From: an uncultured Eubacteriales bacterium
Lineage (GTDB): Bacteria; Bacillota; Clostridia; Oscillospirales; Acutalibacteraceae
DNA: 64,000 nt
Assembly: GCA_948537335.1 (NCBI GenBank)
Contig: CAOUJG010000005.1
Location: 2,580 to 66,579, forward strand
Reading direction: 5' to 3'
Part shown: positions 1 through 64,000 of the stretch, in pieces
Layout: each line of letters opens with the position of its first letter
Numbering within the stretch: the stretch's first letter is position 1
Made by a program: the position numbers and the translations under genes
Notes under the pieces: generated by a model
Seen by the model: only the letters and a program-made list of their open reading frames with translations
Told to the model about the DNA's origin: nothing
The model's database searches: none

Positions 1-1
1 T

Positions 2-430
2 TTGGCAGTGATGAGGCAAATTCAAACATTATTAGACAAGAGAATTCAGAGCCACAGTGCAAGGATAGCAAACGAGATTTTGATGTTTTTTCGAAATTGC
101 AAGAAATCGGCGCAGGATGTCTCGATGAACGAGCCGATAGATACCGATAAGGACGGAAACGCGCTAGTTTTGATGGACGTGATGGCGACAGAGGACTTGA
201 TTGTGGAGGAGCTGGACACGAAAATCAAGTCGGAAAGCCTGTATAGGTACATAGATGAGGTGCTGTCGGAGCGCGAGAGAATCATCGTTAGATTGCGATA
301 TGGCCTTGGCGGAAAAATTCCTTTGACGCAGCGAGAAGTGGCCAAAAAGCTCAATATATCTAGATCTTATGTTTCTCGGATAGAAAAAAAGTCTCTGCTG
401 GCGCTAAAAAAAAGGTTTAACAAAGCGTAA
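2..430 (+). CDS. Sporulation-type sigma-70 family sigma factor (SigK/SigE/SigG-like), C-terminal part; the 5' end lies outside the window
   Basis: Region 4.2 helix-turn-helix 'TQREVAKKLNISRSYVSRIEKKSLLALKKRF' and the preceding 'DVSMNEPIDTDKDGNALVLMDV' resemble Bacillus SigK/SigE. The ORF is open to the window edge. Confidence 0.75.
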   Translation: MAVMRQIQTLLDKRIQSHSARIANEILMFFRNCKKSAQDVSMNEPIDTDKDGNALVLMDVMATEDLIVEELDTKIKSESLYRYIDEVLSERERIIVRLRYGLGGKIPLTQREVAKKLNISRSYVSRIEKKSLLALKKRFNKA

Positions 431-457
431 AATAGTAGTAAAATTAAGATAAAGGAC

Positions 458-1243
458 GTGACAAATTTGTTAAAAGTGAGTTTGATTTCGCATACGAATG
501 AGCCGGAAAAATTAATAGCCTGTGCTGCCAAACTTTGCTATTCGCCGGTGGGCGCGGATGGCATCCGGCAGGGGTTGACCGACGAAAAGGTGACCAACTT
601 TGTGAATATGTTGGCCGAATTAGGGCACGAAAGTCCAACGGAGCACGTTACATTCACGTTTGCTATCGAGGGAGTGTCGCGGTCGTTGCTCGCGCAGCTG
701 ACGAGACATCGGATGGCTTCGTATAGCGTGCAAAGCCAGCGATACGTAAAAACAAGCGATTTTGAATTTGTACTGCCACCGGAAATAGCGGAAATAAGCG
801 AGGCCAAGGAAGAATTCTTGCGTGCTATGCAAGAGGACGCCCAGCATTACGAGAGTTTAGTGCAAATTTTGAAGAAGAAGCATAAGGAAAGCTTGATGAA
901 TGGCGGAAAAGACGAAAAAGTTGCAGAGAAATTGGCGGAGAAAAAGGCGATTGAAGATGCGAGGTATGTTCTGCCCAATGCTTGCGAGACTAAGCTTGTC
1001 TGCACATTTAATGCGCGCAGTTTGATGAATTTTTTTGCGCATCGCTGTTGCAATCGGGCGCAGTGGGAGATTCGGCAACTTGCGGCGGAGATGCTGCGGT
1101 TGGTTTCGGAAGTCGCGCCGAACATCTTTAAAAAGGCAGGGCCGCCTTGCATCAACGGAAAGTGCCCGGAGGGCCAGATGTCGTGCGGAGAGCAGGTCAA
1201 GGTTAAGAAATATTTTTCGCAGCTAAAGGGAGAACGGCCATGA
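458..1243 (+). CDS. thyX: FAD-dependent thymidylate synthase ThyX
   Basis: ThyX signature 'RHRMASYSVQSQRY' (RHRxxSxxxxSxR) in a 261-aa ORF. The GTG start is as given in the ORF track. Confidence 0.9.
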   Translation: MTNLLKVSLISHTNEPEKLIACAAKLCYSPVGADGIRQGLTDEKVTNFVNMLAELGHESPTEHVTFTFAIEGVSRSLLAQLTRHRMASYSVQSQRYVKTSDFEFVLPPEIAEISEAKEEFLRAMQEDAQHYESLVQILKKKHKESLMNGGKDEKVAEKLAEKKAIEDARYVLPNACETKLVCTFNARSLMNFFAHRCCNRAQWEIRQLAAEMLRLVSEVAPNIFKKAGPPCINGKCPEGQMSCGEQVKVKKYFSQLKGERP

Positions 1244-1911
1244 ACACGGGAAAGTTCATCGTTATAGAGGGCTTGGACGGCAGCGGAAAGGCGACTCAGA
1301 CTAAGCTGATTTGCGAAAAGCTTGAGCAAAAGAACAAGACGGTTTGCAAACTGAGCTTTCCTGACTACACCGAGCCTTCTTCTGCGCTTGTTAGGATGTA
1401 CCTTAACTCGGAGTTTGGCGATTCTCCGGACGACGTGAATGTTTATGCGGCTTCTTCTTTTTACGCGGTGGACCGGTACGCGAGCTACAAGCGGTTCTGG
1501 AAGGATAAGTACGAAGGCGGGCAGACTATTGTTGCGGACCGGTATACGACGTCGAACGCGATATATCAGCTTTGCCGGCTCGAGGAAGCTCAGTGGAACG
1601 AGTACATCGAGTGGATGGAAGATTATGAGTACGGGAAGCTGGAGTTGCCGCGGCCGGACTTGGTTGTCTATTTGGACATGCCGGTGGAAGTCTCGCAAAA
1701 GCTGATGCGTGGGCGATATAACGGGGACGACTCGAAGAAGGATTTGCATGAAAAGGACGTAGAGTTTTTGAAGAAATGCCGGGAGTCGGCAATGTATTCG
1801 GTACAAAAGCTTGGTTGGAAGGTTGTTAATTGTAGCGAAAACGGAGTACCCAAGCCGATTGAAGAGATAAATAGGGCGATTGAAATATTGATTGAGCAAG
1901 GCTTGGGCTAG
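1240..1911 (+). CDS. tmk: dTMP (thymidylate) kinase
   Basis: P-loop 'IVIEGLDGSGKATQ' and the 'VADRY' motif. The start overlaps the thyX stop (ATGA). Confidence 0.9.
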   Translation: MNTGKFIVIEGLDGSGKATQTKLICEKLEQKNKTVCKLSFPDYTEPSSALVRMYLNSEFGDSPDDVNVYAASSFYAVDRYASYKRFWKDKYEGGQTIVADRYTTSNAIYQLCRLEEAQWNEYIEWMEDYEYGKLELPRPDLVVYLDMPVEVSQKLMRGRYNGDDSKKDLHEKDVEFLKKCRESAMYSVQKLGWKVVNCSENGVPKPIEEINRAIEILIEQGLG

Positions 1912-1948
1912 CGCTGGTGAGACAAGCCAAAAAGGAGGCAGGGCAAAG

Positions 1949-3259
1949 ATGAGTGACGACAAGGATTTTGACTTTGACGGGAGAAAAAAGAAGATAGAAA
2001 ATTTTGAGGTTGAAATAAATGACGCGAGCCTGGACAAGGAGCCGATGGAAGACCTGATGAGCTATAGCGATGGCGGCAAAAAGACGCGTGGAAGCGGTAG
2101 ACGCAAGGCCTCTAAAAATGCGCCGACGGTTAAAAAGTCACCGCAAAATGCAAAGCTTTTTAAGATGGTTTGGATCGGCATGATTGCGGCGGTCTGCATT
2201 ATGCTGGGGCAATTTGTTCTTTTTGGAACGCTGGACATGCTGGCCATCACGAGGCAGGACGACACTTTTAGCGTGGAGATCCCCAAAGGCGCGTCGAAGA
2301 GCCAGGTGGTGGACATTCTGCGCGAAAACGGAGTCATAAATCAGCCGACGTTCTTCAAGCTGTACCTGTTTTTTACCAAGGGCTCGCAAAAGTTTATTCC
2401 GGGCACGTTCGAGATAAAGGCGAATCTTGACTACGAGGCCATTGTTAATTATTTGCAGTCGAACGCGAACCGGATAGATACCGACATCGTGGACGTGACG
2501 ATCCCTGAGGGCAAGAACGTAATGGAGATTGCGGCTATTCTTGAAAGCAACGAGATTTGCTCGGCCGAAGAGTTCATGGGTGCCTGCAAATCCAGCGAAT
2601 TTGACAAGGACTATAGCTTTTTGAAGGAGCGGAAGTCGGCTGCAGACACGATTTACAGGCTGGAGGGCTTTTTGTTTCCCGACACATACAGCTTTTACAA
2701 GAATGTTGAGCCGAAGACCGTGATAAAGAAGTTTTTGAATAATTTTAACAACAAGATCTCGAAAAAGCTGATTACCGATGAGTCGAACGAAAAAGTTAGC
2801 ATAAAGACCGTGGCAGAGCGTAAGTCCATGCCGATAGAGGATTTAATAATTATTGCGTCGATGATTCAGGCTGAGGCCTCGAACGACGCGGACATGCTGG
2901 GGATAGCTTCGGTAATAGAGAACAGGCTGAGTACTTCGAAAAATGGGGGCCTTTCACCGTTTGGAGATGCAATAAATAGTTGCCTGTGCATAGACTCGAC
3001 GGTTTGGTACCCATATAGAAACAAGGACAAAGCTCCAGAAGAGGTTCGGGAGAATTACGAAAGCCCTTATGATACCTACAAAAAAAGAGGCCTCACCCCG
3101 GGAGCTATCTGTAACCCTGGCATGGCGGCCATCGAAGCGGTATTGAACCACAAATCAACGCAGTATTACTTTTATTGCCACAATAAAGAGGGCAAAACCT
3201 TCTATGCGAAGACGTTCTCGGAGCATAATGTGAACTTGAAGAAGGCCGGTATATCTTAA
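1949..3259 (+). CDS. mltG: Endolytic murein transglycosylase MltG (YceG-like)
   Basis: N-terminal TM segment and the YceG motif 'LEGFLFPDTY'. I chose the ATG at 1949 because it is preceded by AGGAGG; the ORF track starts earlier, at 1892. Confidence 0.85.
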   Translation: MSDDKDFDFDGRKKKIENFEVEINDASLDKEPMEDLMSYSDGGKKTRGSGRRKASKNAPTVKKSPQNAKLFKMVWIGMIAAVCIMLGQFVLFGTLDMLAITRQDDTFSVEIPKGASKSQVVDILRENGVINQPTFFKLYLFFTKGSQKFIPGTFEIKANLDYEAIVNYLQSNANRIDTDIVDVTIPEGKNVMEIAAILESNEICSAEEFMGACKSSEFDKDYSFLKERKSAADTIYRLEGFLFPDTYSFYKNVEPKTVIKKFLNNFNNKISKKLITDESNEKVSIKTVAERKSMPIEDLIIIASMIQAEASNDADMLGIASVIENRLSTSKNGGLSPFGDAINSCLCIDSTVWYPYRNKDKAPEEVRENYESPYDTYKKRGLTPGAICNPGMAAIEAVLNHKSTQYYFYCHNKEGKTFYAKTFSEHNVNLKKAGIS

Positions 3260-3264
3260 TTTTT

Positions 3265-4512
3265 TTGAGAAGGAAGAAAGTTTTGAGAGATAAAAATATT
3301 TTTGCAAAAAGACCCGAAGTTTTGGCTCCGGCGGGCGACATGGAGCGGTTGATGGCGGCGGTGAATTTTGGCGCGGACGCAGTATACCTGGCAGGGCAGG
3401 CGTTTGGCATGAGAACGGCGCCGAACAATTTTAGCGAAGAAGAAATCGTAAAAGCAGTAGAATTTGCGCACAAAAATGGTGCCAAAGTGTACATTACATG
3501 CAATACATTGCCGCATAACGACGAGGTTACAGAGCTGCCATCGTTTATTCAAAAGCTAGCAGACGCGCGGGTGGACGCGATTATCGTCGCGGATGTGGGC
3601 GTTTTGCAGCTGGCAAAAAAATATGCGCCGGATGTGGACGTTCACATCTCGACGCAGGCCGGCGTGGTGAATTATTTGACAGCGCGGGCTTTTTACGAGC
3701 TGGGCGCCAAGAGGGTTATCTTGGCAAGGGAGTTAACGCTCGAAGAGATCGCTACGATCAGAGCCAAAACAGATGCAGATTTAGAATTAGAGGTTTTTGT
3801 GCATGGCTCGATGTGCGTGTCGTTCTCGGGCCGATGCTTGCTCTCGAGCTATTTAACGGGCCGCGACGCCAACAGAGGTGACTGCGCGCAGCCGTGCCGC
3901 TGGAAGTATAGCTTGGTTGAAGAAAACAGAGAAGGGCAGCTTTTCCCTATTGTGGAGGGAAGCGGCGGGGCGTACATACTGAATTCGCGCGACCTATGTA
4001 TGATCAACCACATTCCAGAGGTGATAAATGCGGGTGCGACGAGCCTGAAGATTGAAGGTAGGGCGAAGTCCGCCTACTATGTGGCGACAACGACGAATGC
4101 CTACCGCAATGCAGTGGATCTATGCATAAGCGGAAAGCCCATTGAGCCGTGGATTATCGACGAGCTAGAGAAAATCAGCCACAGAGAGTACAGCACGGGT
4201 TTCTTTTTTGGAAACGAGCCCGGCCAGATATACTCAAACGGAGGCTACATCCGAAAATATGATGTCGTCGCGGTTTGTGATGGCTTTAATGACGGAATGG
4301 CAGAAATAACTCAGCGGAATAAATTTTCTAAGGGAGACACCTTAGACGTGCTGGAGTCAGGCCGCAAGCCATTTGAAATAAAGGTTGAGAAAATTTTAGA
4401 CCAATGGGGTAACGAGGTTGAATCCGCTCCTCACGCGATGCAGAAGCTGTTTGTTCAGGTAGACGAAGGCAAAAAAGTTTCCTCCGGAGCATATCTGCGA
4501 AAAAGGCGATAA
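3265..4512 (+). CDS. Peptidase U32 family protein (collagenase-like / YrrO-type)
   Basis: U32 signature 'EVFVHGSMCVSFSGRCLLSSY...GDCAQPCR'. It follows mltG, as the Bacillus yrrL-yrrNO genes do. The exact start is uncertain. Confidence 0.85.
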   Translation: MRRKKVLRDKNIFAKRPEVLAPAGDMERLMAAVNFGADAVYLAGQAFGMRTAPNNFSEEEIVKAVEFAHKNGAKVYITCNTLPHNDEVTELPSFIQKLADARVDAIIVADVGVLQLAKKYAPDVDVHISTQAGVVNYLTARAFYELGAKRVILARELTLEEIATIRAKTDADLELEVFVHGSMCVSFSGRCLLSSYLTGRDANRGDCAQPCRWKYSLVEENREGQLFPIVEGSGGAYILNSRDLCMINHIPEVINAGATSLKIEGRAKSAYYVATTTNAYRNAVDLCISGKPIEPWIIDELEKISHREYSTGFFFGNEPGQIYSNGGYIRKYDVVAVCDGFNDGMAEITQRNKFSKGDTLDVLESGRKPFEIKVEKILDQWGNEVESAPHAMQKLFVQVDEGKKVSSGAYLRKRR

Positions 4513-4559
4513 ACAAAAATTCGCATTTGTGCGAGAGTTATTGAAGAACGAGAAATAAC

Positions 4560-4709
4560 TTATTGCTCGTTGATGTCGGAACACTCAGTTAAATCTAGGT
4601 CGCATGTAATTGAAGAAGAGGTTTCATTTGTGGTTACCACGGACGAAGAGAGGCTGTCTTCATTTTTTATTAAATCTTCAGCTATATCGTCATCGATTTC
4701 ACCCTGCAT
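4560..4709 (-). CDS. Possible small acidic protein (49 aa), unannotated
   Basis: ATG preceded by GAGGAG at 6 nt. Product: MQGEIDDDIAEDLIKNEDSLSSSVVTTNETSSSITCDLDLTECSDINEQ. I recognise no similarity. Confidence 0.2.
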   Translation of the reverse strand: MQGEIDDDIAEDLIKNEDSLSSSVVTTNETSSSITCDLDLTECSDINEQ

Positions 4710-4746
4710 TTGGGGCTCCTCGGTATTTGCACCAAAGCAGAAATCT

Positions 4747-4775
4747 TTGACTTTTACAGATTTTTTTGTTATAAT
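4747..4775 (+). promoter_or_regulatory. Sigma-A type promoter for tRNA-Ser
   Basis: TTGACT (4747-4752), a 17-nt spacer, then TATAAT (4770-4775), about 17 nt upstream of the tRNA 5' end. Confidence 0.7.
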
Positions 4776-4791
4776 AATTAAATCTATTTTT

Positions 4792-4884
4792 GGAGAGGTG
4801 TCCGAGCTGGCCGAAGGAGCACGATTGGAAATCGTGTAAACCGTTAAAGCGGTTTCTGGGGTTCGAATCCCCATCTCTCCGCCA
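4792..4884 (+). tRNA. tRNA-Ser (anticodon GGA), CCA encoded
   Basis: Hand-folded cloverleaf: acceptor GGAGAGG/TCTCTCC, anticodon stem CACGA/TCGTG with loop TTGGAAA, a long variable arm, and T-arm TGGGG-TTCGAAT-CCCCA. Confidence 0.9.
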
Positions 4885-4993
4885 CTTTGTACGATGTTAT
4901 ATTAGGAGAAAGGGGTTTCTAATGAATTTTTGGATAAGTTCAACTTTTAGCAAGTAAATGCCGGAATGGACATGAAGAGCCCTAAGCCAGATT

Positions 4994-5317
4994 TTGGGTG
5001 TGACGAAGGACAAAATCAAATCGCCTGTGGCCAACGTTTTAAGTAAGAATACCGCTAATTTTGCTGCCATGTATAATTTGTTTTTTCCGATTCGATTAAT
5101 TAAGATGGCGTACCAATCGCTAAACTTAGAGCTTAGCGATGATGATATTCGTGAACAAGCCGCAAATGCTGTGGGCTCCTGCATTATAACTGCTGCTTTT
5201 GCAGGCAAAAGTGATATTCCAGAAGCCCTTGTACCCAAAATAGAGGCTAAGGGTGACGAATTGATAAATTTGTGTGAATTCAAATTAGGCACAGATTTTC
5301 AAGCATTGTTTAACTAA
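4994..5317 (+). CDS. Hypothetical ORF in the AT-rich spacer; possibly a gene fragment
   Basis: The only support is an open frame of 107 aa. There is no convincing RBS and no recognisable motif, and an equally long ORF lies on the opposite strand. Confidence 0.2.
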   Translation: MGVTKDKIKSPVANVLSKNTANFAAMYNLFFPIRLIKMAYQSLNLELSDDDIREQAANAVGSCIITAAFAGKSDIPEALVPKIEAKGDELINLCEFKLGTDFQALFN

Positions 5318-5390
5318 AAACAACTAATATTTGAACGCCAGGTAAGGGTTTGTCCATTTTTAATTTTTTAAAATATGAAAAAAGGAGATT

Positions 5391-6413
5391 TTGCAACGGA
5401 TGTGTGAAAAAAAGACGTTAAAAAGCAGACTTTGGTTGGTTGTGGTGGCTTGTGCTGCGATTTTATTTAGCGTAGCGTTTGCATTTGTTTGGAACCAAAA
5501 GGAGGAATATACGCCAGGTGGGCACCCAATGCTGATGGCAGCCCACAGCGGTTATAGTCAGCCGATGGTAATACCGGTGGCGATGGCGGCGGACGATAAT
5601 TACACGTACCCGACGATAGTTGCGATAACGTCGATGATGATAAATTCTAACAGCAACACGCAATACGATATTTACATTATGACGCCGGGCGGCTTTGCGG
5701 GTAAGAATAAGCAGAGAATCTTGAGTCTGCAGGATAAATACAAAAATAGGTGCAAAATAACGTTTATCGATATGCAGGACCGCTATAAAAAGGCGAACGA
5801 TAGGGGCCATATAACGACACCGACGTATTATCGACTGTCTTTGTCATCTTTGCTGCCAGAAATAGAAAAGATCATTTGGCTGGACGGGGACGTCTTAGTT
5901 TTGGGCGATTTTACGGATATGTATAACATAAGCATGGACGGGCTTTATTATAGGGGCTTTTTGGATAGCAACGTCCGTGGGACAGAGAAGTTTGGAATAA
6001 AAAATGACCATTTTATATGTGCCGGCGTGATGTTGGTAAACTTAGCGAAGCTGAGAGCCGACAATATGGAGGCAAAGTTTGAAAAGTTTATTGAAAATAA
6101 TAATGACAGGCTTGAGCAGCACGACCAGACAGTTATAAACGTGGTTTGTTATAAAAACACAGACTTTTTGCCTGCCAAGTACGGGATATTTAATTTTGGG
6201 ACCGTAGAAGCGGCCAGGTCACACGCGGAGGCTTTGTTAGCTAGGGACCGATATACTGCAGACGAGATGCAAGATGCGTATGAAAACCCAGTAATATTGC
6301 ACTGTATATGCAAGCCGTGGGGCCAGGGCGAGGCTAATAGAAAAAGTTTGTGGTGGGAATACGCCGCAAAGACCGATTATTTTGAGGAAATAAAAGTAAA
6401 ATATAATTCGTAG
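5391..6413 (+). CDS. Glycosyltransferase family 8, membrane-anchored
   Basis: N-terminal TM helix, 'AADDNYTYP', DxD 'WLDGDVLV' and 'HDQTVINVV', as in GT8/GspA-type enzymes. The start could be TTG 5391 or ATG 5400. Confidence 0.8.
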   Translation: MQRMCEKKTLKSRLWLVVVACAAILFSVAFAFVWNQKEEYTPGGHPMLMAAHSGYSQPMVIPVAMAADDNYTYPTIVAITSMMINSNSNTQYDIYIMTPGGFAGKNKQRILSLQDKYKNRCKITFIDMQDRYKKANDRGHITTPTYYRLSLSSLLPEIEKIIWLDGDVLVLGDFTDMYNISMDGLYYRGFLDSNVRGTEKFGIKNDHFICAGVMLVNLAKLRADNMEAKFEKFIENNNDRLEQHDQTVINVVCYKNTDFLPAKYGIFNFGTVEAARSHAEALLARDRYTADEMQDAYENPVILHCICKPWGQGEANRKSLWWEYAAKTDYFEEIKVKYNS

Positions 6414-6553
6414 GCGCAAGGTTTTTGCCAGAATGAACTAACGAGAGATTCCTTTTTCAATATGGGGGTCTCTTTAGTTTTGCCGCCGCGGGGTTGACAA
6501 TAGCTGGGGCATTGCGTAACATAATAGTAGAGGTCGCAAAATGGGGGATGTTT

Positions 6554-8536
6554 ATGGAATTAAAAGCGCGAAATTATGGGAATGACAGCATATCGTCGCT
6601 GAAGGGTGCCGACAGAGTGCGCAAACGGCCGGCGGTTATATTTGGTTCGGACGGAATAGAGGGATGCCAGCACTCGGTTTTTGAGATTTTGTCGAATTCA
6701 ATTGACGAAGCGCGAGAGGGATTTGGCGCGGAGATAGTGGTGACGCTGTTTGAGAATCACTCGATAGAGATAGAAGACCACGGCAGAGGGATTCCGGTGG
6801 ACTTTAACAAAAACGAGGGCAAGTTCAACTGGGAGCTTGTTTTTTGCGAGCTTTACGCGGGCGGCAAGTATAACAACGCTGCGGCGCAAAATTACGAGTA
6901 CTCACTGGGGCTAAACGGCTTGGGGCTGTGCTCCACGCAGTATTCATCGGAGTATATGGACGTTGAGATAAAGCGCGACGGCTTTGTTTATGGCTTGCAC
7001 TTCGAAAAGGGCGAGAATGTCGGCGGTTTAAAAAAGGAGCCGTATGGTGGTAAAGACACCGGAACGAAGATTCGCTGGAGGCCCGACTTGGCGGTGTTTA
7101 CGGACATAAACATAAGCCAGGAGTACTTTTTTGACATAATGAAGCGCCAGGCCATTGTTAATGCGGGTTTGAAGTTTATTTTTCGGTACCAGGCGGGCGA
7201 AAGCTTCGAGGTATCTGAGTTTCAGTACGAAAACGGCATTGTGGACCACGTTAAGGAGCTCGTTGAAGAGGACTTTTTGACTCCGGTGCAGTTTTGGACG
7301 GGCGAAAAAAAGGTCCGCGACCGCGACGACAAGCCATATTACAAAACGAAGATAAACATCGCGTTTGCGTTTTCGAACAAAGTAAGCGGGGCCGAGTACT
7401 ACCACAACTCGAGCTGGCTGGAGTACGGCGGCGCGCCCGAAAAGGCCGTGAAGAACGCGTTTGTGTATCAGATCGATTCCTACTTGAAGCAGGGCGGGAA
7501 GTACAACAAAAACGAGAGTAAGATAACGTTTGCCGACGTGGAGGACTGCTTGGTCGTGGTGGTTTCGTCGTTTTCGAACGTGACGTCGTATGAGAACCAG
7601 ACGAAAAAATCGATAACGAACAAGGGCATACAGGACGCCATGGTCGAGATGTTCCGGCATCAGTTGGAGGTTTATTTTATTGAGAACCCGACGGACGCCG
7701 AAAAAATCGGGGCGCAGGTGCTCATAAACAAACGAAGCCGCGAGGATGCGGAAAAGACGCGCCTTAACATCAAAAAGAAACTGACGAGCAATATGGACAT
7801 CACGAGCCGGGTTGCGAAGTTTGTGGACTGCCGGAGTAAGGATGTGTCGGAGCGCGAACTATTTATCGTGGAGGGCGACTCTGCGCTGGGAGCCTGCAAA
7901 CAGGCGCGCGACCCGAATTTTCAGGCGATTATCCCGATTCGCGGCAAAATTTTGAACTGTCTGAAGGTCGATTATAACAAGATTTTTAAAAGCGAGATTA
8001 TAACAGACCTCATTAAGGTTCTGGGCTGCGGAGTGCAGATAAAATCTAAGGCGAGCAAGGATTTGGCGTCGTTTGACATAAATTTGCTGCGGTGGAACAA
8101 GGTGATTCTGTGTACGGATGCCGACGTGGACGGCTTTCAGATCCGAACGCTGCTGTTGACGATGATTTATCGGTTGACGCCCCGACTGATCGACGAGGGC
8201 AAGGTTTTCATCGCGGAATCGCCGCTTTATGAGATCAACACGAAGAGCGAGACGTACTTTGCGTACACGGAAAAGGAAAAGGAGGACTTCATAAAGGGCT
8301 TGGGAACGCAAAAGTATACGATCCAGCGGTCGAAGGGGCTTGGCGAGAACGAGCCGGACATGATGAATCTGACGACGATGAACCCGAAAACGCGCAGGCT
8401 GATAAAGATAATGCCAGAGGACGCGCAACGGACGGCGCAGATGTTTGACGTGCTGCTGGGGGACAACATAGCGGGCCGCAAGGAGTTCATTGTGGAGAAC
8501 GGGCATCTTTACATTGACGTCGCGGATATCAGCTGA
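6554..8536 (+). CDS. Type IIA DNA topoisomerase subunit B (ParE/GyrB-like)
   Basis: GHKL ATPase N-terminus 'GLEGCQH..EILSNSIDEA', Toprim 'ELFIVEGDSALG' and 'CTDADVDGFQI'. ATG 6554 follows GGGGGA. Confidence 0.9.
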   Translation: MELKARNYGNDSISSLKGADRVRKRPAVIFGSDGIEGCQHSVFEILSNSIDEAREGFGAEIVVTLFENHSIEIEDHGRGIPVDFNKNEGKFNWELVFCELYAGGKYNNAAAQNYEYSLGLNGLGLCSTQYSSEYMDVEIKRDGFVYGLHFEKGENVGGLKKEPYGGKDTGTKIRWRPDLAVFTDINISQEYFFDIMKRQAIVNAGLKFIFRYQAGESFEVSEFQYENGIVDHVKELVEEDFLTPVQFWTGEKKVRDRDDKPYYKTKINIAFAFSNKVSGAEYYHNSSWLEYGGAPEKAVKNAFVYQIDSYLKQGGKYNKNESKITFADVEDCLVVVVSSFSNVTSYENQTKKSITNKGIQDAMVEMFRHQLEVYFIENPTDAEKIGAQVLINKRSREDAEKTRLNIKKKLTSNMDITSRVAKFVDCRSKDVSERELFIVEGDSALGACKQARDPNFQAIIPIRGKILNCLKVDYNKIFKSEIITDLIKVLGCGVQIKSKASKDLASFDINLLRWNKVILCTDADVDGFQIRTLLLTMIYRLTPRLIDEGKVFIAESPLYEINTKSETYFAYTEKEKEDFIKGLGTQKYTIQRSKGLGENEPDMMNLTTMNPKTRRLIKIMPEDAQRTAQMFDVLLGDNIAGRKEFIVENGHLYIDVADIS

Positions 8537-8569
8537 GCGGCCGCGCAAAGGTTACGGAGGTGAAAAGTT

Positions 8570-10819
8570 TTGGCATCAAAGAAAAAAGATTTTTCAAAGG
8601 ATATAAATGGGAATGGTGGCCGGACGCACGGAGTAATTAACGGTGCGGGCGAAATTGTGGAGCAAAAAATTGCGAGTACGCTGGAGAAAAACTATATGCC
8701 GTACGCGATGAGTGTGATTTTGTCGCGGGCCATCCCGCAGATAGATGGCTTTAAGCCGTCGCATCGTAAGTTGCTCTACACAATGTACAAGATGGGGCTT
8801 TTGGGCTCGGCCAGGACTAAGTCGGCGAATATAGTGGGGCAAACGATGAAGCTCAACCCGCACGGAGACAGCGCGATTTATGATACCATGGTGCGTCTGA
8901 GTCGCGGCTATGAGGCCTTGTTGCACCCGTATGTGGATTCTAAGGGAAATTTTGGTAAATTTTATTCTAGAGACATGATGTGCGCAGCTTCGCGATACAC
9001 CGAGGCGCGGCTTGACGACATCTGTGAGGAGCTTTTTAAGGATATCGACAAGGACACCGTCGATTTTGTGGACAACTATGATAACACGCAAAAGGAGCCG
9101 ACCCTGTTGCCGGCGAGCTTTCCGTCGATCTTGGTGAATGCGAATACGGGGATAGCCGTAGGCATGGCAAGCTCGATTTGTCCCTTCAATCTGCGAGAGG
9201 TCTGTAAAGCGACGACAATGCTGATTAAAGACCCGGAAGCGGATATAAGCAAAGTGCTTCTGGCGCCCGACTTTACCGGCGGAGGCAGCATAATTTACGA
9301 CGAAAAGGCCATGGCCGAGATTTACAAAACGGGACGCGGCAGCATAAAGGTGCGCGCGCGGTATACTTACGACAAAGCGCAGAACTGCATTGACATTAGC
9401 AGCATTCCGCCCACCACAACCTCAGAAGCGATCATCGAAAAGATCATTGATCTTGTGAAAAAGGGCAGCGTGAGGGAAATCTCGGACATCCGCGATGAAA
9501 CGGGAATAGAAGGCCTGAAGATAACGATCGACCTAAAACGGGGAACAGACGCAGAAAAACTCATGCAAAAGCTGTACAGAATGACGCCGCTTGAGGATTC
9601 GTTCTCGTGCAACTTCAATGTGCTGATAAACGCCACGCCACGAGTGCTGGGAGTAAGAGCGCTACTTTGCGAGTGGATTGCCTTTAGAACGGAGTGCGTG
9701 CGCCGCAGAACGCAGTTTGATCTTCATAAGCAGAAAAGCAAGATGCACCTACTGGCGGGCCTCAAGAAGATTCTTGTGGACATAGACAAGGCGATAAAAA
9801 TCATCCGAAACACGAAGGAAGAATCGATGGTGGTGCCCAACTTGATGCAGGGTTTCGACATCGACGAGGTGCAGGCAGACTACGTGGCGGAGATAAAGCT
9901 GCGGCACTTGAACCGAGAGTACATCCTGAAGCGGACGGACGAAATCGAGCGGCTAAAGGAGCTAATCAAAGATTTAGAGTCGATTTTGAACGACGACAAA
10001 AAAATAAAGGAAATAATCGCGCAAGAATTAAAAAATATTGCAGAAAAGTATGGCAAACCGAGGAAAACTATGCTAATATACAAGGAGGACGTGGCCGAGG
10101 CTGACGTGGAGGAAGAAGTGCCGGATTATCCAGTGCACCTGTTCTTTACGAAGCACCAGTATTTCAAGAAGATCACGCCGCAGTCCTTGCGGATGAGCAG
10201 CGATCAGAAGCTAAAAGACGGGGACGAAATCCTGCAGACCATCGAAGCGAACAATAATTTTGATTTGCTATTTTTTACGGATAGGCAGCAGGTCTATAAG
10301 GCAAAGGTTGCGGATTTTGCGGATTCGAAGGCGAGCGTGCTTGGAGAATTTGTGCCGGCCAAGCTAGAGATGGAGCCGGATGAATCGGCCTTGTGCATGA
10401 TTGCAACACAGAATTATGCAGGATGCGTGCTGTTCTTTTTTGAAAACGGCAAGGTCGCCAAGGTGACACTCGAGGCCTACAAAACCAAGACGAACAGAAA
10501 AAAGCTGGTCAAGGCTTATTCGGATAAATCGCGCGTTGTGGAGATTAAGTACTTGGGCGAGGAAAAAGATTTTGTGGTGACTTCGTCGGCAGGGCGGGCG
10601 TTGGTCTTTAACACGAGCATGCTTAACGCTAAGACAACGAAGTCGACGCAGGGCGTCTCGGTAATGAGCCTGAGAAAGGGGCACCGCGTTGTTGCCGCAA
10701 AGGAGCTTGACCCAAAGAGCTTAACGGACGTTGCGAGGTATTATCGGCCAAAGAACTTACCCGCCGCGGGAACGGTGCCGAATTCAAGTGTGGACGGGCC
10801 AGAGCAGCTGACACTGTGA
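8570..10819 (+). CDS. Type IIA DNA topoisomerase subunit A (ParC/GyrA-like)
   Basis: 'IDGFKPSHRKLLY' and the active-site region 'AASRYTEARL'. The TTG start lies 7 nt after GGAGGTG. At 749 aa it is shorter than typical GyrA. Confidence 0.9.
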   Translation: MASKKKDFSKDINGNGGRTHGVINGAGEIVEQKIASTLEKNYMPYAMSVILSRAIPQIDGFKPSHRKLLYTMYKMGLLGSARTKSANIVGQTMKLNPHGDSAIYDTMVRLSRGYEALLHPYVDSKGNFGKFYSRDMMCAASRYTEARLDDICEELFKDIDKDTVDFVDNYDNTQKEPTLLPASFPSILVNANTGIAVGMASSICPFNLREVCKATTMLIKDPEADISKVLLAPDFTGGGSIIYDEKAMAEIYKTGRGSIKVRARYTYDKAQNCIDISSIPPTTTSEAIIEKIIDLVKKGSVREISDIRDETGIEGLKITIDLKRGTDAEKLMQKLYRMTPLEDSFSCNFNVLINATPRVLGVRALLCEWIAFRTECVRRRTQFDLHKQKSKMHLLAGLKKILVDIDKAIKIIRNTKEESMVVPNLMQGFDIDEVQADYVAEIKLRHLNREYILKRTDEIERLKELIKDLESILNDDKKIKEIIAQELKNIAEKYGKPRKTMLIYKEDVAEADVEEEVPDYPVHLFFTKHQYFKKITPQSLRMSSDQKLKDGDEILQTIEANNNFDLLFFTDRQQVYKAKVADFADSKASVLGEFVPAKLEMEPDESALCMIATQNYAGCVLFFFENGKVAKVTLEAYKTKTNRKKLVKAYSDKSRVVEIKYLGEEKDFVVTSSAGRALVFNTSMLNAKTTKSTQGVSVMSLRKGHRVVAAKELDPKSLTDVARYYRPKNLPAAGTVPNSSVDGPEQLTL

Positions 10820-10854
10820 TTATAATTTTGTAAAAAACGAAGGAGAATAGAACT

Positions 10855-11232
10855 ATGGGTATCAAAAAAGACTGGATGGAGCGGCAAATAGAGGCGATTG
10901 CTAACACGTTTGCGGCGATTCTTTTTGGAAAAGACAAGGTGAAGACGATTTTGGACGTGGACGAGGATGAAGATTCCGCAACGGAGCTGGAAGACGACAT
11001 CTTAGAGAGAATGGCAAAAAAGCTGATAGCGGATAAAAACTTTAACAAGGCGGAGAGGCTGATTTTTGACGGTCTGGACAAGCAAAAAACGGCCAGACGC
11101 TTTGAATTGGCGCTGAACTTTTTTAATGAAGCGCATGAATTCGGTGATGAAACCTTGGCAAAGTACGATTACTCGCACGATAAAATCGAAAAAGGCATAG
11201 AAAGACTAAAGGTTTTGTATAACATGGACTAA
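10855..11232 (+). CDS. Hypothetical acidic helical protein (125 aa)
   Basis: Good RBS (GAAGGAGAA) and an acidic central stretch 'DVDEDEDSATELEDD'. I recognise no motif. Confidence 0.5.
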   Translation: MGIKKDWMERQIEAIANTFAAILFGKDKVKTILDVDEDEDSATELEDDILERMAKKLIADKNFNKAERLIFDGLDKQKTARRFELALNFFNEAHEFGDETLAKYDYSHDKIEKGIERLKVLYNMD

Positions 11233-11264
11233 TCAAACAAAATTGAATAAATAGCCAAATTTTA

Positions 11265-11292
11265 TTGACAATTAATGGGAAAGATATATAAT
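11265..11292 (+). promoter_or_regulatory. Sigma-A type promoter upstream of the thioesterase gene
   Basis: TTGACA (11265-11270), a 16-nt spacer, then TATAAT (11287-11292). Confidence 0.55.
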
Positions 11293-11353
11293 AATTGCGT
11301 TTGAGCTGATTTATGAAATATTTTGACGGCCAGGTGGACGTATTTATGCGCGT

Positions 11354-11758
11354 TTGGGGGAATTTTTTTTGTTAACATTGGGGACAAAAGGGGAGCTAGA
11401 CTACACTGTTCAAAAAAAGGACACTTATAAATCGCAGGAGTTGGGGAATTTGGATGTTTTGTCGACTTCTTCGATGATCTATTTTATGGAGTCCACCGCG
11501 TGCAAAAGCTTGGAGGACCACTTAGAAAAAGGCCTCACCACTGTGGGGAGGTCCATGAATATTCAGCATTTTTGCGCCACCCCGGTGGGAACGCAGGTGA
11601 AGTTTGAATCGGAACTTGTGAAGATCGACGGCAAATTCTTGACGTTTGAAATCACGGCCAAAGACCCGTTCGGCGTGATGGGAGCTGGAGTTCACGAGCG
11701 CACAATCGTGGATAGCCAATATTTAACAATGAAGGCTTTCGTAAAAAAGGTGGAATAG
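11354..11758 (+). CDS. Hotdog-fold thioesterase family protein
   Basis: The pattern 'LGTKGE..YTV...TTVGRSMNIQHFCATPVG..V..E.ELVKIDGKFLTFEI.A.D..G..G.G.HER.IV' is typical of small hotdog thioesterases. The start is uncertain, with several TTG candidates. Confidence 0.65.
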   Translation: MGEFFLLTLGTKGELDYTVQKKDTYKSQELGNLDVLSTSSMIYFMESTACKSLEDHLEKGLTTVGRSMNIQHFCATPVGTQVKFESELVKIDGKFLTFEITAKDPFGVMGAGVHERTIVDSQYLTMKAFVKKVE

Positions 11759-11791
11759 CTTGCGCAAAATTGATTTGTGGAGGCGAGTCTG

Positions 11792-12325
11792 ATGGGCTTT
11801 TTAGCGGTAATTTTCTTGATTTTGCTGTTCGTGCTGTTTTTGTTTTCTTTTTGGCTAAAAAATGGTGTAAAGGCGCTAAATGCCCGGCGTGAACCCAAGG
11901 AACTGAAGTTTGGAAGCGGCAAAAAGTCCGCTCTGGTGGTTTATCAGCCGACGAAACACGGAGCAGAGGCCGAATTAACGGTGGCACTTGCTGATTATTT
12001 AGCGAAAAATGGCTACACAGTCACGGTGAATTACCCCTCGCACGAGCTTAAATATATTTTGAGCGAATATGATCTGTTGGCGTTTGGCTCTGGTGTGTGC
12101 GTTGGCCGAGTGTCGCCGATTTTGAGCGAATACATAATGACGCACCCGTTTAAAAACAAGAAAGTTTTGGTGTACACGGTGGGCCGGAATGCCGGGGATC
12201 TTACAGATTTAAACGAGCTGAAAATCTTGATTGATGTGCAAAATAACGAGGTCCACGCAATAAAAGTGAGCAAAGGGCAAGAGGCCGAGCTTACCGGATT
12301 TGTCCACAATTTGATTAATAATTAA
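11792..12325 (+). CDS. Flavodoxin-like fold protein with an N-terminal TM helix
   Basis: A TM segment is followed by 'ALVVYQPTKHGAE...DLLAFGSGV', which resembles flavodoxin-domain proteins. ATG 11792 lies 8 nt after GGAGG. Confidence 0.5.
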   Translation: MGFLAVIFLILLFVLFLFSFWLKNGVKALNARREPKELKFGSGKKSALVVYQPTKHGAEAELTVALADYLAKNGYTVTVNYPSHELKYILSEYDLLAFGSGVCVGRVSPILSEYIMTHPFKNKKVLVYTVGRNAGDLTDLNELKILIDVQNNEVHAIKVSKGQEAELTGFVHNLINN

Positions 12326-12344
12326 ATAAATTTCTGTAAAAGAA

Positions 12345-12386
12345 AATACCCCAGATGTCGCAACACAGGGCGGCAACCGGGGTATT
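12345..12386. terminator. Bidirectional hairpin between the flavodoxin-like gene and argS
   Basis: AATACCCC (12345-12352) pairs with GGGGTATT (12379-12386), and there are T-rich runs on both strands. Confidence 0.5.
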
Positions 12387-12398
12387 AATTTTGAAAAC

Positions 12399-14096
12399 CT
12401 ACATGCTTTCGGGCACGCTGATTTTAAGCATATTCAAAACGTTGCTAATGACGGTCTTCACGCAGACGCATAGGCTAATCCGCGCGAACATCAAGGGCTC
12501 GTCGTCGCAATTAACGCGGCAAGAGTTGTAAAATTTATGAAACAGAGTGGCCAAGGCGATCACATAGCGCGTGATGCGGGTCGGATCGTAACTTTTAGCA
12601 GAGTCAACGATCTCACCGGTGTACATGGCTAAATGCCGGATCAAATCGCGCTCTTCCGGGGTGTCAAGCAAAGAAAGTTCTGTCAAAGAGCAAGCCCGAG
12701 GCCGAATATTCTCCTTTTCAAGCGCCCGCAAAATGCTGCAAATCCGGGCGTGCGCGTACTGCACGTAGTAAACGGGGTTTTGAGCATCCTCTTTGACCGC
12801 CAAATCGAGGTCGAAGTCCATCTGAGTGTTGGCCTCGCGCATGTTAAAAATGAACCTGGCCGAGTCCACCGAGACTTCGTCCAAAAGGTCGGCGAGCTGA
12901 ATGGCCTTGCCGGTGCGCTTGCTCATGCGGACGACCTGACCGTCCTTAACGAGCTTCACAAGCTGCATCAAAATGACCTCCAGATTATTTCCATCCAGGC
13001 CAATAGCGTCCATAGCGCCCTTGACGCGCGCGACATGCCCGTGGTGATCGGCGCCCCAGATGTCGATGCAAAGATCAAAGCCGCGCTTAACGAATTTGTT
13101 GCGGTGATAAGCGATATCGGCGGCGAAATAGGTGGGGTTACCGTTTTGGCGGACCAAAACTTCGTCCTTCTCGGAGCCAAACTTAGTCGCCTTGTACCAC
13201 AAAGCGCCGTCGAGCTCATAAGTCATGCCGTTATTCTTCAAAATCTCGATAGTCTCGGTAATCTCGCCGTTGTTGTGCAGGTCGCTCTCGTGGAACCACT
13301 TGTCAAAAACGATGCGGTATTTCTCGAGGTCAACCATCATCTTAGTGATGTTCTTCGGCAGCGCAAAGTCAATCAACGCCTGCTGACGGATGGCCGGGTC
13401 GACGTTCAAGTAGCTGTCGCCGTTTAAATCGATAAATTCCTGTGCCAAATCCTTAATATCCTCACCGTGATAGCTATCCTCGGGCAGCGGGTGATTTTTC
13501 TCGCCGTCAAGAAGCTGCAAATAGCGCACCTCTAAGGACATCCCAAACTTGTCAATCTGATTCCCCGCGTCATTTATATAAAACTCGCGCCAAACATCAA
13601 AGCCAGCCGCATCCAAAACCGCAGCCAAGCAGTCTCCCAAAGCGCCACCACGAGCATTTCCCATGTGCATGGGGCCGGTGGGGTTCGCCGAGACAAACTC
13701 AACCATAACCTTCTTGCCACGCCCAAAGTCAGAACGGCCGTAGTCAGCGCCAAGCGCCAAAATATCGTTCACAACAGAAGCGTAAAATTCTTTAGCAAAG
13801 AAAAAGTTGATAAACCCAGGCCCGGCAATCTCGAACCGGTCAAAAAGACTATCGCTCAAATCCAAGTTCTGACCGATAATCTCCGCAATTTTAATGGGTG
13901 CCATACCAAATTTCTTGGCATTCACCATAGCAACATTAGAAGAAAAGTCCCCGTTTTTGCGGTCAGCAGGAGTCTCCACATTAACGCAAATGGCCTCATA
14001 AACAGGCGGCAAAGCCTCACTCTTAACAGCCGCGTCAATAGCAGCGCCAATAATCCTCTTCAAATCGTCAATAGCCCCAAACACGATCTTAGACAT
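12399..14096 (-). CDS. argS: Arginine--tRNA ligase
   Basis: 'SANPTGPMHMGNARGG' (HIGH region) and 'VRMSKRTGK' (KMSKS region). I used the start at MSKIVFG (14096); the longer ORF-track start overlaps the upstream gene. Confidence 0.9.
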   Translation of the reverse strand: MSKIVFGAIDDLKRIIGAAIDAAVKSEALPPVYEAICVNVETPADRKNGDFSSNVAMVNAKKFGMAPIKIAEIIGQNLDLSDSLFDRFEIAGPGFINFFFAKEFYASVVNDILALGADYGRSDFGRGKKVMVEFVSANPTGPMHMGNARGGALGDCLAAVLDAAGFDVWREFYINDAGNQIDKFGMSLEVRYLQLLDGEKNHPLPEDSYHGEDIKDLAQEFIDLNGDSYLNVDPAIRQQALIDFALPKNITKMMVDLEKYRIVFDKWFHESDLHNNGEITETIEILKNNGMTYELDGALWYKATKFGSEKDEVLVRQNGNPTYFAADIAYHRNKFVKRGFDLCIDIWGADHHGHVARVKGAMDAIGLDGNNLEVILMQLVKLVKDGQVVRMSKRTGKAIQLADLLDEVSVDSARFIFNMREANTQMDFDLDLAVKEDAQNPVYYVQYAHARICSILRALEKENIRPRACSLTELSLLDTPEERDLIRHLAMYTGEIVDSAKSYDPTRITRYVIALATLFHKFYNSCRVNCDDEPLMFARISLCVCVKTVISNVLNMLKISVPESM

Positions 14097-14532
14097 CCCC
14101 GTCATCCTCCTTAACATCCACAACAATTTCGTTCTCGCTAAAAGCCGCGCCGCCGGAGTCCAAAGCGTAACGAATAGCAATACGGCAACGACCATCACCA
14201 AAATCGCAAGCCAAATCATGCGCCAAAACGCCCAAATCAAAGCTCCCAGCCTCGGTAAAATAAGTGCAAACATGGCGAGCGTTTTTCTCAAATATAAGTT
14301 TAACCGATTGCACGCCGTTTCGCAATACACAAACAGAGCCCGGACCCAAAACCTTGATGGTGCAGGCAGTCCGGCAGCCGTCAGTGACCTCGTCGTAAGA
14401 AATATCCGCCGCCCCAAGCGCAGAGTCAACACAGCAGCGGCACGGAGCCGAAAACTCAAATTCCTCAACTTGTCCATTGCAGGCCTGGCGGCTAAAAACA
14501 GACACAACCGGATTCTTGTACTGCCGCAGCAT
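14089..14532 (-). CDS. DUF1934 (YwiB-like) beta-barrel protein
   Basis: It lies immediately upstream of argS, overlapping it by 8 nt, as in many Firmicutes. Its length and sequence pattern are consistent with DUF1934. The start at MLRQYKN is 5 nt after the murI stop. Confidence 0.6.
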   Translation of the reverse strand: MLRQYKNPVVSVFSRQACNGQVEEFEFSAPCRCCVDSALGAADISYDEVTDGCRTACTIKVLGPGSVCVLRNGVQSVKLIFEKNARHVCTYFTEAGSFDLGVLAHDLACDFGDGRCRIAIRYALDSGGAAFSENEIVVDVKEDDGDV

Positions 14533-14536
14533 CGGA

Positions 14537-15379
14537 TTATGTAAACCTCTCGCTAAAAGAGGCCGGCGAGTACTTCTCAATATCGACCATTTTAACCTTC
14601 GAAGTGACGTTCTGCTGCAGAAAAAGTTCGGCATTTTTCGAAAAACTGCTCACAGTGTCGCTAACATAAAAAGTACACGAGCCAGAAGTCTTGCGCTCGG
14701 CCAAGTTCTCGGAAAACCGAAGGATATTCGCGGCAAAAACGGCGGCTTCTCGACCAGAGTCAACCAAGCGAACCTCCGGACCAATGACTCTAGAGATGAT
14801 CTCGCTGATGATGGGGTAGTGAGTGCAGCCAAAAATCAAAGTGTCGATCTTCTTGTTGCGAAGCCCCGCAAGATACTTCTCGGCAATAATCAAAGTGGCC
14901 TGATTGTCGCTCTCAATAAAGCCGTTCTCGACCAAAGGCACAAACAAAGGGCAGTCCTGCTCAAAAATCTGAAAATGCGGATTAATCTTAAGCAGCTCGC
15001 GCCGATACGCACCGCTTTTAATAGTCGCCGTAGTACCAATAATCCCGATCCGGTTGTTTCGAGTAACGTTGGCAGCAGCAGTGGCGGTAGGTTTAACCAC
15101 GCCGGTAAACGGAACGTCAATTTTCACCGCGCTCTCATCAAGAGTAGAACTGACCGTGCCGCATGCTGCCAAGATCATCTTAACGTCCAAAGACTTCAAA
15201 AACTCGATATCCTGCAAAGCGTACTTCAAAATAGTCTTCTGGCTCTTGTCGCCGTAGGGCACGCGCCCAGTGTCGCCAAAATAAACAATATTCTCGTGCG
15301 GCAAAACCTTCAAAAGCTCCTTAACCGCAGTCAGGCCGCCAAGTCCAGAGTCAAAAACACCAATAGCTTTATTATTCAT
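14537..15379 (-). CDS. murI: Glutamate racemase
   Basis: 'FDSGLGGLT' and 'FGCTHYP' motifs. Confidence 0.9.
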   Translation of the reverse strand: MNNKAIGVFDSGLGGLTAVKELLKVLPHENIVYFGDTGRVPYGDKSQKTILKYALQDIEFLKSLDVKMILAACGTVSSTLDESAVKIDVPFTGVVKPTATAAANVTRNNRIGIIGTTATIKSGAYRRELLKINPHFQIFEQDCPLFVPLVENGFIESDNQATLIIAEKYLAGLRNKKIDTLIFGCTHYPIISEIISRVIGPEVRLVDSGREAAVFAANILRFSENLAERKTSGSCTFYVSDTVSSFSKNAELFLQQNVTSKVKMVDIEKYSPASFSERFT

Positions 15380-16457
15380 CCAAGTTTGCCCTCTTTAAAG
15401 CCAGATTAATCAGCCGGTCAATAAGCTCCGCAAACGGGATTCCAGTGCGCTCAAAGAGTTTAGGGTACATACTAATAGAAGTAAAGCCGGGGAAAGTGTT
15501 TATCTCATTTAAATAAACCTCATTGCTGCCGCGCTCAACAAAAAAGTCAACACGAGCAAGCCCAGAGCAGCTCATGGTTTTGTAGGCTTTTATTGCAATT
15601 TCACGAATACGCTTAGAGACCTCATCGCCGATGTGGGCGGGGATGTAGAGCTTAGAATTGTCGTTAATATACTTGGCTTCGTAGTCGTAAATTTCGTTTG
15701 CAGAAACAATCTCGCCCACAATGGAGGCAATCGGGCTTTCGTCCCCCAAAACAGCGCATTCAACTTCTTGCCCAACAATGGCCTCCTCAACCAAAACGCG
15801 GTCGTCCTCGTTAAGAGCCGTCTTTATAGCGCCAGACAAGCCCTCGCGCGAGGTAACCTTGGTAACACCAACAGAAGATCCCGCATTAGAGGGCTTAACA
15901 AAAACCGGGTAACCCGGCAAAGTCTTCTCAACGTGGTCAAGACAGCGCTCGGCGTCCTCATTAAAGTCGTTCTTAGTAAAAAAAGCAAACCTAGCCTTCT
16001 TGACGCCGGCAAAGCCCAAAATAATGTTCGTGCAAATTTTATCCATGCAAGTGGCGGAGGAAAGCAAGTCGCAGCCCACAAAAGGAATCTTGGCAAGCTG
16101 AAAAAGCCCCTGAATAGTGCCGTCCTCACCGTTTTTGCCGTGTAAAACAGGTATGATAACGTCGACTTTTAAAGTGGAGTATTGGCCGTCGGCAAGAACA
16201 AAAAGGCCGCCCGTCGAGGCATCTGGCGAGACAAACGCAGCTTTTTTATTTTGAATGTCCTGCTCCCATTCGCCATTCGGAATTTTAGCAACATCGCCGC
16301 TATAAAGGAACCACTCGCCCTTTTTGGTGATGCCAACCAGCAAAATATCGTACTTTTCTCTAGAAATATTCTCTATAATAGCAGTGGCAGAGCGCCGCGA
16401 AACCTCGTGTTCCGAAGAGGCGCCGCCAAACAAAATAGCAACAACTTTTTTCTTCAT
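15372..16457 (-). CDS. ddl: D-alanine--D-alanine ligase
   Basis: 'ILFGGASSEHEVS', and the ATP-grasp C-terminus 'LNEINTFPGFT'. Start at MKKKVVAIL, preceded by GGGAGG. Confidence 0.9.
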   Translation of the reverse strand: MKKKVVAILFGGASSEHEVSRRSATAIIENISREKYDILLVGITKKGEWFLYSGDVAKIPNGEWEQDIQNKKAAFVSPDASTGGLFVLADGQYSTLKVDVIIPVLHGKNGEDGTIQGLFQLAKIPFVGCDLLSSATCMDKICTNIILGFAGVKKARFAFFTKNDFNEDAERCLDHVEKTLPGYPVFVKPSNAGSSVGVTKVTSREGLSGAIKTALNEDDRVLVEEAIVGQEVECAVLGDESPIASIVGEIVSANEIYDYEAKYINDNSKLYIPAHIGDEVSKRIREIAIKAYKTMSCSGLARVDFFVERGSNEVYLNEINTFPGFTSISMYPKLFERTGIPFAELIDRLINLALKRANLDE

Positions 16458-16593
16458 TATAAAAAACCTCCCACAAGTTAATATTACCATATTGGCGCAA
16501 ATGGTTCAATAAAATTAAAAAATTTTTGCGCCGTAGCCAACAATAGAAAAATGTGCTAAAATAGCATTAGAGTATAAATTAGGAGTGACTGTT

Positions 16594-17424
16594 TTGAGGG
16601 ATAAGGCGCTAAAAATCATAGGTGAGAAATTAAGCGAAGTGCTGTCAAAAAGCGGATACAACAAGGTTAAAGCCGAGAATAATGATAGTACATCCATATT
16701 ATTTGCAAAAGAATCGACGGGTAGCGGGTTTGCGGTGAATTTTGAAGAGTCGAAAAATCAGTTCGAGCTTTTGAGCTGTGAAGTAGAGAACGGCAGAATA
16801 TCGCAGGGTTCGGAGAGCAAGGTGCTCTCCACTTGGCTGTTTGACCCGCACTTAGATACCGAAAGAGAAGCCAAGGACATAGCTGCGGACTTTGCAGAAA
16901 CAGTGCGGGGCGCAACAGGCAAGGCTGGTAGTAAGAAGATTGCAAAGAAAAAGAAAAAGGGCGAAGATGAAGATAGCGCAAGCTCGCTGTTTTTGATGAA
17001 TAGGATAGCGAATATCTTTCCGGAGCTAAAAGAGAGCTTGCAGCAGGAGAAGGAAAGCTACGAAAACTTTAGAGGGGTAACCTTTGCGCGAGAAAAGGCA
17101 TTGCCGCTGGTAAAAGAGGTCCTAACGAGCGAGGAGCCCAAAGATAAGTTTAAGAAGTTGTGCACGGTGTTTAGCAATTTGTACGATTCTGGCGACCTGG
17201 ACACAAAAGCCATAATAACCATTGTATTTTTAAATGCGATTGATGACACAACCGCGCGAGAAAACATCGGTGCGGCGGTTAGCAAAGAGCTGCAAATTGC
17301 GATGAAAGAGGCATTTAAGCTAAAAGGAAAAAAGATAAAACCAGAAAAAATAAAGAAAAAATCGACATTTATTTCTGATACACTAAGTGCAGCGCAGGCA
17401 CAGCAAACTCAGCAGAGAAAATAG
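16594..17424 (+). CDS. Hypothetical two-domain protein with a Lys-rich linker
   Basis: The long ORF has coding-like composition and a central 'KKIAKKKKKGEDED'. TTG 16594 lies 8 nt after AGGAG. I recognise no motif. Confidence 0.5.
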   Translation: MRDKALKIIGEKLSEVLSKSGYNKVKAENNDSTSILFAKESTGSGFAVNFEESKNQFELLSCEVENGRISQGSESKVLSTWLFDPHLDTEREAKDIAADFAETVRGATGKAGSKKIAKKKKKGEDEDSASSLFLMNRIANIFPELKESLQQEKESYENFRGVTFAREKALPLVKEVLTSEEPKDKFKKLCTVFSNLYDSGDLDTKAIITIVFLNAIDDTTARENIGAAVSKELQIAMKEAFKLKGKKIKPEKIKKKSTFISDTLSAAQAQQTQQRK

Positions 17425-17483
17425 CCACGCAAAACCCTGAAAACCCGCGCAGTATAAGCTCGCAAAAATATGACAGAAAATAC

Positions 17484-17513
17484 TTGACGAAAACTTGTGA
17501 ATTGTGGTATAGT
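17484..17513 (+). promoter_or_regulatory. Promoter for the rpmG-secE-nusG unit
   Basis: TTGACG (17484-17489), an 18-nt spacer, then an extended -10 TGgTATAGT (-10 at 17508-17513). Confidence 0.55.
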
Positions 17514-17595
17514 ATATTTACCTCTAAATAAAGGCTGTGTTTTTTGTGCTTTTTAGAGGGAGGCTAAAAATTCCGATATACCGGGAGGTGCCGTC

Positions 17596-17745
17596 ATGCG
17601 AGTAAAAATTACATTAGCCTGCACAGAGTGCAAACAGCGCAATTACGATACAATGAAAAATAAAAAAAATGATCCTGACAGGCTTGAAATGAACAAGTAC
17701 TGTAGGTTCTGCAAAAAACATACCTTGCACAAAGAAACAAAGTAA
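17596..17745 (+). CDS. rpmG: 50S ribosomal protein L33 (below the ORF-track size cut-off)
   Basis: Translates to [49 protein letters not shown], with the CxxC...CxxC L33 pattern. GGGAGGTG lies upstream, and its position before secE-nusG is the usual one. Confidence 0.9.
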
Positions 17746-17767
17746 ATTTAAAAAGGGGGCCTTTTTT

Positions 17768-17998
17768 ATGGCAAAGAAAGCACATGCAGATGGCAAAGTC
17801 AATGTATTTAAACGAATTGGTAAATTTTTTGTTGATTGCAAAAGCGAGCTAAAAAAAGTAGTTTGGCCAACGATTGGATCCACCTTTAAAGATACTTGGG
17901 TTGTTTTATCATCAATTTTTGTTAGTGCGGTTTTTGTGGGTGCTTTAGATTACCTTTTGACTATGGGATTTGGCACGATTATGCACATTGCCAACTGA
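17768..17998 (+). CDS. secE: Preprotein translocase subunit SecE
   Basis: 'ELKKVVWPT' followed by a single TM helix, in the conserved position between rpmG and nusG. Confidence 0.85.
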   Translation: MAKKAHADGKVNVFKRIGKFFVDCKSELKKVVWPTIGSTFKDTWVVLSSIFVSAVFVGALDYLLTMGFGTIMHIAN

Positions 17999-18016
17999 TG
18001 CGCCTAGGGGGAAGTT

Positions 18017-18538
18017 ATGGCAGAAGAAGCTAAATGGTACATTGTGCATACCTACTCGGGGTATGAGAATAAGGTTGCCTCGAACCTTGAGAAGACTATT
18101 GAAAACAGGGGTTTGCGCGACTTGATTCAAGAGATCTTTGTACCTATGGAGACTGTTACTGAGATTAAAGATAACCAGAAGCGCGAGGTTGAGCGCAAGG
18201 TTTTTCCGGGGTATGTTCTTATCAAGATGGTCTTGACGGATGAGACTTGGTATGTTGTGAGGAATATTCGAGGTTGCACGGGTTTTGTGGGGCCTTCGTC
18301 TAAACCGAGCCCGCTGACTGAGGAAGAAGTTAAACGCCTTGGGGTTGAGAAAAACTCGGTAGAAGTTAATTACGGCGTTGGTGACCGGGTTGTTATTATT
18401 GATGGCCCGCTAGAGGATAATGTGGGCACGGTTGAGGAGCTCGACACGGCTAACGATTATGTGCGAGTCAACGTTATGATGTTTGGCCGCAACACACCGG
18501 TTGAACTGGATTTATCGCAAGTTCAGCTTGCGGACTGA
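18017..18538 (+). CDS. nusG: Transcription termination/antitermination factor NusG
   Basis: 'KWYIVHTYSGYENKV' (NGN domain) and KOW 'GDRVVIIDGPLEDNVGTVEEL'. Confidence 0.95.
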   Translation: MAEEAKWYIVHTYSGYENKVASNLEKTIENRGLRDLIQEIFVPMETVTEIKDNQKREVERKVFPGYVLIKMVLTDETWYVVRNIRGCTGFVGPSSKPSPLTEEEVKRLGVEKNSVEVNYGVGDRVVIIDGPLEDNVGTVEELDTANDYVRVNVMMFGRNTPVELDLSQVQLAD

Positions 18539-18840
18539 TTTATCTTTGTGATGAACGGGATTTTTGAACATTGCAAGGGCGCTAATGAGGGCTCAAGAGG
18601 GGATATGAAGGGGCAGAGAACCCAAAAAGGGGCCAGGTGAGCAAGTAGGCTCGGAAAGATACGAGTGCAAGGGTACCAAGAGCGATTCCATAGAGGCGCA
18701 AGAGTCAAGAGGAGCGAAGGTGCGCAGGGGGGAAGAATTTAAAGGGACCCGGACCCAAGAACTCGAGTAAGGTCAAGAGGTTAAGATTTCGATAGCTCGA
18801 GGTTGATATCTGTTCGTCACGATGTAGGTTTTATGCCTAC

Positions 18841-18887
18841 GGGTGGGAGGAGCCAGAAAATTTTGAACTGGTTCCGCATTTTACCAC
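18841..18887 (+). promoter_or_regulatory. L1-stalk-like RNA element in the rplK leader (candidate L1 autoregulatory site), copy 1
   Basis: GGGTGGGAGGA - hairpin (CCAG..CTGG) - CGCATTTTACCAC. It shares its flanks with copy 2 at 19341-19371. Confidence 0.5.
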
Positions 18888-18907
18888 AAATTTTGGAGGT
18901 GCAAAAA

Positions 18908-19333
18908 ATGGCTCAAAAAGTCACTGGCTTTATTAAGCTGCAAATTCCTGCTGGCAAGGCAACTCCGGCGCCACCTGTTGGTCCGGCGCTTGGTCAGCAC
19001 GGTGTTAATATCATGGCGTTCACTAAGGAGTTTAATGAACGCACAAAGAACGACGCGGGGCTGATTATCCCTGTTGTCATTACGGTTTACGCCGATCGCT
19101 CGTTCACTTTTGTGACGAAAACTCCGCCGGCCGCTGTACTTATTAAAAAGGCTTGCGGAATTGAAAGCGGTTCGGGCGTTCCGAATAAAAATAAGGTTGC
19201 AAAAATTACCCGCGAACAAGTCAAAAAGATTGCTGAACAGAAAATGCAAGACCTGAATGCTGCAAATGTCGACACTGCGATGAGTATGATTTCCGGTACG
19301 GCGCGCAGCATGGGCATAGAAGTAATCGATTGA
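18908..19333 (+). CDS. rplK: 50S ribosomal protein L11
   Basis: '[36 protein letters not shown]'. ATG 18908 follows GGAGGTG; the earlier ORF-track start is an upstream extension. Confidence 0.95.
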
Positions 19334-19340
19334 TTTACCC

Positions 19341-19371
19341 GGGTGGGAGGACAGAAATCCGATTTTACCAC
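19341..19371 (+). promoter_or_regulatory. L1-stalk-like RNA element upstream of rplA, copy 2
   Basis: GGGTGGGAGGA-CAGAAATCC-GATTTTACCAC sits between the rplK stop and the rplA RBS. Confidence 0.5.
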
Positions 19372-19390
19372 TTAATAGGGAGGAAAACCA

Positions 19391-20086
19391 ATGAAACACG
19401 GTAAAAAATATGTTGATAGCGCGAAGCTTATCGACAAAACTAAATTATATGATACTGACGAGGCCTTGGACCTTTGCGTTAAGACGGCCACTGCTAAATT
19501 TGACGAAACTGTTGAGGTTCACGTTAAGCTGGGGGTTGACTCTCGGCATGCGGACCAGCAGGTGCGCGGAGCTATTGTTTTGCCTAATGGAACCGGCAAG
19601 AATATTAGAGTGCTGGCCATTTGTAAGGGCGAGAACACCAAACTAGCGCAAGAAGCCGGTGCAGACTTTGTGGGCGCAGAGGAAATGGTTACGAAGATCC
19701 AAAACGAAGGCTGGATGGACTTTGATGTGCTTATCACTACGCCTGATATGATGGCGCTTGTTGGCCGGTTGGGTAAAGTTTTGGGCCCAAGGGGTTTGAT
19801 GCCAAACCCGAAGGCCGGTACAGTTGCGCCGGATATTGCTAAGGCTATTAGGGAAGCTAAGTCTGGTAAGATTGAGTATCGGCTGGATAAAACGAATATT
19901 ATCCACTGCATGATCGGTAAGGCTTCTTTTGGCAAAGATAAACTTGTTGAAAACTTTGATGCTTTGCTTGGTGCGATTGTAAAGGCAAAACCGGCGGCAG
20001 CAAAAGGGCAATACATTAGGTCTTGTGTGGTTTCATCTACTATGGGGCCAGGTATTGCGCTTAATCCTAACAAAGTTGGGGTATAA
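19391..20086 (+). CDS. rplA: 50S ribosomal protein L1
   Basis: The typical L1 sequence '[22 protein letters not shown]' is present, and the gene follows rplK. Confidence 0.95.
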
Positions 20087-20106
20087 AATATAGCATATAG
20101 AAAAGG

Positions 20107-20137
20107 TGACCAAGTATCACGTATTTGGTCATTTTTT
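20107..20137 (+). terminator. Rho-independent terminator after rplA
   Basis: TGACCAA...TTGGTCA hairpin followed by TTTTTT. Confidence 0.7.
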
Positions 20138-20147
20138 GCATAAAAGT

Positions 20148-20173
20148 AGCCCTCATTGCGATTAATGAGGGCT
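20148..20173 (-). terminator. Hairpin terminator after the SASP gene
   Basis: AGCCCTCATT...AATGAGGGCT perfect 10-bp stem with T-rich flanks. Confidence 0.65.
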
Positions 20174-20193
20174 TTTTGATATGTTTAATTAAC

Positions 20194-20385
20194 TTACTTC
20201 ATGTTATTTTCGTATTGCTCTATCATTTTTTTAACCATCTGGCCACCGACAGAACCGGCTTCTCTAGAAGTTAATTCGCCATTGTAGCCTTCTTTAAGGT
20301 TCACACCGACTTCGTTAGCAGCTTCCATCTTAAACTTATCAAGAGCCTTACGAGCCTCTGGGACAACGACTGAATTCTTAGCCAT
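20194..20385 (-). CDS. Small acid-soluble spore protein, alpha/beta type
   Basis: 'ALDKFKMEAANEVGV' and 'GELTSREAGSVGGQMVKKMIE' are the two conserved SASP blocks. The ATG at 20385 lies 7 nt after AAGGAGTG. Confidence 0.9.
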   Translation of the reverse strand: MAKNSVVVPEARKALDKFKMEAANEVGVNLKEGYNGELTSREAGSVGGQMVKKMIEQYENNMK

Positions 20386-20685
20386 AATCATTCACTCCTT
20401 TTCAAAAATACAGATATTATTTGCGTTTGCACTAATATTATTTGCAAAAAAAGAGCGGATTATTATCGGAAATTTGCGGATAAAATTTTGGGTTTATCTA
20501 GGATATTTGTAATTTTGACGCATAATTATACAAATAGTAAAATAAAAAATTATTATAAATATTTTGCAAAATTAAAAGGATAATATTCATATTTAGAGCG
20601 ATTTTTTGGGTTTGATTGGTTTACAATTTTCGAATTATAATATAAAATCTGTATTAGAAAAGTAAAATATTTGGGGGGTCGTGCA

Positions 20686-21111
20686 ATGGATGTAAAGGAC
20701 AATCACGAAAAAATATTGATTATTGTGGCGCTTGTGCTGTGCGCCGGAATTTTATTTTATAACGCGTTCTTTATTCCGACGATATCGATTCCGTCGGTGA
20801 TTTATGTAGACTCCGATACGCAAGGCAGCGCAGTCGGTGGCGCAAGTGATAGTTTTGAAGCGGGGATGAGTTCGAGCACTAGCGGCAATGATGCGCAGAG
20901 CTCAAGTGGTGATTCTTCAAAGGTGAACATTAACACAGCGACGGCGGACGAACTGGACGAGAAGCTAAACGGAATTGGCCCGACGACGGCAGAAAAGATT
21001 ATAGAATATAGGACGAAGATTGGCAGATTTTCGGACATTGAGGAAATAAAGAATGTCTCTGGTATCGGCGAGAAGACCTTCGAAAAGTTTAAAGATGTGA
21101 TCTGCACTTGA
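20686..21111 (+). CDS. comEA: ComEA-like helix-hairpin-helix DNA-binding protein
   Basis: A TM helix, then 'VNINTATADELDEKLNGIGPTTAEKIIEYR...FSDIEEIKNVSGIGEKTFEK'. Confidence 0.85.
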   Translation: MDVKDNHEKILIIVALVLCAGILFYNAFFIPTISIPSVIYVDSDTQGSAVGGASDSFEAGMSSSTSGNDAQSSSGDSSKVNINTATADELDEKLNGIGPTTAEKIIEYRTKIGRFSDIEEIKNVSGIGEKTFEKFKDVICT

Positions 21112-21235
21112 CTGCGTTGAGGCTGCATAAAAAATAACGAGCTTGCAACCTAGATTTTATCTAGCAAAAATTTTATTTTATGGTGCATACGGCGGCATTT
21201 TTCCGGTAAAGATATACTCGGAGGTGCTGTTGAAA

Positions 21236-21964
21236 ATGAACGAGATAAAAATAAATGACGCGAAAGAAAAAAATAAAAAGAAGGGCATCAATTTTTACGT
21301 AGCGCTGGGGATCTGCGTTTTGGCGGTGGGGGTGGCTGGCTGGACTACTTATGACAGCATAAAGCGGTTTGCTGGGCCGGACGATGACGTAAATGTGTCG
21401 AACGTCTCGCAAAAATATAAGGTTAAAACAGAGAATTCGGCCAAAAACTCGGCAAGAAAGCCGACAAACAACGCCAATAGTGAACCGAAACAAATGAGCC
21501 GCTCGAGATCAGCGCCGGAATTGGACGAGCAGCAGAGTGTCTCGGTAAATGCGCAGGCGAGCGGTACCATCGTTTACCCGACTTCGAAGGACGTCGTCAA
21601 AGACTTTAGCGGAGAGAACCCGGTATTTTCGAAGACGTTGAATGACTGGCGCACACACGAGGGAATCGACCTAGCGGCCGAGCAAGGAAGCAAGATAAAA
21701 TCGATTACAAACGGTAAAGTCAAGGAGATATATAACGATCCGTTATATGGCACAACCATGGTGGTGGAGCACGAGGGCGGCTTTGTAGCGTATTATTCGG
21801 GCCTGGGCGAGACAACCTTGGTCAACGCAAACGACGCAGTAGAAGCAGGACAAGAAATAGCCTCGATCAACGACATCCCCTGCGAGGCAGCCGACGGATA
21901 TCACCTGCATTTGGCCATAAAAAAAGACGGTAAATTTATCAACCCGAAAGAGATTTTAGGCTAA
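21236..21964 (+). CDS. Membrane-anchored M23/LytM family peptidase
   Basis: A TM helix, a polar linker, 'HEGIDLAA' (HxxxD) and 'GYHLHLAI' (HxH). ATG 21236 follows GGAGGTG. Confidence 0.8.
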   Translation: MNEIKINDAKEKNKKKGINFYVALGICVLAVGVAGWTTYDSIKRFAGPDDDVNVSNVSQKYKVKTENSAKNSARKPTNNANSEPKQMSRSRSAPELDEQQSVSVNAQASGTIVYPTSKDVVKDFSGENPVFSKTLNDWRTHEGIDLAAEQGSKIKSITNGKVKEIYNDPLYGTTMVVEHEGGFVAYYSGLGETTLVNANDAVEAGQEIASINDIPCEAADGYHLHLAIKKDGKFINPKEILG

Positions 21965-21982
21965 AAGCAAAAGCAAAAAATT

Positions 21983-22014
21983 AAGGATCACCAAACTTGC
22001 CGGTGATCCTTTTA
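21983..22014. terminator. Bidirectional terminator between the M23 peptidase gene and galU
   Basis: AAGGATCACC...GGTGATCCTT 10-bp stem, preceded by an A-run and followed by a T-run. Confidence 0.75.
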
Positions 22015-22034
22015 TCAATTAAACCTAAACCGCC

Positions 22035-22904
22035 CTAAACGCGGCTAGCAATGTCTTTTAAATAAGTTTTGAAGTCAGCACCAATTTCTGGATGATTTAA
22101 CCCGACCTCAACACAAGCCTTCAAAATGCCCAACTTATTGCCCATATCGTAGCGAACTCCGGTGAACTCCACAGCCGTAACACCCACAGTATTCGCAAGA
22201 ACCTTAATAGCGTCGGTCAGCTGGATTTCTCCGCCAACGCCAGGCTTTATAGTGTCCAAAATATCAAAAATATCCGGCGTCAAAATGCATCTGCCCAAAA
22301 TGGAGTACAGCGACATAACCTGATCCTTCGCGGGTTTTTCGATCATATCGGTGCAAGAAAAAATATTTTCCTTAATGTGCTCAACCCTCAAGGAGCTGTA
22401 CTTAGAGATGTCCGCCGCGGAGACCTTGTTAATGCCCAAAACAGCGCGCCCAAACTCCTGATAAACGCGAATAAGCTGCGCGCAAGCCGGATCGTCGCCA
22501 ATAATAACATCGTCGCCATAAAGAACGGCAAAAGCGTCGCTGCCAACAAAAGATCGCGCGCAGTTCACGGCATGACCCAAACCCAAAGTCTCCTTCTGGC
22601 GCAAAAAATAAATATTAGCAAGTTTAGAAATCCTGGCAAGATCGTCAGCCAGCTCGACTTTTCCGCAGTTTAAGATGCGTTGTTCAAGTTCTGGTGAGCG
22701 GTCAAAATGATCCTCAATGAGCTCCTTGCCGCGGTTTGTAATTATTAAAATGTCTGTAATCCCCGAAGCGACGGCTTCTTCAACAATATATTGAATAGCG
22801 GGTTTATCCACAATAGGCAACATCTCTTTTGGCAGAGCCTTTGTAGCGGGCAAAACCCTAGTCCCCAGGCCGGCCGCCGGAATTACAGCCTTCGTAATCT
22901 TCAT
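22035..22904 (-). CDS. galU: UTP--glucose-1-phosphate uridylyltransferase
   Basis: 'KAVIPAAGLGTRVLPATKALPKEMLPIVDKP'. Confidence 0.9.
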   Translation of the reverse strand: MKITKAVIPAAGLGTRVLPATKALPKEMLPIVDKPAIQYIVEEAVASGITDILIITNRGKELIEDHFDRSPELEQRILNCGKVELADDLARISKLANIYFLRQKETLGLGHAVNCARSFVGSDAFAVLYGDDVIIGDDPACAQLIRVYQEFGRAVLGINKVSAADISKYSSLRVEHIKENIFSCTDMIEKPAKDQVMSLYSILGRCILTPDIFDILDTIKPGVGGEIQLTDAIKVLANTVGVTAVEFTGVRYDMGNKLGILKACVEVGLNHPEIGADFKTYLKDIASRV

Positions 22905-22997
22905 GCAATCCTCAGTCCTCAAATTTTAAACAAATCAAAAAAGATTATAAAACACTTTAAAAATAAAGTCAACGTGCAAAACAAAAATGGCGAGACT

Positions 22998-23534
22998 CTA
23001 GCAATTATGCCGATTTATATCCAGCTCGTGTGATTTGTTTTCACGACTTTTGCTGCGCTTAGTAAAAGTAAAGCGATTAACCAGCATCGCAACGATAATG
23101 CCCATGCTGGTGTCGAGCATGCGGTTTACAACGTACATGAAGGCGGTGGAGACGTTCCCGTCCGGCCACATGACGACGCTCAAAACAACGATACAAGAAA
23201 TGCTAACAGAGGCCGGCTGATTAATCACGTTGCAGATGTAAATCACCATCAGAATCGAAAAAGGCGCAATAAACAAAGTGGTAACCTCTCTAAAAGGCAG
23301 CTTATAAACCGTCAGAATAATCAAATACCCCACAATGCCGCCAACCAAAGTTCCAACCAAGCGCTGCAAGCCCGAACTAAAGGTCTTATTATAAGTCGGT
23401 TGCAGGCAGATGATAGCAGCGATGCTTGCAAACAAAGTGTCCGTCCGATTAAAAATAAGCGCGATCAAAAGGCAAAAGAACACCGAAATGGCAGTTTTAA
23501 TGGCCCGCAAACCCAATTTATACCCAGGATTCAT
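22998..23534 (-). CDS. FUSC/aromatic-acid-exporter-like membrane protein
   Basis: Multi-TM protein whose N-terminus 'LGLRAIKTAISVFFCLLIA' resembles ArAE/FUSC family members. Confidence 0.5.
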   Translation of the reverse strand: MNPGYKLGLRAIKTAISVFFCLLIALIFNRTDTLFASIAAIICLQPTYNKTFSSGLQRLVGTLVGGIVGYLIILTVYKLPFREVTTLFIAPFSILMVIYICNVINQPASVSISCIVVLSVVMWPDGNVSTAFMYVVNRMLDTSMGIIVAMLVNRFTFTKRSKSRENKSHELDINRHNC

Positions 23535-23570
23535 AAAAAGTCTCCTATTGCAAAGTTAAAATGAACGTCC

Positions 23571-24059
23571 TCAATACCCCGTTTTTCCGGCCAAAGATTC
23601 GTCATCCGCGACCCAGTCGTCCACGTCAAAGGTCTTAAAATTAGTTTCATCGATGCGAACAACAACAAAACGGATGCCAGCGTTGATAATAAGGCGTTTG
23701 CACATAGAGCAAGAGCAAGTATCCTTGACGTATTCGCCAGAAGAGGCCTCCCTACCCACCAAATACAAGGTGGCGCCTATCATGTCGTTTCTGGCTGCAT
23801 GAATAATGGCGTTGGCTTCGGCATGGACAGACCTGCAAAGCTCATAACGCTCACCACGAGGGATATTTAAGACCTCGCGAGTACAGTGACCCACGTCTGA
23901 GCAGTTTTTGCGGCCTCTAGGCGCGCCAGTATAGCCCGAAGAGACGATCTGATCGTTCTTAACGATGATAGCGCCAAAATTCCGACGCATGCAAGTTCCG
24001 CGTTCCAGCACGGTTTGAGCGATGTCCAGATAATAATTTTCTTTATTAATTCTTTCCAT
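23571..24059 (-). CDS. comEB: Deoxycytidylate (dCMP) deaminase, ComEB-like
   Basis: Zinc motifs 'HAEANAI' and 'CSCSMCKRLIINAGI'. Start at MERINKENYY. Confidence 0.85.
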   Translation of the reverse strand: MERINKENYYLDIAQTVLERGTCMRRNFGAIIVKNDQIVSSGYTGAPRGRKNCSDVGHCTREVLNIPRGERYELCRSVHAEANAIIHAARNDMIGATLYLVGREASSGEYVKDTCSCSMCKRLIINAGIRFVVVRIDETNFKTFDVDDWVADDESLAGKTGY

Positions 24060-24198
24060 AAAAAGACGAGCCCCCCAGATAGAATCATTATAAAATATTT
24101 TTCTACAAGAAGCAATCTTTTGGCACAATTTAAATTATGCTATAATAGGAAAAAGAGTTTATCGAAAAGAGTTAATAGAGGCGGCGGGAGAAGACAAA

Positions 24199-25071
24199 AT
24201 GGGCAAGTTATCGGACATCAGCACAATAAAGCAGATTTTGGCAAGGCATGGGTTTAGCTTTTCGAAGGCGCTGGGGCAAAATTTTTTGATAAATCCAACC
24301 GTCAGCCCCAAAATGGCGGAATTATGCGGCGCCGGGCAAGAAAACACCGGAGTGCTAGAAATAGGTCCCGGAATAGGCGTGCTCACCTGCGAGCTAGCAA
24401 AAAGGGCGCCAAAAGTGGTTGCAATAGAGATCGATAAGCGGCTGATCCCCATTCTGAGCGAGACTCTTGCAGACTTTAATAATGTAAAAATCATCAACGA
24501 CGACATAATGAAGGTGGACTTAAAAAAGCTGCTAAAGGCCGAATTTTCGGGCATGAACGTGGTTGTGTGCGCAAATTTGCCGTATTACATTACGTCGCCA
24601 GTTTTAATGCGGCTGCTCGAGGAAAGGTTAGGACTAGCCGCGATAACCGTGATGGTCCAAAGAGAAGTCGCACAAAGGCTCTGTGCCGGGGCAGAGAGCA
24701 GAAAAACCGGCAGCATAAGCCTCGCGGTGAACTATTACGCAGAGCCAGAACTCTTGTTTGGCGTAAAAAAAGGAAGCTTCATGCCAGAGCCAAAGATAGA
24801 CTCGGCGGTGGTCAAATTGAATGTCCGAAAAAGCCCGCCGTGCAAGGTTTTAAGCGAGGAGTTATTTTTTAAAATCATAAAAATGGCGTTTTTGCAAAGG
24901 CGAAAAACGGTAATAAACGCGCTGAGCGGCGGGAACGCTATATCCGTGCCCAAACCTGAGCTTATGGAAATTTTTGAGCGGATAGGGATTTTGCCAACCA
25001 AACGGGCCGAAAATTTGTCCATAAAACAGTTCGCAGATCTCTCAAACGAGCTGCATCTTCGCGGTTATTGA
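24199..25071 (+). CDS. rsmA: 16S rRNA (adenine1518/1519-N6)-dimethyltransferase
   Basis: 'KALGQNFL' and the SAM-binding 'VLEIGPGIGVLT'. Confidence 0.9.
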   Translation: MGKLSDISTIKQILARHGFSFSKALGQNFLINPTVSPKMAELCGAGQENTGVLEIGPGIGVLTCELAKRAPKVVAIEIDKRLIPILSETLADFNNVKIINDDIMKVDLKKLLKAEFSGMNVVVCANLPYYITSPVLMRLLEERLGLAAITVMVQREVAQRLCAGAESRKTGSISLAVNYYAEPELLFGVKKGSFMPEPKIDSAVVKLNVRKSPPCKVLSEELFFKIIKMAFLQRRKTVINALSGGNAISVPKPELMEIFERIGILPTKRAENLSIKQFADLSNELHLRGY

Positions 25072-25193
25072 CAAAGGTTGGCGCCGGGCTTTAAAATGTT
25101 CGAGTTTTGTGGTATACTTAATGTGCAAAAATCAATTTTGGAGATTTTGATTTTACTTGAAATGCTAAGGATGTCGACGTGGAGGGAGTCATT

Positions 25194-25988
25194 GTGAACA
25201 AACTGGAGACTAGGATGCTGGAGCTTTTAAAAAGCCTGCAGGCCGAAAACAACGTTTTGGCGGTAAAGGCAGAGTTTGAGGCGGAAGGATCGCGCAAGGA
25301 CGAGCTGATTCGGTTGTGCGAGCTTGTTTTTCGCGCAGACATGAAGCTGTTTATAAAGATTGGAGGCTGTGAGGCTGTACGAGACCTAGATCAGTGCAGG
25401 CTTTTGGGCGCGAGCGGAATCATGGCGCCGATGATTGAGAGCCCCTTTGCGATGAAAAAATTTGTGGGGGCAGCCAAAAAGGTCTATGGTGCGGAGATTT
25501 CTGACGTTGAATGGATTATAAATGCCGAAACAAAGACCTGTAAGCAAAATTTTGATGAGATACTTGAGCAAGGATCAGGCTTTTTGAACACTATCTCGAT
25601 TGGGAGAGTGGATCTGTCAGCCTCCATGGGCCTCACACGGGACGCCATAAACGGAGAGGAAGTTTTTGAGACCTCGCAATATTTTGCAAAGAAAGCTAAG
25701 GCTGCCGGCATCGTGGTGGGCTTTGGCGGAGGCATATCGTTTGACGCGATTGACTTCATCAAGGGCATGAAGGGGCTTGCGGATAAATTTGAGACCAGAA
25801 AAATCGTGTTCAAGTACGATGATGACGCAGACCGGCTAAAATCAGGAATTTTGAAGGCGATGGAGTTTGAGGTTTTGTACCTACAGAACAAATGCGAGTT
25901 TTACGACAGGATGGCGAATGAAGACCGCGCCAGAATGCAGCTTTTGGTGCAGCGATTTGAGACCGCGAAGGCAAAGTTGGGGAAATGA
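25194..25988 (+). CDS. HpcH/HpaI-type aldolase / citrate-lyase-beta-like family protein (tentative)
   Basis: 'GASGIMAPMIESPFA' resembles the VPMVE(S/T) motif of this TIM-barrel family. GTG 25194 follows GGAGGGAG. Confidence 0.45.
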   Translation: MNKLETRMLELLKSLQAENNVLAVKAEFEAEGSRKDELIRLCELVFRADMKLFIKIGGCEAVRDLDQCRLLGASGIMAPMIESPFAMKKFVGAAKKVYGAEISDVEWIINAETKTCKQNFDEILEQGSGFLNTISIGRVDLSASMGLTRDAINGEEVFETSQYFAKKAKAAGIVVGFGGGISFDAIDFIKGMKGLADKFETRKIVFKYDDDADRLKSGILKAMEFEVLYLQNKCEFYDRMANEDRARMQLLVQRFETAKAKLGK

Positions 25989-26644
25989 TTATGAAGAAGC
26001 TTGTTATTTTTGATTTGGACGGCACTTTGATCGACACTATAGTCGATGCGGGCCGGTGTTTCAACAAAGTCTTGGAGCATTTTGGCCTTAAAACCCACTC
26101 GCTCGAGGAATATAAGCACATGGTGGGCGGCAATTTGGAGGTTATGTTTTCTAATTTGGTTGGGGATGAGGGCCGGACCGCTGGGATGATCTCGCAGTTG
26201 AAGGATAAATATCGTGAGGTGTACCTGGCGGACTCGAAGCCGAATACCAAGCCATTTGACGGGATTTTGGAAGTCTTAAAAAAGTTGAATAAATATGGCA
26301 ACATTTTGATTGCGATAAATACGAATAAATCGCAGCTTTTGGCGGAGGAGCTTTGCGCAGAGATGTTTGCCGGGATTAATTTTTCCGGCATTTTGGGGTA
26401 TATAGAGAGCCGGCCCTCCAAGCCAGACCCTTATGCCGCGAACGAACTGATGCGGATTAACGGCGCTTTGCCGGAGGAAACCATCTACATCGGCGACAGC
26501 ATAACGGACATAACCACGGCCAAAAACGCGGGCATAGACTGCGTCTTGGTGAATTGGCAAAATGCCGATGTCAATAAGCTTGTGAAGGAAAACGACGTCA
26601 AGTTTGTCGCTAATAAGCCGGCGGATATATTTAAGTTTTTGTAG
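25985..26644 (+). CDS. HAD-superfamily hydrolase (phosphoglycolate-phosphatase-like)
   Basis: Motif I 'VIFDLDGTLIDT' and motif IV 'YIGDSITD'. The start overlaps the upstream stop. Confidence 0.85.
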   Translation: MIMKKLVIFDLDGTLIDTIVDAGRCFNKVLEHFGLKTHSLEEYKHMVGGNLEVMFSNLVGDEGRTAGMISQLKDKYREVYLADSKPNTKPFDGILEVLKKLNKYGNILIAINTNKSQLLAEELCAEMFAGINFSGILGYIESRPSKPDPYAANELMRINGALPEETIYIGDSITDITTAKNAGIDCVLVNWQNADVNKLVKENDVKFVANKPADIFKFL

Positions 26645-26926
26645 TTATAGATAGACCGTAAGTTTTAAAGCGTATCATACCAGCAAAATTTTAAGCTGCG
26701 TGATGCGCTCTTTTTATTTTATGAATTTTAAATTTTACATATTATTACATGATTATAAATTTAATTTTTGTTAATAATATAATTAAATTCCGATTTATTA
26801 AAACGAATTTTAATATATTAAGAATAAATTAGGGGGTGGATGCAGAAAATAATTTTTGAAAATGCATAAACGATAAAAATATAAATTAAAAAAGGACAAA
26901 AATTAGTTTATAAAGGAGAATTAGTG

Positions 26927-28531
26927 ATGAGTTTAATTAAATTGAAAACAATAAAAAAGATATTTATAGGGCTTTTGCCATTAGCGATTTTGTTTGGAAT
27001 GGTATGCCCGGGGCACGTGGCGCAGTCTGTGGCTCCAACAACGGTGAGCGTCTTGCCAGCGGCGGCAGACGGGGCACTAACTCAGATTACAAATGGTCAA
27101 AGCAGGGACTATGCGACATCTAAGGGGTACAAAGACAGCACGGGTGCTGCTAGCGCCGGCAGAGGAAAGATCTCTTACTCCACAACGGGCGGAACCGGAG
27201 TTTTGACGCTGGACGGCGTGGACCTAAGCACTGATAATGGCTTGTTGACGGCGACAGGTGGCAATGGAGACTTAGAAATCGTCTTAATTGGTACAAACTC
27301 GATAACTTCGAACAAGAGCACAATTGCCCTGACGAGCAATAATGTGAGGTTTAGCGGTACGGGCACGCTGACGATCAGCCAGAATACGGCCGGCAATGCG
27401 ATTTCTACAACAACGGCAGGCAATATAGATTTTGCAACGAGCACTGACATAGCGCTGAAACAAGCCGCAGGGGCCGCAGCAGTGAGCTCTGCAGCGAACA
27501 TAACCTTAACGAGCAGCAAAGTGACGTTGGTTCAGACAGGCGCAGCCGACGCGGTAACGGCCGCGGGCAATGTTGCGATTAACGGCGGGAACCTGGACAT
27601 AAACCAGGGCACAACGAACGCAGCGATGAAGGTCACGGGGACTTTTAGCATGACAAATGGCGCAGTGATGACCAAGAACGCAGGTGCAACAGGCAACGGC
27701 ATAGATGCGACGGGGGCTATGACTATATCTGGCGGAATGATGGATTCGTCCATCACAAATGCGAATTCGACTGGAATCCCGATTTATAGCGCTGAGGATA
27801 TCACAATAAGCGGAGCAAACGTGAAGGCGATGGGCTCGGCTGAACATTCACCGTATGGGATCTCGGCTGCGATGGGCAAAAACATCACTATAAACAAGGG
27901 CAGCGCGATAGAGGCGTTGGGCAACACAAACGCTATAAATCCGGCTCACCTGACGCTGGATGACACAGCGACATGGACGGCGATGGCTGGGCAAACGGCC
28001 TCCACGGCGACAAAGCTGACAGAAACAAAGGGCAGCGACTTAGTCAAAGCGATGGCGGCCAACGGACACGACTACGTACGGCTGTACAACGAGGTCACGC
28101 TCGAGCCGAAGTCTTCTACCTTCGACAAATACACAGCGTCCAAAGATCACACAGAGATTACGGTAGCGGTAAATCCTAATGGTACCGCGCTTTCGGAGAT
28201 TCGATTGGGCAACAGGCCGCTACAAGTGGGCCGAGATTACGTTTTAAACTACAACGGCACCGATCCGGTCTCGGTAACGTTCCAGGTGAGAGAATATCTC
28301 GAGACTTTGCCGGTGGACAGGCACATACTGACTTTCAACTTCGCCAACGGCGCAACGGCGGACTTCGTGCTAAACGTGGTGGACACAAAACCAGTTGAGC
28401 AGCCGGCGAATAACAAAGACAACCTTCCAAAAACGGGCGACGAAACGCCGATTTTGCCACAGATTTTGCTGCTAACAGCGGGCGTGTTCACGATAATCAT
28501 CGCAACAAAAAAGAGAGTCTTGAGCAAATAG
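26927..28531 (+). CDS. LPXTG-anchored surface protein with a repetitive T/A/G/N-rich beta-helix-like region
   Basis: Signal peptide, then many degenerate 'G.N..I....I' repeats. The C-terminus has 'LPKTG', a hydrophobic stretch and a 'KKR' tail. Confidence 0.85.
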   Translation: MSLIKLKTIKKIFIGLLPLAILFGMVCPGHVAQSVAPTTVSVLPAAADGALTQITNGQSRDYATSKGYKDSTGAASAGRGKISYSTTGGTGVLTLDGVDLSTDNGLLTATGGNGDLEIVLIGTNSITSNKSTIALTSNNVRFSGTGTLTISQNTAGNAISTTTAGNIDFATSTDIALKQAAGAAAVSSAANITLTSSKVTLVQTGAADAVTAAGNVAINGGNLDINQGTTNAAMKVTGTFSMTNGAVMTKNAGATGNGIDATGAMTISGGMMDSSITNANSTGIPIYSAEDITISGANVKAMGSAEHSPYGISAAMGKNITINKGSAIEALGNTNAINPAHLTLDDTATWTAMAGQTASTATKLTETKGSDLVKAMAANGHDYVRLYNEVTLEPKSSTFDKYTASKDHTEITVAVNPNGTALSEIRLGNRPLQVGRDYVLNYNGTDPVSVTFQVREYLETLPVDRHILTFNFANGATADFVLNVVDTKPVEQPANNKDNLPKTGDETPILPQILLLTAGVFTIIIATKKRVLSK

Positions 28532-28578
28532 CAAAGCCGAAAAAGTAGGGTCGAAGTAGACGTCATACGGTAACGAGT

Positions 28579-28612
28579 GAGTACAGGAGAGCCGCAAAGA
28601 GCCCCTGTACTC
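28579..28612 (+). terminator. Possible terminator hairpin after the surface protein gene
   Basis: GAGTACAGG...CCTGTACTC 9-bp stem. The T-tract is weak. Confidence 0.4.
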
Positions 28613-28659
28613 GTTGTTATGCGGTGTTGCCTCATCAAAACTTAAGGATCTGATGTCCC

Positions 28660-29490
28660 GTGAAGAAAATGAAAGAGCTGGATGAAAAAAATTTTTTAAA
28701 GATGGCGCTGATAATGGCGGGAGTCGTCATGATTTTTTGCGCAGTGAACGCGATATTTTCGTCTTACGGCAACGCGCCCAAAGTTCCGCACAGAGAAGAG
28801 GCCGTTTTGGACGCAGCTCAACCGGACAAAAACATAAGTAAAGAAGCGGGAACTTCGAATGATCAGCCAATTTCGGCGGCAGAGTCCATTGTGAGCGAGC
28901 AAAGATATCTACTGATGCTGCCAAATATGAGGCCGGTGTACGAGAAAAACAGCGACGTAGTGGGCTGGATAAAGATAGAGGGCACGTGCATAGACTACCC
29001 GGTGATGTACACCGCGGACGACGGGGAGTTTTATCTGTACAGAAATTTTTACAAAAATAAGGACATAAACGGCAGCATCTTCATCGACGCGCACTGCAGC
29101 TTGAATCCGCGGGACACGAACTTGATTTTTCACGGCCACAACATGAACAACGGCTCGATGTTTGGCGCGCTCATAAAGTATAAATCGCGTGAATTCTACG
29201 ATTCGCACCGGTACGTCTTGTTTGACACGTTGTACGAAAGCCAGGTTTACGAGGTGCTTGCGGTGTTCATCTCGAAGGTGTACAACATGAGCGACAACGT
29301 GTTCAAGTATTATCGGTTTTACGACGCCCAGAACGAAGAGGACTTCGACTATTTTTATGATAACATAAAGCGCCTCTCGCTGTACGAAACAGACCTTGAA
29401 GCAGAGTTTGGCGACGAATTTATTACGCTGTCCACATGCGAGAATTCCGTAAAAAACGGCCGATTCGTGGTGGTTGCAAAAAGAATATAA
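28660..29490 (+). CDS. srtB: Class B sortase
   Basis: N-terminal TM anchor, 'VGWIKIEGTCIDYPVM', 'FHGHNM' and the catalytic 'TLSTCE'. Confidence 0.85.
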   Translation: MKKMKELDEKNFLKMALIMAGVVMIFCAVNAIFSSYGNAPKVPHREEAVLDAAQPDKNISKEAGTSNDQPISAAESIVSEQRYLLMLPNMRPVYEKNSDVVGWIKIEGTCIDYPVMYTADDGEFYLYRNFYKNKDINGSIFIDAHCSLNPRDTNLIFHGHNMNNGSMFGALIKYKSREFYDSHRYVLFDTLYESQVYEVLAVFISKVYNMSDNVFKYYRFYDAQNEEDFDYFYDNIKRLSLYETDLEAEFGDEFITLSTCENSVKNGRFVVVAKRI

Positions 29491-29637
29491 ATTTACAATT
29501 TGCCGATCGAAAGTTTACAAGAATGGGGATTTTTGATATAATTAAAGAGGTTTTTGCAGATTATGCGCGAAAATTTTGAGTTGATTAAGTTATAAGAACC
29601 ATGCGAACTTGGCAGAATACGGAAGGAATATTGCGGT

Positions 29638-30210
29638 ATGTATAAATCTTTTGAAGAGCTCGAGCGGGACTGTAGCAATTGCGAGCGGTGTGACCTTTGC
29701 AAAACGCGGCATAACGTGGTTTTTGGAGTAGGCAACAAAAATGCAGAAGTCCTTTTTATTGGGGAGGGCCCCGGAGAAAATGAGGACTTGCAGGGGGAAC
29801 CGTTTGTGGGCAGAGGCGGCAAGCTGCTGGATAAAATGTTGAACGCGGTGGATTTGGACCGGCATAAGAACATCTATATTGCCAATATTGTAAAGTGTAG
29901 ACCGCCGCAGAATCGGGACCCGCAAGAAGCCGAGCAAGAAGCTTGCATAGAGTGGCTGAGAAATCAGGTGGCGCTCATAAAGCCCAAGATAATCGTGTGC
30001 CTGGGCAGGATAGCCGCGATGAAGCTGATTAAACCGGACATAAAGATAACCAAAGAGCACGGAATCTTCTTTGAAAAAAACGGGATAACAATAATGGCCA
30101 CGCTGCATCCGGCAGCACTTTTGCGAAATCCGGCCAACAAACCTGGCGCGTTTAAGGATTTTTTAAATTTGCGAGAGAAGATTAAAGAAATCTGTGACCA
30201 TACATATTAA
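29638..30210 (+). CDS. Uracil-DNA glycosylase, family 4
   Basis: 'CERCDLC', 'FIGEGPGENED', 'FVGRGGKLLD' and 'HPAALLRN'. Confidence 0.9.
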   Translation: MYKSFEELERDCSNCERCDLCKTRHNVVFGVGNKNAEVLFIGEGPGENEDLQGEPFVGRGGKLLDKMLNAVDLDRHKNIYIANIVKCRPPQNRDPQEAEQEACIEWLRNQVALIKPKIIVCLGRIAAMKLIKPDIKITKEHGIFFEKNGITIMATLHPAALLRNPANKPGAFKDFLNLREKIKEICDHTY

Positions 30211-30340
30211 AACAAAAAATTAATGCAAATAAACCCGCAAAAATAGTTGCGACCAAGGTATAATCCCCTTTGGCCGCAATTATTGTTTTTTGCCTATTTT
30301 AAATGGAAGCTTGAGAACAGATGGCTTTTTGTGCGCGACT

Positions 30341-30424
30341 TTAACTTTCGGCTTTTTTGATTTTGAAAATTTTGCGCAAGAAAAAACCGAGCACTTTCGG
30401 ACTTTTAACAACAACAACCTTCAT
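30341..30424 (-). CDS. spoVM: Stage V sporulation protein M (27 aa, below the ORF-track cut-off)
   Basis: MKVVVVKSPKVLGFFLRKIFKIKKAES compares with B. subtilis SpoVM MKFYTIKLPKFLGGIVRAMLGSFRKD, sharing the pattern MK....K.PK.LG...R. GGAGGG lies 9 nt upstream. Confidence 0.7.
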   Translation of the reverse strand: MKVVVVKSPKVLGFFLRKIFKIKKAES

Positions 30425-30451
30425 AAAAACGGACCCTCCAATCGTTCAAGG

Positions 30452-30595
30452 TTAGCACCGAATAAGGGAAACAGCGAGGATGATGGAGATAACAACAAGA
30501 ATCTTGACGATAAACTGAGTGGGAACTAAGTATGATATAGTAAGACCCAACACAAAAATCAGAGCTAATTTACCTTGTTTGCAATAGCAATTCAT
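30452..30595 (-). CDS. Possible 47-aa two-TM membrane peptide directly upstream of spoVM
   Basis: MNCYCKQGKLALIFVLGLTISYLVPTQFIVKILVVISIILAVSLIRC. The SD is weak (GGTGAG), and the stop lies 27 nt before the spoVM start. Confidence 0.35.
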   Translation of the reverse strand: MNCYCKQGKLALIFVLGLTISYLVPTQFIVKILVVISIILAVSLIRC

Positions 30596-30776
30596 TGCGA
30601 CTCACCGCCAGTTTTAGAGTGGCTATAAGATTTTTTACGTCATTAATTTATTATATACAAGTGTCCGAAAAAACGTGAAAATTGCAAAAAGGAACATTAA
30701 GCGCAAACAAGAGGCATAAACGGGACAGGTGAAGAATAGATTTAGCTATAGAAAAATAATAAGAGAGGTTAAATCT

Positions 30777-32315
30777 ATGGATTATAGTGTCAAAAAAGAA
30801 GCGCTGAACGTGTGTGAACCGATTTTTGATGGTGTTGTGGAGCAGCCTGTAGACCTGGACTTTAGCTTGCCGGACTATTGCCCAGACATTAAGAAGATTT
30901 TGAAATGCCAGATCTGCCCGCAAATAAGTTCCAGAAATATCTCCGGCGACAAGCTTTACATAGAGGGCAATGCGGGAATTTCATTGATATACTTGGACGA
31001 AGAGAAATTATCGATTAGATGCTGCGAGCACACAAGCCCGTTTTCTGTCTCGATAAATCTAAAGAATTCGCCACAGGACGCCATAATTTTAACAAAAGCT
31101 AAAATAGAATATGTTAATTGCAGAGCAGTGACGCCACGAAGACTCGATATTCATGGGGCTTTTTCGATTTTTACAAAAGTAAAGTGCAAAAAAGAGAAGT
31201 CGGTTGTGTGCGATATAGACGGCGAAGGGATCGAAAAGAAAACGACGTCCACAACCTGCAACAATATAATCGGCCTGGGACAGCAGTATTTTAACATAGA
31301 GGAGGTCATCGACAAAGGCGCAAAGCAGCCGGACATAGAGTACATCTTGAAGACGGCCGTAAACATCGAGCTTTTGGATTATAAAACGCTGCAAAACAGA
31401 GTCATGATAAACGCCACGGCGAACATAAAGGTGGTCTACATCAGCGACATCGAGTACAGCAACATAGAGACGCTGGAGCATAGCGTTCCAATTAGCCAGA
31501 TTATCGATATAGAGGGCGTGCAGGACAATTGCCCATGCGACGTAAACTTGGAAGTGCTGAATCATAGCATAAACATCCGGCCCAGCGATAGCGACGAGAA
31601 CAATTTGCTGTCTTTTGAATGCAAAATAGGTGCGTCTGCTGTGGCGTATGAGGAGAAAGAAGTCGGCATTTTGAGCGACGTTTACTCAATAGACTTCGAG
31701 TCGGAGCCAAAGTACGAGAGAGTGACGCTCTTCAGCCTGCTAGACAAAATAGAGGAAACCTACACTCTAAAGAGCAGCATAGAGGTGGAAGACCCCGGAA
31801 TAACAGAATTAATCGACGCTGGAGGAGATATAACAAATGTAAAAAGCTTTATTAAAGAGGGTCAAATTAACTTTGAGGGCAAAATTAACGTGTGCATTTT
31901 GGGCAAGGGTGGCGAGGACGTCCCGTTTTATGCAGAGAGACTAGTTGAGTTTGCGTATGAATATCGGCTAAAAGACGAGGCAGATTCGGCCTTTTGCGAG
32001 GATAACGTAACGTTGAAATCGTGCGAATGTAGGCTAATTGGCAGAAACACAATAGAGATGACCGCCGAGCTGCAGGTCAACGCGAATGTGTATGCTGAGA
32101 ATAAGTACATGTCGATAACGGACATCTTTGTGGACGAAGAAAAGCCCAAAGAAAAGGACAAAAAAACCGCAATAACGCTCTATTATGCAGAGCCCGGCGA
32201 AGAGCTGTGGGACATCGCGCGCCGGTATTGCACATCTGTAGAGAAAATAAAATCAGAGAACGACATAGAAGAGGACAAATTGCAAGACAGAAACATGCTT
32301 TTTATACCAATGTGA
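30777..32315 (+). CDS. SpoVID/SipL-like spore coat morphogenetic protein (DUF3794-type repeats plus a C-terminal LysM)
   Basis: N-terminal 'LDFSLPDYCPDIKKILKC' is typical of DUF3794/SPOCS. The C-terminal 'ITLYYAEPGEELWDIARRYCTSVEKIKSENDI' is a LysM domain. The gene is adjacent to spoIVA. Confidence 0.7.
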   Translation: MDYSVKKEALNVCEPIFDGVVEQPVDLDFSLPDYCPDIKKILKCQICPQISSRNISGDKLYIEGNAGISLIYLDEEKLSIRCCEHTSPFSVSINLKNSPQDAIILTKAKIEYVNCRAVTPRRLDIHGAFSIFTKVKCKKEKSVVCDIDGEGIEKKTTSTTCNNIIGLGQQYFNIEEVIDKGAKQPDIEYILKTAVNIELLDYKTLQNRVMINATANIKVVYISDIEYSNIETLEHSVPISQIIDIEGVQDNCPCDVNLEVLNHSINIRPSDSDENNLLSFECKIGASAVAYEEKEVGILSDVYSIDFESEPKYERVTLFSLLDKIEETYTLKSSIEVEDPGITELIDAGGDITNVKSFIKEGQINFEGKINVCILGKGGEDVPFYAERLVEFAYEYRLKDEADSAFCEDNVTLKSCECRLIGRNTIEMTAELQVNANVYAENKYMSITDIFVDEEKPKEKDKKTAITLYYAEPGEELWDIARRYCTSVEKIKSENDIEEDKLQDRNMLFIPM

Positions 32316-32363
32316 TGCGAATTTTAGCCAACGACAAAACAGAAAACTAGGGAGGAAGTACTT

Positions 32364-33842
32364 TTGGAAGAAAGAAATATTTATCAAGATATAGCGCAGC
32401 GCACAAACGGAGACATCTATATAGGCGTTGTGGGGCCAGTTCGAAGCGGCAAATCGACCTTTATAAAGCGGTTCATGGATAACCTCGTGATTCCGAACAT
32501 GGATAGCAGCTACAAAAAAGAGCGCGCAGTGGATGAATTGCCACAGTCCGCGGCGGGCAGAACTATCATGACAACGGAGCCAAAGTTTATTCCCGAAACC
32601 GCAGTAGAGGTGCACATCGGCGACAACGCAAGCTTTAAAGTAAGGCTAATAGACTGCGTGGGGTATATAGTCCCGAGCTCTTTGGGGTACATAGAAAACG
32701 AACAACCCAGAATGGTGATGACGCCGTGGTTTAAGGAGCCCGTGCCGTTCAATATGGCAGCAGAACTGGGCACAAAAAAGGTGATAACCGATCACTCAAC
32801 AATAGGCTTAGTGATAACAACCGACGCCAGCATAAGCGACATCCCGCGCGAAGAGTACGAAGAAACCGAAGAGCGCGTCATAAATGAGCTAAAAGAAATA
32901 AAAAAGCCATTCATAGTGCTGCTAAACAGCATGTATCCGGCCGCCAACGAGACGCGCGAGCTAGCAAAATCGTTAACAGAAAAATACAAAGTGCCCGTGC
33001 TGCCGGTAAATTGCCTGGAGCTAAACGAAAACGAGATAAAACGCATCTTGGCGCAGATTTTGTTTGAGTTCCCAGTAAAAGAAATAAAAATAAACATGCC
33101 AAAATGGCTGACAAATCTAGAAAAAAAGCATTGGCTAAGAGAATCGGTCTACTCGACAATAGAGCAGTTCTCTAAGGACATCAGAAAGATCCGCGAAATA
33201 AATTATATAACCGACAACATAACCTCGTGCGATTATATCGACGCCGCCAAGCCAACAGCAATAGACCTCGGGGTGGGCAACGCAAAAATCGCAGTAGAAA
33301 TAAGCCCGAACCTGTTTTATAAGGTGCTGGGAGAAAAAACTGGACTAGAGCTTGAGGACGAGGGAGATCTCTTAGACTGCATGCTGTCGCTTTCTGCGAT
33401 AAAAGAAAAATACAATAAAATTAGTCAGGCCTATAACGACGTGCAAGAGACCGGCTACGGCATAGTCATGCCATCCACAGAGGAACTTTCATTAGATGAG
33501 CCAGAAATAATAAAGCAGGGCGGCAAATACGGCATAAAACTAAAAGCCTCTGCGCAGTCCATACACATGATGAAAACCCGCATAACCACAGAAGTCACGC
33601 CGATTGTAGGCTCGGAGCAGCAGTCCGAAGAGCTTGTGAACTATCTTTTAAAGGAGTTTGAGGAAAATCCCGGCAAAATATGGGAGTCGAATATATTTGG
33701 CAAGTCGCTCTACGAGCTGGTGAACGAAGGGCTGCACAATAAGCTTTATAGGATGCCAAACGACGCCAGAACAAAAATAAAAGAAACGATCGAAAGAATA
33801 ATAAACGATGGATGTAACGGACTAATCTGCATAATTCTTTAG
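32364..33842 (+). CDS. spoIVA: Stage IV sporulation protein A
   Basis: 'IYIGVVGPVRSGKSTFIKRFM' Walker A, a 492-aa length, and the conserved C-terminus '...NDGCNGLICIIL'. Confidence 0.95.
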   Translation: MEERNIYQDIAQRTNGDIYIGVVGPVRSGKSTFIKRFMDNLVIPNMDSSYKKERAVDELPQSAAGRTIMTTEPKFIPETAVEVHIGDNASFKVRLIDCVGYIVPSSLGYIENEQPRMVMTPWFKEPVPFNMAAELGTKKVITDHSTIGLVITTDASISDIPREEYEETEERVINELKEIKKPFIVLLNSMYPAANETRELAKSLTEKYKVPVLPVNCLELNENEIKRILAQILFEFPVKEIKINMPKWLTNLEKKHWLRESVYSTIEQFSKDIRKIREINYITDNITSCDYIDAAKPTAIDLGVGNAKIAVEISPNLFYKVLGEKTGLELEDEGDLLDCMLSLSAIKEKYNKISQAYNDVQETGYGIVMPSTEELSLDEPEIIKQGGKYGIKLKASAQSIHMMKTRITTEVTPIVGSEQQSEELVNYLLKEFEENPGKIWESNIFGKSLYELVNEGLHNKLYRMPNDARTKIKETIERIINDGCNGLICIIL

Positions 33843-33856
33843 CTATACAAGGGGCG

Positions 33857-34675
33857 GTGGGCATATTGGTAATAGTTTTTAGGCGCAAGTATATCATTCT
33901 TTCCACGTTTATCTGCTTTGTGGTGGCTTCTGTGGTGATCGGCACCAGTCTGTCGGTGAGCAATAAGTCTGTGGTAACGTCGAAGTCCGTGAATAATAAC
34001 TGGGGCCTAAGCTTTAGCGAAAACGGCAAAGCGCCAACAGGCAACGCGAGTCGCGAATTTTTGAAGCAGTACGACGCCTATTATGTGGGGAACCCCGAAG
34101 AAAAAAAGATATACCTGACGTTTGATGCAGGCTTTGAAAACGGCTATACACCAACTATTTTGGACGTCCTAAAGAAGAATGACGTAAAAGCGGCGTTCTT
34201 TTTGGTTGGCAACTACATAAAGACGAGCCCAGATTTAGTGAAGCGGATGGAGGCAGAGGGCCACATAGTTGGGAATCATACCTTTTCGCACCCGGATATG
34301 TCGAAGATTTCGGACATGGAGTCGTTTAAGAAGGAGATCTCGAAGCTGGAGGAGATGTACAAAGAAACAACCGGCAAGGATATGCTAAAATTTTACAGAC
34401 CACCGCAGGGCAAGTATAACGAAGAAAACTTAAAGCATGCGCACGAGCTGGGCTACAAGACGATATTTTGGAGCTTGGCGTACGTAGACTGGCTAACCGA
34501 CAAGCAGCCAAGCAAAGAACATGCCTTCGAGAAGCTTGCGAGGATACATCCGGGAGCCATAGTGCTGCTGCATAGCACGTCCAAAACAAACTCGGAAATA
34601 TTAGACGAATTAGTAAATAAATGGAAATCAGAAGGCTACACATTCGCACCGCTAACGGAACTTAGTGATAATTGA
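33857..34675 (+). CDS. pdaA: Polysaccharide deacetylase, PdaA-like (delta-lactam biosynthesis)
   Basis: NodB motifs 'LTFDAGFENGYT' and 'GNHTFSHPDM', plus an N-terminal TM/signal. The exact start is uncertain. Confidence 0.8.
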   Translation: MGILVIVFRRKYIILSTFICFVVASVVIGTSLSVSNKSVVTSKSVNNNWGLSFSENGKAPTGNASREFLKQYDAYYVGNPEEKKIYLTFDAGFENGYTPTILDVLKKNDVKAAFFLVGNYIKTSPDLVKRMEAEGHIVGNHTFSHPDMSKISDMESFKKEISKLEEMYKETTGKDMLKFYRPPQGKYNEENLKHAHELGYKTIFWSLAYVDWLTDKQPSKEHAFEKLARIHPGAIVLLHSTSKTNSEILDELVNKWKSEGYTFAPLTELSDN

Positions 34676-34711
34676 CTAAAAAAATCGAAAAAACTTTAGA
34701 ATATATTACAG

Positions 34712-34740
34712 TTGACGAAATAAAAACAATGTAATATAAT
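34712..34740 (+). promoter_or_regulatory. Near-consensus sigma-A promoter upstream of the GG-leader peptide gene
   Basis: TTGACG (34712-34717), a 17-nt spacer, then TATAAT (34735-34740). Confidence 0.65.
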
Positions 34741-34957
34741 CAAAGATACCGCAATAAATTTTGATTTTAAGTAAAAAAATAGCACGGAATCCTATACGTT
34801 CGCTGCTCAGCGCCCATTTAAAAATCTTATATTGATACCAAAAGTATTCATAAAAATTGCTTTAGAAGGTGATTTTGTGAGTGCTTTTTTGTTTAAAACG
34901 CGTTAAAAAGGAAAGTTTATTATTAGGTTTAATTTTTTTGAATAGGAGTGTTGCAAA

Positions 34958-35182
34958 ATGAGCGAAGAGTTAAAAAGAGAACGGTTAGAATTAAATGATT
35001 TGTCCTCGGTGGCAGGCGGAGTGGCTGTTGACGTTAACTCCGAAACAAGATGCGTAAAACCAGAGGGTAGCTTTAAAATTTTGGATTATAAAGAAGAAGA
35101 ATGGCGCCGGGATGGGGCTCCATCTAAGTGCAAGTATTGCTGGCATTTAAAGTTTGACAATGGCTTTTTTTGCGACGTTTGA
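34958..35182 (+). CDS. Double-glycine-leader peptide precursor (bacteriocin/pheromone/RiPP-like), 74 aa
   Basis: Leader MSEELKRERLELNDLSSVAGG, then a 53-aa core with 4 Cys (one CxxC). GGAG lies 9 nt upstream and a strong terminator lies downstream. Confidence 0.6.
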   Translation: MSEELKRERLELNDLSSVAGGVAVDVNSETRCVKPEGSFKILDYKEEEWRRDGAPSKCKYCWHLKFDNGFFCDV

Positions 35183-35249
35183 TTTAAGATCAAAGAAGGA
35201 ATCGAAAGGTTAGAAGGTTATTGATTAAAAGTAAAAAATATATAAAGTG

Positions 35250-35292
35250 CCCCAAACTCTTGCACAAAACAAAGAGATTGGGGTTTTCTTTT
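35250..35292 (+). terminator. Rho-independent terminator after the peptide gene
   Basis: CCCCAAACTCTT...AAGAGATTGGGG 12-bp stem with one mismatch, followed by TTTTCTTTT. Confidence 0.8.
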
Positions 35293-35314
35293 GTCTTTTG
35301 GCAGATTGGCGCGC

Positions 35315-35343
35315 TTGTAATTTTAAAATTTTTGTGGTAAAAT
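35315..35343 (+). promoter_or_regulatory. Promoter of the corA leader
   Basis: TTGTAA (35315-35320), a 17-nt spacer, then an extended -10 TGgTAAAAT (-10 at 35338-35343). Confidence 0.55.
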
Positions 35344-35401
35344 CTAAAATATATGTTTGTGCGGCGGTTGAAATTACGTTTAAATTGAAGGTGGTGGAGA
35401 T

Positions 35402-35503
35402 ATGGTTCCTGGTGACCCTAACCCTTGCGGGCGATTTGATGAGAAAAAATATTTTTTATTAGGGAAACATATCGATTCTGCCGGGCGTTTTATGTTCCCC
35501 TAG
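35402..35503 (+). CDS. Candidate leader peptide ORF (33 aa) in the corA 5' leader
   Basis: AAGGTGG lies 7 nt before the ATG. Product: MVPGDPNPCGRFDEKKYFLLGKHIDSAGRFMFP. The stop TAG lies inside the hairpin that pairs with the corA SD. Confidence 0.3.
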   Translation: MVPGDPNPCGRFDEKKYFLLGKHIDSAGRFMFP

Positions 35504-35516
35504 TAATTTTAGGGGG
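35461..35516 (+). promoter_or_regulatory. Alternative hairpins controlling access to the corA Shine-Dalgarno sequence
   Basis: Sequestor: CCCCTA (35497-35502) pairs with TAGGGG (35510-35515), which contains the SD. Alternative: AGGGAAACAT (35461-35470) pairs with ATGTTCCCCT (35492-35501). Confidence 0.45.
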
Positions 35517-35528
35517 ATTGGATAGCGC

Positions 35529-36461
35529 ATGGTGACTTATTATAAGAACGTGAAGGGCAAGCTTACGGAGGTTAAGGACTATGAGCCGGAGTGCTGGATA
35601 AATTGCACGGCGCCCGACGACGACGAGAAGGACAAGCTGATTGACGAGTTTGGCATTGACCCGGACTTTTTGAAGTCGGCCTTGGACGAAGAGGAGTCCT
35701 CGCATATAGACTGCGAAAACGGCAATACGCTTATTATTGTGGATATTCCTGTGGCACGAAAAAACGAGAAAAGCATCACTTACCATACCACTCCGCTTGG
35801 CATAATCATCACGGACACGAACGTTATTACCCTCTGCCTGCGCGAGAACGTCATTATTGGCGAGTTTGCTGAAGGTGTGGTGCGGAACATCTACCCGCAG
35901 TATAAAACGCAGTTCGTCTTGCATATCATTTTGCGGGCGACGATTAAGTACTTGCAATACTTGAAGCAGATTGATAAAATCAGCGACCACGCGGAGCACG
36001 AGCTAAGAAAATCGATGAAGAACAAGGAGCTCATCCAGCTTTTGGAAATAGAGAAGTCGTTGGTCTACTTTTCGTCATCGTTAAAGGCAAACGAGGCGAC
36101 GCTTGAGAAAATAGCGCGGGGCCGGCTGATAAAGCTGTTTGACGAAGACCGCGACCTTTTGGACGACGTGCTGATAGAAGTCAAGCAGGCCATAGAGATG
36201 TCGAACATACATATGAACATTTTGGCCAGCACGATGGACGTTTTCGCATCGATAATCTCGAACAACTTGAATATAGTGATGAAAGTGCTCGCGTCGATAA
36301 CTTTGCTGTCGTCGATACCAACGATTATTTCTGGCATCTACGGCATGAACGTTGAATATTTGCCGTTTACGCAAAGACAGTATTGGTGGTTCCCGGTGAT
36401 CCTCACCGGCGCGATAGTCGCGGTCGTCGCGTACATATTAAAGAAGAAGGATATGCTGTGA
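35529..36461 (+). CDS. corA: Magnesium/cobalt transporter CorA
   Basis: 'GIYGMNVEYLPF' GMN motif followed by two C-terminal TM helices. Confidence 0.9.
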   Translation: MVTYYKNVKGKLTEVKDYEPECWINCTAPDDDEKDKLIDEFGIDPDFLKSALDEEESSHIDCENGNTLIIVDIPVARKNEKSITYHTTPLGIIITDTNVITLCLRENVIIGEFAEGVVRNIYPQYKTQFVLHIILRATIKYLQYLKQIDKISDHAEHELRKSMKNKELIQLLEIEKSLVYFSSSLKANEATLEKIARGRLIKLFDEDRDLLDDVLIEVKQAIEMSNIHMNILASTMDVFASIISNNLNIVMKVLASITLLSSIPTIISGIYGMNVEYLPFTQRQYWWFPVILTGAIVAVVAYILKKKDML

Positions 36462-36487
36462 TTTGATGAAAATTTAGCGCACAAAAT

Positions 36488-36529
36488 AAAGCTCTACATT
36501 GGCTTAACTTCGGGCCTGTAGAGCTTTTT
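36488..36529. terminator. Bidirectional terminator between corA and the ABC-2 permease gene
   Basis: AAAGCTCTACA...TGTAGAGCTTT 11-bp stem with A/T runs on both sides. Confidence 0.8.
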
Positions 36530-36560
36530 GCTTTATATATAAATTTATTATGAAAGGAAG

Positions 36561-37349
36561 CTAATTAATATCCCTCTGCTTGAAGGTGTAGATCCCGACC
36601 ACGGTTGCAATTGCGATATAAACAAGCAGCACGATTACGCCTCGAACAAGTTGATCCGAGTCTCCAAAAGCACCGAAAATAGTATATGGTTCAACAGTGA
36701 ATTCTAGCTTAAGAACGTCTTTAAGAAATTTGTCTATTAACGTAGCTGCGCTGCTCTCCAAGAAGACAAAAGCCAGGAATATTGCAAGCGAGGAGCCCAA
36801 AGAGCGGAAGAACATGGCTAAAAATATAGCGATGGAGAGGTATGCAAGCAACTGAAGCGAATTTTTTCCAACGGTTTCCCAAAATGAATTATCGATGTTA
36901 AAAAATTCAGGAAGTCGGTTGTTTATCATTATTTGCGCGGTGATAAAGGAAGTCGCAAACGACAACAATATGTTTACAATGGCCACAACCAAGGCCGTTA
37001 TGAATTTAGAAATATATATAAACTCACGCCGATAGCCCTTAGATGCGATGTTTTTAATAGTTCCGTAGCTGAATTCAGAAACGGCAAACATAACAGCAAA
37101 AATGCCGATCAAGAAGGTGCACTGCGGGATAAACTGAGGAATAAACTTAAAAAAAGGGAACACATTTTGAAGAATGATGTCAGAAAACTCGCTGGGCTCA
37201 TTTAGAGCGGTAACGTAAATGGAAAACATCAAAAAAGACGAAAACACAACAAACAAGATGTTAAGAACAGAAATGACCCAAAAAGAAATTGAGCGAAAAG
37301 CCTTATAAAGGTCGGTTTTTAAAACATTAAGCATTTTTGTCGCCTCCAA
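36561..37349 (-). CDS. ABC-2 type transporter permease
   Basis: A 262-aa polytopic membrane protein whose start overlaps the end of the ATPase gene. Confidence 0.75.
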   Translation of the reverse strand: MEATKMLNVLKTDLYKAFRSISFWVISVLNILFVVFSSFLMFSIYVTALNEPSEFSDIILQNVFPFFKFIPQFIPQCTFLIGIFAVMFAVSEFSYGTIKNIASKGYRREFIYISKFITALVVAIVNILLSFATSFITAQIMINNRLPEFFNIDNSFWETVGKNSLQLLAYLSIAIFLAMFFRSLGSSLAIFLAFVFLESSAATLIDKFLKDVLKLEFTVEPYTIFGAFGDSDQLVRGVIVLLVYIAIATVVGIYTFKQRDIN

Positions 37350-38238
37350 TCACCTTCATAAAATATTCTTCCAAGTCAACGGACTTCTTCGAAATCAAGT
37401 CAACAACCACGTCATTCTTGGCCAAAGCGCTAGTCACAACACCCGGAGCATCGATAAAATCGTAAACCTCCAAAGTATTCTCGTTAATAACGGCGAATTT
37501 ATCGGTATCTAACGTGCTTTTCAAAACCTCAGCCGCGCGGTTAGCATCGTTCACCTTGACAATAAGGCTGGACTGGCAGCGAGTCGCGAGCTCATCCCCA
37601 GTGAATTCATCGATAAGAACGCCATCGTTAATTATCCCGTACCGAGTGGCCAGCTTAGACAGCTCGCCCAAAATGTGGCTAGAAATAAGTATAGTCAGGC
37701 CTTTTTCCTGGTTAATCCGCTTAAGCATGTTGCGAACCTCGATGATTCCTTCGGGGTCAAGGCCGTTTGTAGGTTCATCCAAAATGAGAAATTCAGGGTC
37801 ACCCATCAGAGTCATAGCGATGCCAAGGCGTTGCTTCATTCCGAGTGAAAATTTCTTAACCTTTTTTCTGCCAACGTCGCTAAGGCCAACGAGCTTCAAA
37901 GTCTCGTCTATTATGGATTTATCCTTAGAACCAAGCAGCTTCCACTGAATAAGCATGTTCTGCCGGGCGCTCAGATTGGGGACAAAAGCCGGAGCCTCAA
38001 TAACAGTGCCGATCTTGTGGCGAGCCTTGTTTAGTCGCTTGCTGCCAAAAAGCTCAATAGAGCCGCTAGTGGGGCGCGAAAGGCCAACCAACATTTTAAT
38101 AAGAGTCGTCTTACCGGCGCCATTTCGGCCAATAAAGCCATATATGTCGCCCTTTTTGATAGTCATATTCACAGACGATACAGCCGTTTTTTTTGCAAAT
38201 TTTTTGGTAATATCAACAGTCTGCAAAACATTTTCCAT
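37327..38238 (-). CDS. ABC transporter ATP-binding protein
   Basis: Walker A 'GRNGAGKTT', signature 'FSLGMKQR' and Walker B 'FLILDEP'. Confidence 0.9.
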   Translation of the reverse strand: MENVLQTVDITKKFAKKTAVSSVNMTIKKGDIYGFIGRNGAGKTTLIKMLVGLSRPTSGSIELFGSKRLNKARHKIGTVIEAPAFVPNLSARQNMLIQWKLLGSKDKSIIDETLKLVGLSDVGRKKVKKFSLGMKQRLGIAMTLMGDPEFLILDEPTNGLDPEGIIEVRNMLKRINQEKGLTILISSHILGELSKLATRYGIINDGVLIDEFTGDELATRCQSSLIVKVNDANRAAEVLKSTLDTDKFAVINENTLEVYDFIDAPGVVTSALAKNDVVVDLISKKSVDLEEYFMKVIGGDKNA

Positions 38239-38256
38239 ACAAAAAACCTCCTAACT

Positions 38257-38272
38257 TTCACATTAATGTGAA
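38257..38272. promoter_or_regulatory. Perfect 16-bp palindrome (candidate operator) between the promoter -10 and the ABC ATPase RBS
   Basis: TTCACATTAATGTGAA reads the same on both strands. Confidence 0.5.
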
Positions 38273-38275
38273 TTA

Positions 38276-38304
38276 ATTATACCAAAAATCTCGCAAAATG
38301 TCAA
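38276..38304 (-). promoter_or_regulatory. Consensus sigma-A promoter of the ABC operon
   Basis: On the minus strand: TTGACA (38304-38299), a 17-nt spacer, then TATAAT (38281-38276) with an upstream TGg. Confidence 0.7.
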
Positions 38305-38337
38305 GCGCGCCGAGGCATAGGTACAGTTGGTGAAATT

Positions 38338-39732
38338 TTATTTAAAAATCCGCTTAGCAGCAAGATTCATGACTCGGGCAGCGATGGGTCCAGCAGTTTT
38401 AGAGCCATATCCAGCGTTCTCGACGATAACAGAAAATGCAAGAGGCCTCATTTCATCGGCAGCAAAGCCAACCATCCACCCGTGAGGCTCTTTGCCATCG
38501 CCAACCTCGGCAGTTCCAGTCTTTGCACAAACGTTCAAGCCCGGAAACATCGAGTTGCCGTAATTCGCAGTAACGTTGTAGCGCATCATTTCTTTAAGCT
38601 TGCTAGCAACAGGCTCGCTCAATAGGGATTCCGTAGTGGTGCTCTTCTCAAAAATCCAGCTGCTGTCGGATTGATTAGCATCAGAATAAAAAATATCGCC
38701 AATAATGTGCGGCAGAACGGCGTTGCCAGAGTTCGCAATGGCGCCCATCAGTATGACGCTGTGCATGGGGTTGAGTAAATCGGTGTGCTGCCCGACGCCG
38801 GACCAACCCAGATTGCAACTATCGGCGTCGTGAATGTCATAAACGCTCTTTTTAGTCTCGATCCGATCAAAACTGAAACTGCGGTTAAAGCCCATAGCAT
38901 TCGCGGTTTTCGTCATAGAAGACTTGCCCAAATCAATTGCCAAATTCGCGAAATAAATGTTGCAAGACCTCATCATAGCGGCCTTCAGGCCAATTTCGCC
39001 ATGAGTGCCCATGCAAGTGATTTTTTTGCCGCTCACAGTCTCAACCTGCCGGCAGGAGTAGGTTTTGTGCTCAATGCCGTCTAAAAAAGTCAGCCCGGCC
39101 GCGCTAGTAACGAGCTTAAAGACGGACCCCGGCGCATAGGACGCGCTAACAACGCGGTTAATGTAAGCGCCCTCGTACTGGCCGGACTTGTCGGAAGAAA
39201 CCACGTCGGGACAGTAAGGGTCAAAGGTCGGCGTGCTCACCATGCAGAGAATCTCGCCAGTTTTGTAATTATAAACACATACGGCGCCCTTGCGGTCGCC
39301 CAAGGCGGCCATAGCGGCCTTGCAAAGTTCGCTATCTATGGTCACTCGGATGTTTTTGCTTTGCTTAAAAAAGTCCGGCGCGCCCGCGCCAAAGACGATG
39401 CTATACCCGCAGAGCTCGTCGCGGTACAAATTCTGCACAGAAGTCGCAATATGGGCAGCGTCGTCGCCCACCGTGTGCAAAACCGCCTTGCGAATGGCCT
39501 CATCTTTGTGATAAACCCGCTTGCCGTCTTTGCTGTGAGCCAAAACAACGCCGTTCCGGTCCAGAATATCGCCGCCAGCCAGCAGATTAACTCCGGCAAA
39601 GTGCTTGTTAATCGGGTTGAGCGCCCACAAATTGGCCGACCGAGCAAATCGATACACAAAGAGTCCGATTCCGCATAAGAAAGCCAAGCTTAGAAATGTT
39701 AGCACAACGGAGCGCGACCGAGTATTCTTCAT
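38338..39732 (-). CDS. Class B penicillin-binding protein (PBP2/PbpA-like transpeptidase)
   Basis: N-terminal TM, 'GSVFK' (SxxK), 'SCN' (SxN) and 'KTGTAE' (KTG). It lies directly downstream of a SEDS gene. Confidence 0.85.
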   Translation of the reverse strand: MKNTRSRSVVLTFLSLAFLCGIGLFVYRFARSANLWALNPINKHFAGVNLLAGGDILDRNGVVLAHSKDGKRVYHKDEAIRKAVLHTVGDDAAHIATSVQNLYRDELCGYSIVFGAGAPDFFKQSKNIRVTIDSELCKAAMAALGDRKGAVCVYNYKTGEILCMVSTPTFDPYCPDVVSSDKSGQYEGAYINRVVSASYAPGSVFKLVTSAAGLTFLDGIEHKTYSCRQVETVSGKKITCMGTHGEIGLKAAMMRSCNIYFANLAIDLGKSSMTKTANAMGFNRSFSFDRIETKKSVYDIHDADSCNLGWSGVGQHTDLLNPMHSVILMGAIANSGNAVLPHIIGDIFYSDANQSDSSWIFEKSTTTESLLSEPVASKLKEMMRYNVTANYGNSMFPGLNVCAKTGTAEVGDGKEPHGWMVGFAADEMRPLAFSVIVENAGYGSKTAGPIAARVMNLAAKRIFK

Positions 39733-39754
39733 AAACGTTCACCTACATCGAGAA

Positions 39755-41419
39755 TTAATTGCGTTTAAGCGCGTACGTGCGCTCGTCGGCGGACTTTATA
39801 AACGCCAAAAGCGCGAAAGAAGAGATCATGCTAGAGCCTCCGTGGCTAACAAAGGGCAAAGTGACGCCAGTTAGCGGCAAAATGTCGGTAGTGCCAAAAA
39901 TATGTAAAGCTGCCTGAAAAACCAGCATAGTCGCGGCGGCGCAAGAGGCAATCGAGTAAAACGTAGACCGGCTCTTGCTGCTCTGCCTGCGAGCCAAAAA
40001 CGAAAACCCCGCAATAATCAAAGCGATGCTCAAAGCGACGATCAAGCCCAGTTCTTCGCAGATCATGCCGAAAATCAAGTCTCCAGTGGCCGAAAAAATA
40101 TTTTTAAGGTACCCGTTCCCAACGCCCACACCAAGCAGTCCGCCGCTCGCGCTGTAAGTCAGAACCCTAGTCTGCTGGAAGCCCAGGTCGTTAACGTGCT
40201 CCCAAACGTGCCCCCACACGGCAAAGCGGTCCTTTATGTAAGGCTTGAAGGTTAAAATCAAAAACAGCGCTAAAACCGCCGTGGAGCACGATAGAATCAG
40301 CGTGCGCAAGCTCCCCGAGCGCATAAATGAGATGACCAGGAAAGCGACGAAAAACACGCAGGCGGTGCCGAAGTCCTTCATAAGAAAAAGAAAAATGATG
40401 CAGATAGCCGAAAAGGCAATGAAGCCCGTCAGATTCTTGGTTGTCTGCAGTTCGTCCAAAGTCGAGGAGCCAACAAAAATAAACGCGATCTTTATGAACT
40501 CCGAGGGCTGAAAGGAAAAGGAAGCGATCCGAACCCAGTTGCGGGCGCCGTTTATCTCCCTCGCAAAAACCAGGTTGAAAACAAAAAGCGCAATGGCCAA
40601 AATCGCAATCAGAAAGCGCATTTTGCTGGCAAGGTCGGGGTTTTTGATGAACCAAATTATCAAGCAGAATAGAACCATGCCAACGCAGGTCGTCGCAAGC
40701 TGCAGATAGGCCTCCTCGGGCTTTGCAAAGCTTATTAACGTTAGCCCCACGCCAGAGAGAAATATGGCCAAGGTCTCGAGCTCGAAGGTGCGGCGCTTTA
40801 TGATGAACATCGAAACGGCAAAAAATATCCACGAAAGAGCAATGAAGGCCAAAACCGGAGCCATCGCCAAAAGGTTGACAGACTGGGATTCTATGACGGT
40901 TTGGGTTAAAATCAGACCGAAAAACAGCGTGACTAAAAATAGCTTTCTGGCGGACTTTATGGGCCGAGGACTAACAAGAGCAGGCTCGGAGTTAGACGAA
41001 ATCTCGCGCGAGTCAGAACTTTTGCGCAGAACGAGCTTAGTGTTGCCGATAGATATGGCGTCACCGATGCCAATTTTGGCCTTGCCCTTGATTTTTTCGC
41101 CATTAAGAAAAACGCCGGACTTGGAGTGCGTGTCCGAAACGAACCAGCCCTTTTTGCGCCGAAAAAGCACCGCATGATCTCGAGAAACTGTGTTGTCGTC
41201 AACAAAAATATCGCAGCTCCTGCTCCGCCCAATGCTGTTCTCCCAAAACAAAACCGGGTACTCTTGCCGAGTCTTGGGGTTTTGCAAAATAACCAAAGCG
41301 CCCTTGCCGCGGGTCTGGTTGCGCATCGACAAAAAACAAGAGGCGAATATAATAAAACTTAAAAGTGCCAAAGCAGCCTTAATCGCGACCGCAGCTACGG
41401 GGATAATGTTTGTACTCAT
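39755..41419 (-). CDS. FHA-domain / SEDS (RodA/FtsW/SpoVE family) fusion protein
   Basis: The N-terminal TM plus 'IGRSRSCDIFVDDNTVSRDHAVLFRRKKGWFVSDTHSKSGVFLNGEKI' is an FHA domain. The C-terminal polytopic part ends '...LPLTGVTLPFVSHGGSSM', the SEDS motif. ATG 41419 follows GCGAGG. Confidence 0.85.
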   Translation of the reverse strand: MSTNIIPVAAVAIKAALALLSFIIFASCFLSMRNQTRGKGALVILQNPKTRQEYPVLFWENSIGRSRSCDIFVDDNTVSRDHAVLFRRKKGWFVSDTHSKSGVFLNGEKIKGKAKIGIGDAISIGNTKLVLRKSSDSREISSNSEPALVSPRPIKSARKLFLVTLFFGLILTQTVIESQSVNLLAMAPVLAFIALSWIFFAVSMFIIKRRTFELETLAIFLSGVGLTLISFAKPEEAYLQLATTCVGMVLFCLIIWFIKNPDLASKMRFLIAILAIALFVFNLVFAREINGARNWVRIASFSFQPSEFIKIAFIFVGSSTLDELQTTKNLTGFIAFSAICIIFLFLMKDFGTACVFFVAFLVISFMRSGSLRTLILSCSTAVLALFLILTFKPYIKDRFAVWGHVWEHVNDLGFQQTRVLTYSASGGLLGVGVGNGYLKNIFSATGDLIFGMICEELGLIVALSIALIIAGFSFLARRQSSKSRSTFYSIASCAAATMLVFQAALHIFGTTDILPLTGVTLPFVSHGGSSMISSFALLAFIKSADERTYALKRN

Positions 41420-41630
41420 GATAAGCCTCGCTTTTGCTGTGTTTTTGGTTGAATTCAAATTTTAATTTTCTTTTTTGACAATATTTTAGCATAAATTTTA
41501 GTTTAGTCAAACCGCAGCCGCAAGGGGAGCAGGTGGTGCGGGGCGAGCTTTTTTGTGTGTGGAGGTATATAAATTGCGAGATTTTATGGTATAATAAACT
41601 TGTAAATTGATTGTGGTGGGAGGACTGCAG

Positions 41631-42920
41631 ATGCAAAGCAAATTTTCTCGGCTGGAAATTGCCCCCGGCGTCAGCTTTAACGCCATTAAGGACGATCGCT
41701 TTAAAACGGGTAGAATTTCTGTAACCATGTTTTTGCCTCTTGAGAGGGAAACGGCCGCGGTTTATGCGGTTTTGCCGTTTGTGCTAACCAATTCTTGTCG
41801 CAAATATCCCGACTTTACGAGCCTAAATCGGCATCTGGAGGAGCTTTATGGAGCTTCGCTTTTTGCGGACGTAAACAAAATGGGCGAAATGCAGGCACTC
41901 ACGGTTGCAGTCTCCTTCTTGGACGACAAGTTCGCGCTGGATGGAGAGAACTTATCGCGCAGCCTAACGCAGCTTCTCTGCGACATTTTGTTCGACCCGC
42001 TGCTAACAGAGGCCGGTGCCTTTAAAGAAGAGAATGTGGAGCAGGAAAAACGCCAGCTTATTGAGCTCATTGACTCGGAGTATAGTGACAAAAAGGCATT
42101 TGCCAAGACTCGGTGCGAGCAGATAATGTGTCAGGACGAGAAGTTTGGTATCAGCAAATGGGGTAAAAAAGAGGAAGTTGCAGCACTATCGCCAAAGGAC
42201 ATCGTAAAAGCATGGAAAACCGCGCTAAAGACAGCCAAAATAGAGATCATGGCGCTGGGAGACTTAGATGAAAAGTCAGCACTGGCGGGATTTAAAGAGG
42301 CCTTTTCTAAGATAAAAAGAGAAAACGTGGCCAAGTTCGAGACGCAGGTGATCAGAAAGGCAGAGAAAGTTAAGGAGCAGTGCGAAAAACAGGACGTAGC
42401 GCAGTGCAAGCTGGTGATGGGCTTTAGGACGGGGGCTGCGCAGACAGATCCCTCAGTGATGGCTGTTAGAGTGGCTGTCGCGCTGTTTGGAGCAACGCCG
42501 CAGTCAAAGCTATTTTTGAACGTTCGCGAAAAGCTGAGTTTGTGCTATTATTGTGCCGCAAAGTATGATAGAATCAAAGGTATAATGCTGGTTCAGAGCG
42601 GGGTGGAGCAAAAGAACCTCGATAAAGCCAGGGCCGAGATATTGAATCAGCTGGATGAGATAAAAAACGGAAACTTCACCGACGCCGAGCTTGACGATAC
42701 CAAGCGGAGTTTGGCTAACAGCTACCGAACAATTGGCGATTTTTTGAGCGGACTTGAAAATTTTTATCTTTCGCAGGTCTTTGACGGTGAATTTTTGGCT
42801 CCGGAGCAGTTCATAGAGGCCATGGAAAAGGTCAAAAAGGAGCAGGTGGCGGCCGCCGCAAAATTGATCACGCTGGACACGGTGTACGCGCTGGTGGGGA
42901 GCGAGGAGGTTGCAAGATGA
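41631..42920 (+). CDS. M16 (pitrilysin) family peptidase-like protein lacking an obvious HxxEH motif
   Basis: The length and sequence pattern match the YmfF/YmfH-type pairs. It is translationally coupled to the next gene (ATGA overlap). Confidence 0.7.
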   Translation: MQSKFSRLEIAPGVSFNAIKDDRFKTGRISVTMFLPLERETAAVYAVLPFVLTNSCRKYPDFTSLNRHLEELYGASLFADVNKMGEMQALTVAVSFLDDKFALDGENLSRSLTQLLCDILFDPLLTEAGAFKEENVEQEKRQLIELIDSEYSDKKAFAKTRCEQIMCQDEKFGISKWGKKEEVAALSPKDIVKAWKTALKTAKIEIMALGDLDEKSALAGFKEAFSKIKRENVAKFETQVIRKAEKVKEQCEKQDVAQCKLVMGFRTGAAQTDPSVMAVRVAVALFGATPQSKLFLNVREKLSLCYYCAAKYDRIKGIMLVQSGVEQKNLDKARAEILNQLDEIKNGNFTDAELDDTKRSLANSYRTIGDFLSGLENFYLSQVFDGEFLAPEQFIEAMEKVKKEQVAAAAKLITLDTVYALVGSEEVAR

Positions 42921-44209
42921 TTTTGAAAGAAGTGAAGAGCAATCGGCTGGGGGACAAGTACTTTTGTGTCGAGCACGCTTCGGGTCTGAGGGTTTTTGTG
43001 TACCCCAAACGCGGCCACAGCTCGACTTACGCGATAATCGGGACGAAATATGGCTCGATTAATACTAGCTTTAAGCCATGCGGAGAGAACAACGTTATGC
43101 AGGTGCCCGATGGAATCGCGCATTACCTGGAACACAAGCTCTTTGAGAGCGAAGATGGCGACGCTTTTTCAAAGTATGCAAAGACCGGAGCCTCTGCCAA
43201 CGCCTACACCTCGTTCGACATGACTTGCTACTTGTTTTCTTGCACCGAAAAATTTGAGGGGTCGCTGAAAATCCTCATGGAGCTTGTGCAGTCGCCGTAT
43301 TTCACGCCGGAAAACGTCGAAAAGGAGCGCGGGATCATTGGCCAAGAGATAAGAATGTACGACGATGACCCGTCCTGGCGGGTGATGTTTAATTTGCTCG
43401 GCGCGATGTATCACAAGCACCCCGTGAAGGTGGATATCGCGGGCACGGTGGAGTCGATTGCGAAGATCACGCCCGAGAATTTGTATAAGTGCTACAAGAA
43501 TTTTTATAACCCGAGTAACATGGTGCTTTGCGTTGCCGGGAACGTAGATGCGGAGCGGGTTTTTGAGCTTGTGGATGAGCTGGTGAAGCCAAACGACGGG
43601 AAGGTTCCGGAGTGCATCTTCCCTGATGAGCCCTATAACGTCGTAACGGACAGGATCGAGCAGCATTTCGAGATTGCGATGCCGACGTTTCAGCTGGGAT
43701 TCAAGGAGAAGGCCGGCAAAGATCCGCTAACTGAGGAGCAGCTGGTGCAGACGGATATAATCTTGCAGGCGCTGGCGTCGAAGTCGTCGCGGCTTTACAA
43801 ACGCCTGCTGGACGAGCGCTTGATAAACGACTCCTTTGGCTATGAGTATTTTGAGGGGCGCGGCTATGCGGCGGTCATTTTTTCTGGTGAGTCGAAGGAT
43901 CCCGACAAGACGGCAAAAATCATAAAAGAGGCGATTGATGAGCTTCACAAAAACGGTGTGGACAAGGATGACTTTGAGCGGGCTAAAAAGCTGGTTTATG
44001 GCCGAAACGTCGCGATGCTTAATAGTGCGGAGAATATCGCGAACGAAATGATGAAGTTGTCATTTGCCGGCCGGGAGCTATTTCACGCAGTCGAATGCAT
44101 CGCAAACACCACGCTGGATCAGATAAACGACCGGTTGAAGCATCAGCTCGACAACAAAAATTCGTCGCTGTCCGTAGTGCTGCCGATGCCGGGCAAAAAG
44201 GGAAAGTGA
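42917..44209 (+). CDS. M16 family zinc peptidase (active-site subunit)
   Basis: Inverted zinc motif 'HYLEHKLF' (HxxEH). Confidence 0.85.
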   Translation: MILKEVKSNRLGDKYFCVEHASGLRVFVYPKRGHSSTYAIIGTKYGSINTSFKPCGENNVMQVPDGIAHYLEHKLFESEDGDAFSKYAKTGASANAYTSFDMTCYLFSCTEKFEGSLKILMELVQSPYFTPENVEKERGIIGQEIRMYDDDPSWRVMFNLLGAMYHKHPVKVDIAGTVESIAKITPENLYKCYKNFYNPSNMVLCVAGNVDAERVFELVDELVKPNDGKVPECIFPDEPYNVVTDRIEQHFEIAMPTFQLGFKEKAGKDPLTEEQLVQTDIILQALASKSSRLYKRLLDERLINDSFGYEYFEGRGYAAVIFSGESKDPDKTAKIIKEAIDELHKNGVDKDDFERAKKLVYGRNVAMLNSAENIANEMMKLSFAGRELFHAVECIANTTLDQINDRLKHQLDNKNSSLSVVLPMPGKKGK

Positions 44210-44211
44210 GT

Positions 44212-45051
44212 ATGTTTTCAACGATTTATAATGTTAAATTTCCGGGCTTGAATTTAAACTTCAAAGTGGCGCCGGTTGCCTTTAGACTGGGCAGCGTGCC
44301 TGTGTATTGGTATGGGATAATCATCTGTATCGCGTTCGTTTTGGCGCTGTGCTACGTTTTGGCCAATTGCAAGCGGTTTGGCATTAACCAAAACGCCATG
44401 GTGGACGCTGTGATCGTGGGTCTGGTGTGTGGGATAATTGGTGCCAGGCTGTATTACGTGATTTTCTTCCCTGGGGATGTCTATTTAAGGGATCCGGTCA
44501 AGATTCTGCACATCAATGAGGGCGGCATAGCTATCTACGGCGGGCTAATTGGCGGCATTTTGGGCGGTCTTATTGTTGCAAAAAAGAAAAAAGTTAACAC
44601 AATGGCGGCGTTAGATCTGGCTTCGTTGGGCTTTTTGATTGGACAAAGTGTGGGTAGATGGGGGAATTTTGTTAACCAAGAGGCGTTCGGACAGGAAACA
44701 GCGAGCATCTTCCGTATGATCAGTGAAAATACGGGCGGAGTGGCGGCGCATCCGTGCTTTTTGTATGAGTCTATTTGGTGCCTGGCGGGCTTCTTGATTT
44801 TGCATTTCTGCAGCATTGACCGCAAAAAGTACGACGGACAGATTTTCTTGCTGTACATTGTTTGGTACGGCTCGGCTAGGTTTTTTATCGAAGCTTTGCG
44901 GACGGACAGCCTGTTTGTGCCAGGAATTAATTTGAAAATTTCACAAATAGTGGCGCTGGTTAGCGTTGCAGTAGGAGTCTACTTTTTGTTTAGGTTTAGA
45001 AACAGGCGCAGCAGAGGCAAACTTCTGAAAATTAATTTGCCAAAAGGCTGA
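44212..45051 (+). CDS. lgt: Prolipoprotein diacylglyceryl transferase
   Basis: 'GQSVGRWGNFVNQEAFG' Lgt signature. ATG 44212 was chosen; the longer ORF overlaps the M16 gene. Confidence 0.9.
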   Translation: MFSTIYNVKFPGLNLNFKVAPVAFRLGSVPVYWYGIIICIAFVLALCYVLANCKRFGINQNAMVDAVIVGLVCGIIGARLYYVIFFPGDVYLRDPVKILHINEGGIAIYGGLIGGILGGLIVAKKKKVNTMAALDLASLGFLIGQSVGRWGNFVNQEAFGQETASIFRMISENTGGVAAHPCFLYESIWCLAGFLILHFCSIDRKKYDGQIFLLYIVWYGSARFFIEALRTDSLFVPGINLKISQIVALVSVAVGVYFLFRFRNRRSRGKLLKINLPKG

Positions 45052-45110
45052 TTTTATCGTAAATTTGCGGGTTGTTTATAGTTTTGAAAGATTTTTTGAG
45101 GTGATTTTAG

Positions 45111-46919
45111 GTGTTGTTTCCACGCGAGCAGATTAGGAATTTTAGCATTATCGCGCACATCGACCACGGCAAGTCCACGCTGGCGGACAGAATCTTGGAG
45201 TTGACGCAGTCTGTCGCCACGCGGGACATGGCGGCGCAGGTGCTGGACAACATGGAGCTGGAGAAGGAGCGCGGAATCACCATCAAGGCGCGAGCGGTGA
45301 CGCTTTTGTACAAGGCAGACGACGGCAAGGAGTACGTATTCAACTTGATCGATACGCCCGGGCATGTCGATTTTAACTATGAGGTTTCGCGGTCATTGGC
45401 GGCCTGTGAGGGCGCGGTCTTGGTGGTGGACGCCTCGCAGGGGATAGAGGCGCAGACCTTGGCCAATACATACCTCGCGGTGGACGCCGGGCTCGAGATC
45501 GTGCCGGTTATAAATAAAATAGACCTGCCGAGCGCCGATCCAGAGCGGGTCAAGAACGAAATAGAGGATATAATAGGCATTCCAGCAGATGAAGCACCGT
45601 TAATTTCGGCCAAGACGGGGTTAAACGTTAAGGATGTGCTCGAAAGCGTCGTGAAGATGGTTCCGGCGCCGGTGGGAGACTCGAAAAAGCCACTGCAGGC
45701 ACTGATTTTTGACTCGTACTATGACGCTTACAAAGGCGTTGTGATTTATGTGCGGCTAAAGGACGGCACAGTCAAGACTGGCGACGAGATCAAGCTGATG
45801 GCGACCGGTGCAAAATTTACCGTGGTGGAGTGCGGATTCTTGCATGCAACATCGATTGAACCGCGGCCAGAACTGGTGGCAGGCGAAGTTGGCTATATCT
45901 CGGCGTCGATAAAATCTATAAACGATGCTCGAGTTGGAGATACCGTCACAACAACGCAGAACCCAGCAAAGGAGCCGCTGCCGGGCTACAGGGCGGTTAA
46001 TCCGATGGTTTTCTGCGGAATTTACCCTGTGGATGGCTCGAAATACGGTGACTTAAGGGATGCGCTCGAAAAGTTGCAGCTTAATGATGCCTCGCTGTCG
46101 TTTGAACCGGAAACATCTGTAGCGCTTGGATTTGGCTTTAGATGTGGCTTCTTGGGGCTTTTGCATATGGAAATCATCCAGGAGCGGCTGGAGAGAGAAT
46201 ACGGCCTGGACATTATAACAACGGCGCCCAGCGTCATATATAAGCTCACAAAGACCGACGGTGCGGTGGTTTATATAGACAACCCGACGAATTATCCCGA
46301 GCCAAGCGTGATTGAGAAGGCAGAGGAGCCCATGACAAATGCGCATATCTACGCTCCGTCTGAATACGTAGGGAACATCATGGAGCTTTGCCAGGAGCGG
46401 CGCGGGGTCTTCAAAGACATGAAGTACATAGATGACAGCCGGGTGGACATCCACTACGCGCTGCCGCTCAACGAGATTGTGTACGACTTTTTTGATGCGT
46501 TAAAGTCCAAAACTAAGGGCTATGCGTCGTTTGACTACGAAATCATAGGCTACACCGAGTCGGACCTAGTCAAGCTAGATATCATGCTAAACGGCGAGGT
46601 GGTAGATGCTCTCTCGTTCATTATTCATCGGGACAAAGCCTATCAAAGGGCACGAAAAATGGCGGAAAAGCTGAAAGAGAAAATTCCAAGGCAGCTTTTC
46701 GAAGTGCCAATCCAAGCCTGCATAGGCGGCAAGGTAATCGCTCGAGAAACCGTAAAAGCGATGCGCAAAGACGTGCTAGCTAAATGTTACGGTGGAGATA
46801 TCTCCCGCAAGAAAAAGCTGCTAGAAAAGCAAAAAGAAGGCAAAAAACGCATGCGACAAATAGGATCAGTCGAAGTGCCGCAAGACGCCTTCATGTCAGT
46901 ATTAAGGCTTGATGAGTAA
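45111..46919 (+). CDS. lepA: Elongation factor 4 (LepA)
   Basis: '[20 protein letters not shown]', '[10 protein letters not shown]', and the LepA-specific C-terminus. Confidence 0.95.
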
Positions 46920-46977
46920 ATAATCTTACCCATCAAGCTTAATTTAATGCGAAATTCAATTTTTAAAAAATTAAAAA

Positions 46978-47052
46978 TGGTGACCCGGACGGGATTTGAA
47001 CCCGTGTTACCGCCGTGAAAGGGCGGTGTCTTAACCGCTTGACCACCGGGCC
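46978..47052 (-). tRNA. tRNA-Glu (anticodon TTC)
   Basis: The reverse complement GGCCCGGTGGTCAAGCGGTTAAGACACCGCCCTTTCACGGCGGTAACACGGGTTCAAATCCCGTCCGGGTCACCA folds as a cloverleaf with anticodon loop CTTTCAC. Confidence 0.9.
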
Positions 47053-47078
47053 ATTGATTAATAGAGCTAATATCAAAG

Positions 47079-47155
47079 TGGTAGCGGTAATTGGATTTGA
47101 ACCAATGACACTCCGGGTATGAACCGAATGCTCTAGCCAACTGAGCTATACCGCC
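47079..47155 (-). tRNA. tRNA-Met, elongator type (anticodon CAT)
   Basis: The reverse complement is GGCGGTATAGCTCAGTTGGCTAGAGCATTCGGTTCATACCCGGAGTGTCATTGGTTCAAATCCAATTACCGCTACCA. The loop TTCATAC resembles the elongator Met tRNA rather than Ile2 or fMet. Confidence 0.8.
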
Positions 47156-47185
47156 GTGTATGCGATCAAACAGTGAACGAAGACT

Positions 47186-47214
47186 ATTATATTATAAAAA
47201 AGCGCGATTGTCAA
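47186..47214 (-). promoter_or_regulatory. Consensus promoter for the tRNA-Met/tRNA-Glu pair
   Basis: On the minus strand: TTGACA (47214-47209), a 17-nt spacer, then TATAAT (47191-47186). Confidence 0.7.
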
Positions 47215-47221
47215 CACCTTT

Positions 47222-47944
47222 TTATTTTTTGCCGCCCCAGGCATCGATGTTTGCGCGCTCGATGGCACCGACAATTTTTTTTCGAAGGTTGGGGTAATTT
47301 TTTTCAAGATTAAGTATAAGATTCTTGGTAGTTTGCCGATTGGAGTTAAAGTTTGCAGGACAGCGACTCAAAACAATCGGCAAATTTTTGCGCCGCACAA
47401 GCGAAGTAATCTTAGTCTCCTCGCAGAAAATAAGCGGCCGAATCATATAAATATCCTTACGCGAAAGATATGTAACCGGCGAAAAACAGCCAATAGTCCC
47501 GCAGTTCAAAAGATTCATAAAAAAAGTTTCAACGCAGTCATCCAAATTATGCCCCAAGGCGATCTTGTTGCAACCAAGCTCCCTCGCCATATCGTGCAGT
47601 ATCCCTCGACGCATCCGGGCACAAAGACTGCAGGGGTTCGACTCTTTTCGGTCATGAAAAATTAAACTAGCAAGGTGAGTGCGCTTTATGACGTGTGGGA
47701 CATTTATTTTTGCACAAAATTTTTCGATATCAGAATAATCAGTAGCCCGGTTCTCAAAGCAAGGATCGACGGTTATGGCGACCAGATCGAATTTTTGCGG
47801 ATAATATGTCTTAATCTGATTGAGCGCAAATAAGAGAAACACCGAATCTTTGCCGCCAGAAACGCACACAGCAATCCTGTCATTCTGCGAGATCATCCCG
47901 TAAGAATCAATAGCCGCGCGGACTTTGCCAATCATGTTGTGCAT
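47222..47944 (-). CDS. ttcA: PP-loop ATPase, TtcA-like tRNA 2-thiocytidine biosynthesis protein
   Basis: 'VCVSGGKDS' PP-loop and 'CSLCARMRRG'. ATG 47944 is preceded by AGGAGA. Confidence 0.8.
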   Translation of the reverse strand: MHNMIGKVRAAIDSYGMISQNDRIAVCVSGGKDSVFLLFALNQIKTYYPQKFDLVAITVDPCFENRATDYSDIEKFCAKINVPHVIKRTHLASLIFHDRKESNPCSLCARMRRGILHDMARELGCNKIALGHNLDDCVETFFMNLLNCGTIGCFSPVTYLSRKDIYMIRPLIFCEETKITSLVRRKNLPIVLSRCPANFNSNRQTTKNLILNLEKNYPNLRKKIVGAIERANIDAWGGKK

Positions 47945-48168
47945 AAAATTTCTCCTCTTTGTGCAAGCAAAATTTTTATAAAAATAAAAAGCAAGACGTT
48001 TCACCATCGTAAAATTACATATTATCTGCCCCAAATTTCGCATAAAACTGTGGCGGAACATCAATATAAACAAAATAAAAATAATTCTTTTATAGAAAAT
48101 TAACTCAACCCTATAAACATAATATACAATATTTTCTTCAATTTTGCAAAAAAAAATTGCATAAATGC

Positions 48169-48197
48169 TTGCAATTTAAAAATAAGTGTATTATAAT
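48169..48197 (+). promoter_or_regulatory. dcw cluster (mraZ) promoter
   Basis: TTGCAA (48169-48174), a 17-nt spacer, then TATAAT (48192-48197). Confidence 0.65.
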
Positions 48198-48207
48198 GAA
48201 AACATCA

Positions 48208-48247
48208 AGTGGTGAAAAGTGGTTAAAAGTAGCGAGAAGTGGTTTAA
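48208..48247 (+). repeat. Four 10-nt-phased direct repeats (AGTGGT-type) between the promoter and mraZ; candidate MraZ boxes
   Basis: AGTGGTGAAA / AGTGGTTAAA / AGTAGCGAGA / AGTGGTTTAA. Confidence 0.6.
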
Positions 48248-48280
48248 AATTATCTTCTCAAAACTTTTGGAGGGGCTTTT

Positions 48281-48700
48281 ATGTTGATAGGCGAGTACCA
48301 ACATAATATCGACCTAAAGGGCAGAGTTGCGGTTCCGGCGCGGTTCCGTGACGACTTGGGTGCGCTTTTTTACATCACCAAAGGCCTCGACAATTGCCTG
48401 TTTGTTTTGCCACAAGATGAGTGGAGTCGGCTGGTGGAAAAGATAAAAACGATGCCGATCTCTAAAGCTAGGGGTTTGCAGAGATTTTTCTTCTCGGGCG
48501 CAGCGGAGGTTGTGCCGGACAAGCAGGGCAGAATTCTGATCCCGCAGCAGCTGAGGGAACACGCCGAGCTGGATAAAGAAGTCACGTTTATCGGGACGTC
48601 CAGCAGAGTGGAGATCTGGAACAGCAAGAGGTGGGCAGAGTTTAACTCGGTGCTAACGCAGGACAGCATCGCAGAGGCAATGGACATGCTCGACTTGTAG
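48281..48700 (+). CDS. mraZ: Transcriptional regulator MraZ
   Basis: 'DLKGRVAVPARFR' and a second '.DKQGRILIPQQLR' SpoVT/AbrB-like repeat. Confidence 0.95.
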   Translation: MLIGEYQHNIDLKGRVAVPARFRDDLGALFYITKGLDNCLFVLPQDEWSRLVEKIKTMPISKARGLQRFFFSGAAEVVPDKQGRILIPQQLREHAELDKEVTFIGTSSRVEIWNSKRWAEFNSVLTQDSIAEAMDMLDL

Positions 48701-48715
48701 AAAGGGCGGCGGCAA

Positions 48716-49642
48716 ATGGAGTTTTCGCATGTACCGGTTTTGCTGTTGGAGGCAATAGAAGGGCTAAACGTAGAGGAGTCTGGGGTTTACATAGACGGCA
48801 CAGCCGGAGGTGGCGGGCATTCTGAGGCTATTTTAAAGAAGCTAAAGTCTGGCAAGCTGATATCGATTGACCAGGACCCAGATGCAATCGCGTTTTTGCG
48901 GGAGAAATTAGCAAAGTACGAAAATTCCACTGTGGTGCAAGAAAACTTCCTAAATATGGACAAGGTTGCCAGAGAGCTTTCTATCAACGAGGTAGACGGC
49001 GTGCTGATGGATTTGGGGGTTTCGTCGCATCAGTTTGACACCAAAGAAAGAGGCTTTTCTTACCGCTACGACGCCCCACTGGACATGCGAATGAGTCAAA
49101 AAGGCGTGAGCGCGTACGATTTAGTCAATGAGTTGCCTTGGCAAGAGCTAGCGGGGATCATAAAAAATTATGGAGAAGAAAAGTTCGCAAAGGGCATCGC
49201 GCTCGCAATAGAAAGGCAGAGACAGAGCGCGCCCATAGAAACCACGCAGCAGCTAGTGGACGTGATAAAATCGGCAATACCAGCAAGGTTTAAGCGAGAA
49301 AAAGGCCATCCGGCCAAAAGAACCTTTCAAGCGCTTAGAATTGCTGTGAATAGAGAAATAGATGTATTGCAACAGGGCTTAGATTCGGCGTTTTCTATAT
49401 TGAAACCAGGCGGAAGACTAGCGGTGATCACGTTTCATTCTCTTGAAGACAGGATAGTCAAAAAGAAAATGGTGTCTTGGTGCCAAGGATGCACGTGTCC
49501 ACCAGAGTTCCCGATCTGCGTGTGCAATAAAAAGCCGAGGGCAAAACTAATCAATAAAAGAGCGATAGAGCCTTCACGACAGGAAATTGAGGAGAATCCA
49601 CGGAGCAAAAGCGCAAAATTACGGGTTTGTGAAAAGATTTAA
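48716..49642 (+). CDS. rsmH: 16S rRNA (cytosine1402-N4)-methyltransferase
   Basis: 'HVPVLL', 'YIDGTAGGGGHS' and 'DLGVSSHQ'. Confidence 0.95.
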   Translation: MEFSHVPVLLLEAIEGLNVEESGVYIDGTAGGGGHSEAILKKLKSGKLISIDQDPDAIAFLREKLAKYENSTVVQENFLNMDKVARELSINEVDGVLMDLGVSSHQFDTKERGFSYRYDAPLDMRMSQKGVSAYDLVNELPWQELAGIIKNYGEEKFAKGIALAIERQRQSAPIETTQQLVDVIKSAIPARFKREKGHPAKRTFQALRIAVNREIDVLQQGLDSAFSILKPGGRLAVITFHSLEDRIVKKKMVSWCQGCTCPPEFPICVCNKKPRAKLINKRAIEPSRQEIEENPRSKSAKLRVCEKI

Positions 49643-49672
49643 TCTTGAGGATGTTAAATAGGACGGGGGTTG

Positions 49673-50149
49673 ATGAAAATGGCTTTACAGCAAAGAAGCG
49701 TCGCGTATGATATCTCGCGGTTTGAGGAGCGAAAACCGGCGATAGATAGCGAAAAAAGAGATAACATATTAAAGCTGCCAAAGAAAAAAGCAAAAGTAAG
49801 AGCCGGCAAAAAAAGCAAGCTAAAGCCAATGACGGTGCTGCTTGCGGGAGTAAGCTTTTTGCTAAGTGTTGCTGCGGTGTGGACAATGCTACTCAACCAA
49901 GTGACGATGGCCGAACTAACAGCCCAAACCAACAAAGCCGCTACACAGCTGGAGGAGTGCAGAAGCGAGAACACGCAATGGCAGATGAAGTTAGAGGAAA
50001 AATTCTCTCCAGAAAACGTAACGCAACACGCGACCGCGCTGGGAATGGTGCCAAATAACTCAGGACGAGTGGAGTGCTTGGGGCTGCACCCAGAGGACAA
50101 AGCAGAACTACCGCAGAAAGGACGAGGAGGACTTGCGAGAATCTTTTGA
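49673..50149 (+). CDS. ftsL: FtsL-like cell division protein
   Basis: A single TM helix is followed by a coiled-coil segment, in the canonical position between rsmH and the PBP gene. Confidence 0.65.
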   Translation: MKMALQQRSVAYDISRFEERKPAIDSEKRDNILKLPKKKAKVRAGKKSKLKPMTVLLAGVSFLLSVAAVWTMLLNQVTMAELTAQTNKAATQLEECRSENTQWQMKLEEKFSPENVTQHATALGMVPNNSGRVECLGLHPEDKAELPQKGRGGLARIF

Positions 50150-50266
50150 CCTAGCGGGAAATCGGGAATAACATGAGGTTTAACTAAATAAATATTAAAG
50201 ATAGGATAGAGAGTTAAGATGGAATCGGTGTCTTGGCTCTCATGACGTTTGTGAAGGAGCAAGGTT

Positions 50267-52498
50267 ATGGCAAAAGGGACCACAATCAGAATGTGGCGCA
50301 GGTCGATTTTTGTGTTGGCGTCGCTGCTCATCGTGGGTTTTGGAGTAATCGTCTTTAGACTGGTAAAATTGCAATTGGTTGAGGGCGAAAAACTGCAGCA
50401 AATGGCCACAGAGCAGCAGTTGAAAGATACAAAAATAAACGCACAAAGGGGCACGATCTACGACAGAAACATGAAACCGTTGGCACAAAGCGCAACAGTT
50501 TGGACGGTGGTTCTGGAGCCAGCTTATTTGAAGGACCCAGAATTAATCGAGAAAATCGCCAGCGGGCTAGCTCCGATTTTAGAAATGGACAAGAGCGAGA
50601 TCCTAGAAAAGGCGAAGAAAAAGTCGTTCTACACAGTGCTGAAGCGGAAGGTAGAGAGCGACGTAAAAGATAAAATCATAGCGTTTCAGAAGGAAAACAA
50701 GATAACAACGGGCATACGGCTGGTGGAGGATTACAAGCGGTATTATCCGTACGGTGACTTTGCTGCGTGCGTTATTGGCTTTACGGGGACGGACAGCCAA
50801 GGTCTCTCGGGGCTGGAGAGCTACTACGATGAGTACCTAACCGGCCAGGCGGGCAGATTGGTCACAGCCAGAAACGCAGTGGGTACGGATATGCCGTTTG
50901 ACTACGAGAAGATGATTCCGGCGCAGAACGGCAATAACCTGGTTTTGTGCATAGACGAAGTGATTCAGCACTTTTTGGAAAAGGGCCTAGAAGAGGGGAT
51001 CGTCAACAACAAGGTCATGAACAGGGCCGGCGCCATCATGATGAACGTCAATACCGGCGAGATAATAGGCATGGCGGTAAAGGGCGGCTACGACCTCAAC
51101 AAACCGTTTGAAATTGCGGACGCAGAAAAAAAGGCTCAAATAGAAGCCCTGCCAGAATCGGAGCGCGCAAAGGCAAAAGCAGAAGCTCTGGAGGCACAGT
51201 GGCGTAATAAGCTGGTTAGCGACACCTACATGCCGGGCTCGGTGTACAAGCAAATCACAACAGCCATGGCGTTTGAAGAGAATTTGATTGACGAAAAGAC
51301 CAACTTTAATTGCACCGGGAGTTTTGTGCCGTTCCCAGGTGCTCGACCGATTCGGTGCCACAAACACGGCGGACATGGCAGCCAAGTCTTTGCGAGAGCC
51401 TTTTGCAACTCCTGCAACCCGGCATTCATCCAGGTTGGCCAAAAAATAGGTCCCGAGAGGTTTTACAAATACTACCAGGCGTTTGGCTTTACCGAAAAAA
51501 CCGGCATAGACCTGCCCGGCGAAGCGAACGGAATCTTCTTTAGCAAAGATGGCCGCATGGGTCCGATGGATTTGGCGGTGGCGTCGTTTGGACAGAACTT
51601 TAGTGTAACGCCGCTCCAGATGATAATAGCAGCGGCGGCCGTTGCAAACGGTGGATACATAGTTGAACCGCGCGTTGTGAGTCGAATTGTTGATTGCAAC
51701 GGAAACATCATAAAAAATTTTGAAACAGTGATAAAAAGGCAGGCTATTTCGGAGCAGACGTCCAAGAGAATCTGTGCATTGCTCACGCAGAACGCAATTG
51801 ACGGCGGCGCGAAAAATGGCAACGTGCCAGGATACAGAATTGGCGGCAAAACAGGAACGTCGCAAAAAATAGGTGACAGTGGTCCGGGCGGTATGGACTA
51901 TATCTCGTCGTTCTGTGGCTTTGCGCCGGGCGACAACCCGCAGTATATTTTGCTGATTTATTACGATACGCCAAAAGGGCCGAGCTACTACGGAGCGCTC
52001 GTGGCGGCGCCGACGTTTGCAAGGGTCATGCAAGATGCGTTGCCGTACCTGGGCGTGGAGCGGAAGTATACCGACGAGGAAATGGCCAACCTAGACATCC
52101 AGGTGCCGTTTTTGGTGGGCTCATCGGTCGACAAGGCCAAACTCCAGGCGATAAATCTGCAGCTAAACCCAGTCGTCTACGGCTCTGGCGAGACGGTTAT
52201 ATCGCAGGTTCCAGAAGTCTCGACCAAAATGCCAAAAGGCGGCAGGATAGTGCTCTATACAGACGACTCCACCGCGAACTCCAAAGCAGTGGTGCCCAAA
52301 TTTGCAGGCATGACGCTCTCCGCAGCCAACAGAGAAGCCAGCGCAGCAAAAGTGAACATAATAATAAAAGGAACGGCGCTGTCGAGCTCGGGATGCGTGT
52401 GCGCAAGTCAAAGCATAGCCGCGGGTACAGAAGTCCGCCCCGGCACAGTGGTAATCCTGACGTTCTCGCAGAAAAAATCGGAGCAGCACAGTGACTAG
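50267..52498 (+). CDS. Class B penicillin-binding protein (FtsI/PBP2B/SpoVD-like) with C-terminal PASTA domains
   Basis: 'GSVYK' (SxxK) and 'KTGTSQ', plus two C-terminal PASTA-like repeats. It sits in the dcw position. Confidence 0.9.
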   Translation: MAKGTTIRMWRRSIFVLASLLIVGFGVIVFRLVKLQLVEGEKLQQMATEQQLKDTKINAQRGTIYDRNMKPLAQSATVWTVVLEPAYLKDPELIEKIASGLAPILEMDKSEILEKAKKKSFYTVLKRKVESDVKDKIIAFQKENKITTGIRLVEDYKRYYPYGDFAACVIGFTGTDSQGLSGLESYYDEYLTGQAGRLVTARNAVGTDMPFDYEKMIPAQNGNNLVLCIDEVIQHFLEKGLEEGIVNNKVMNRAGAIMMNVNTGEIIGMAVKGGYDLNKPFEIADAEKKAQIEALPESERAKAKAEALEAQWRNKLVSDTYMPGSVYKQITTAMAFEENLIDEKTNFNCTGSFVPFPGARPIRCHKHGGHGSQVFARAFCNSCNPAFIQVGQKIGPERFYKYYQAFGFTEKTGIDLPGEANGIFFSKDGRMGPMDLAVASFGQNFSVTPLQMIIAAAAVANGGYIVEPRVVSRIVDCNGNIIKNFETVIKRQAISEQTSKRICALLTQNAIDGGAKNGNVPGYRIGGKTGTSQKIGDSGPGGMDYISSFCGFAPGDNPQYILLIYYDTPKGPSYYGALVAAPTFARVMQDALPYLGVERKYTDEEMANLDIQVPFLVGSSVDKAKLQAINLQLNPVVYGSGETVISQVPEVSTKMPKGGRIVLYTDDSTANSKAVVPKFAGMTLSAANREASAAKVNIIIKGTALSSSGCVCASQSIAAGTEVRPGTVVILTFSQKKSEQHSD

Positions 52499-52598
52499 AA
52501 AATGGAAATTCACACAGCACAAGCAAAAGTTCAAAAAATGTGCTATAATTGTAGTAGTTTAAGCAGCAAAGGTCAGGTTTAGAAAGGTGGCATGCGGC

Positions 52599-53639
52599 AT
52601 GGTGGCAAACGTATGGGTGATTTTTGCGATAGTAGCCTCATTCTTAATCACGTGTTTTTTAGGAAAGCGGATTATACCGTACCTTCAAAGGCTCAAATAC
52701 GGCCAAACCATACTAAAAATCGGGCCATCGTGGCACAAAAATAAGCAGGGCACGCCCACAATGGGCGGAGTAATTTTCGTTATCGGAATATACGCCGCAA
52801 TCCTAGTAACAATGCCGCTGTACTACTTTTTGGTCGCCCAAAATACACTGCACTTGCAAGAGCCACCGCTCATAATGCAAAAAATCATATCCGGCCTCCT
52901 GATGGCGCTGGCGTACGGCGCAATCGGATTTTTGGACGACTATATAAAGGTAGTAAAAAAGCGTAACCTGGGGCTAACGGCCGGGCAAAAGCTCCTTATG
53001 CAGTTCCTGGTTGTGGGCTCGTACCTGCTGTCGCTTTATTGCGCGGAAGTGCTGCAAGGAGGCCTCGGCGCCACATCGACGACCATACCGTTCTTTGGCC
53101 GAGTTGACCTAGGGGTACTATATTGGCCGATGGCGTCATTGCTGATAGTTGGCATGGTGAACGCGGTGAACTTAACGGACGGAATTGACGGCCTGTGCAC
53201 ATCGATCACGTTTTTCGTCGCAACATTTTTCATGCTGATATCGAATTTCCTGCACATATTCAACCTGAGCATAGTCGCAGGGGCGTTAGTCGGAGGATGC
53301 TTGGGCTTTTTGATATTCAACATCCACCCCGCAAAAGTGTTCATGGGGGATACAGGCTCTTTGTTCTTGGGAGGATTAATCTGCGCGCTAGCATTCACGC
53401 TAGATGTGCCAGTGATGTTGCCGATAATCGGCGGTGTGTACGTGCTGGAGATGTTCTCGGTGATACTGCAGGTGGCGTATTTTAAGGCAACAAAGGGCAA
53501 ACGCCTGTTCAAAATGAGCCCGCTGCACCATCACTTCGAGATTTGCGGCTGGAGCGAGGCCAAAATTTGCATCGTGTTTAATGTAATCACAGTGATACTC
53601 GGAGCGCTGGCGGTTGTGCTGGCGGCCCATGGGCTTTGA
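52599..53639 (+). CDS. mraY: Phospho-N-acetylmuramoyl-pentapeptide transferase
   Basis: 'NAVNLTDGIDGL' and 'FMGDTGSLFLGG'. The start could be ATG 52599 or GTG 52587. Confidence 0.95.
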   Translation: MVANVWVIFAIVASFLITCFLGKRIIPYLQRLKYGQTILKIGPSWHKNKQGTPTMGGVIFVIGIYAAILVTMPLYYFLVAQNTLHLQEPPLIMQKIISGLLMALAYGAIGFLDDYIKVVKKRNLGLTAGQKLLMQFLVVGSYLLSLYCAEVLQGGLGATSTTIPFFGRVDLGVLYWPMASLLIVGMVNAVNLTDGIDGLCTSITFFVATFFMLISNFLHIFNLSIVAGALVGGCLGFLIFNIHPAKVFMGDTGSLFLGGLICALAFTLDVPVMLPIIGGVYVLEMFSVILQVAYFKATKGKRLFKMSPLHHHFEICGWSEAKICIVFNVITVILGALAVVLAAHGL

Positions 53640-53679
53640 TGGGTACTGTGCAGGCTAAGGGGCAACAAGGAGGCAAAAA

Positions 53680-54966
53680 ATGAGCAGAAATTACAGCAGA
53701 GCGGCAAGGCCAAGGGGACAGCAAGAAAATAGACCTAGCTCAAGGGACGCAAGGGCGCGGACTAATAAATCGAAGAAGCATTTTGGCTTTAAGTTTAGCG
53801 GATTAGCGGCAGTCTCGAAGGGGCTAAATCCGGTAAAAAATAAGCTAAAGGTGTTCTCCATGCGGTCAGGGCTAGATATGCCGTTCTTTTTCATAAACAT
53901 GGCAATACTCGTGGTTGGCCTTGTGATGATGTTTTCGGCCTCCTACCCCAACGCCTATTACTACAAAAATGGTGACAGTTACTATTTTATAAGGAGCCAG
54001 CTGATTTGGGCGGTTATCGGGGTTGTCGCTATGATCGCGGTTTCTTATTTTGACTACCACCACTTCCACAAGTTCGCCGTCCCCATATTGGGAATATCGT
54101 TCGTGCTGCTGGTTGTGGTGCTCTTCATGCCGATGGTAAACGGTGTCCACAGGTGGATCCCGCTCGGTCCAATCGGCTTTCAGGCATCAGAGATAACGAA
54201 ATTCGCGATCGTGCTGTCATTTGCGCACTTCATCTCGGTAAACTTCAAAAAAATGGACACGTTCAAATATGGAATCCTGCCATACGGCATAATACTGGCG
54301 TTCACGGCATTTTTGCTGTACCTGGAGCCCCACATTTCGTGCCTGATCATCGTGGTGCTGCTGGCCGGCGGTATGCTCTATATCGGTGGAGTAAAATTGC
54401 GATGGTTTGGGCTGGTCTTAGCAATAGCGTTGGCGGCTGTTGGCTATGTAGTGCTGTTTACAGATAAACTAGGCTATGCAAATGGCCGTGTGCAGGGATG
54501 GCTGGATCCATTCACAAGCAACCCAAACGTAGATACGTGGCAGACAAAGCAGGGGCTCTATGCGATAGGGTCCGGAGGCCTGTGGGGACTGGGATTAGGG
54601 CAGTCGCGGCAAAAGTACCTCTACATTCCGGAGCCGCAGAACGACTTCATTTTTTCGGTAGTCTGCGAAGAGCTGGGATTTATCGGGGCATTGATAATCC
54701 TAATCCTGTTTGCAATGCTGATTTGGCGGGGAATCATGATATCGATGCGAGCCAAAGACAAATTTGGCACATTGCTAGGCATCGGACTCACGGCGCAGGT
54801 CGGCCTGCAGGTGATCTTGAACATCTTCGTCGTAACAAACACGATTCCAAACACAGGTATAAGCCTTCCATTCTTCAGCTATGGCGGCACGTCGCTGGTC
54901 ATGCTGCTCGTGCAAATGGGCATAGTTTTGTCGATATCCAGAACGTCGAAAATAGAAAAAACTTGA
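53680..54966 (+). CDS. SEDS protein FtsW/SpoVE
   Basis: Basic N-terminal tail and a polytopic body with 'GISLPFFSYGGTS'. It sits in the dcw position. Confidence 0.9.
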   Translation: MSRNYSRAARPRGQQENRPSSRDARARTNKSKKHFGFKFSGLAAVSKGLNPVKNKLKVFSMRSGLDMPFFFINMAILVVGLVMMFSASYPNAYYYKNGDSYYFIRSQLIWAVIGVVAMIAVSYFDYHHFHKFAVPILGISFVLLVVVLFMPMVNGVHRWIPLGPIGFQASEITKFAIVLSFAHFISVNFKKMDTFKYGILPYGIILAFTAFLLYLEPHISCLIIVVLLAGGMLYIGGVKLRWFGLVLAIALAAVGYVVLFTDKLGYANGRVQGWLDPFTSNPNVDTWQTKQGLYAIGSGGLWGLGLGQSRQKYLYIPEPQNDFIFSVVCEELGFIGALIILILFAMLIWRGIMISMRAKDKFGTLLGIGLTAQVGLQVILNIFVVTNTIPNTGISLPFFSYGGTSLVMLLVQMGIVLSISRTSKIEKT

Positions 54967-56099
54967 TGAAAGTGGCGAGCACGATGAGAATAATCTTTGC
55001 GGGCGGCGGTACGGCGGGGCACATAAACCCGGCTCTGGCCGTGGCGGAGTATGTAAAAGAAGTCCGACCAGACGCGCAGATGTTGTATGTTGGCGCGGTT
55101 GGCGGGATGGAAGAAAAGCTGGTGAAGCAGGCCGGACTAGACTTTAGAGGCATAAAAATTTCCGGATTCAGCCGAAAGCTTAATCTGGCGGGCTTAAAAA
55201 AGAATATAATAACGCTAAAGCGGGTTGTAACTGCAAGTTTGGAGTCAAAAAAGATAATCGAGCAGTTTAGGCCGGACATCTGTGTGGGTACAGGAGGCTA
55301 CGTGAGCGGGCCAATCTTGCGAAAGGCCGCGCAGATGGGCGTGCCGATAATAATCCACGAGCAAAACGCGTTTCCAGGCATCACAACGAAGATGCTGGCA
55401 CACAAAGCAGAGTGCGTGATGCTTGCGGTGGGGGAGGCGCGAAAATTTTTTGACAAAAGGTGCAAAATAGCGGTAACGGGGAACCCCATAAGGAAGGAAA
55501 TTGCCCAAATGACGCAGCAAGAAGCTCGCGCAAAGCTGAAGTTAGACAATCGGCCGGTGGTGCTGTCTTTTGGAGGTAGCTTGGGCGCCAGAAAAATTAA
55601 TGAGGCCGTGGTCGACTTGATCGCAGATACGGCAAGAACGGACAAATTCCAGCATATTCACGCTTTCGGGCAGTACGGGCAGTGGTTCTTGCCAGAGCTA
55701 GAGAAAAAAGGCGTCAAAATCTCGGCGCACCCGAATTTGGACATACGAGAGTACATCAGCAACATGCCAACATGCCTGGCCGCGGCCGATTTGGTCATCT
55801 GCCGGGCGGGAGCCATCACTCTGAGTGAGATTCAGGCGCAGGGCAAGGCTTCGATTTTGATTCCTTCACCAAACGTCGCAGAGAATCACCAGTACCACAA
55901 TGCAATGGCGCTTGTGAACAACCGCGCGGCGAGCATCCTAGAAGAGCGGGATTTAACCGGCCAATTGCTCATAAAAAAGGTGAATGAACTATTGTCGCAC
56001 CCCGAAACTATGCGAGAATTTCAGCAAAACGCGAAAAAAATGGCCATATATGACGCAAATCAGCGGATTTATTCTATAATAGAAAAAATAGTCGGATAG
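54966..56099 (+). CDS. murG: UDP-N-acetylglucosamine--N-acetylmuramyl-(pentapeptide) pyrophosphoryl-undecaprenol GlcNAc transferase
   Basis: 'IIFAGGGTAGHINPALAV'. The ATG overlaps the ftsW stop (TGATG). The ORF-track start at 54498 is an out-of-frame overlap with ftsW. Confidence 0.9.
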   Translation: MKVASTMRIIFAGGGTAGHINPALAVAEYVKEVRPDAQMLYVGAVGGMEEKLVKQAGLDFRGIKISGFSRKLNLAGLKKNIITLKRVVTASLESKKIIEQFRPDICVGTGGYVSGPILRKAAQMGVPIIIHEQNAFPGITTKMLAHKAECVMLAVGEARKFFDKRCKIAVTGNPIRKEIAQMTQQEARAKLKLDNRPVVLSFGGSLGARKINEAVVDLIADTARTDKFQHIHAFGQYGQWFLPELEKKGVKISAHPNLDIREYISNMPTCLAAADLVICRAGAITLSEIQAQGKASILIPSPNVAENHQYHNAMALVNNRAASILEERDLTGQLLIKKVNELLSHPETMREFQQNAKKMAIYDANQRIYSIIEKIVG

Positions 56100-56201
56100 C
56101 GGCTAAAGCGCGGCAAAATCGGATTCACCAAAACATCCCCGAGGGCATAGTATGAAATCAGTGAAACGCGGATAAAATACGTGCCGGACGGGGTGGTCGG
56201 A

Positions 56202-57461
56202 GTGGAGAGACTAGTAGTAGAACACGCAGAGCGGTTGTCGGGCGAGGTGGCGGTCCAGGGGTCCAAAAACAGCGCCCTACCGATATTGACGGCAACGCTC
56301 CTTTGCAATGGCATTTGCACCATTGAGAACTGTCCGGATTTGTCGGACGTGGACGTCACGCTGGAGATTTTAAAAGGCCTGGGAGCAAAAGTCTTAAAAG
56401 AAAAAAATAGCGTAATCGTAGATTCAACCGAGGTTTGCGGCTTTAAAATCTCGAAGGAAATGATGAAAAAAATAAGATCATCGATACTTTTTTTGGGCGC
56501 GCTGTCAGCAAGAATGGGTCGGGCGGAACTGTGTGTTCCAGGCGGATGCAAACTGGGCCCACGGCCGATAGATTGGCACCTGGCGGCGCTTTCGCATATG
56601 GGGCTAAAAATTGAAAACCAAGACAAAATGCTGTTTTGCGAGCTAGAGGACAGATTCAAAGGCGCAGAGATAACCCTGCCGCTTCCAAGCGTGGGGGCAA
56701 CGGAGAATATCATCTTAGCGGCGGTTTTGGCAAAGGGCACAACGATAATCCGCAACGCCGCGCGAGAGCCAGAAATTTGCGATTTGTGCGATTTTTTGAT
56801 AAAATGTGGAGCAAGGATAGAAGGAGCCGGCCAGAGCGAGGTTAGGATAGTGGGCGTTGAGAGATTGTCCGGTACGGAGCATAGGGTCATCCCTGACAGA
56901 ATCGTAGCGGTGACCTTTTTGGCAGCAGCGGCGGCCGTGGGCGGAGACGTAACGGTGCAAAGCGTAGCTCCAGCACATATGCAGAGCATGTTGGATGTCT
57001 TTAAGAAGATCGGGTGCGATGTGAATGTGGCCGCAAAATCTGTGAAGATCTTGGCAAAAGACAAAAAATTGGCGCCGATTAGGGAAATTGTGACGAAGCC
57101 TTACCCCGGATTCCCAACAGATGCGCAGGCTTTGTTTATGGTTTTGGCTTCTATTTCCGATGGCAGCTGCATGTTTGTCGAGAATATCTTCAAAAACCGT
57201 TATAAACACGCAGAAGAGCTCGTAAAGATGGGCGCAGACATTAAGGTGATGGACAAAATAGCGGTGGTAAAGGGCGTGGATGAGCTGTGTGGAGAAGAAA
57301 CCCTAGAGGCGAAGGACTTGAGAGGGGCAGCAGCTTTGGTGATTGCCGCAATGGCCGCGGACGGAAGGACTACTATAACCGGGGTGGAGCATCTGGACAG
57401 AGGTTATGAGGACTTTGAGCAAAACCTGCGGCGCTTGGGAGCGAATATAAAGAGGATCTAA
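56202..57461 (+). CDS. murA: UDP-N-acetylglucosamine 1-carboxyvinyltransferase
   Basis: 'GSKNSALPIL' and the active-site region 'PGGCKLGPRPIDWH'. GTG start, exact position uncertain (56181-56202). Confidence 0.9.
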   Translation: MERLVVEHAERLSGEVAVQGSKNSALPILTATLLCNGICTIENCPDLSDVDVTLEILKGLGAKVLKEKNSVIVDSTEVCGFKISKEMMKKIRSSILFLGALSARMGRAELCVPGGCKLGPRPIDWHLAALSHMGLKIENQDKMLFCELEDRFKGAEITLPLPSVGATENIILAAVLAKGTTIIRNAAREPEICDLCDFLIKCGARIEGAGQSEVRIVGVERLSGTEHRVIPDRIVAVTFLAAAAAVGGDVTVQSVAPAHMQSMLDVFKKIGCDVNVAAKSVKILAKDKKLAPIREIVTKPYPGFPTDAQALFMVLASISDGSCMFVENIFKNRYKHAEELVKMGADIKVMDKIAVVKGVDELCGEETLEAKDLRGAAALVIAAMAADGRTTITGVEHLDRGYEDFEQNLRRLGANIKRI

Positions 57462-57467
57462 GATTTT

Positions 57468-58268
57468 ATGAAGAAGTTTAAACAGAAAAAAAGACCGGCA
57501 AAGGTCAAAAATGCGAACTTGGCGATTAACTATAAAATAAGGTCACGGCTGATTTATTGCGCGATATTTTGCGCGATTTCTGCTGTGTGCTTGTTTTTTT
57601 CTTCGATGATTCTTTTTCGGACGAAGTACATAGACGTCAACACCAATGACATTGACGCGGCCGCAAGGGGCGCGGTTTACGAAAATTTGGGGATAAATCG
57701 AGGCGACAATCTTCTTCTAATAGACGAAAACGCAGTTAGCAAGAGGCTTGAGGACGCGATTGTGGACGTGGATTGCGTAGAGATCGAAAAAAAGTTTCCG
57801 GACGCCATTTTCATAAACGTGAAGAGGGCAAACAAAGCGTTTGACATAGAGTCTGCTGGCGGGGAGTACATTGCAGTAAGCAGCAAGGGCAAGGTTTTAG
57901 CGGTCTCGGATGCCCACGAAGAGGGACTGATTCTTTTAAAGGGGACGGAGCCGGAGTCCTTTGAGGTTGGCAGAAAGGTTACATATAAGGATAAGTCGGT
58001 GGAGAAGAAGATATCGGAGTTTATTGAAATGATGAACGCGAATAATCTTGAAAAAACGACGGAAATAGACTTTAATAATGGGCATTTGTTCTTTGCCACT
58101 TACGACGGCCGGGTGAGGATAAACTTTGGATTTTACGAGAATATGGACTATAAAATAAAGACGGCGGCCGAGATCATAAATACGAAGCTGGGCGCGGCAG
58201 AAAGCGGAACGCTGGATCTTGCGGAAGTTTTTGAAGAAAACCGGTCGTATTTTACACCAAACTATTAA
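57468..58268 (+). CDS. ftsQ: FtsQ/DivIB-type cell division protein
   Basis: A basic N-terminus and TM helix are followed by a POTRA-like region 'IDVNTNDI...', in the position before ftsZ. Confidence 0.7.
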   Translation: MKKFKQKKRPAKVKNANLAINYKIRSRLIYCAIFCAISAVCLFFSSMILFRTKYIDVNTNDIDAAARGAVYENLGINRGDNLLLIDENAVSKRLEDAIVDVDCVEIEKKFPDAIFINVKRANKAFDIESAGGEYIAVSSKGKVLAVSDAHEEGLILLKGTEPESFEVGRKVTYKDKSVEKKISEFIEMMNANNLEKTTEIDFNNGHLFFATYDGRVRINFGFYENMDYKIKTAAEIINTKLGAAESGTLDLAEVFEENRSYFTPNY

Positions 58269-58505
58269 TTTTTGCCCTTTATTTTCTAAATGTGATATAA
58301 TTTTCGCAACTATAATTTGGCTTGCAGATAGTGAAAACCCGCCAAATCGATGGTGAGAATGTATACAAAATTCATTTTTTGTGCTAAAAAAGAAATAAAT
58401 TTTATTAAATATCTTGAAATTTTTATAGTAATGTGTTAAATTAAAAAATGAGATGGTTTGTAGGTTTTTATATGGAAGATATTTGTAAAACAGGAGGTAC
58501 ATTAA

Positions 58506-59690
58506 ATGCCATTTGAGTTGGAAAATAATTTGGATAATATAGTTCAGATCAAGGTTATAGGAGTAGGTGGTGGCGGCGGCAATGCTCTCGATAGAATGGT
58601 GGCTTCGGGGCTTAAGTGCGTTGATTTTGTTACTGTTAACACGGACAAGCAGGCCCTGCAGCGCTCGAAGGCCGGCACTAAGATTCAAATAGGAGAAAAA
58701 ATTACAAACGGAAAAGGCGCAGGTTCTAAGCCGGAAATTGGCCAAAAATCGGCAGAAGAAAGCCGTGAGGAAATCGCCCAAGCCATAAAAGGAACAGACA
58801 TGGTTTTCATCACAGCCGGAATGGGCGGCGGAACGGGAACGGGCGCAGCTCCAGTTGTTGCTAAAATCGCTAGAGAAATGGGCATTTTGACTATTGGAAT
58901 CGTGACGAAGCCGTTTGCGTTTGAGGGTAAGCGAAGAATGGAGCAGGCCGAAAACGGGATCGCTAACCTTAGAGAACACGTGGATTCTTTGGTGATAATC
59001 CCGAACGAACGGCTAAAATATGCCAGCGAACAGAGGATAACGCTGCTTAATGCCTTTTCTGTCGCGGATGATGTTTTGCGCCAAGGCGTGCAGAGCATTT
59101 CGGACTTAATCTTGTTGCCGGGACTTGTTAACTTGGACTTTGCAGACGTAACTGCCGTTATGAAGGACGCCGGGTACGCACACATGGGCGTTGGAAGGGC
59201 TTCTGGCAAGGACAAAGCCGAAGCGGCGGCCAATATGGCGATCTCGAGCCCGCTTTTGGAGACGGCAATAAACGGCGCAAAGGGCGTCATAATAAACATC
59301 ACTTCTTCGCCGGACATTGGCTTGGATGAGATTGAAACGGCTTCTACGATGATTGCAGAGCAGGCCGACCAAGAGGCAAACATCATATGGGGTGCGGCTT
59401 TTGACGAAAACATGGAAGACGAAATGAGTGTCACTGTGATTGCTACGGGATTTTCTGACGTATCAAGTCCAAAGTCTGACCCAAAGTTAGCCTATGCAGG
59501 CAAATTTGTTAATAATAAAAATGAAAAACATCCGATTACCGCGGGGGCAAGCAGTAACTCAGAGAGCAAAACTAGCGATGATTCGGATAAGTACCTAAAA
59601 GAGACCAGGCCCGGCCAAGCTGTGAGCTTTGAGGAAGAAGACGACACCTTTTACGATATAATGTCAATCTTTAACCGCAAGCAAAATTAA
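58506..59690 (+). CDS. ftsZ: Cell division protein FtsZ
   Basis: '[13 protein letters not shown]' and '[15 protein letters not shown]'. A strong AGGAGG RBS precedes the start. Confidence 0.97.
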
Positions 59691-59720
59691 AGCTGTGGCG
59701 GCACATTGGCGCATGGCACA

Positions 59721-59757
59721 AAAAATAAACCCGCACTAAATCTAAGTGCGGGCTTTT
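59721..59757. terminator. Bidirectional terminator between ftsZ and spoVS
   Basis: CCCGCACT...AGTGCGGG stem flanked by an A-run and a T-run. Confidence 0.75.
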
Positions 59758-59779
59758 CGTTTGCTGCTTACGATATTGC

Positions 59780-60040
59780 TTACTTCGTTTCTACCACGAG
59801 TTTAACGGCTGTGCGGTCCTCGCCATCGATGGTAACGTTCACGAATGCCGGGATGCAAATCAGCTCGACCCCGGTGGGTGCCAGATACCCTCGCGCAATG
59901 GCGATGGCTTTGATGGCCTGATTAACCGCGCTGGCTCCAACTGCCTGAATTTCTACAGAATTATGTTCACGTATAACGCCAGCAATCGCGCCAGCAACGG
60001 AATTTGGAGCCGACTTTGACGAAACTTTTAGAATTTCCAT
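59780..60040 (-). CDS. spoVS: Stage V sporulation protein S
   Basis: 'MEILKVSSKSAPNSVAGAIAGVIRE...AVGASAVNQAIKAIAIARGYL'. Confidence 0.95.
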   Translation of the reverse strand: MEILKVSSKSAPNSVAGAIAGVIREHNSVEIQAVGASAVNQAIKAIAIARGYLAPTGVELICIPAFVNVTIDGEDRTAVKLVVETK

Positions 60041-60252
60041 ATTAAATCCTCCATTTTTAGTATTATATTACGTCTTCAATAATATAATATATGCAATTTT
60101 TATATTTTGCAATAGATTTTTGAATAAAATTTATGTTATTTTTCATTTTCGTTAAATCCTATCGAAAGACAAGGTAATTTTTTATTATTTGCCAAGGGAG
60201 CAAAAATAAACAACAATTTATCACAAATATTTTGTGCGAAATTTGCATAAAA

Positions 60253-61029
60253 TTATCCAGTAATTGTCAGACGATTTACACTTTGCGTTTTTTTGGTAGA
60301 CTCATCAATGTCAAAAATTATACAATCCACCTTACATTTTCCAGTTGCGTTTTCAAACCGAACGGGCATCTTTGTCTTAATCTTCCTAATCACCAGGTCA
60401 ACCCGCACGCCAAGGGCAGAGTCAATCACGCCAGCCATGCCAACGTCAGTAATATAGCCGGTTCCGCGCGGAAGAATGCATTCGTCGGCGGTGGGAACGT
60501 GAGTGTGCGTGCCAAAAAGGGCAGAGATCCGGCCGTCAAGATAAAACCCTAAAGCTCGCTTTTCGGAAGTCGCTTCGGCATGGAAGTCCACAATGACAAT
60601 GGCGTCGCTACCGGCATTTGCAAGGATCCGATCGGCGGTTTTAAAGGGACAATCGAGGTTCTCCATAAATATTGTGCCCATAAGATTGATGACAACCAAC
60701 TTGTTTTTGTTGACGTCCAGGGTGCAAACGCCGCTGCCGGGGGTGCTTCTGGAGGGGTAGTTAGCTGGCCGAATCAGGCGAGGCTCGTTGCCAAAGGTTT
60801 TAAAGATCTCGCGACGTCTAAAAGAGTGATTCCCCGCCGTAATGACGTCCACGCCGCTTTTAAAAAGATAATCGGCAGAAAATGGGGTAATCCCGTTCCC
60901 GTCGGCCGAATTTTCTCCATTCGCAATAACCAAATCTATTCCATGGGCTTTCCTCAAGCCGGCGAGCTGTTCCCGCAAAAAATTACAACCGATGCTGCCC
61001 ACAACATCGCCAATAGCAAGCACTTTCAT
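60253..61029 (-). CDS. ymdB: YmdB-like metallophosphoesterase (TIGR00282-type)
   Basis: 'MKVLAIGDVVG' and 'DLVIANGENSADGNGIT'. It lies upstream of spoVS, as in Bacillus. Confidence 0.85.
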   Translation of the reverse strand: MKVLAIGDVVGSIGCNFLREQLAGLRKAHGIDLVIANGENSADGNGITPFSADYLFKSGVDVITAGNHSFRRREIFKTFGNEPRLIRPANYPSRSTPGSGVCTLDVNKNKLVVINLMGTIFMENLDCPFKTADRILANAGSDAIVIVDFHAEATSEKRALGFYLDGRISALFGTHTHVPTADECILPRGTGYITDVGMAGVIDSALGVRVDLVIRKIKTKMPVRFENATGKCKVDCIIFDIDESTKKTQSVNRLTITG

Positions 61030-61116
61030 TACAATCAGCCCTTTTCAATGCATTATTTAAAATTATACCATAAAGTCACCAAAAAAGCGACGCGCAGTGG
61101 TGTTAAAAAAGGTAAG

Positions 61117-61689
61117 CTATCTAAAAAGTGGCTGAATTTGGTACCCCATAAATGCCGACTCCATCGCTGGAACGATAAGATCAAAGTGCGCGACCAAGGA
61201 GGCCGGCTTTTTGATGGGATCATCTTGGGACATGGGCACAAAATAAAAATTTTTTCTGCTAAGCATCGCACCAAGATTTTGAGCGCATCCGGCAAGTCCG
61301 TCGTTTGTGGCAAGCGCGATAAGAACGGGACGCTGGCCTCGCAGATGAGATTTTACGGCCATCGTTACAGATGTGTCTATTGTAGAATTTGTGAGCTTAC
61401 TTAGAGTATTCCCGGTGCACGGCGCAATAATCATGATGTCCGTTAATTTTTTGGGCCCAATCGGCTCCGCCCGTTCTATAGTGTGGATTATTTCCTTTTG
61501 ACAAATGCTCTCTATTTTTTTTCGAAAGTCCGCAGCCTTGCCAAATCTGGTGTCGGTGAAGTACGCGGTGTGAGACATAATGGGCAAAACGTCGTACCCC
61601 GAGTCTGCCAGCAGTTCCATTTGAGGGATAGCCCTTGAAAACGTGCAAAAAGAGCCGCACATAGCAAAGCCGACCTTTATATCGATCAT
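61117..61689 (-). CDS. dpaB: Dipicolinate synthase subunit B
   Basis: The flavoprotein-like 'VGFAMCGSFCTF' is present, and the gene overlaps the dpaA stop. Confidence 0.85.
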   Translation of the reverse strand: MIDIKVGFAMCGSFCTFSRAIPQMELLADSGYDVLPIMSHTAYFTDTRFGKAADFRKKIESICQKEIIHTIERAEPIGPKKLTDIMIIAPCTGNTLSKLTNSTIDTSVTMAVKSHLRGQRPVLIALATNDGLAGCAQNLGAMLSRKNFYFVPMSQDDPIKKPASLVAHFDLIVPAMESAFMGYQIQPLFR

Positions 61690-62567
61690 AATTGACCCTC
61701 CTCAATCATGTTGTATATCGTGTTTTTTATGATTTCTCCGGCCGCCCGCGGCGCAACCTTGCCGGGCAACGCCAAAGCCTGTATCGCCTTGATTTTAAGC
61801 TTCCTAGCAGCGTCAAAGTCAACTCCACCGGGCAGAGAAGCTAAGTCGATTATAACTGCGTTTTTGGGGAGCCTAGCAAGAACATCAGCGTCAAAAATCA
61901 AGCTTGGAATAGTGTTAAAAATAATGTCAAAGTCCACACTGCCGGAGCTTGCAGAAGCAAGACTTGCCGTCAGCACGGCCGAGTAGCCCAGCAAATTTAT
62001 CCAAGCAATGTCTTTGGGCTTTCTAGCGCTAGCCGTAACCTTGGCACCGATCCCTTTCAACATTTTGCTCAAAACCTTGCCGATCCGCCCAAACCCCGTA
62101 ACCAGGCACCGGGAGCCATTAATAGTCCCGCTGTATTCTTGCATAGCGATTTGGATGGCCCCTTCTGCCGTAGGGATGGCGTTATTCACGGCGAATTCTT
62201 CTCTTTTAGAATAATCATATAACTGCATGTTGCTAAAGATCGGGCTGGCGGCGATTAAGTCTTCGGCCCTTGCGCAGAATATTTTTTTGTCAAACATAGT
62301 TTTAGCGAATCCATCGTCAACCGCGATTTGTGTACGAGAGTGCGGTGCGTTTAAATAGCCATCCGAAGTAGTTGCAGGTACCGGCAGGATGATATAATCG
62401 CTCATTTTTACAGCGTCTTTTAAACTTGCCGTTGTGATGCCGCTTTTCAGGCCAGCATTTTCAAACCCAACAGCGCAAACATTATAGCCGTCCGACAAAA
62501 TACTTTCAGCCATCGCCACCTGGCGCTTGTCGCCACCAATTATTGCAAAAGTATCTATGCCACTCAT
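61686..62567 (-). CDS. dpaA: Dipicolinate synthase subunit A
   Basis: 'FAIIGGDKRQ' and a Rossmann-type 'VTGFGRIGK'. GGAGGT RBS. Confidence 0.85.
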   Translation of the reverse strand: MSGIDTFAIIGGDKRQVAMAESILSDGYNVCAVGFENAGLKSGITTASLKDAVKMSDYIILPVPATTSDGYLNAPHSRTQIAVDDGFAKTMFDKKIFCARAEDLIAASPIFSNMQLYDYSKREEFAVNNAIPTAEGAIQIAMQEYSGTINGSRCLVTGFGRIGKVLSKMLKGIGAKVTASARKPKDIAWINLLGYSAVLTASLASASSGSVDFDIIFNTIPSLIFDADVLARLPKNAVIIDLASLPGGVDFDAARKLKIKAIQALALPGKVAPRAAGEIIKNTIYNMIEEGQL

Positions 62568-62768
62568 ATTGCCTTACCTCCATCATTCACAACATAATAT
62601 GGCCGCGGGGTGAGGCGTGTTACAACAACAGGCAAAACGAGGGTATCACATTTTATGGGCATATAATCAAAAAAGTAAAAAACTATTTATTTCTGGGCAA
62701 AATCGCAATATAATAGTACTATGGAGCGTGAAAGCTGGTTTTAATTTGACAAAAGGTGTGAATTTGGG

Positions 62769-64000
62769 TTGAGCAATATTGAGAATATTTTGAATAGTGC
62801 AAAGAACATACATTTCATCGGGATAGGCGGCTCCGGAATGTGCCCCATGGCAGAGATTCTGCTGGACAAAGGCTACAATATAACAGGGTCCGATAATTAT
62901 ATCTCGGATACCCTGCAAAGGCTCATAGACAAGGGAATGAAGGTCTACACAGAGCATAGCGCCGCAAACGTGAATGGGGCCGAATTGGTGGTATACTCGG
63001 CCGCAATAAAAGAAGACAATGTGGAGAGGGCAGAGGCCGCAAAGAGAGGGCTCCCATGCATAGAGCGCGCAGTGATGCTGGGGCTTTTGTGCGCAAAATA
63101 TAAGAATACCGTAGCAGTGTCGGGCACGCACGGCAAAACCACCACAACCGCGATGATAACTCAGATTTTAACAATGGCAAAAAAAGATCCGAGCGCGATA
63201 ATCGGCGGAAAGCTGCCGGCAATAAACGGCAACAGCAGAACGGGCAAGTCGGGCATAATAGTGTGCGAAGCGTGCGAGTATGTGGACTCCTTTTTGCAGA
63301 TCACGCCGTCGATAGCGGTAATAACGAACGTGGAGGCGGATCACCTTGACTATTTTGGAAACCTCGAGAATGTGATAAACTCGTTCAACAAGTTTGCGAA
63401 AAAGGCCAAGGAGCTCGTGGTCATAAACGGAGAAGATGAAAATTCTGTCCTTGCGGCGAAAAACGTGAGTGCACCGGTCGTGACTTTTGGTGAGTCGAAG
63501 AAAAACACCTATTATGCCGAGAATATTTCTGAAGAGAACGTGGCCTTCCCGAGCTTCGATTTGATGAAGGGCGGAAAGAAGCTTGCAGCGATAAAACTAG
63601 CAGTGCCGGGCAAATATAATGTTTATAATGCCCTTGCTGCAGCAACAGTTGCCGATTGCTTGGGGGTTTTGCCGGAAGACATATCCAAAGCGCTTGGCGA
63701 GTTCACCGGAGTGCATCGCCGGTTTGAGGTGCTTGGTCGGCCTCATGGTATCACCGTTGCGGACGATTTTGCGCATCACCCAACGGAGATAACCTCGGTG
63801 TTGACGGCCGCTAAAAAGATGGGATTCAAGCGGGTTATTGCGGTGTTTCAGCCGCACACATATTCTCGCACGGCGGCATTCCTGGATGAATTTGCAGAGT
63901 CGCTGTCCATTGCGGATATTCCCGTCTTGTCCGAGATCTTGGCCGTCCGCGAGGTAAACACCTATAACATTAAGTCCGAAGACCTGGCGGCAAAGCTTGA
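62769..64000 (+). CDS. murC: UDP-N-acetylmuramate--L-alanine ligase, N-terminal ~410 codons; it continues past the window edge and is not in the ORF track
   Basis: My own translation gives 'NIHFIGIGGSGMCPMAEILLDKGYNITGSD' and 'VAVSGTHGKTTTTAMI'. The first in-frame start candidate is TTG 62769, after AAGGTG. Confidence 0.85.
   Translation, partial: MSNIENILNSAKNIHFIGIGGSGMCPMAEILLDKGYNITGSDNYISDTLQRLIDKGMKVYTEHSAANVNGAELVVYSAAIKEDNVERAEAAKRGLPCIERAVMLGLLCAKYKNTVAVSGTHGKTTTTAMITQILTMAKKDPSAIIGGKLPAINGNSRTGKSGIIVCEACEYVDSFLQITPSIAVITNVEADHLDYFGNLENVINSFNKFAKKAKELVVINGEDENSVLAAKNVSAPVVTFGESKKNTYYAENISEENVAFPSFDLMKGGKKLAAIKLAVPGKYNVYNALAAATVADCLGVLPEDISKALGEFTGVHRRFEVLGRPHGITVADDFAHHPTEITSVLTAAKKMGFKRVIAVFQPHTYSRTAAFLDEFAESLSIADIPVLSEILAVREVNTYNIKSEDLAAKL

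What the first reader, a model, noticed from the sequence alone, without database searches (positions are those of the whole stretch)
34712..35292. Orphan, independently transcribed double-glycine-leader peptide with a 4-Cys core between pdaA and corA
The 74-aa ORF (34958-35182) begins MSEELKRERLELNDLSSVAGG. This fits the double-glycine secretion-leader pattern: GG at -2/-1, hydrophobic V at -4, L at -7 and L at -12, and an acidic residue at -8. Cleavage would release a 53-aa near-neutral core, VAVDVNSETRCVKPEGSFKILDYKEEEWRRDGAPSKCKYCWHLKFDNGFFCDV, with four Cys including a CxxC and an aromatic C-terminus. The gene has its own near-consensus promoter (TTGACG-N17-TATAAT), a leader of roughly 210 nt, a good SD and a strong terminator. 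It sits in visibly AT-rich spacers between two housekeeping genes. No C39-peptidase ABC exporter, modification enzyme or obvious immunity gene is adjacent. The only transporter nearby is an ABC-2 pair about 1.4 kb away on the other strand. I do not recognise the core as a known bacteriocin, SCIFF, lanthipeptide or sactipeptide family.
Basis: partly seen in the sequence, partly recalled or inferred. Interest (0 to 1): 0.7.

Follow-up and report, generated by a model that had tools for sequence, protein, structure and literature searches.

The report
Conserved double-glycine peptide gene beside pdaA
This is a real, strongly conserved small gene for a 74-residue peptide with a secretion-type "double-glycine" leader and a compact four-cysteine core. 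It is not a stray gene: in a narrow group of spore-forming gut Clostridia it almost always sits directly behind the spore-cortex gene pdaA, which points to a new peptide family of unknown role.

Summary

The ORF is a true gene (dN/dS 0.04-0.2). It founds a small, unannotated family of about 21 clusters among 5.8 billion, with no Pfam, NCBIfam, PDB or literature match.
- The GG site is kept in 20 of 21 members.
- Three Cys are invariant and the fourth is kept in 20 of 21.
- AlphaFold leaves the N-terminus disordered and folds the core alone with confidence (pLDDT 87).

New findings:
- The gene lies directly downstream of pdaA (TIGR02884) in nearly every lineage, while the other flanking genes differ.
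- The promoter is conserved.
- The leader carries a conserved hairpin plus U-run.
- No C39 exporter lies within 10 kb in any lineage or in the window. One relative clade has a PCAT with nine GG-leader peptides (same L-x-x-V-S/A-G-G ending) 14 kb away.

Most likely this is a precursor cleaved and exported in trans. It is vertically inherited, hydrophilic and pdaA-linked, so it is probably not a classical bacteriocin. Cleavage, export and function remain untested. An intracellular metal-binding small protein is the main rival.

The parts
33857..34675 (+). pdaA (delta-lactam-biosynthetic de-N-acetylase), the conserved upstream partner. It starts 14 nt after spoIVA.
   Evidence: NCBIfam TIGR02884 equivalog, 309.1 bits against a cut-off of 298. 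It lies immediately upstream of the peptide gene in nearly every lineage.
34703..34737 (.). A 7-bp inverted repeat, ATATTAC (34703-34709) and GTAATAT (34731-34737), bracketing the -35 box and spacer. It could be an operator, or an UP element together with the region just upstream of the -10 box.
   Evidence: Read from the sequence. It is kept in L008 and L009 and, with one mismatch, in L016, L019 and L029. No function was tested.
34712..34740 (+). Sigma-A-type promoter, TTGACG-N17-TATAAT.
   Evidence: The scan matched 11 of 12 positions. TTGAC-N17-TATAAT is present in 10 of the 11 lineages. L025 has TATATT, and L035 also carries the promoter.
34747..34957 (+). AT-rich 5' leader of about 211 nt (the TSS is inferred, not mapped).
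   Evidence: The distance from the -10 box to the ATG is 141-230 nt in all lineages. There is no Rfam match.
34844..34890 (+). Conserved leader hairpin (stem 34844-34884) followed by a U-run (34885-34890). It looks like an attenuator or terminator, and it is also the first terminator-like structure downstream of pdaA.
   Evidence: It is present in the minimum-free-energy fold. All 12 pairs form in 103 of 103 cells across 9 lineages, against 42-61% when the partners are slid. Covariation is weak: 56 of 500 shuffles score as high.
34944..34948 (+). Shine-Dalgarno sequence AGGAG, 9 nt before the ATG.
   Evidence: Read from the sequence. AGGAG or AGGGG is conserved in the alignment.
34958..35020 (+). 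Coding region of the 21-residue double-glycine-type leader, MSEELKRERLELNDLSSVAGG.
   Evidence: Family alignment. The PSSM score is in the top 0.02% of background 15-mers. AF2 pLDDT is below 50.
35021..35182 (+). Coding region of the 53-residue core, plus the stop codon. It carries Cys32, Cys58, Cys61 and Cys72, the CxxCWHLK motif and the NGF(Y/F)C motif.
   Evidence: Conserved Cys. dN/dS is 0.04-0.2. The core-only AF2 model has pLDDT 86.6.
35250..35292 (+). Intrinsic terminator of the peptide gene: stem CCCCAAACTCTT / AAGAGATTGGGG, then TTTTCTTTT.
   Evidence: Fold, z = -2.3.

Best explanation
The locus is a self-contained transcription unit for the precursor of a small processed protein.

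A near-consensus housekeeping-type promoter with an AT-rich upstream region drives a long leader. That leader holds a conserved hairpin plus U-run. I infer that the hairpin throttles read-through and also ends the spoIVA-pdaA transcript.

The 74-aa product has a 21-residue amphipathic double-glycine leader. I infer that a C39-peptidase ABC exporter (PCAT) encoded elsewhere in the genome recognises it, cuts it after Gly21 and exports it.

The released 53-residue core is a hydrophilic, near-neutral, compact mini-domain: a short strand, a helix, a CxxC knuckle and a beta-hairpin. It is held together by four conserved cysteines, through either a bound metal or disulfides.

The gene is inherited vertically, is under strong purifying selection and stays attached to pdaA while everything else around it changes. 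Its role is therefore more likely physiological than a strain-specific weapon. Candidates are spore-envelope or cortex biology, or cell-cell signalling around sporulation.

Shown here: the gene is real, the family exists, the leader and Cys are conserved, the promoter and hairpin are conserved, the pdaA linkage holds, and no adjacent machinery is present. Inferred: cleavage, export, metal or disulfide chemistry, and biological role.
For: - Purifying selection: dN/dS is 0.04-0.2 over six comparisons.
- Family of about 21 clusters, with GG in at least 90% of members. C32, C61, C72, F39 and L64 are invariant, and C58 is kept in 20 of 21.
- The leader matches the double-glycine pattern at -1, -2, -4, -7, -8 and -12. 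It scores in the top 0.02% of window 15-mers on a PSSM built from recalled bona fide leaders.
- The N-terminal residues 1-27 are disordered in the full-length model. The core alone folds at pLDDT 86.6.
- There is no hydrophobic segment or signal peptide. Core GRAVY is -0.5 to -1.0.
- The promoter TTGAC-N17-TATAAT is conserved in 10 of 11 lineages. The leader hairpin is paired in 100% of cells.
- pdaA lies directly upstream in nearly every lineage, with unrelated genes further upstream and downstream.
- In two sister lineages that carry a family member, an active-site PCAT and nine GG-leader peptides ending L-x-x-V-S/A-G-G lie 14.4 kb away. The family leader ends the same way.
Against: - No PCAT, C39 domain or ABC_membrane transporter lies within 10 kb in the other lineages or in the 64-kb window. 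The window organism's own genome could not be searched.
- One member (P0014, locus L035) has SS instead of GG and a shorter N-terminus, yet keeps the promoter and the pdaA linkage.
- The PSSM scores (-5 to 16) are far below those of the training leaders (24-41).
- A CxxC knuckle followed by an aromatic NG hairpin is typical of intracellular zinc fingers. The only PDB sequence hit is a viral zinc finger, at chance level (E = 0.66).
- Cys counts in the cores are 4, 5, 6 or 7, so an all-disulfide model does not hold for every member.
- Four of the five core-only AF2 models were of lower confidence.
Confidence: 0.45

Rival explanations
1. An intracellular small metal-binding protein that is never cleaved. 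The four Cys bind Zn or Fe. The N-terminal amphipathic segment is a flexible interaction tail or degron, and GG is merely a hinge. It would act in sporulation, for example as an adaptor or regulator tied to cortex and coat assembly. That would be analogous in logic to the small B. subtilis proteins CmpA, CsfB or Fin.
For: - The core is hydrophilic and has no export signal other than the GG motif.
- It has a CxxC knuckle plus beta-hairpin architecture.
- There is a weak local match to the Mengovirus leader zinc finger, 2BAI.
- It is constantly linked to pdaA, and often to sipL-spoIVA.
- No exporter is adjacent in most lineages.
- One member lacks GG.
Against: - The hydrophobic spacing plus GG is kept in 20 of 21 members, which a mere hinge would not require.
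- The leader ending is identical to that of PCAT-array peptides in a relative.
- The family has only one CxxC, not the two found in classical zinc ribbons.
- The 2BAI hit is at chance level.
- The promoter is of the housekeeping type, not a recognisable sporulation-sigma type.
Confidence: 0.25
2. A classical unmodified class II bacteriocin or GG-type pheromone, exported by a PCAT. Its immunity or sensor genes would be encoded elsewhere.
For: - The leader is of the GG type.
- The gene has its own strong promoter.
- An ABC-2 pair lies 1.4 kb away, and its ATPase is most similar to lantibiotic-protection ATPases (TIGR03740, 238 bits, below the 309.75 cut-off).
- A PCAT is present in a relative.
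Against: - The core is hydrophilic, near-neutral and non-amphipathic.
- There is no adjacent immunity gene, histidine kinase or response regulator in any lineage.
- Each locus examined holds a single copy. Peptide divergence broadly rises with PdaA divergence, which suggests vertical inheritance rather than patchy, mobile distribution.
- The ABC-2 pair is not linked in L012, L013, L016 or L022.
Confidence: 0.15
3. A RiPP precursor whose conserved Cys are cross-linked by a remote radical-SAM or other maturase (sacti- or ranthipeptide-like thioethers) before GG cleavage.
For: - It has a leader-core architecture with conserved Cys.
- GG leaders are common in RiPPs.
- The odd and even Cys counts argue against simple disulfide pairing.
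Against: - No radical-SAM, LanM/LanBC, YcaO or other maturase gene was listed in the gene tables of the annotated loci or among the window and locus ORFs scanned.
- There is no hit to the SCIFF, CLI_3235 or other precursor models.
- The core is predicted to fold by itself into a defined domain.
Confidence: 0.1
4. The main product of the strong promoter is a short non-coding RNA of about 140 nt that ends at the leader hairpin. The peptide would be made only by occasional read-through, or from pdaA read-through during sporulation, making this a dual-function locus.
For: - The hairpin plus U-run is conserved inside the leader.
- There is no terminator between pdaA and the promoter.
- The promoter is conserved.
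Against: - The first ~100 nt of the leader are poorly conserved.
- The region has no Rfam match.
- The whole-leader fold is not unusual (z = -0.99).
- The ORF itself is under strong purifying selection.
- The L022/L023 subgroup lacks this hairpin.
Confidence: 0.05

Closest known systems
Double-glycine (GG) leader peptides exported by peptidase-C39 ABC transporters (PCAT/AMS), such as colicin V (CvaC), class II bacteriocins, and the ComC/BlpC pheromones
   Same: - The leader is short (17-25 aa in most members) and ends in GG.
- Hydrophobic residues sit at -4, -7 and -12, and an acidic residue at -8.
- The window leader ending, LELNDLSSVAGG, closely resembles the CvaC leader ending, LTLNELDSVSGG. 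The CvaC sequence is recalled from memory and was used in the PSSM.
- There is no Sec signal.
   Different: - No PCAT, immunity gene or two-component system is adjacent.
- The core is hydrophilic, near-neutral and folded, with four conserved Cys.
- The gene is vertically inherited and fixed next to pdaA.
Nif11-type and other GG-leader peptides in the PCAT array of the relative genome GCA_944380725.1 (L030)
   Same: The leader ending is the same, L-x-x-V-S/A-G-G. One array member, MERKEIKRERCISDDNIEEVAGG, even shares the KRER...VAGG layout. They are in the same genome and the same 15-kb neighbourhood as family member P0016.
   Different: - The family has no Nif11 domain and an unrelated core.
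- It is not in the array or operon, and it lies on the opposite strand.
- The array was not found in the window or in other lineages' loci.
Small zinc-knuckle domains, such as the Mengovirus leader-protein zinc finger (PDB 2BAI)
   Same: There is a local motif match, C-x-x-C-x-x-L-x-x-x-N-G-F-Y. The predicted architecture is a knuckle plus beta-hairpin.
   Different: E = 0.66 is chance level. The ligand set differs (CHCC against four Cys with a single CxxC). There is no Foldseek match to any PDB or BFVD structure.
Small sporulation proteins of Bacillus that link coat and cortex or regulate sigma factors (CmpA, SpoVM, CsfB, Fin)
   Same: They are small and, in some cases, Cys-rich. The genomic association is with coat and cortex morphogenesis genes (sipL-spoIVA-pdaA). 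CmpA's role is taken from PMC10730256.
   Different: No sequence similarity was detected. Those proteins are driven by sporulation sigma factors and are not GG-processed. This resemblance is only a lead, partly from memory.

Membership tests
Double-glycine leader peptides (PCAT substrates) | Gly-Gly (or GA/GS) at -2/-1 of a 14-30 aa N-terminal leader | tested here: met
   G20-G21 in the window. GG is kept in 20 of 21 family members, and most leaders are 17-26 aa. One member has SS.
Double-glycine leader peptides (PCAT substrates) | Conserved hydrophobic residues at -4, -7 and -12, and an acidic or polar residue at -8 | tested here: met
   V18, L15, L10 and D14 in the window. The same columns are L/I/V/M across the family. 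The PSSM score is in the top 0.02% of background (the training leaders were recalled from memory).
Double-glycine leader peptides (PCAT substrates) | A cognate C39-peptidase ABC transporter encoded next to the precursor | tested here: not met
   No C39 or ABC_membrane gene was found in the window or in the loci held for the other lineages, up to 10 kb on each side where the contig allowed. The nearest is 14.4 kb away, in one clade only.
Double-glycine leader peptides (PCAT substrates) | A PCAT present somewhere in the same genome | tested here: inconclusive
   Present in the genomes carrying P0016-type members.
Double-glycine leader peptides (PCAT substrates) | Actual cleavage after GG, and export | not testable with these tools
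   Needs mass spectrometry or an in vitro C39 assay.
Class II bacteriocins | A cationic and/or amphipathic-hydrophobic mature peptide with an adjacent immunity gene | tested here: not met
   Core net charge is -3 to +6 (window -1) and GRAVY is -0.5 to -1.0. No conserved downstream small gene was seen.
SCIFF, CLI_3235, Nif11, NHLP or other curated RiPP precursor families | A match to the family HMM | tested here: not met
   No NCBIfam or Pfam hit even at E <= 10.
Sactipeptides, ranthipeptides and lanthipeptides | A radical-SAM or Lan maturase in the gene cluster | tested here: not met
   No such Pfam family appears in the gene tables of the annotated loci or among the window and locus ORFs scanned.
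Zinc-ribbon or zinc-finger mini-proteins | Four metal ligands, classically two CxxC knuckles, and bound metal | tested here: inconclusive
   Four conserved Cys but only one CxxC. The predicted fold is a knuckle plus hairpin. There is no significant PDB sequence or fold match. Metal binding cannot be tested here.
Known cis-regulatory RNAs (riboswitch, T-box and others) for the 5' leader | A match to an Rfam covariance model | tested here: not met
   Only two chance-level hits were found, both outside the leader.

The most novel reading that the evidence does not exclude
The peptide is a developmental factor rather than a weapon. It would be a GG-leader-processed, metal-binding four-Cys mini-protein that is exported, perhaps into the forespore intermembrane space or onto the spore surface, and that works with PdaA in spore-cortex maturation or germination. 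It might act as a metal donor or a modulator of the metal-dependent CE4 deacetylase. Its expression would be gated by a leader hairpin that couples it to the spoIVA-pdaA transcript. That would be the first double-glycine peptide with a role in endospore morphogenesis.
Probability: 0.12. Interest if true: 0.75.

Novelty: new variant of a known kind. Interest (0 to 1): 0.5.

Why it matters
Double-glycine leaders are normally read as a flag for bacteriocins or pheromones that sit beside their exporter. This family keeps the flag but has left that context. It is a core, vertically inherited gene, welded to the spore-cortex gene pdaA in uncultured gut Clostridia, and its folded four-Cys core matches nothing described.

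If the peptide is exported, it shows that PCATs serve dispersed 'housekeeping' substrates, and it points to an unknown extracellular or spore-associated factor. If it is not exported, it shows that genome miners can be misled by GG-like N-termini on intracellular metal-binding proteins.

Either outcome is useful, and the question can be tested with one mass-spectrometry experiment and one knockout.

Tried and rejected
Searches that found nothing:
- Pfam and NCBIfam searches of the peptide at E <= 10 gave nothing.
- Rfam over 33500-36000 gave only chance hits outside the leader.
- A PDB profile search gave one chance-level hit.
- Foldseek of both models against PDB and BFVD gave nothing.
- A literature search for the YCWHLK motif gave nothing. 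The IIBacFinder paper has no supplements held as text.

Hits set aside:
- The full-length AF2 model was of low confidence (pLDDT 55).
- The large repeat proteins P0003, P0008, P0011 and P0013 from the exhaustive search are low-complexity or repeat artefacts, not relatives.
- P0002 (62 aa) is a frameshifted copy on a 2x-coverage contig, not a variant.

Tool refusals:
It was repeated with A4.
It was repeated without that row.

Ideas considered and dropped:
- A Spo0A box overlapping the -35 box (TGACGAA) is present in only 3-4 lineages.
- A sigma-E-like promoter (TTATATT-N15-CATAAAAA) inside the hairpin's 5' arm is not conserved in L012, and its conservation cannot be separated from that of the stem.
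- Leader uORFs have start codons and lengths that are not conserved.
- The ABC-2 pair as a dedicated exporter or immunity system: its linkage is not conserved.
- The UCH-domain protein in L022 as a GG protease: it occurs in one lineage only and is absent from the window.

Organism names could not be obtained.

Full report
**Observation**

The ORF at 34958-35182 (+) encodes MSEELKRERLELNDLSSVAGG / VAVDVNSETRCVKPEGSFKILDYKEEEWRRDGAPSKCKYCWHLKFDNGFFCDV.
- The promoter scan returns TTGACG-N17-TATAAT at 34712-34740 as the best site, matching 11 of 12 positions.
- An AGGAG Shine-Dalgarno site lies 9 nt before the ATG.
- The automatic terminator scan found nothing, because it allows only loops of 3-8 nt. 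Folding shows a clean stem at 35250-35283 with a 10-nt loop, followed by TTTTCTTTT.
- The spacers have GC 0.28-0.33, against 0.44-0.50 in the genes.
- Upstream is a pdaA equivalog (TIGR02884, above its cut-off), itself 14 nt behind spoIVA (TIGR02836) and sipL. Downstream is a corA-family gene, then an ABC-2 pair on the other strand.

**Is it a gene?**

Yes. Near-identical copies occur in four MAG species representatives titled 'uncultured Eubacteriales' and in several metagenome contigs, in the same synteny. Between lineages, synonymous changes far outnumber non-synonymous ones: dN/dS is 0.04-0.05 for close pairs and 0.09-0.20 for distant pairs. A 62-aa 'variant' (P0002) is a frameshift on a 2x-coverage contig.

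**The family**

The word-indexed search found only two proteins. The exhaustive phmmer search and a profile search raised this to about 21 clusters of 64-85 aa, at 32-65% identity to the window protein. None carries a Pfam domain or a source name. The four long proteins in the phmmer list are repeat artefacts.

In the 21-member alignment, C32, C61, C72, F39 and L64 are invariant. G20, G21, K34, C58, W62 and G69 are at least 90% conserved. The consensus is KEKLxLxxLxxVSGG-xxVxVxxxxxCxKPGxFKxLExKxxEWxxxGCPxKCKYCWHLKxxNGFYCDx. Many members add a fifth to seventh Cys (CCKP, GCP), so the counts are 4, 5, 6 or 7.

**Leader**

The conserved columns of the N-terminal part are exactly those that define double-glycine leaders: GG at -2/-1, V/I at -4, L/M/I at -7 and L/I at -12.

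I built a position matrix from 17 bona fide leaders recalled from memory. On that matrix the window leader scores in the top 0.02% of all 15-mers from window ORF fragments, and it ranks first of 120 GG-ending 15-mers. For 18 of the 21 members the best-scoring site falls at the GG. The scores (-5 to 16) are well below those of the training set (24-41), which is inflated by self-scoring.

AlphaFold leaves residues 1-27 below pLDDT 50 in the full-length model. The core alone reaches pLDDT 86.6 in the best model, although the other four models were weaker.

One divergent member (P0014) has SS in place of GG and a shorter N-terminus. That is a real counter-example, though it is a singleton contig.

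**Core**

The predicted core is a short strand, a helix (residues 43-51 of the precursor), a CxxC knuckle and a beta-hairpin with an NG turn that ends at Cys72.
- It is hydrophilic (GRAVY -0.5 to -1.0) and near-neutral, with no hydrophobic stretch.
- It has no significant sequence or fold relative in the PDB or BFVD.
- The only PDB sequence hit is the Mengovirus leader zinc finger (CxxC...L...NGFY), at E = 0.66, which is chance level. It does illustrate that the motif looks like a metal knuckle.
- This is not the composition of a membrane-active class II bacteriocin.

**Context: the main new result**

In every lineage for which flanking DNA could be read, with one exception, the gene sits on the same strand 170-310 nt downstream of a PdaA orthologue.
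- The upstream deacetylases scanned with NCBIfam score 290-309 bits on TIGR02884 against a cut-off of 298 (one of the five, L025, falls just below it).
- The genes beyond differ. Downstream there is corA, an ODP flavoprotein, cotJA-cotJB, a SpoU methylase, a glycosyltransferase or mecA.
- Upstream of pdaA there is sipL-spoIVA, ACPS, a GH25 lysozyme or a carbohydrate kinase.
- The exception, L019, has accA upstream but still keeps the last codons of pdaA in front of the promoter.
- Peptide identity broadly falls as PdaA identity falls: 95/95, 62/77, 57/86, 46/82, 43/71 and 39/65%. Each locus examined holds a single copy. Together these suggest vertical inheritance of a pair, with the peptide evolving faster.

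**Regulatory anatomy**

TTGAC-N17-TATAAT is conserved in 10 of the 11 lineages compared (L025 has TATATT). It is preceded by an AT-rich block, and the distance from the -10 box to the ATG is always 141-230 nt.

Most of the leader is poorly conserved and has no Rfam match. One element stands out in nine lineages: a 12-bp stem (34844-34884 in the window) followed by a U-run. It is paired in 103 of 103 cells, against 42-61% when the partners are slid. The changes are mostly wobble transitions, so covariation statistics are weak, with 56 of 500 shuffles scoring as high.

This hairpin is also the first terminator-like structure after pdaA. I infer that it ends the spoIVA-pdaA transcript and attenuates transcripts from the peptide's own promoter. 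That physical overlap would help explain why the two genes stay together. The L022/L023 subgroup lacks this hairpin and instead has a stem that sequesters the SD.

**Exporter**

No ORF of 500 aa or more in the window carries a C39 domain (SipL and FtsW/FHA were identified). So the gene is never clustered with a PCAT.

In the genome that carries family member P0016 (GCA_944380725.1), and in a sister lineage, a 719-aa PCAT with the catalytic LECGAASL motif lies 14.4 kb from the pdaA-peptide pair. With it are a second ABC protein and a tandem array of nine GG-leader peptides, six of them Nif11-type. About ten housekeeping genes separate the two.

The array leaders end in L-x-x-V-S/A-G-G, as the family's leaders do. 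One of them (MERKEIKRERCISDDNIEEVAGG) even shares the KRER...VAGG layout of the window leader. This makes processing in trans feasible in at least that clade. It does not show that processing happens, and the array is absent from the window.

**Interpretation**

The best-supported reading (confidence 0.45) is a precursor cleaved after Gly21 and exported in trans. This yields a folded four-Cys mini-protein whose role is physiological and somehow tied to pdaA and sporulation.

The rivals are:
- an uncleaved intracellular metal-binding small protein (0.25);
- a classical bacteriocin or pheromone (0.15);
- a RiPP precursor with a remote maturase (0.10);
- a locus whose main product is the short leader RNA (0.05).

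The decisive experiments are a genome-wide C39 census in peptide-bearing genomes, mass spectrometry for the Val22-Val74 species, an in vitro C39 assay, metal analysis and a knockout scored for cortex and germination phenotypes.

**Novelty and score**

The leader is a known kind. The core family, its fixed pairing with pdaA, and its separation from any exporter are not described in the libraries or papers I could search. I rate it a new variant of a known kind, with interest 0.5. It is a solid, testable new family with an unexpected genomic association, but its mechanism is unproven and its taxonomic range is narrow.

Noticed in passing
window ~33555-33559 (inside spoIVA 32364-33842); L001 1103-3018, L002 320-2235, L007 1-800: In sister strains (96-97% DNA identity), homology to the window begins only at spoIVA codon ~398. 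Directly upstream sits a 547-aa serine recombinase (Resolvase + Recombinase domains) reading into the SpoIVA_C fragment. 451-aa SpoIVA variants share the 90% cluster. This looks like a skin-like, sporulation-excised intervening element inserted in spoIVA. The window strain has the intact gene.
   Followed up: partly
L030 2905-11101 (GCA_944380725.1) and L032-L034: An apparent operon of a PCAT (C39 + ABC, 719 aa), a second ABC protein (727 aa), a tandem array of nine GG-leader peptides (six Nif11-type, 67-115 aa, with unrelated cores) and a DUF7005 protein. It is a multi-substrate GG-peptide cluster in an uncultured gut Clostridium.
   Followed up: partly
L022 5517-7100: A 527-aa bacterial protein with a eukaryote-type ubiquitin C-terminal hydrolase (UCH/USP, PF00443) domain (E = 1.7e-24). 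It lies 3 kb upstream of pdaA in one lineage and has no homologue in the window.
   Followed up: partly
window 34703-34709 and 34731-34737: A 7-bp inverted repeat, ATATTAC / GTAATAT, brackets the -35 box and spacer of the peptide promoter. It is kept, exactly or with one mismatch, in five other lineages. It may be a repressor operator or simply an UP-element plus the region just upstream of the -10 box.
   Followed up: no
window 34908-34947: A conserved SD-like AAAAAGGAAAG is followed by a very short ORF that ends at the main SD. Its start codon (ATT, ATG or GTG) and length vary between lineages. It may be a standby ribosome site or a regulatory mini-uORF.
   Followed up: no
window 36561-38238 (-): An ABC-2 permease (DUF2705/ABC2_membrane_4) lies with an ATPase whose best NCBIfam match is the lantibiotic-protection ATPase subfamily (TIGR03740, below its cut-off). 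The pair is linked to the peptide only in the window's own clade, and is 7 kb away in L009.
   Followed up: partly
L007 2255-2684 (between window 35293 and 35314): One sister MAG has an insertion of about 430 bp between the peptide terminator and corA. Its content was not examined.
   Followed up: no
window 35105-35107 (codon 50 of the peptide): Among otherwise near-identical strains, residue 50 is R (window), L (L001) or C (L007). This is the only position seen to vary among these near-identical copies.
   Followed up: no
L022/L023, the ~135-nt leader upstream of the peptide start (L022 ~9840-9973): The divergent subgroup lacks the leader hairpin of the main group. It instead has a CTCCC...GGGAG stem that includes the Shine-Dalgarno sequence, which suggests translational rather than transcriptional control.
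   Followed up: no
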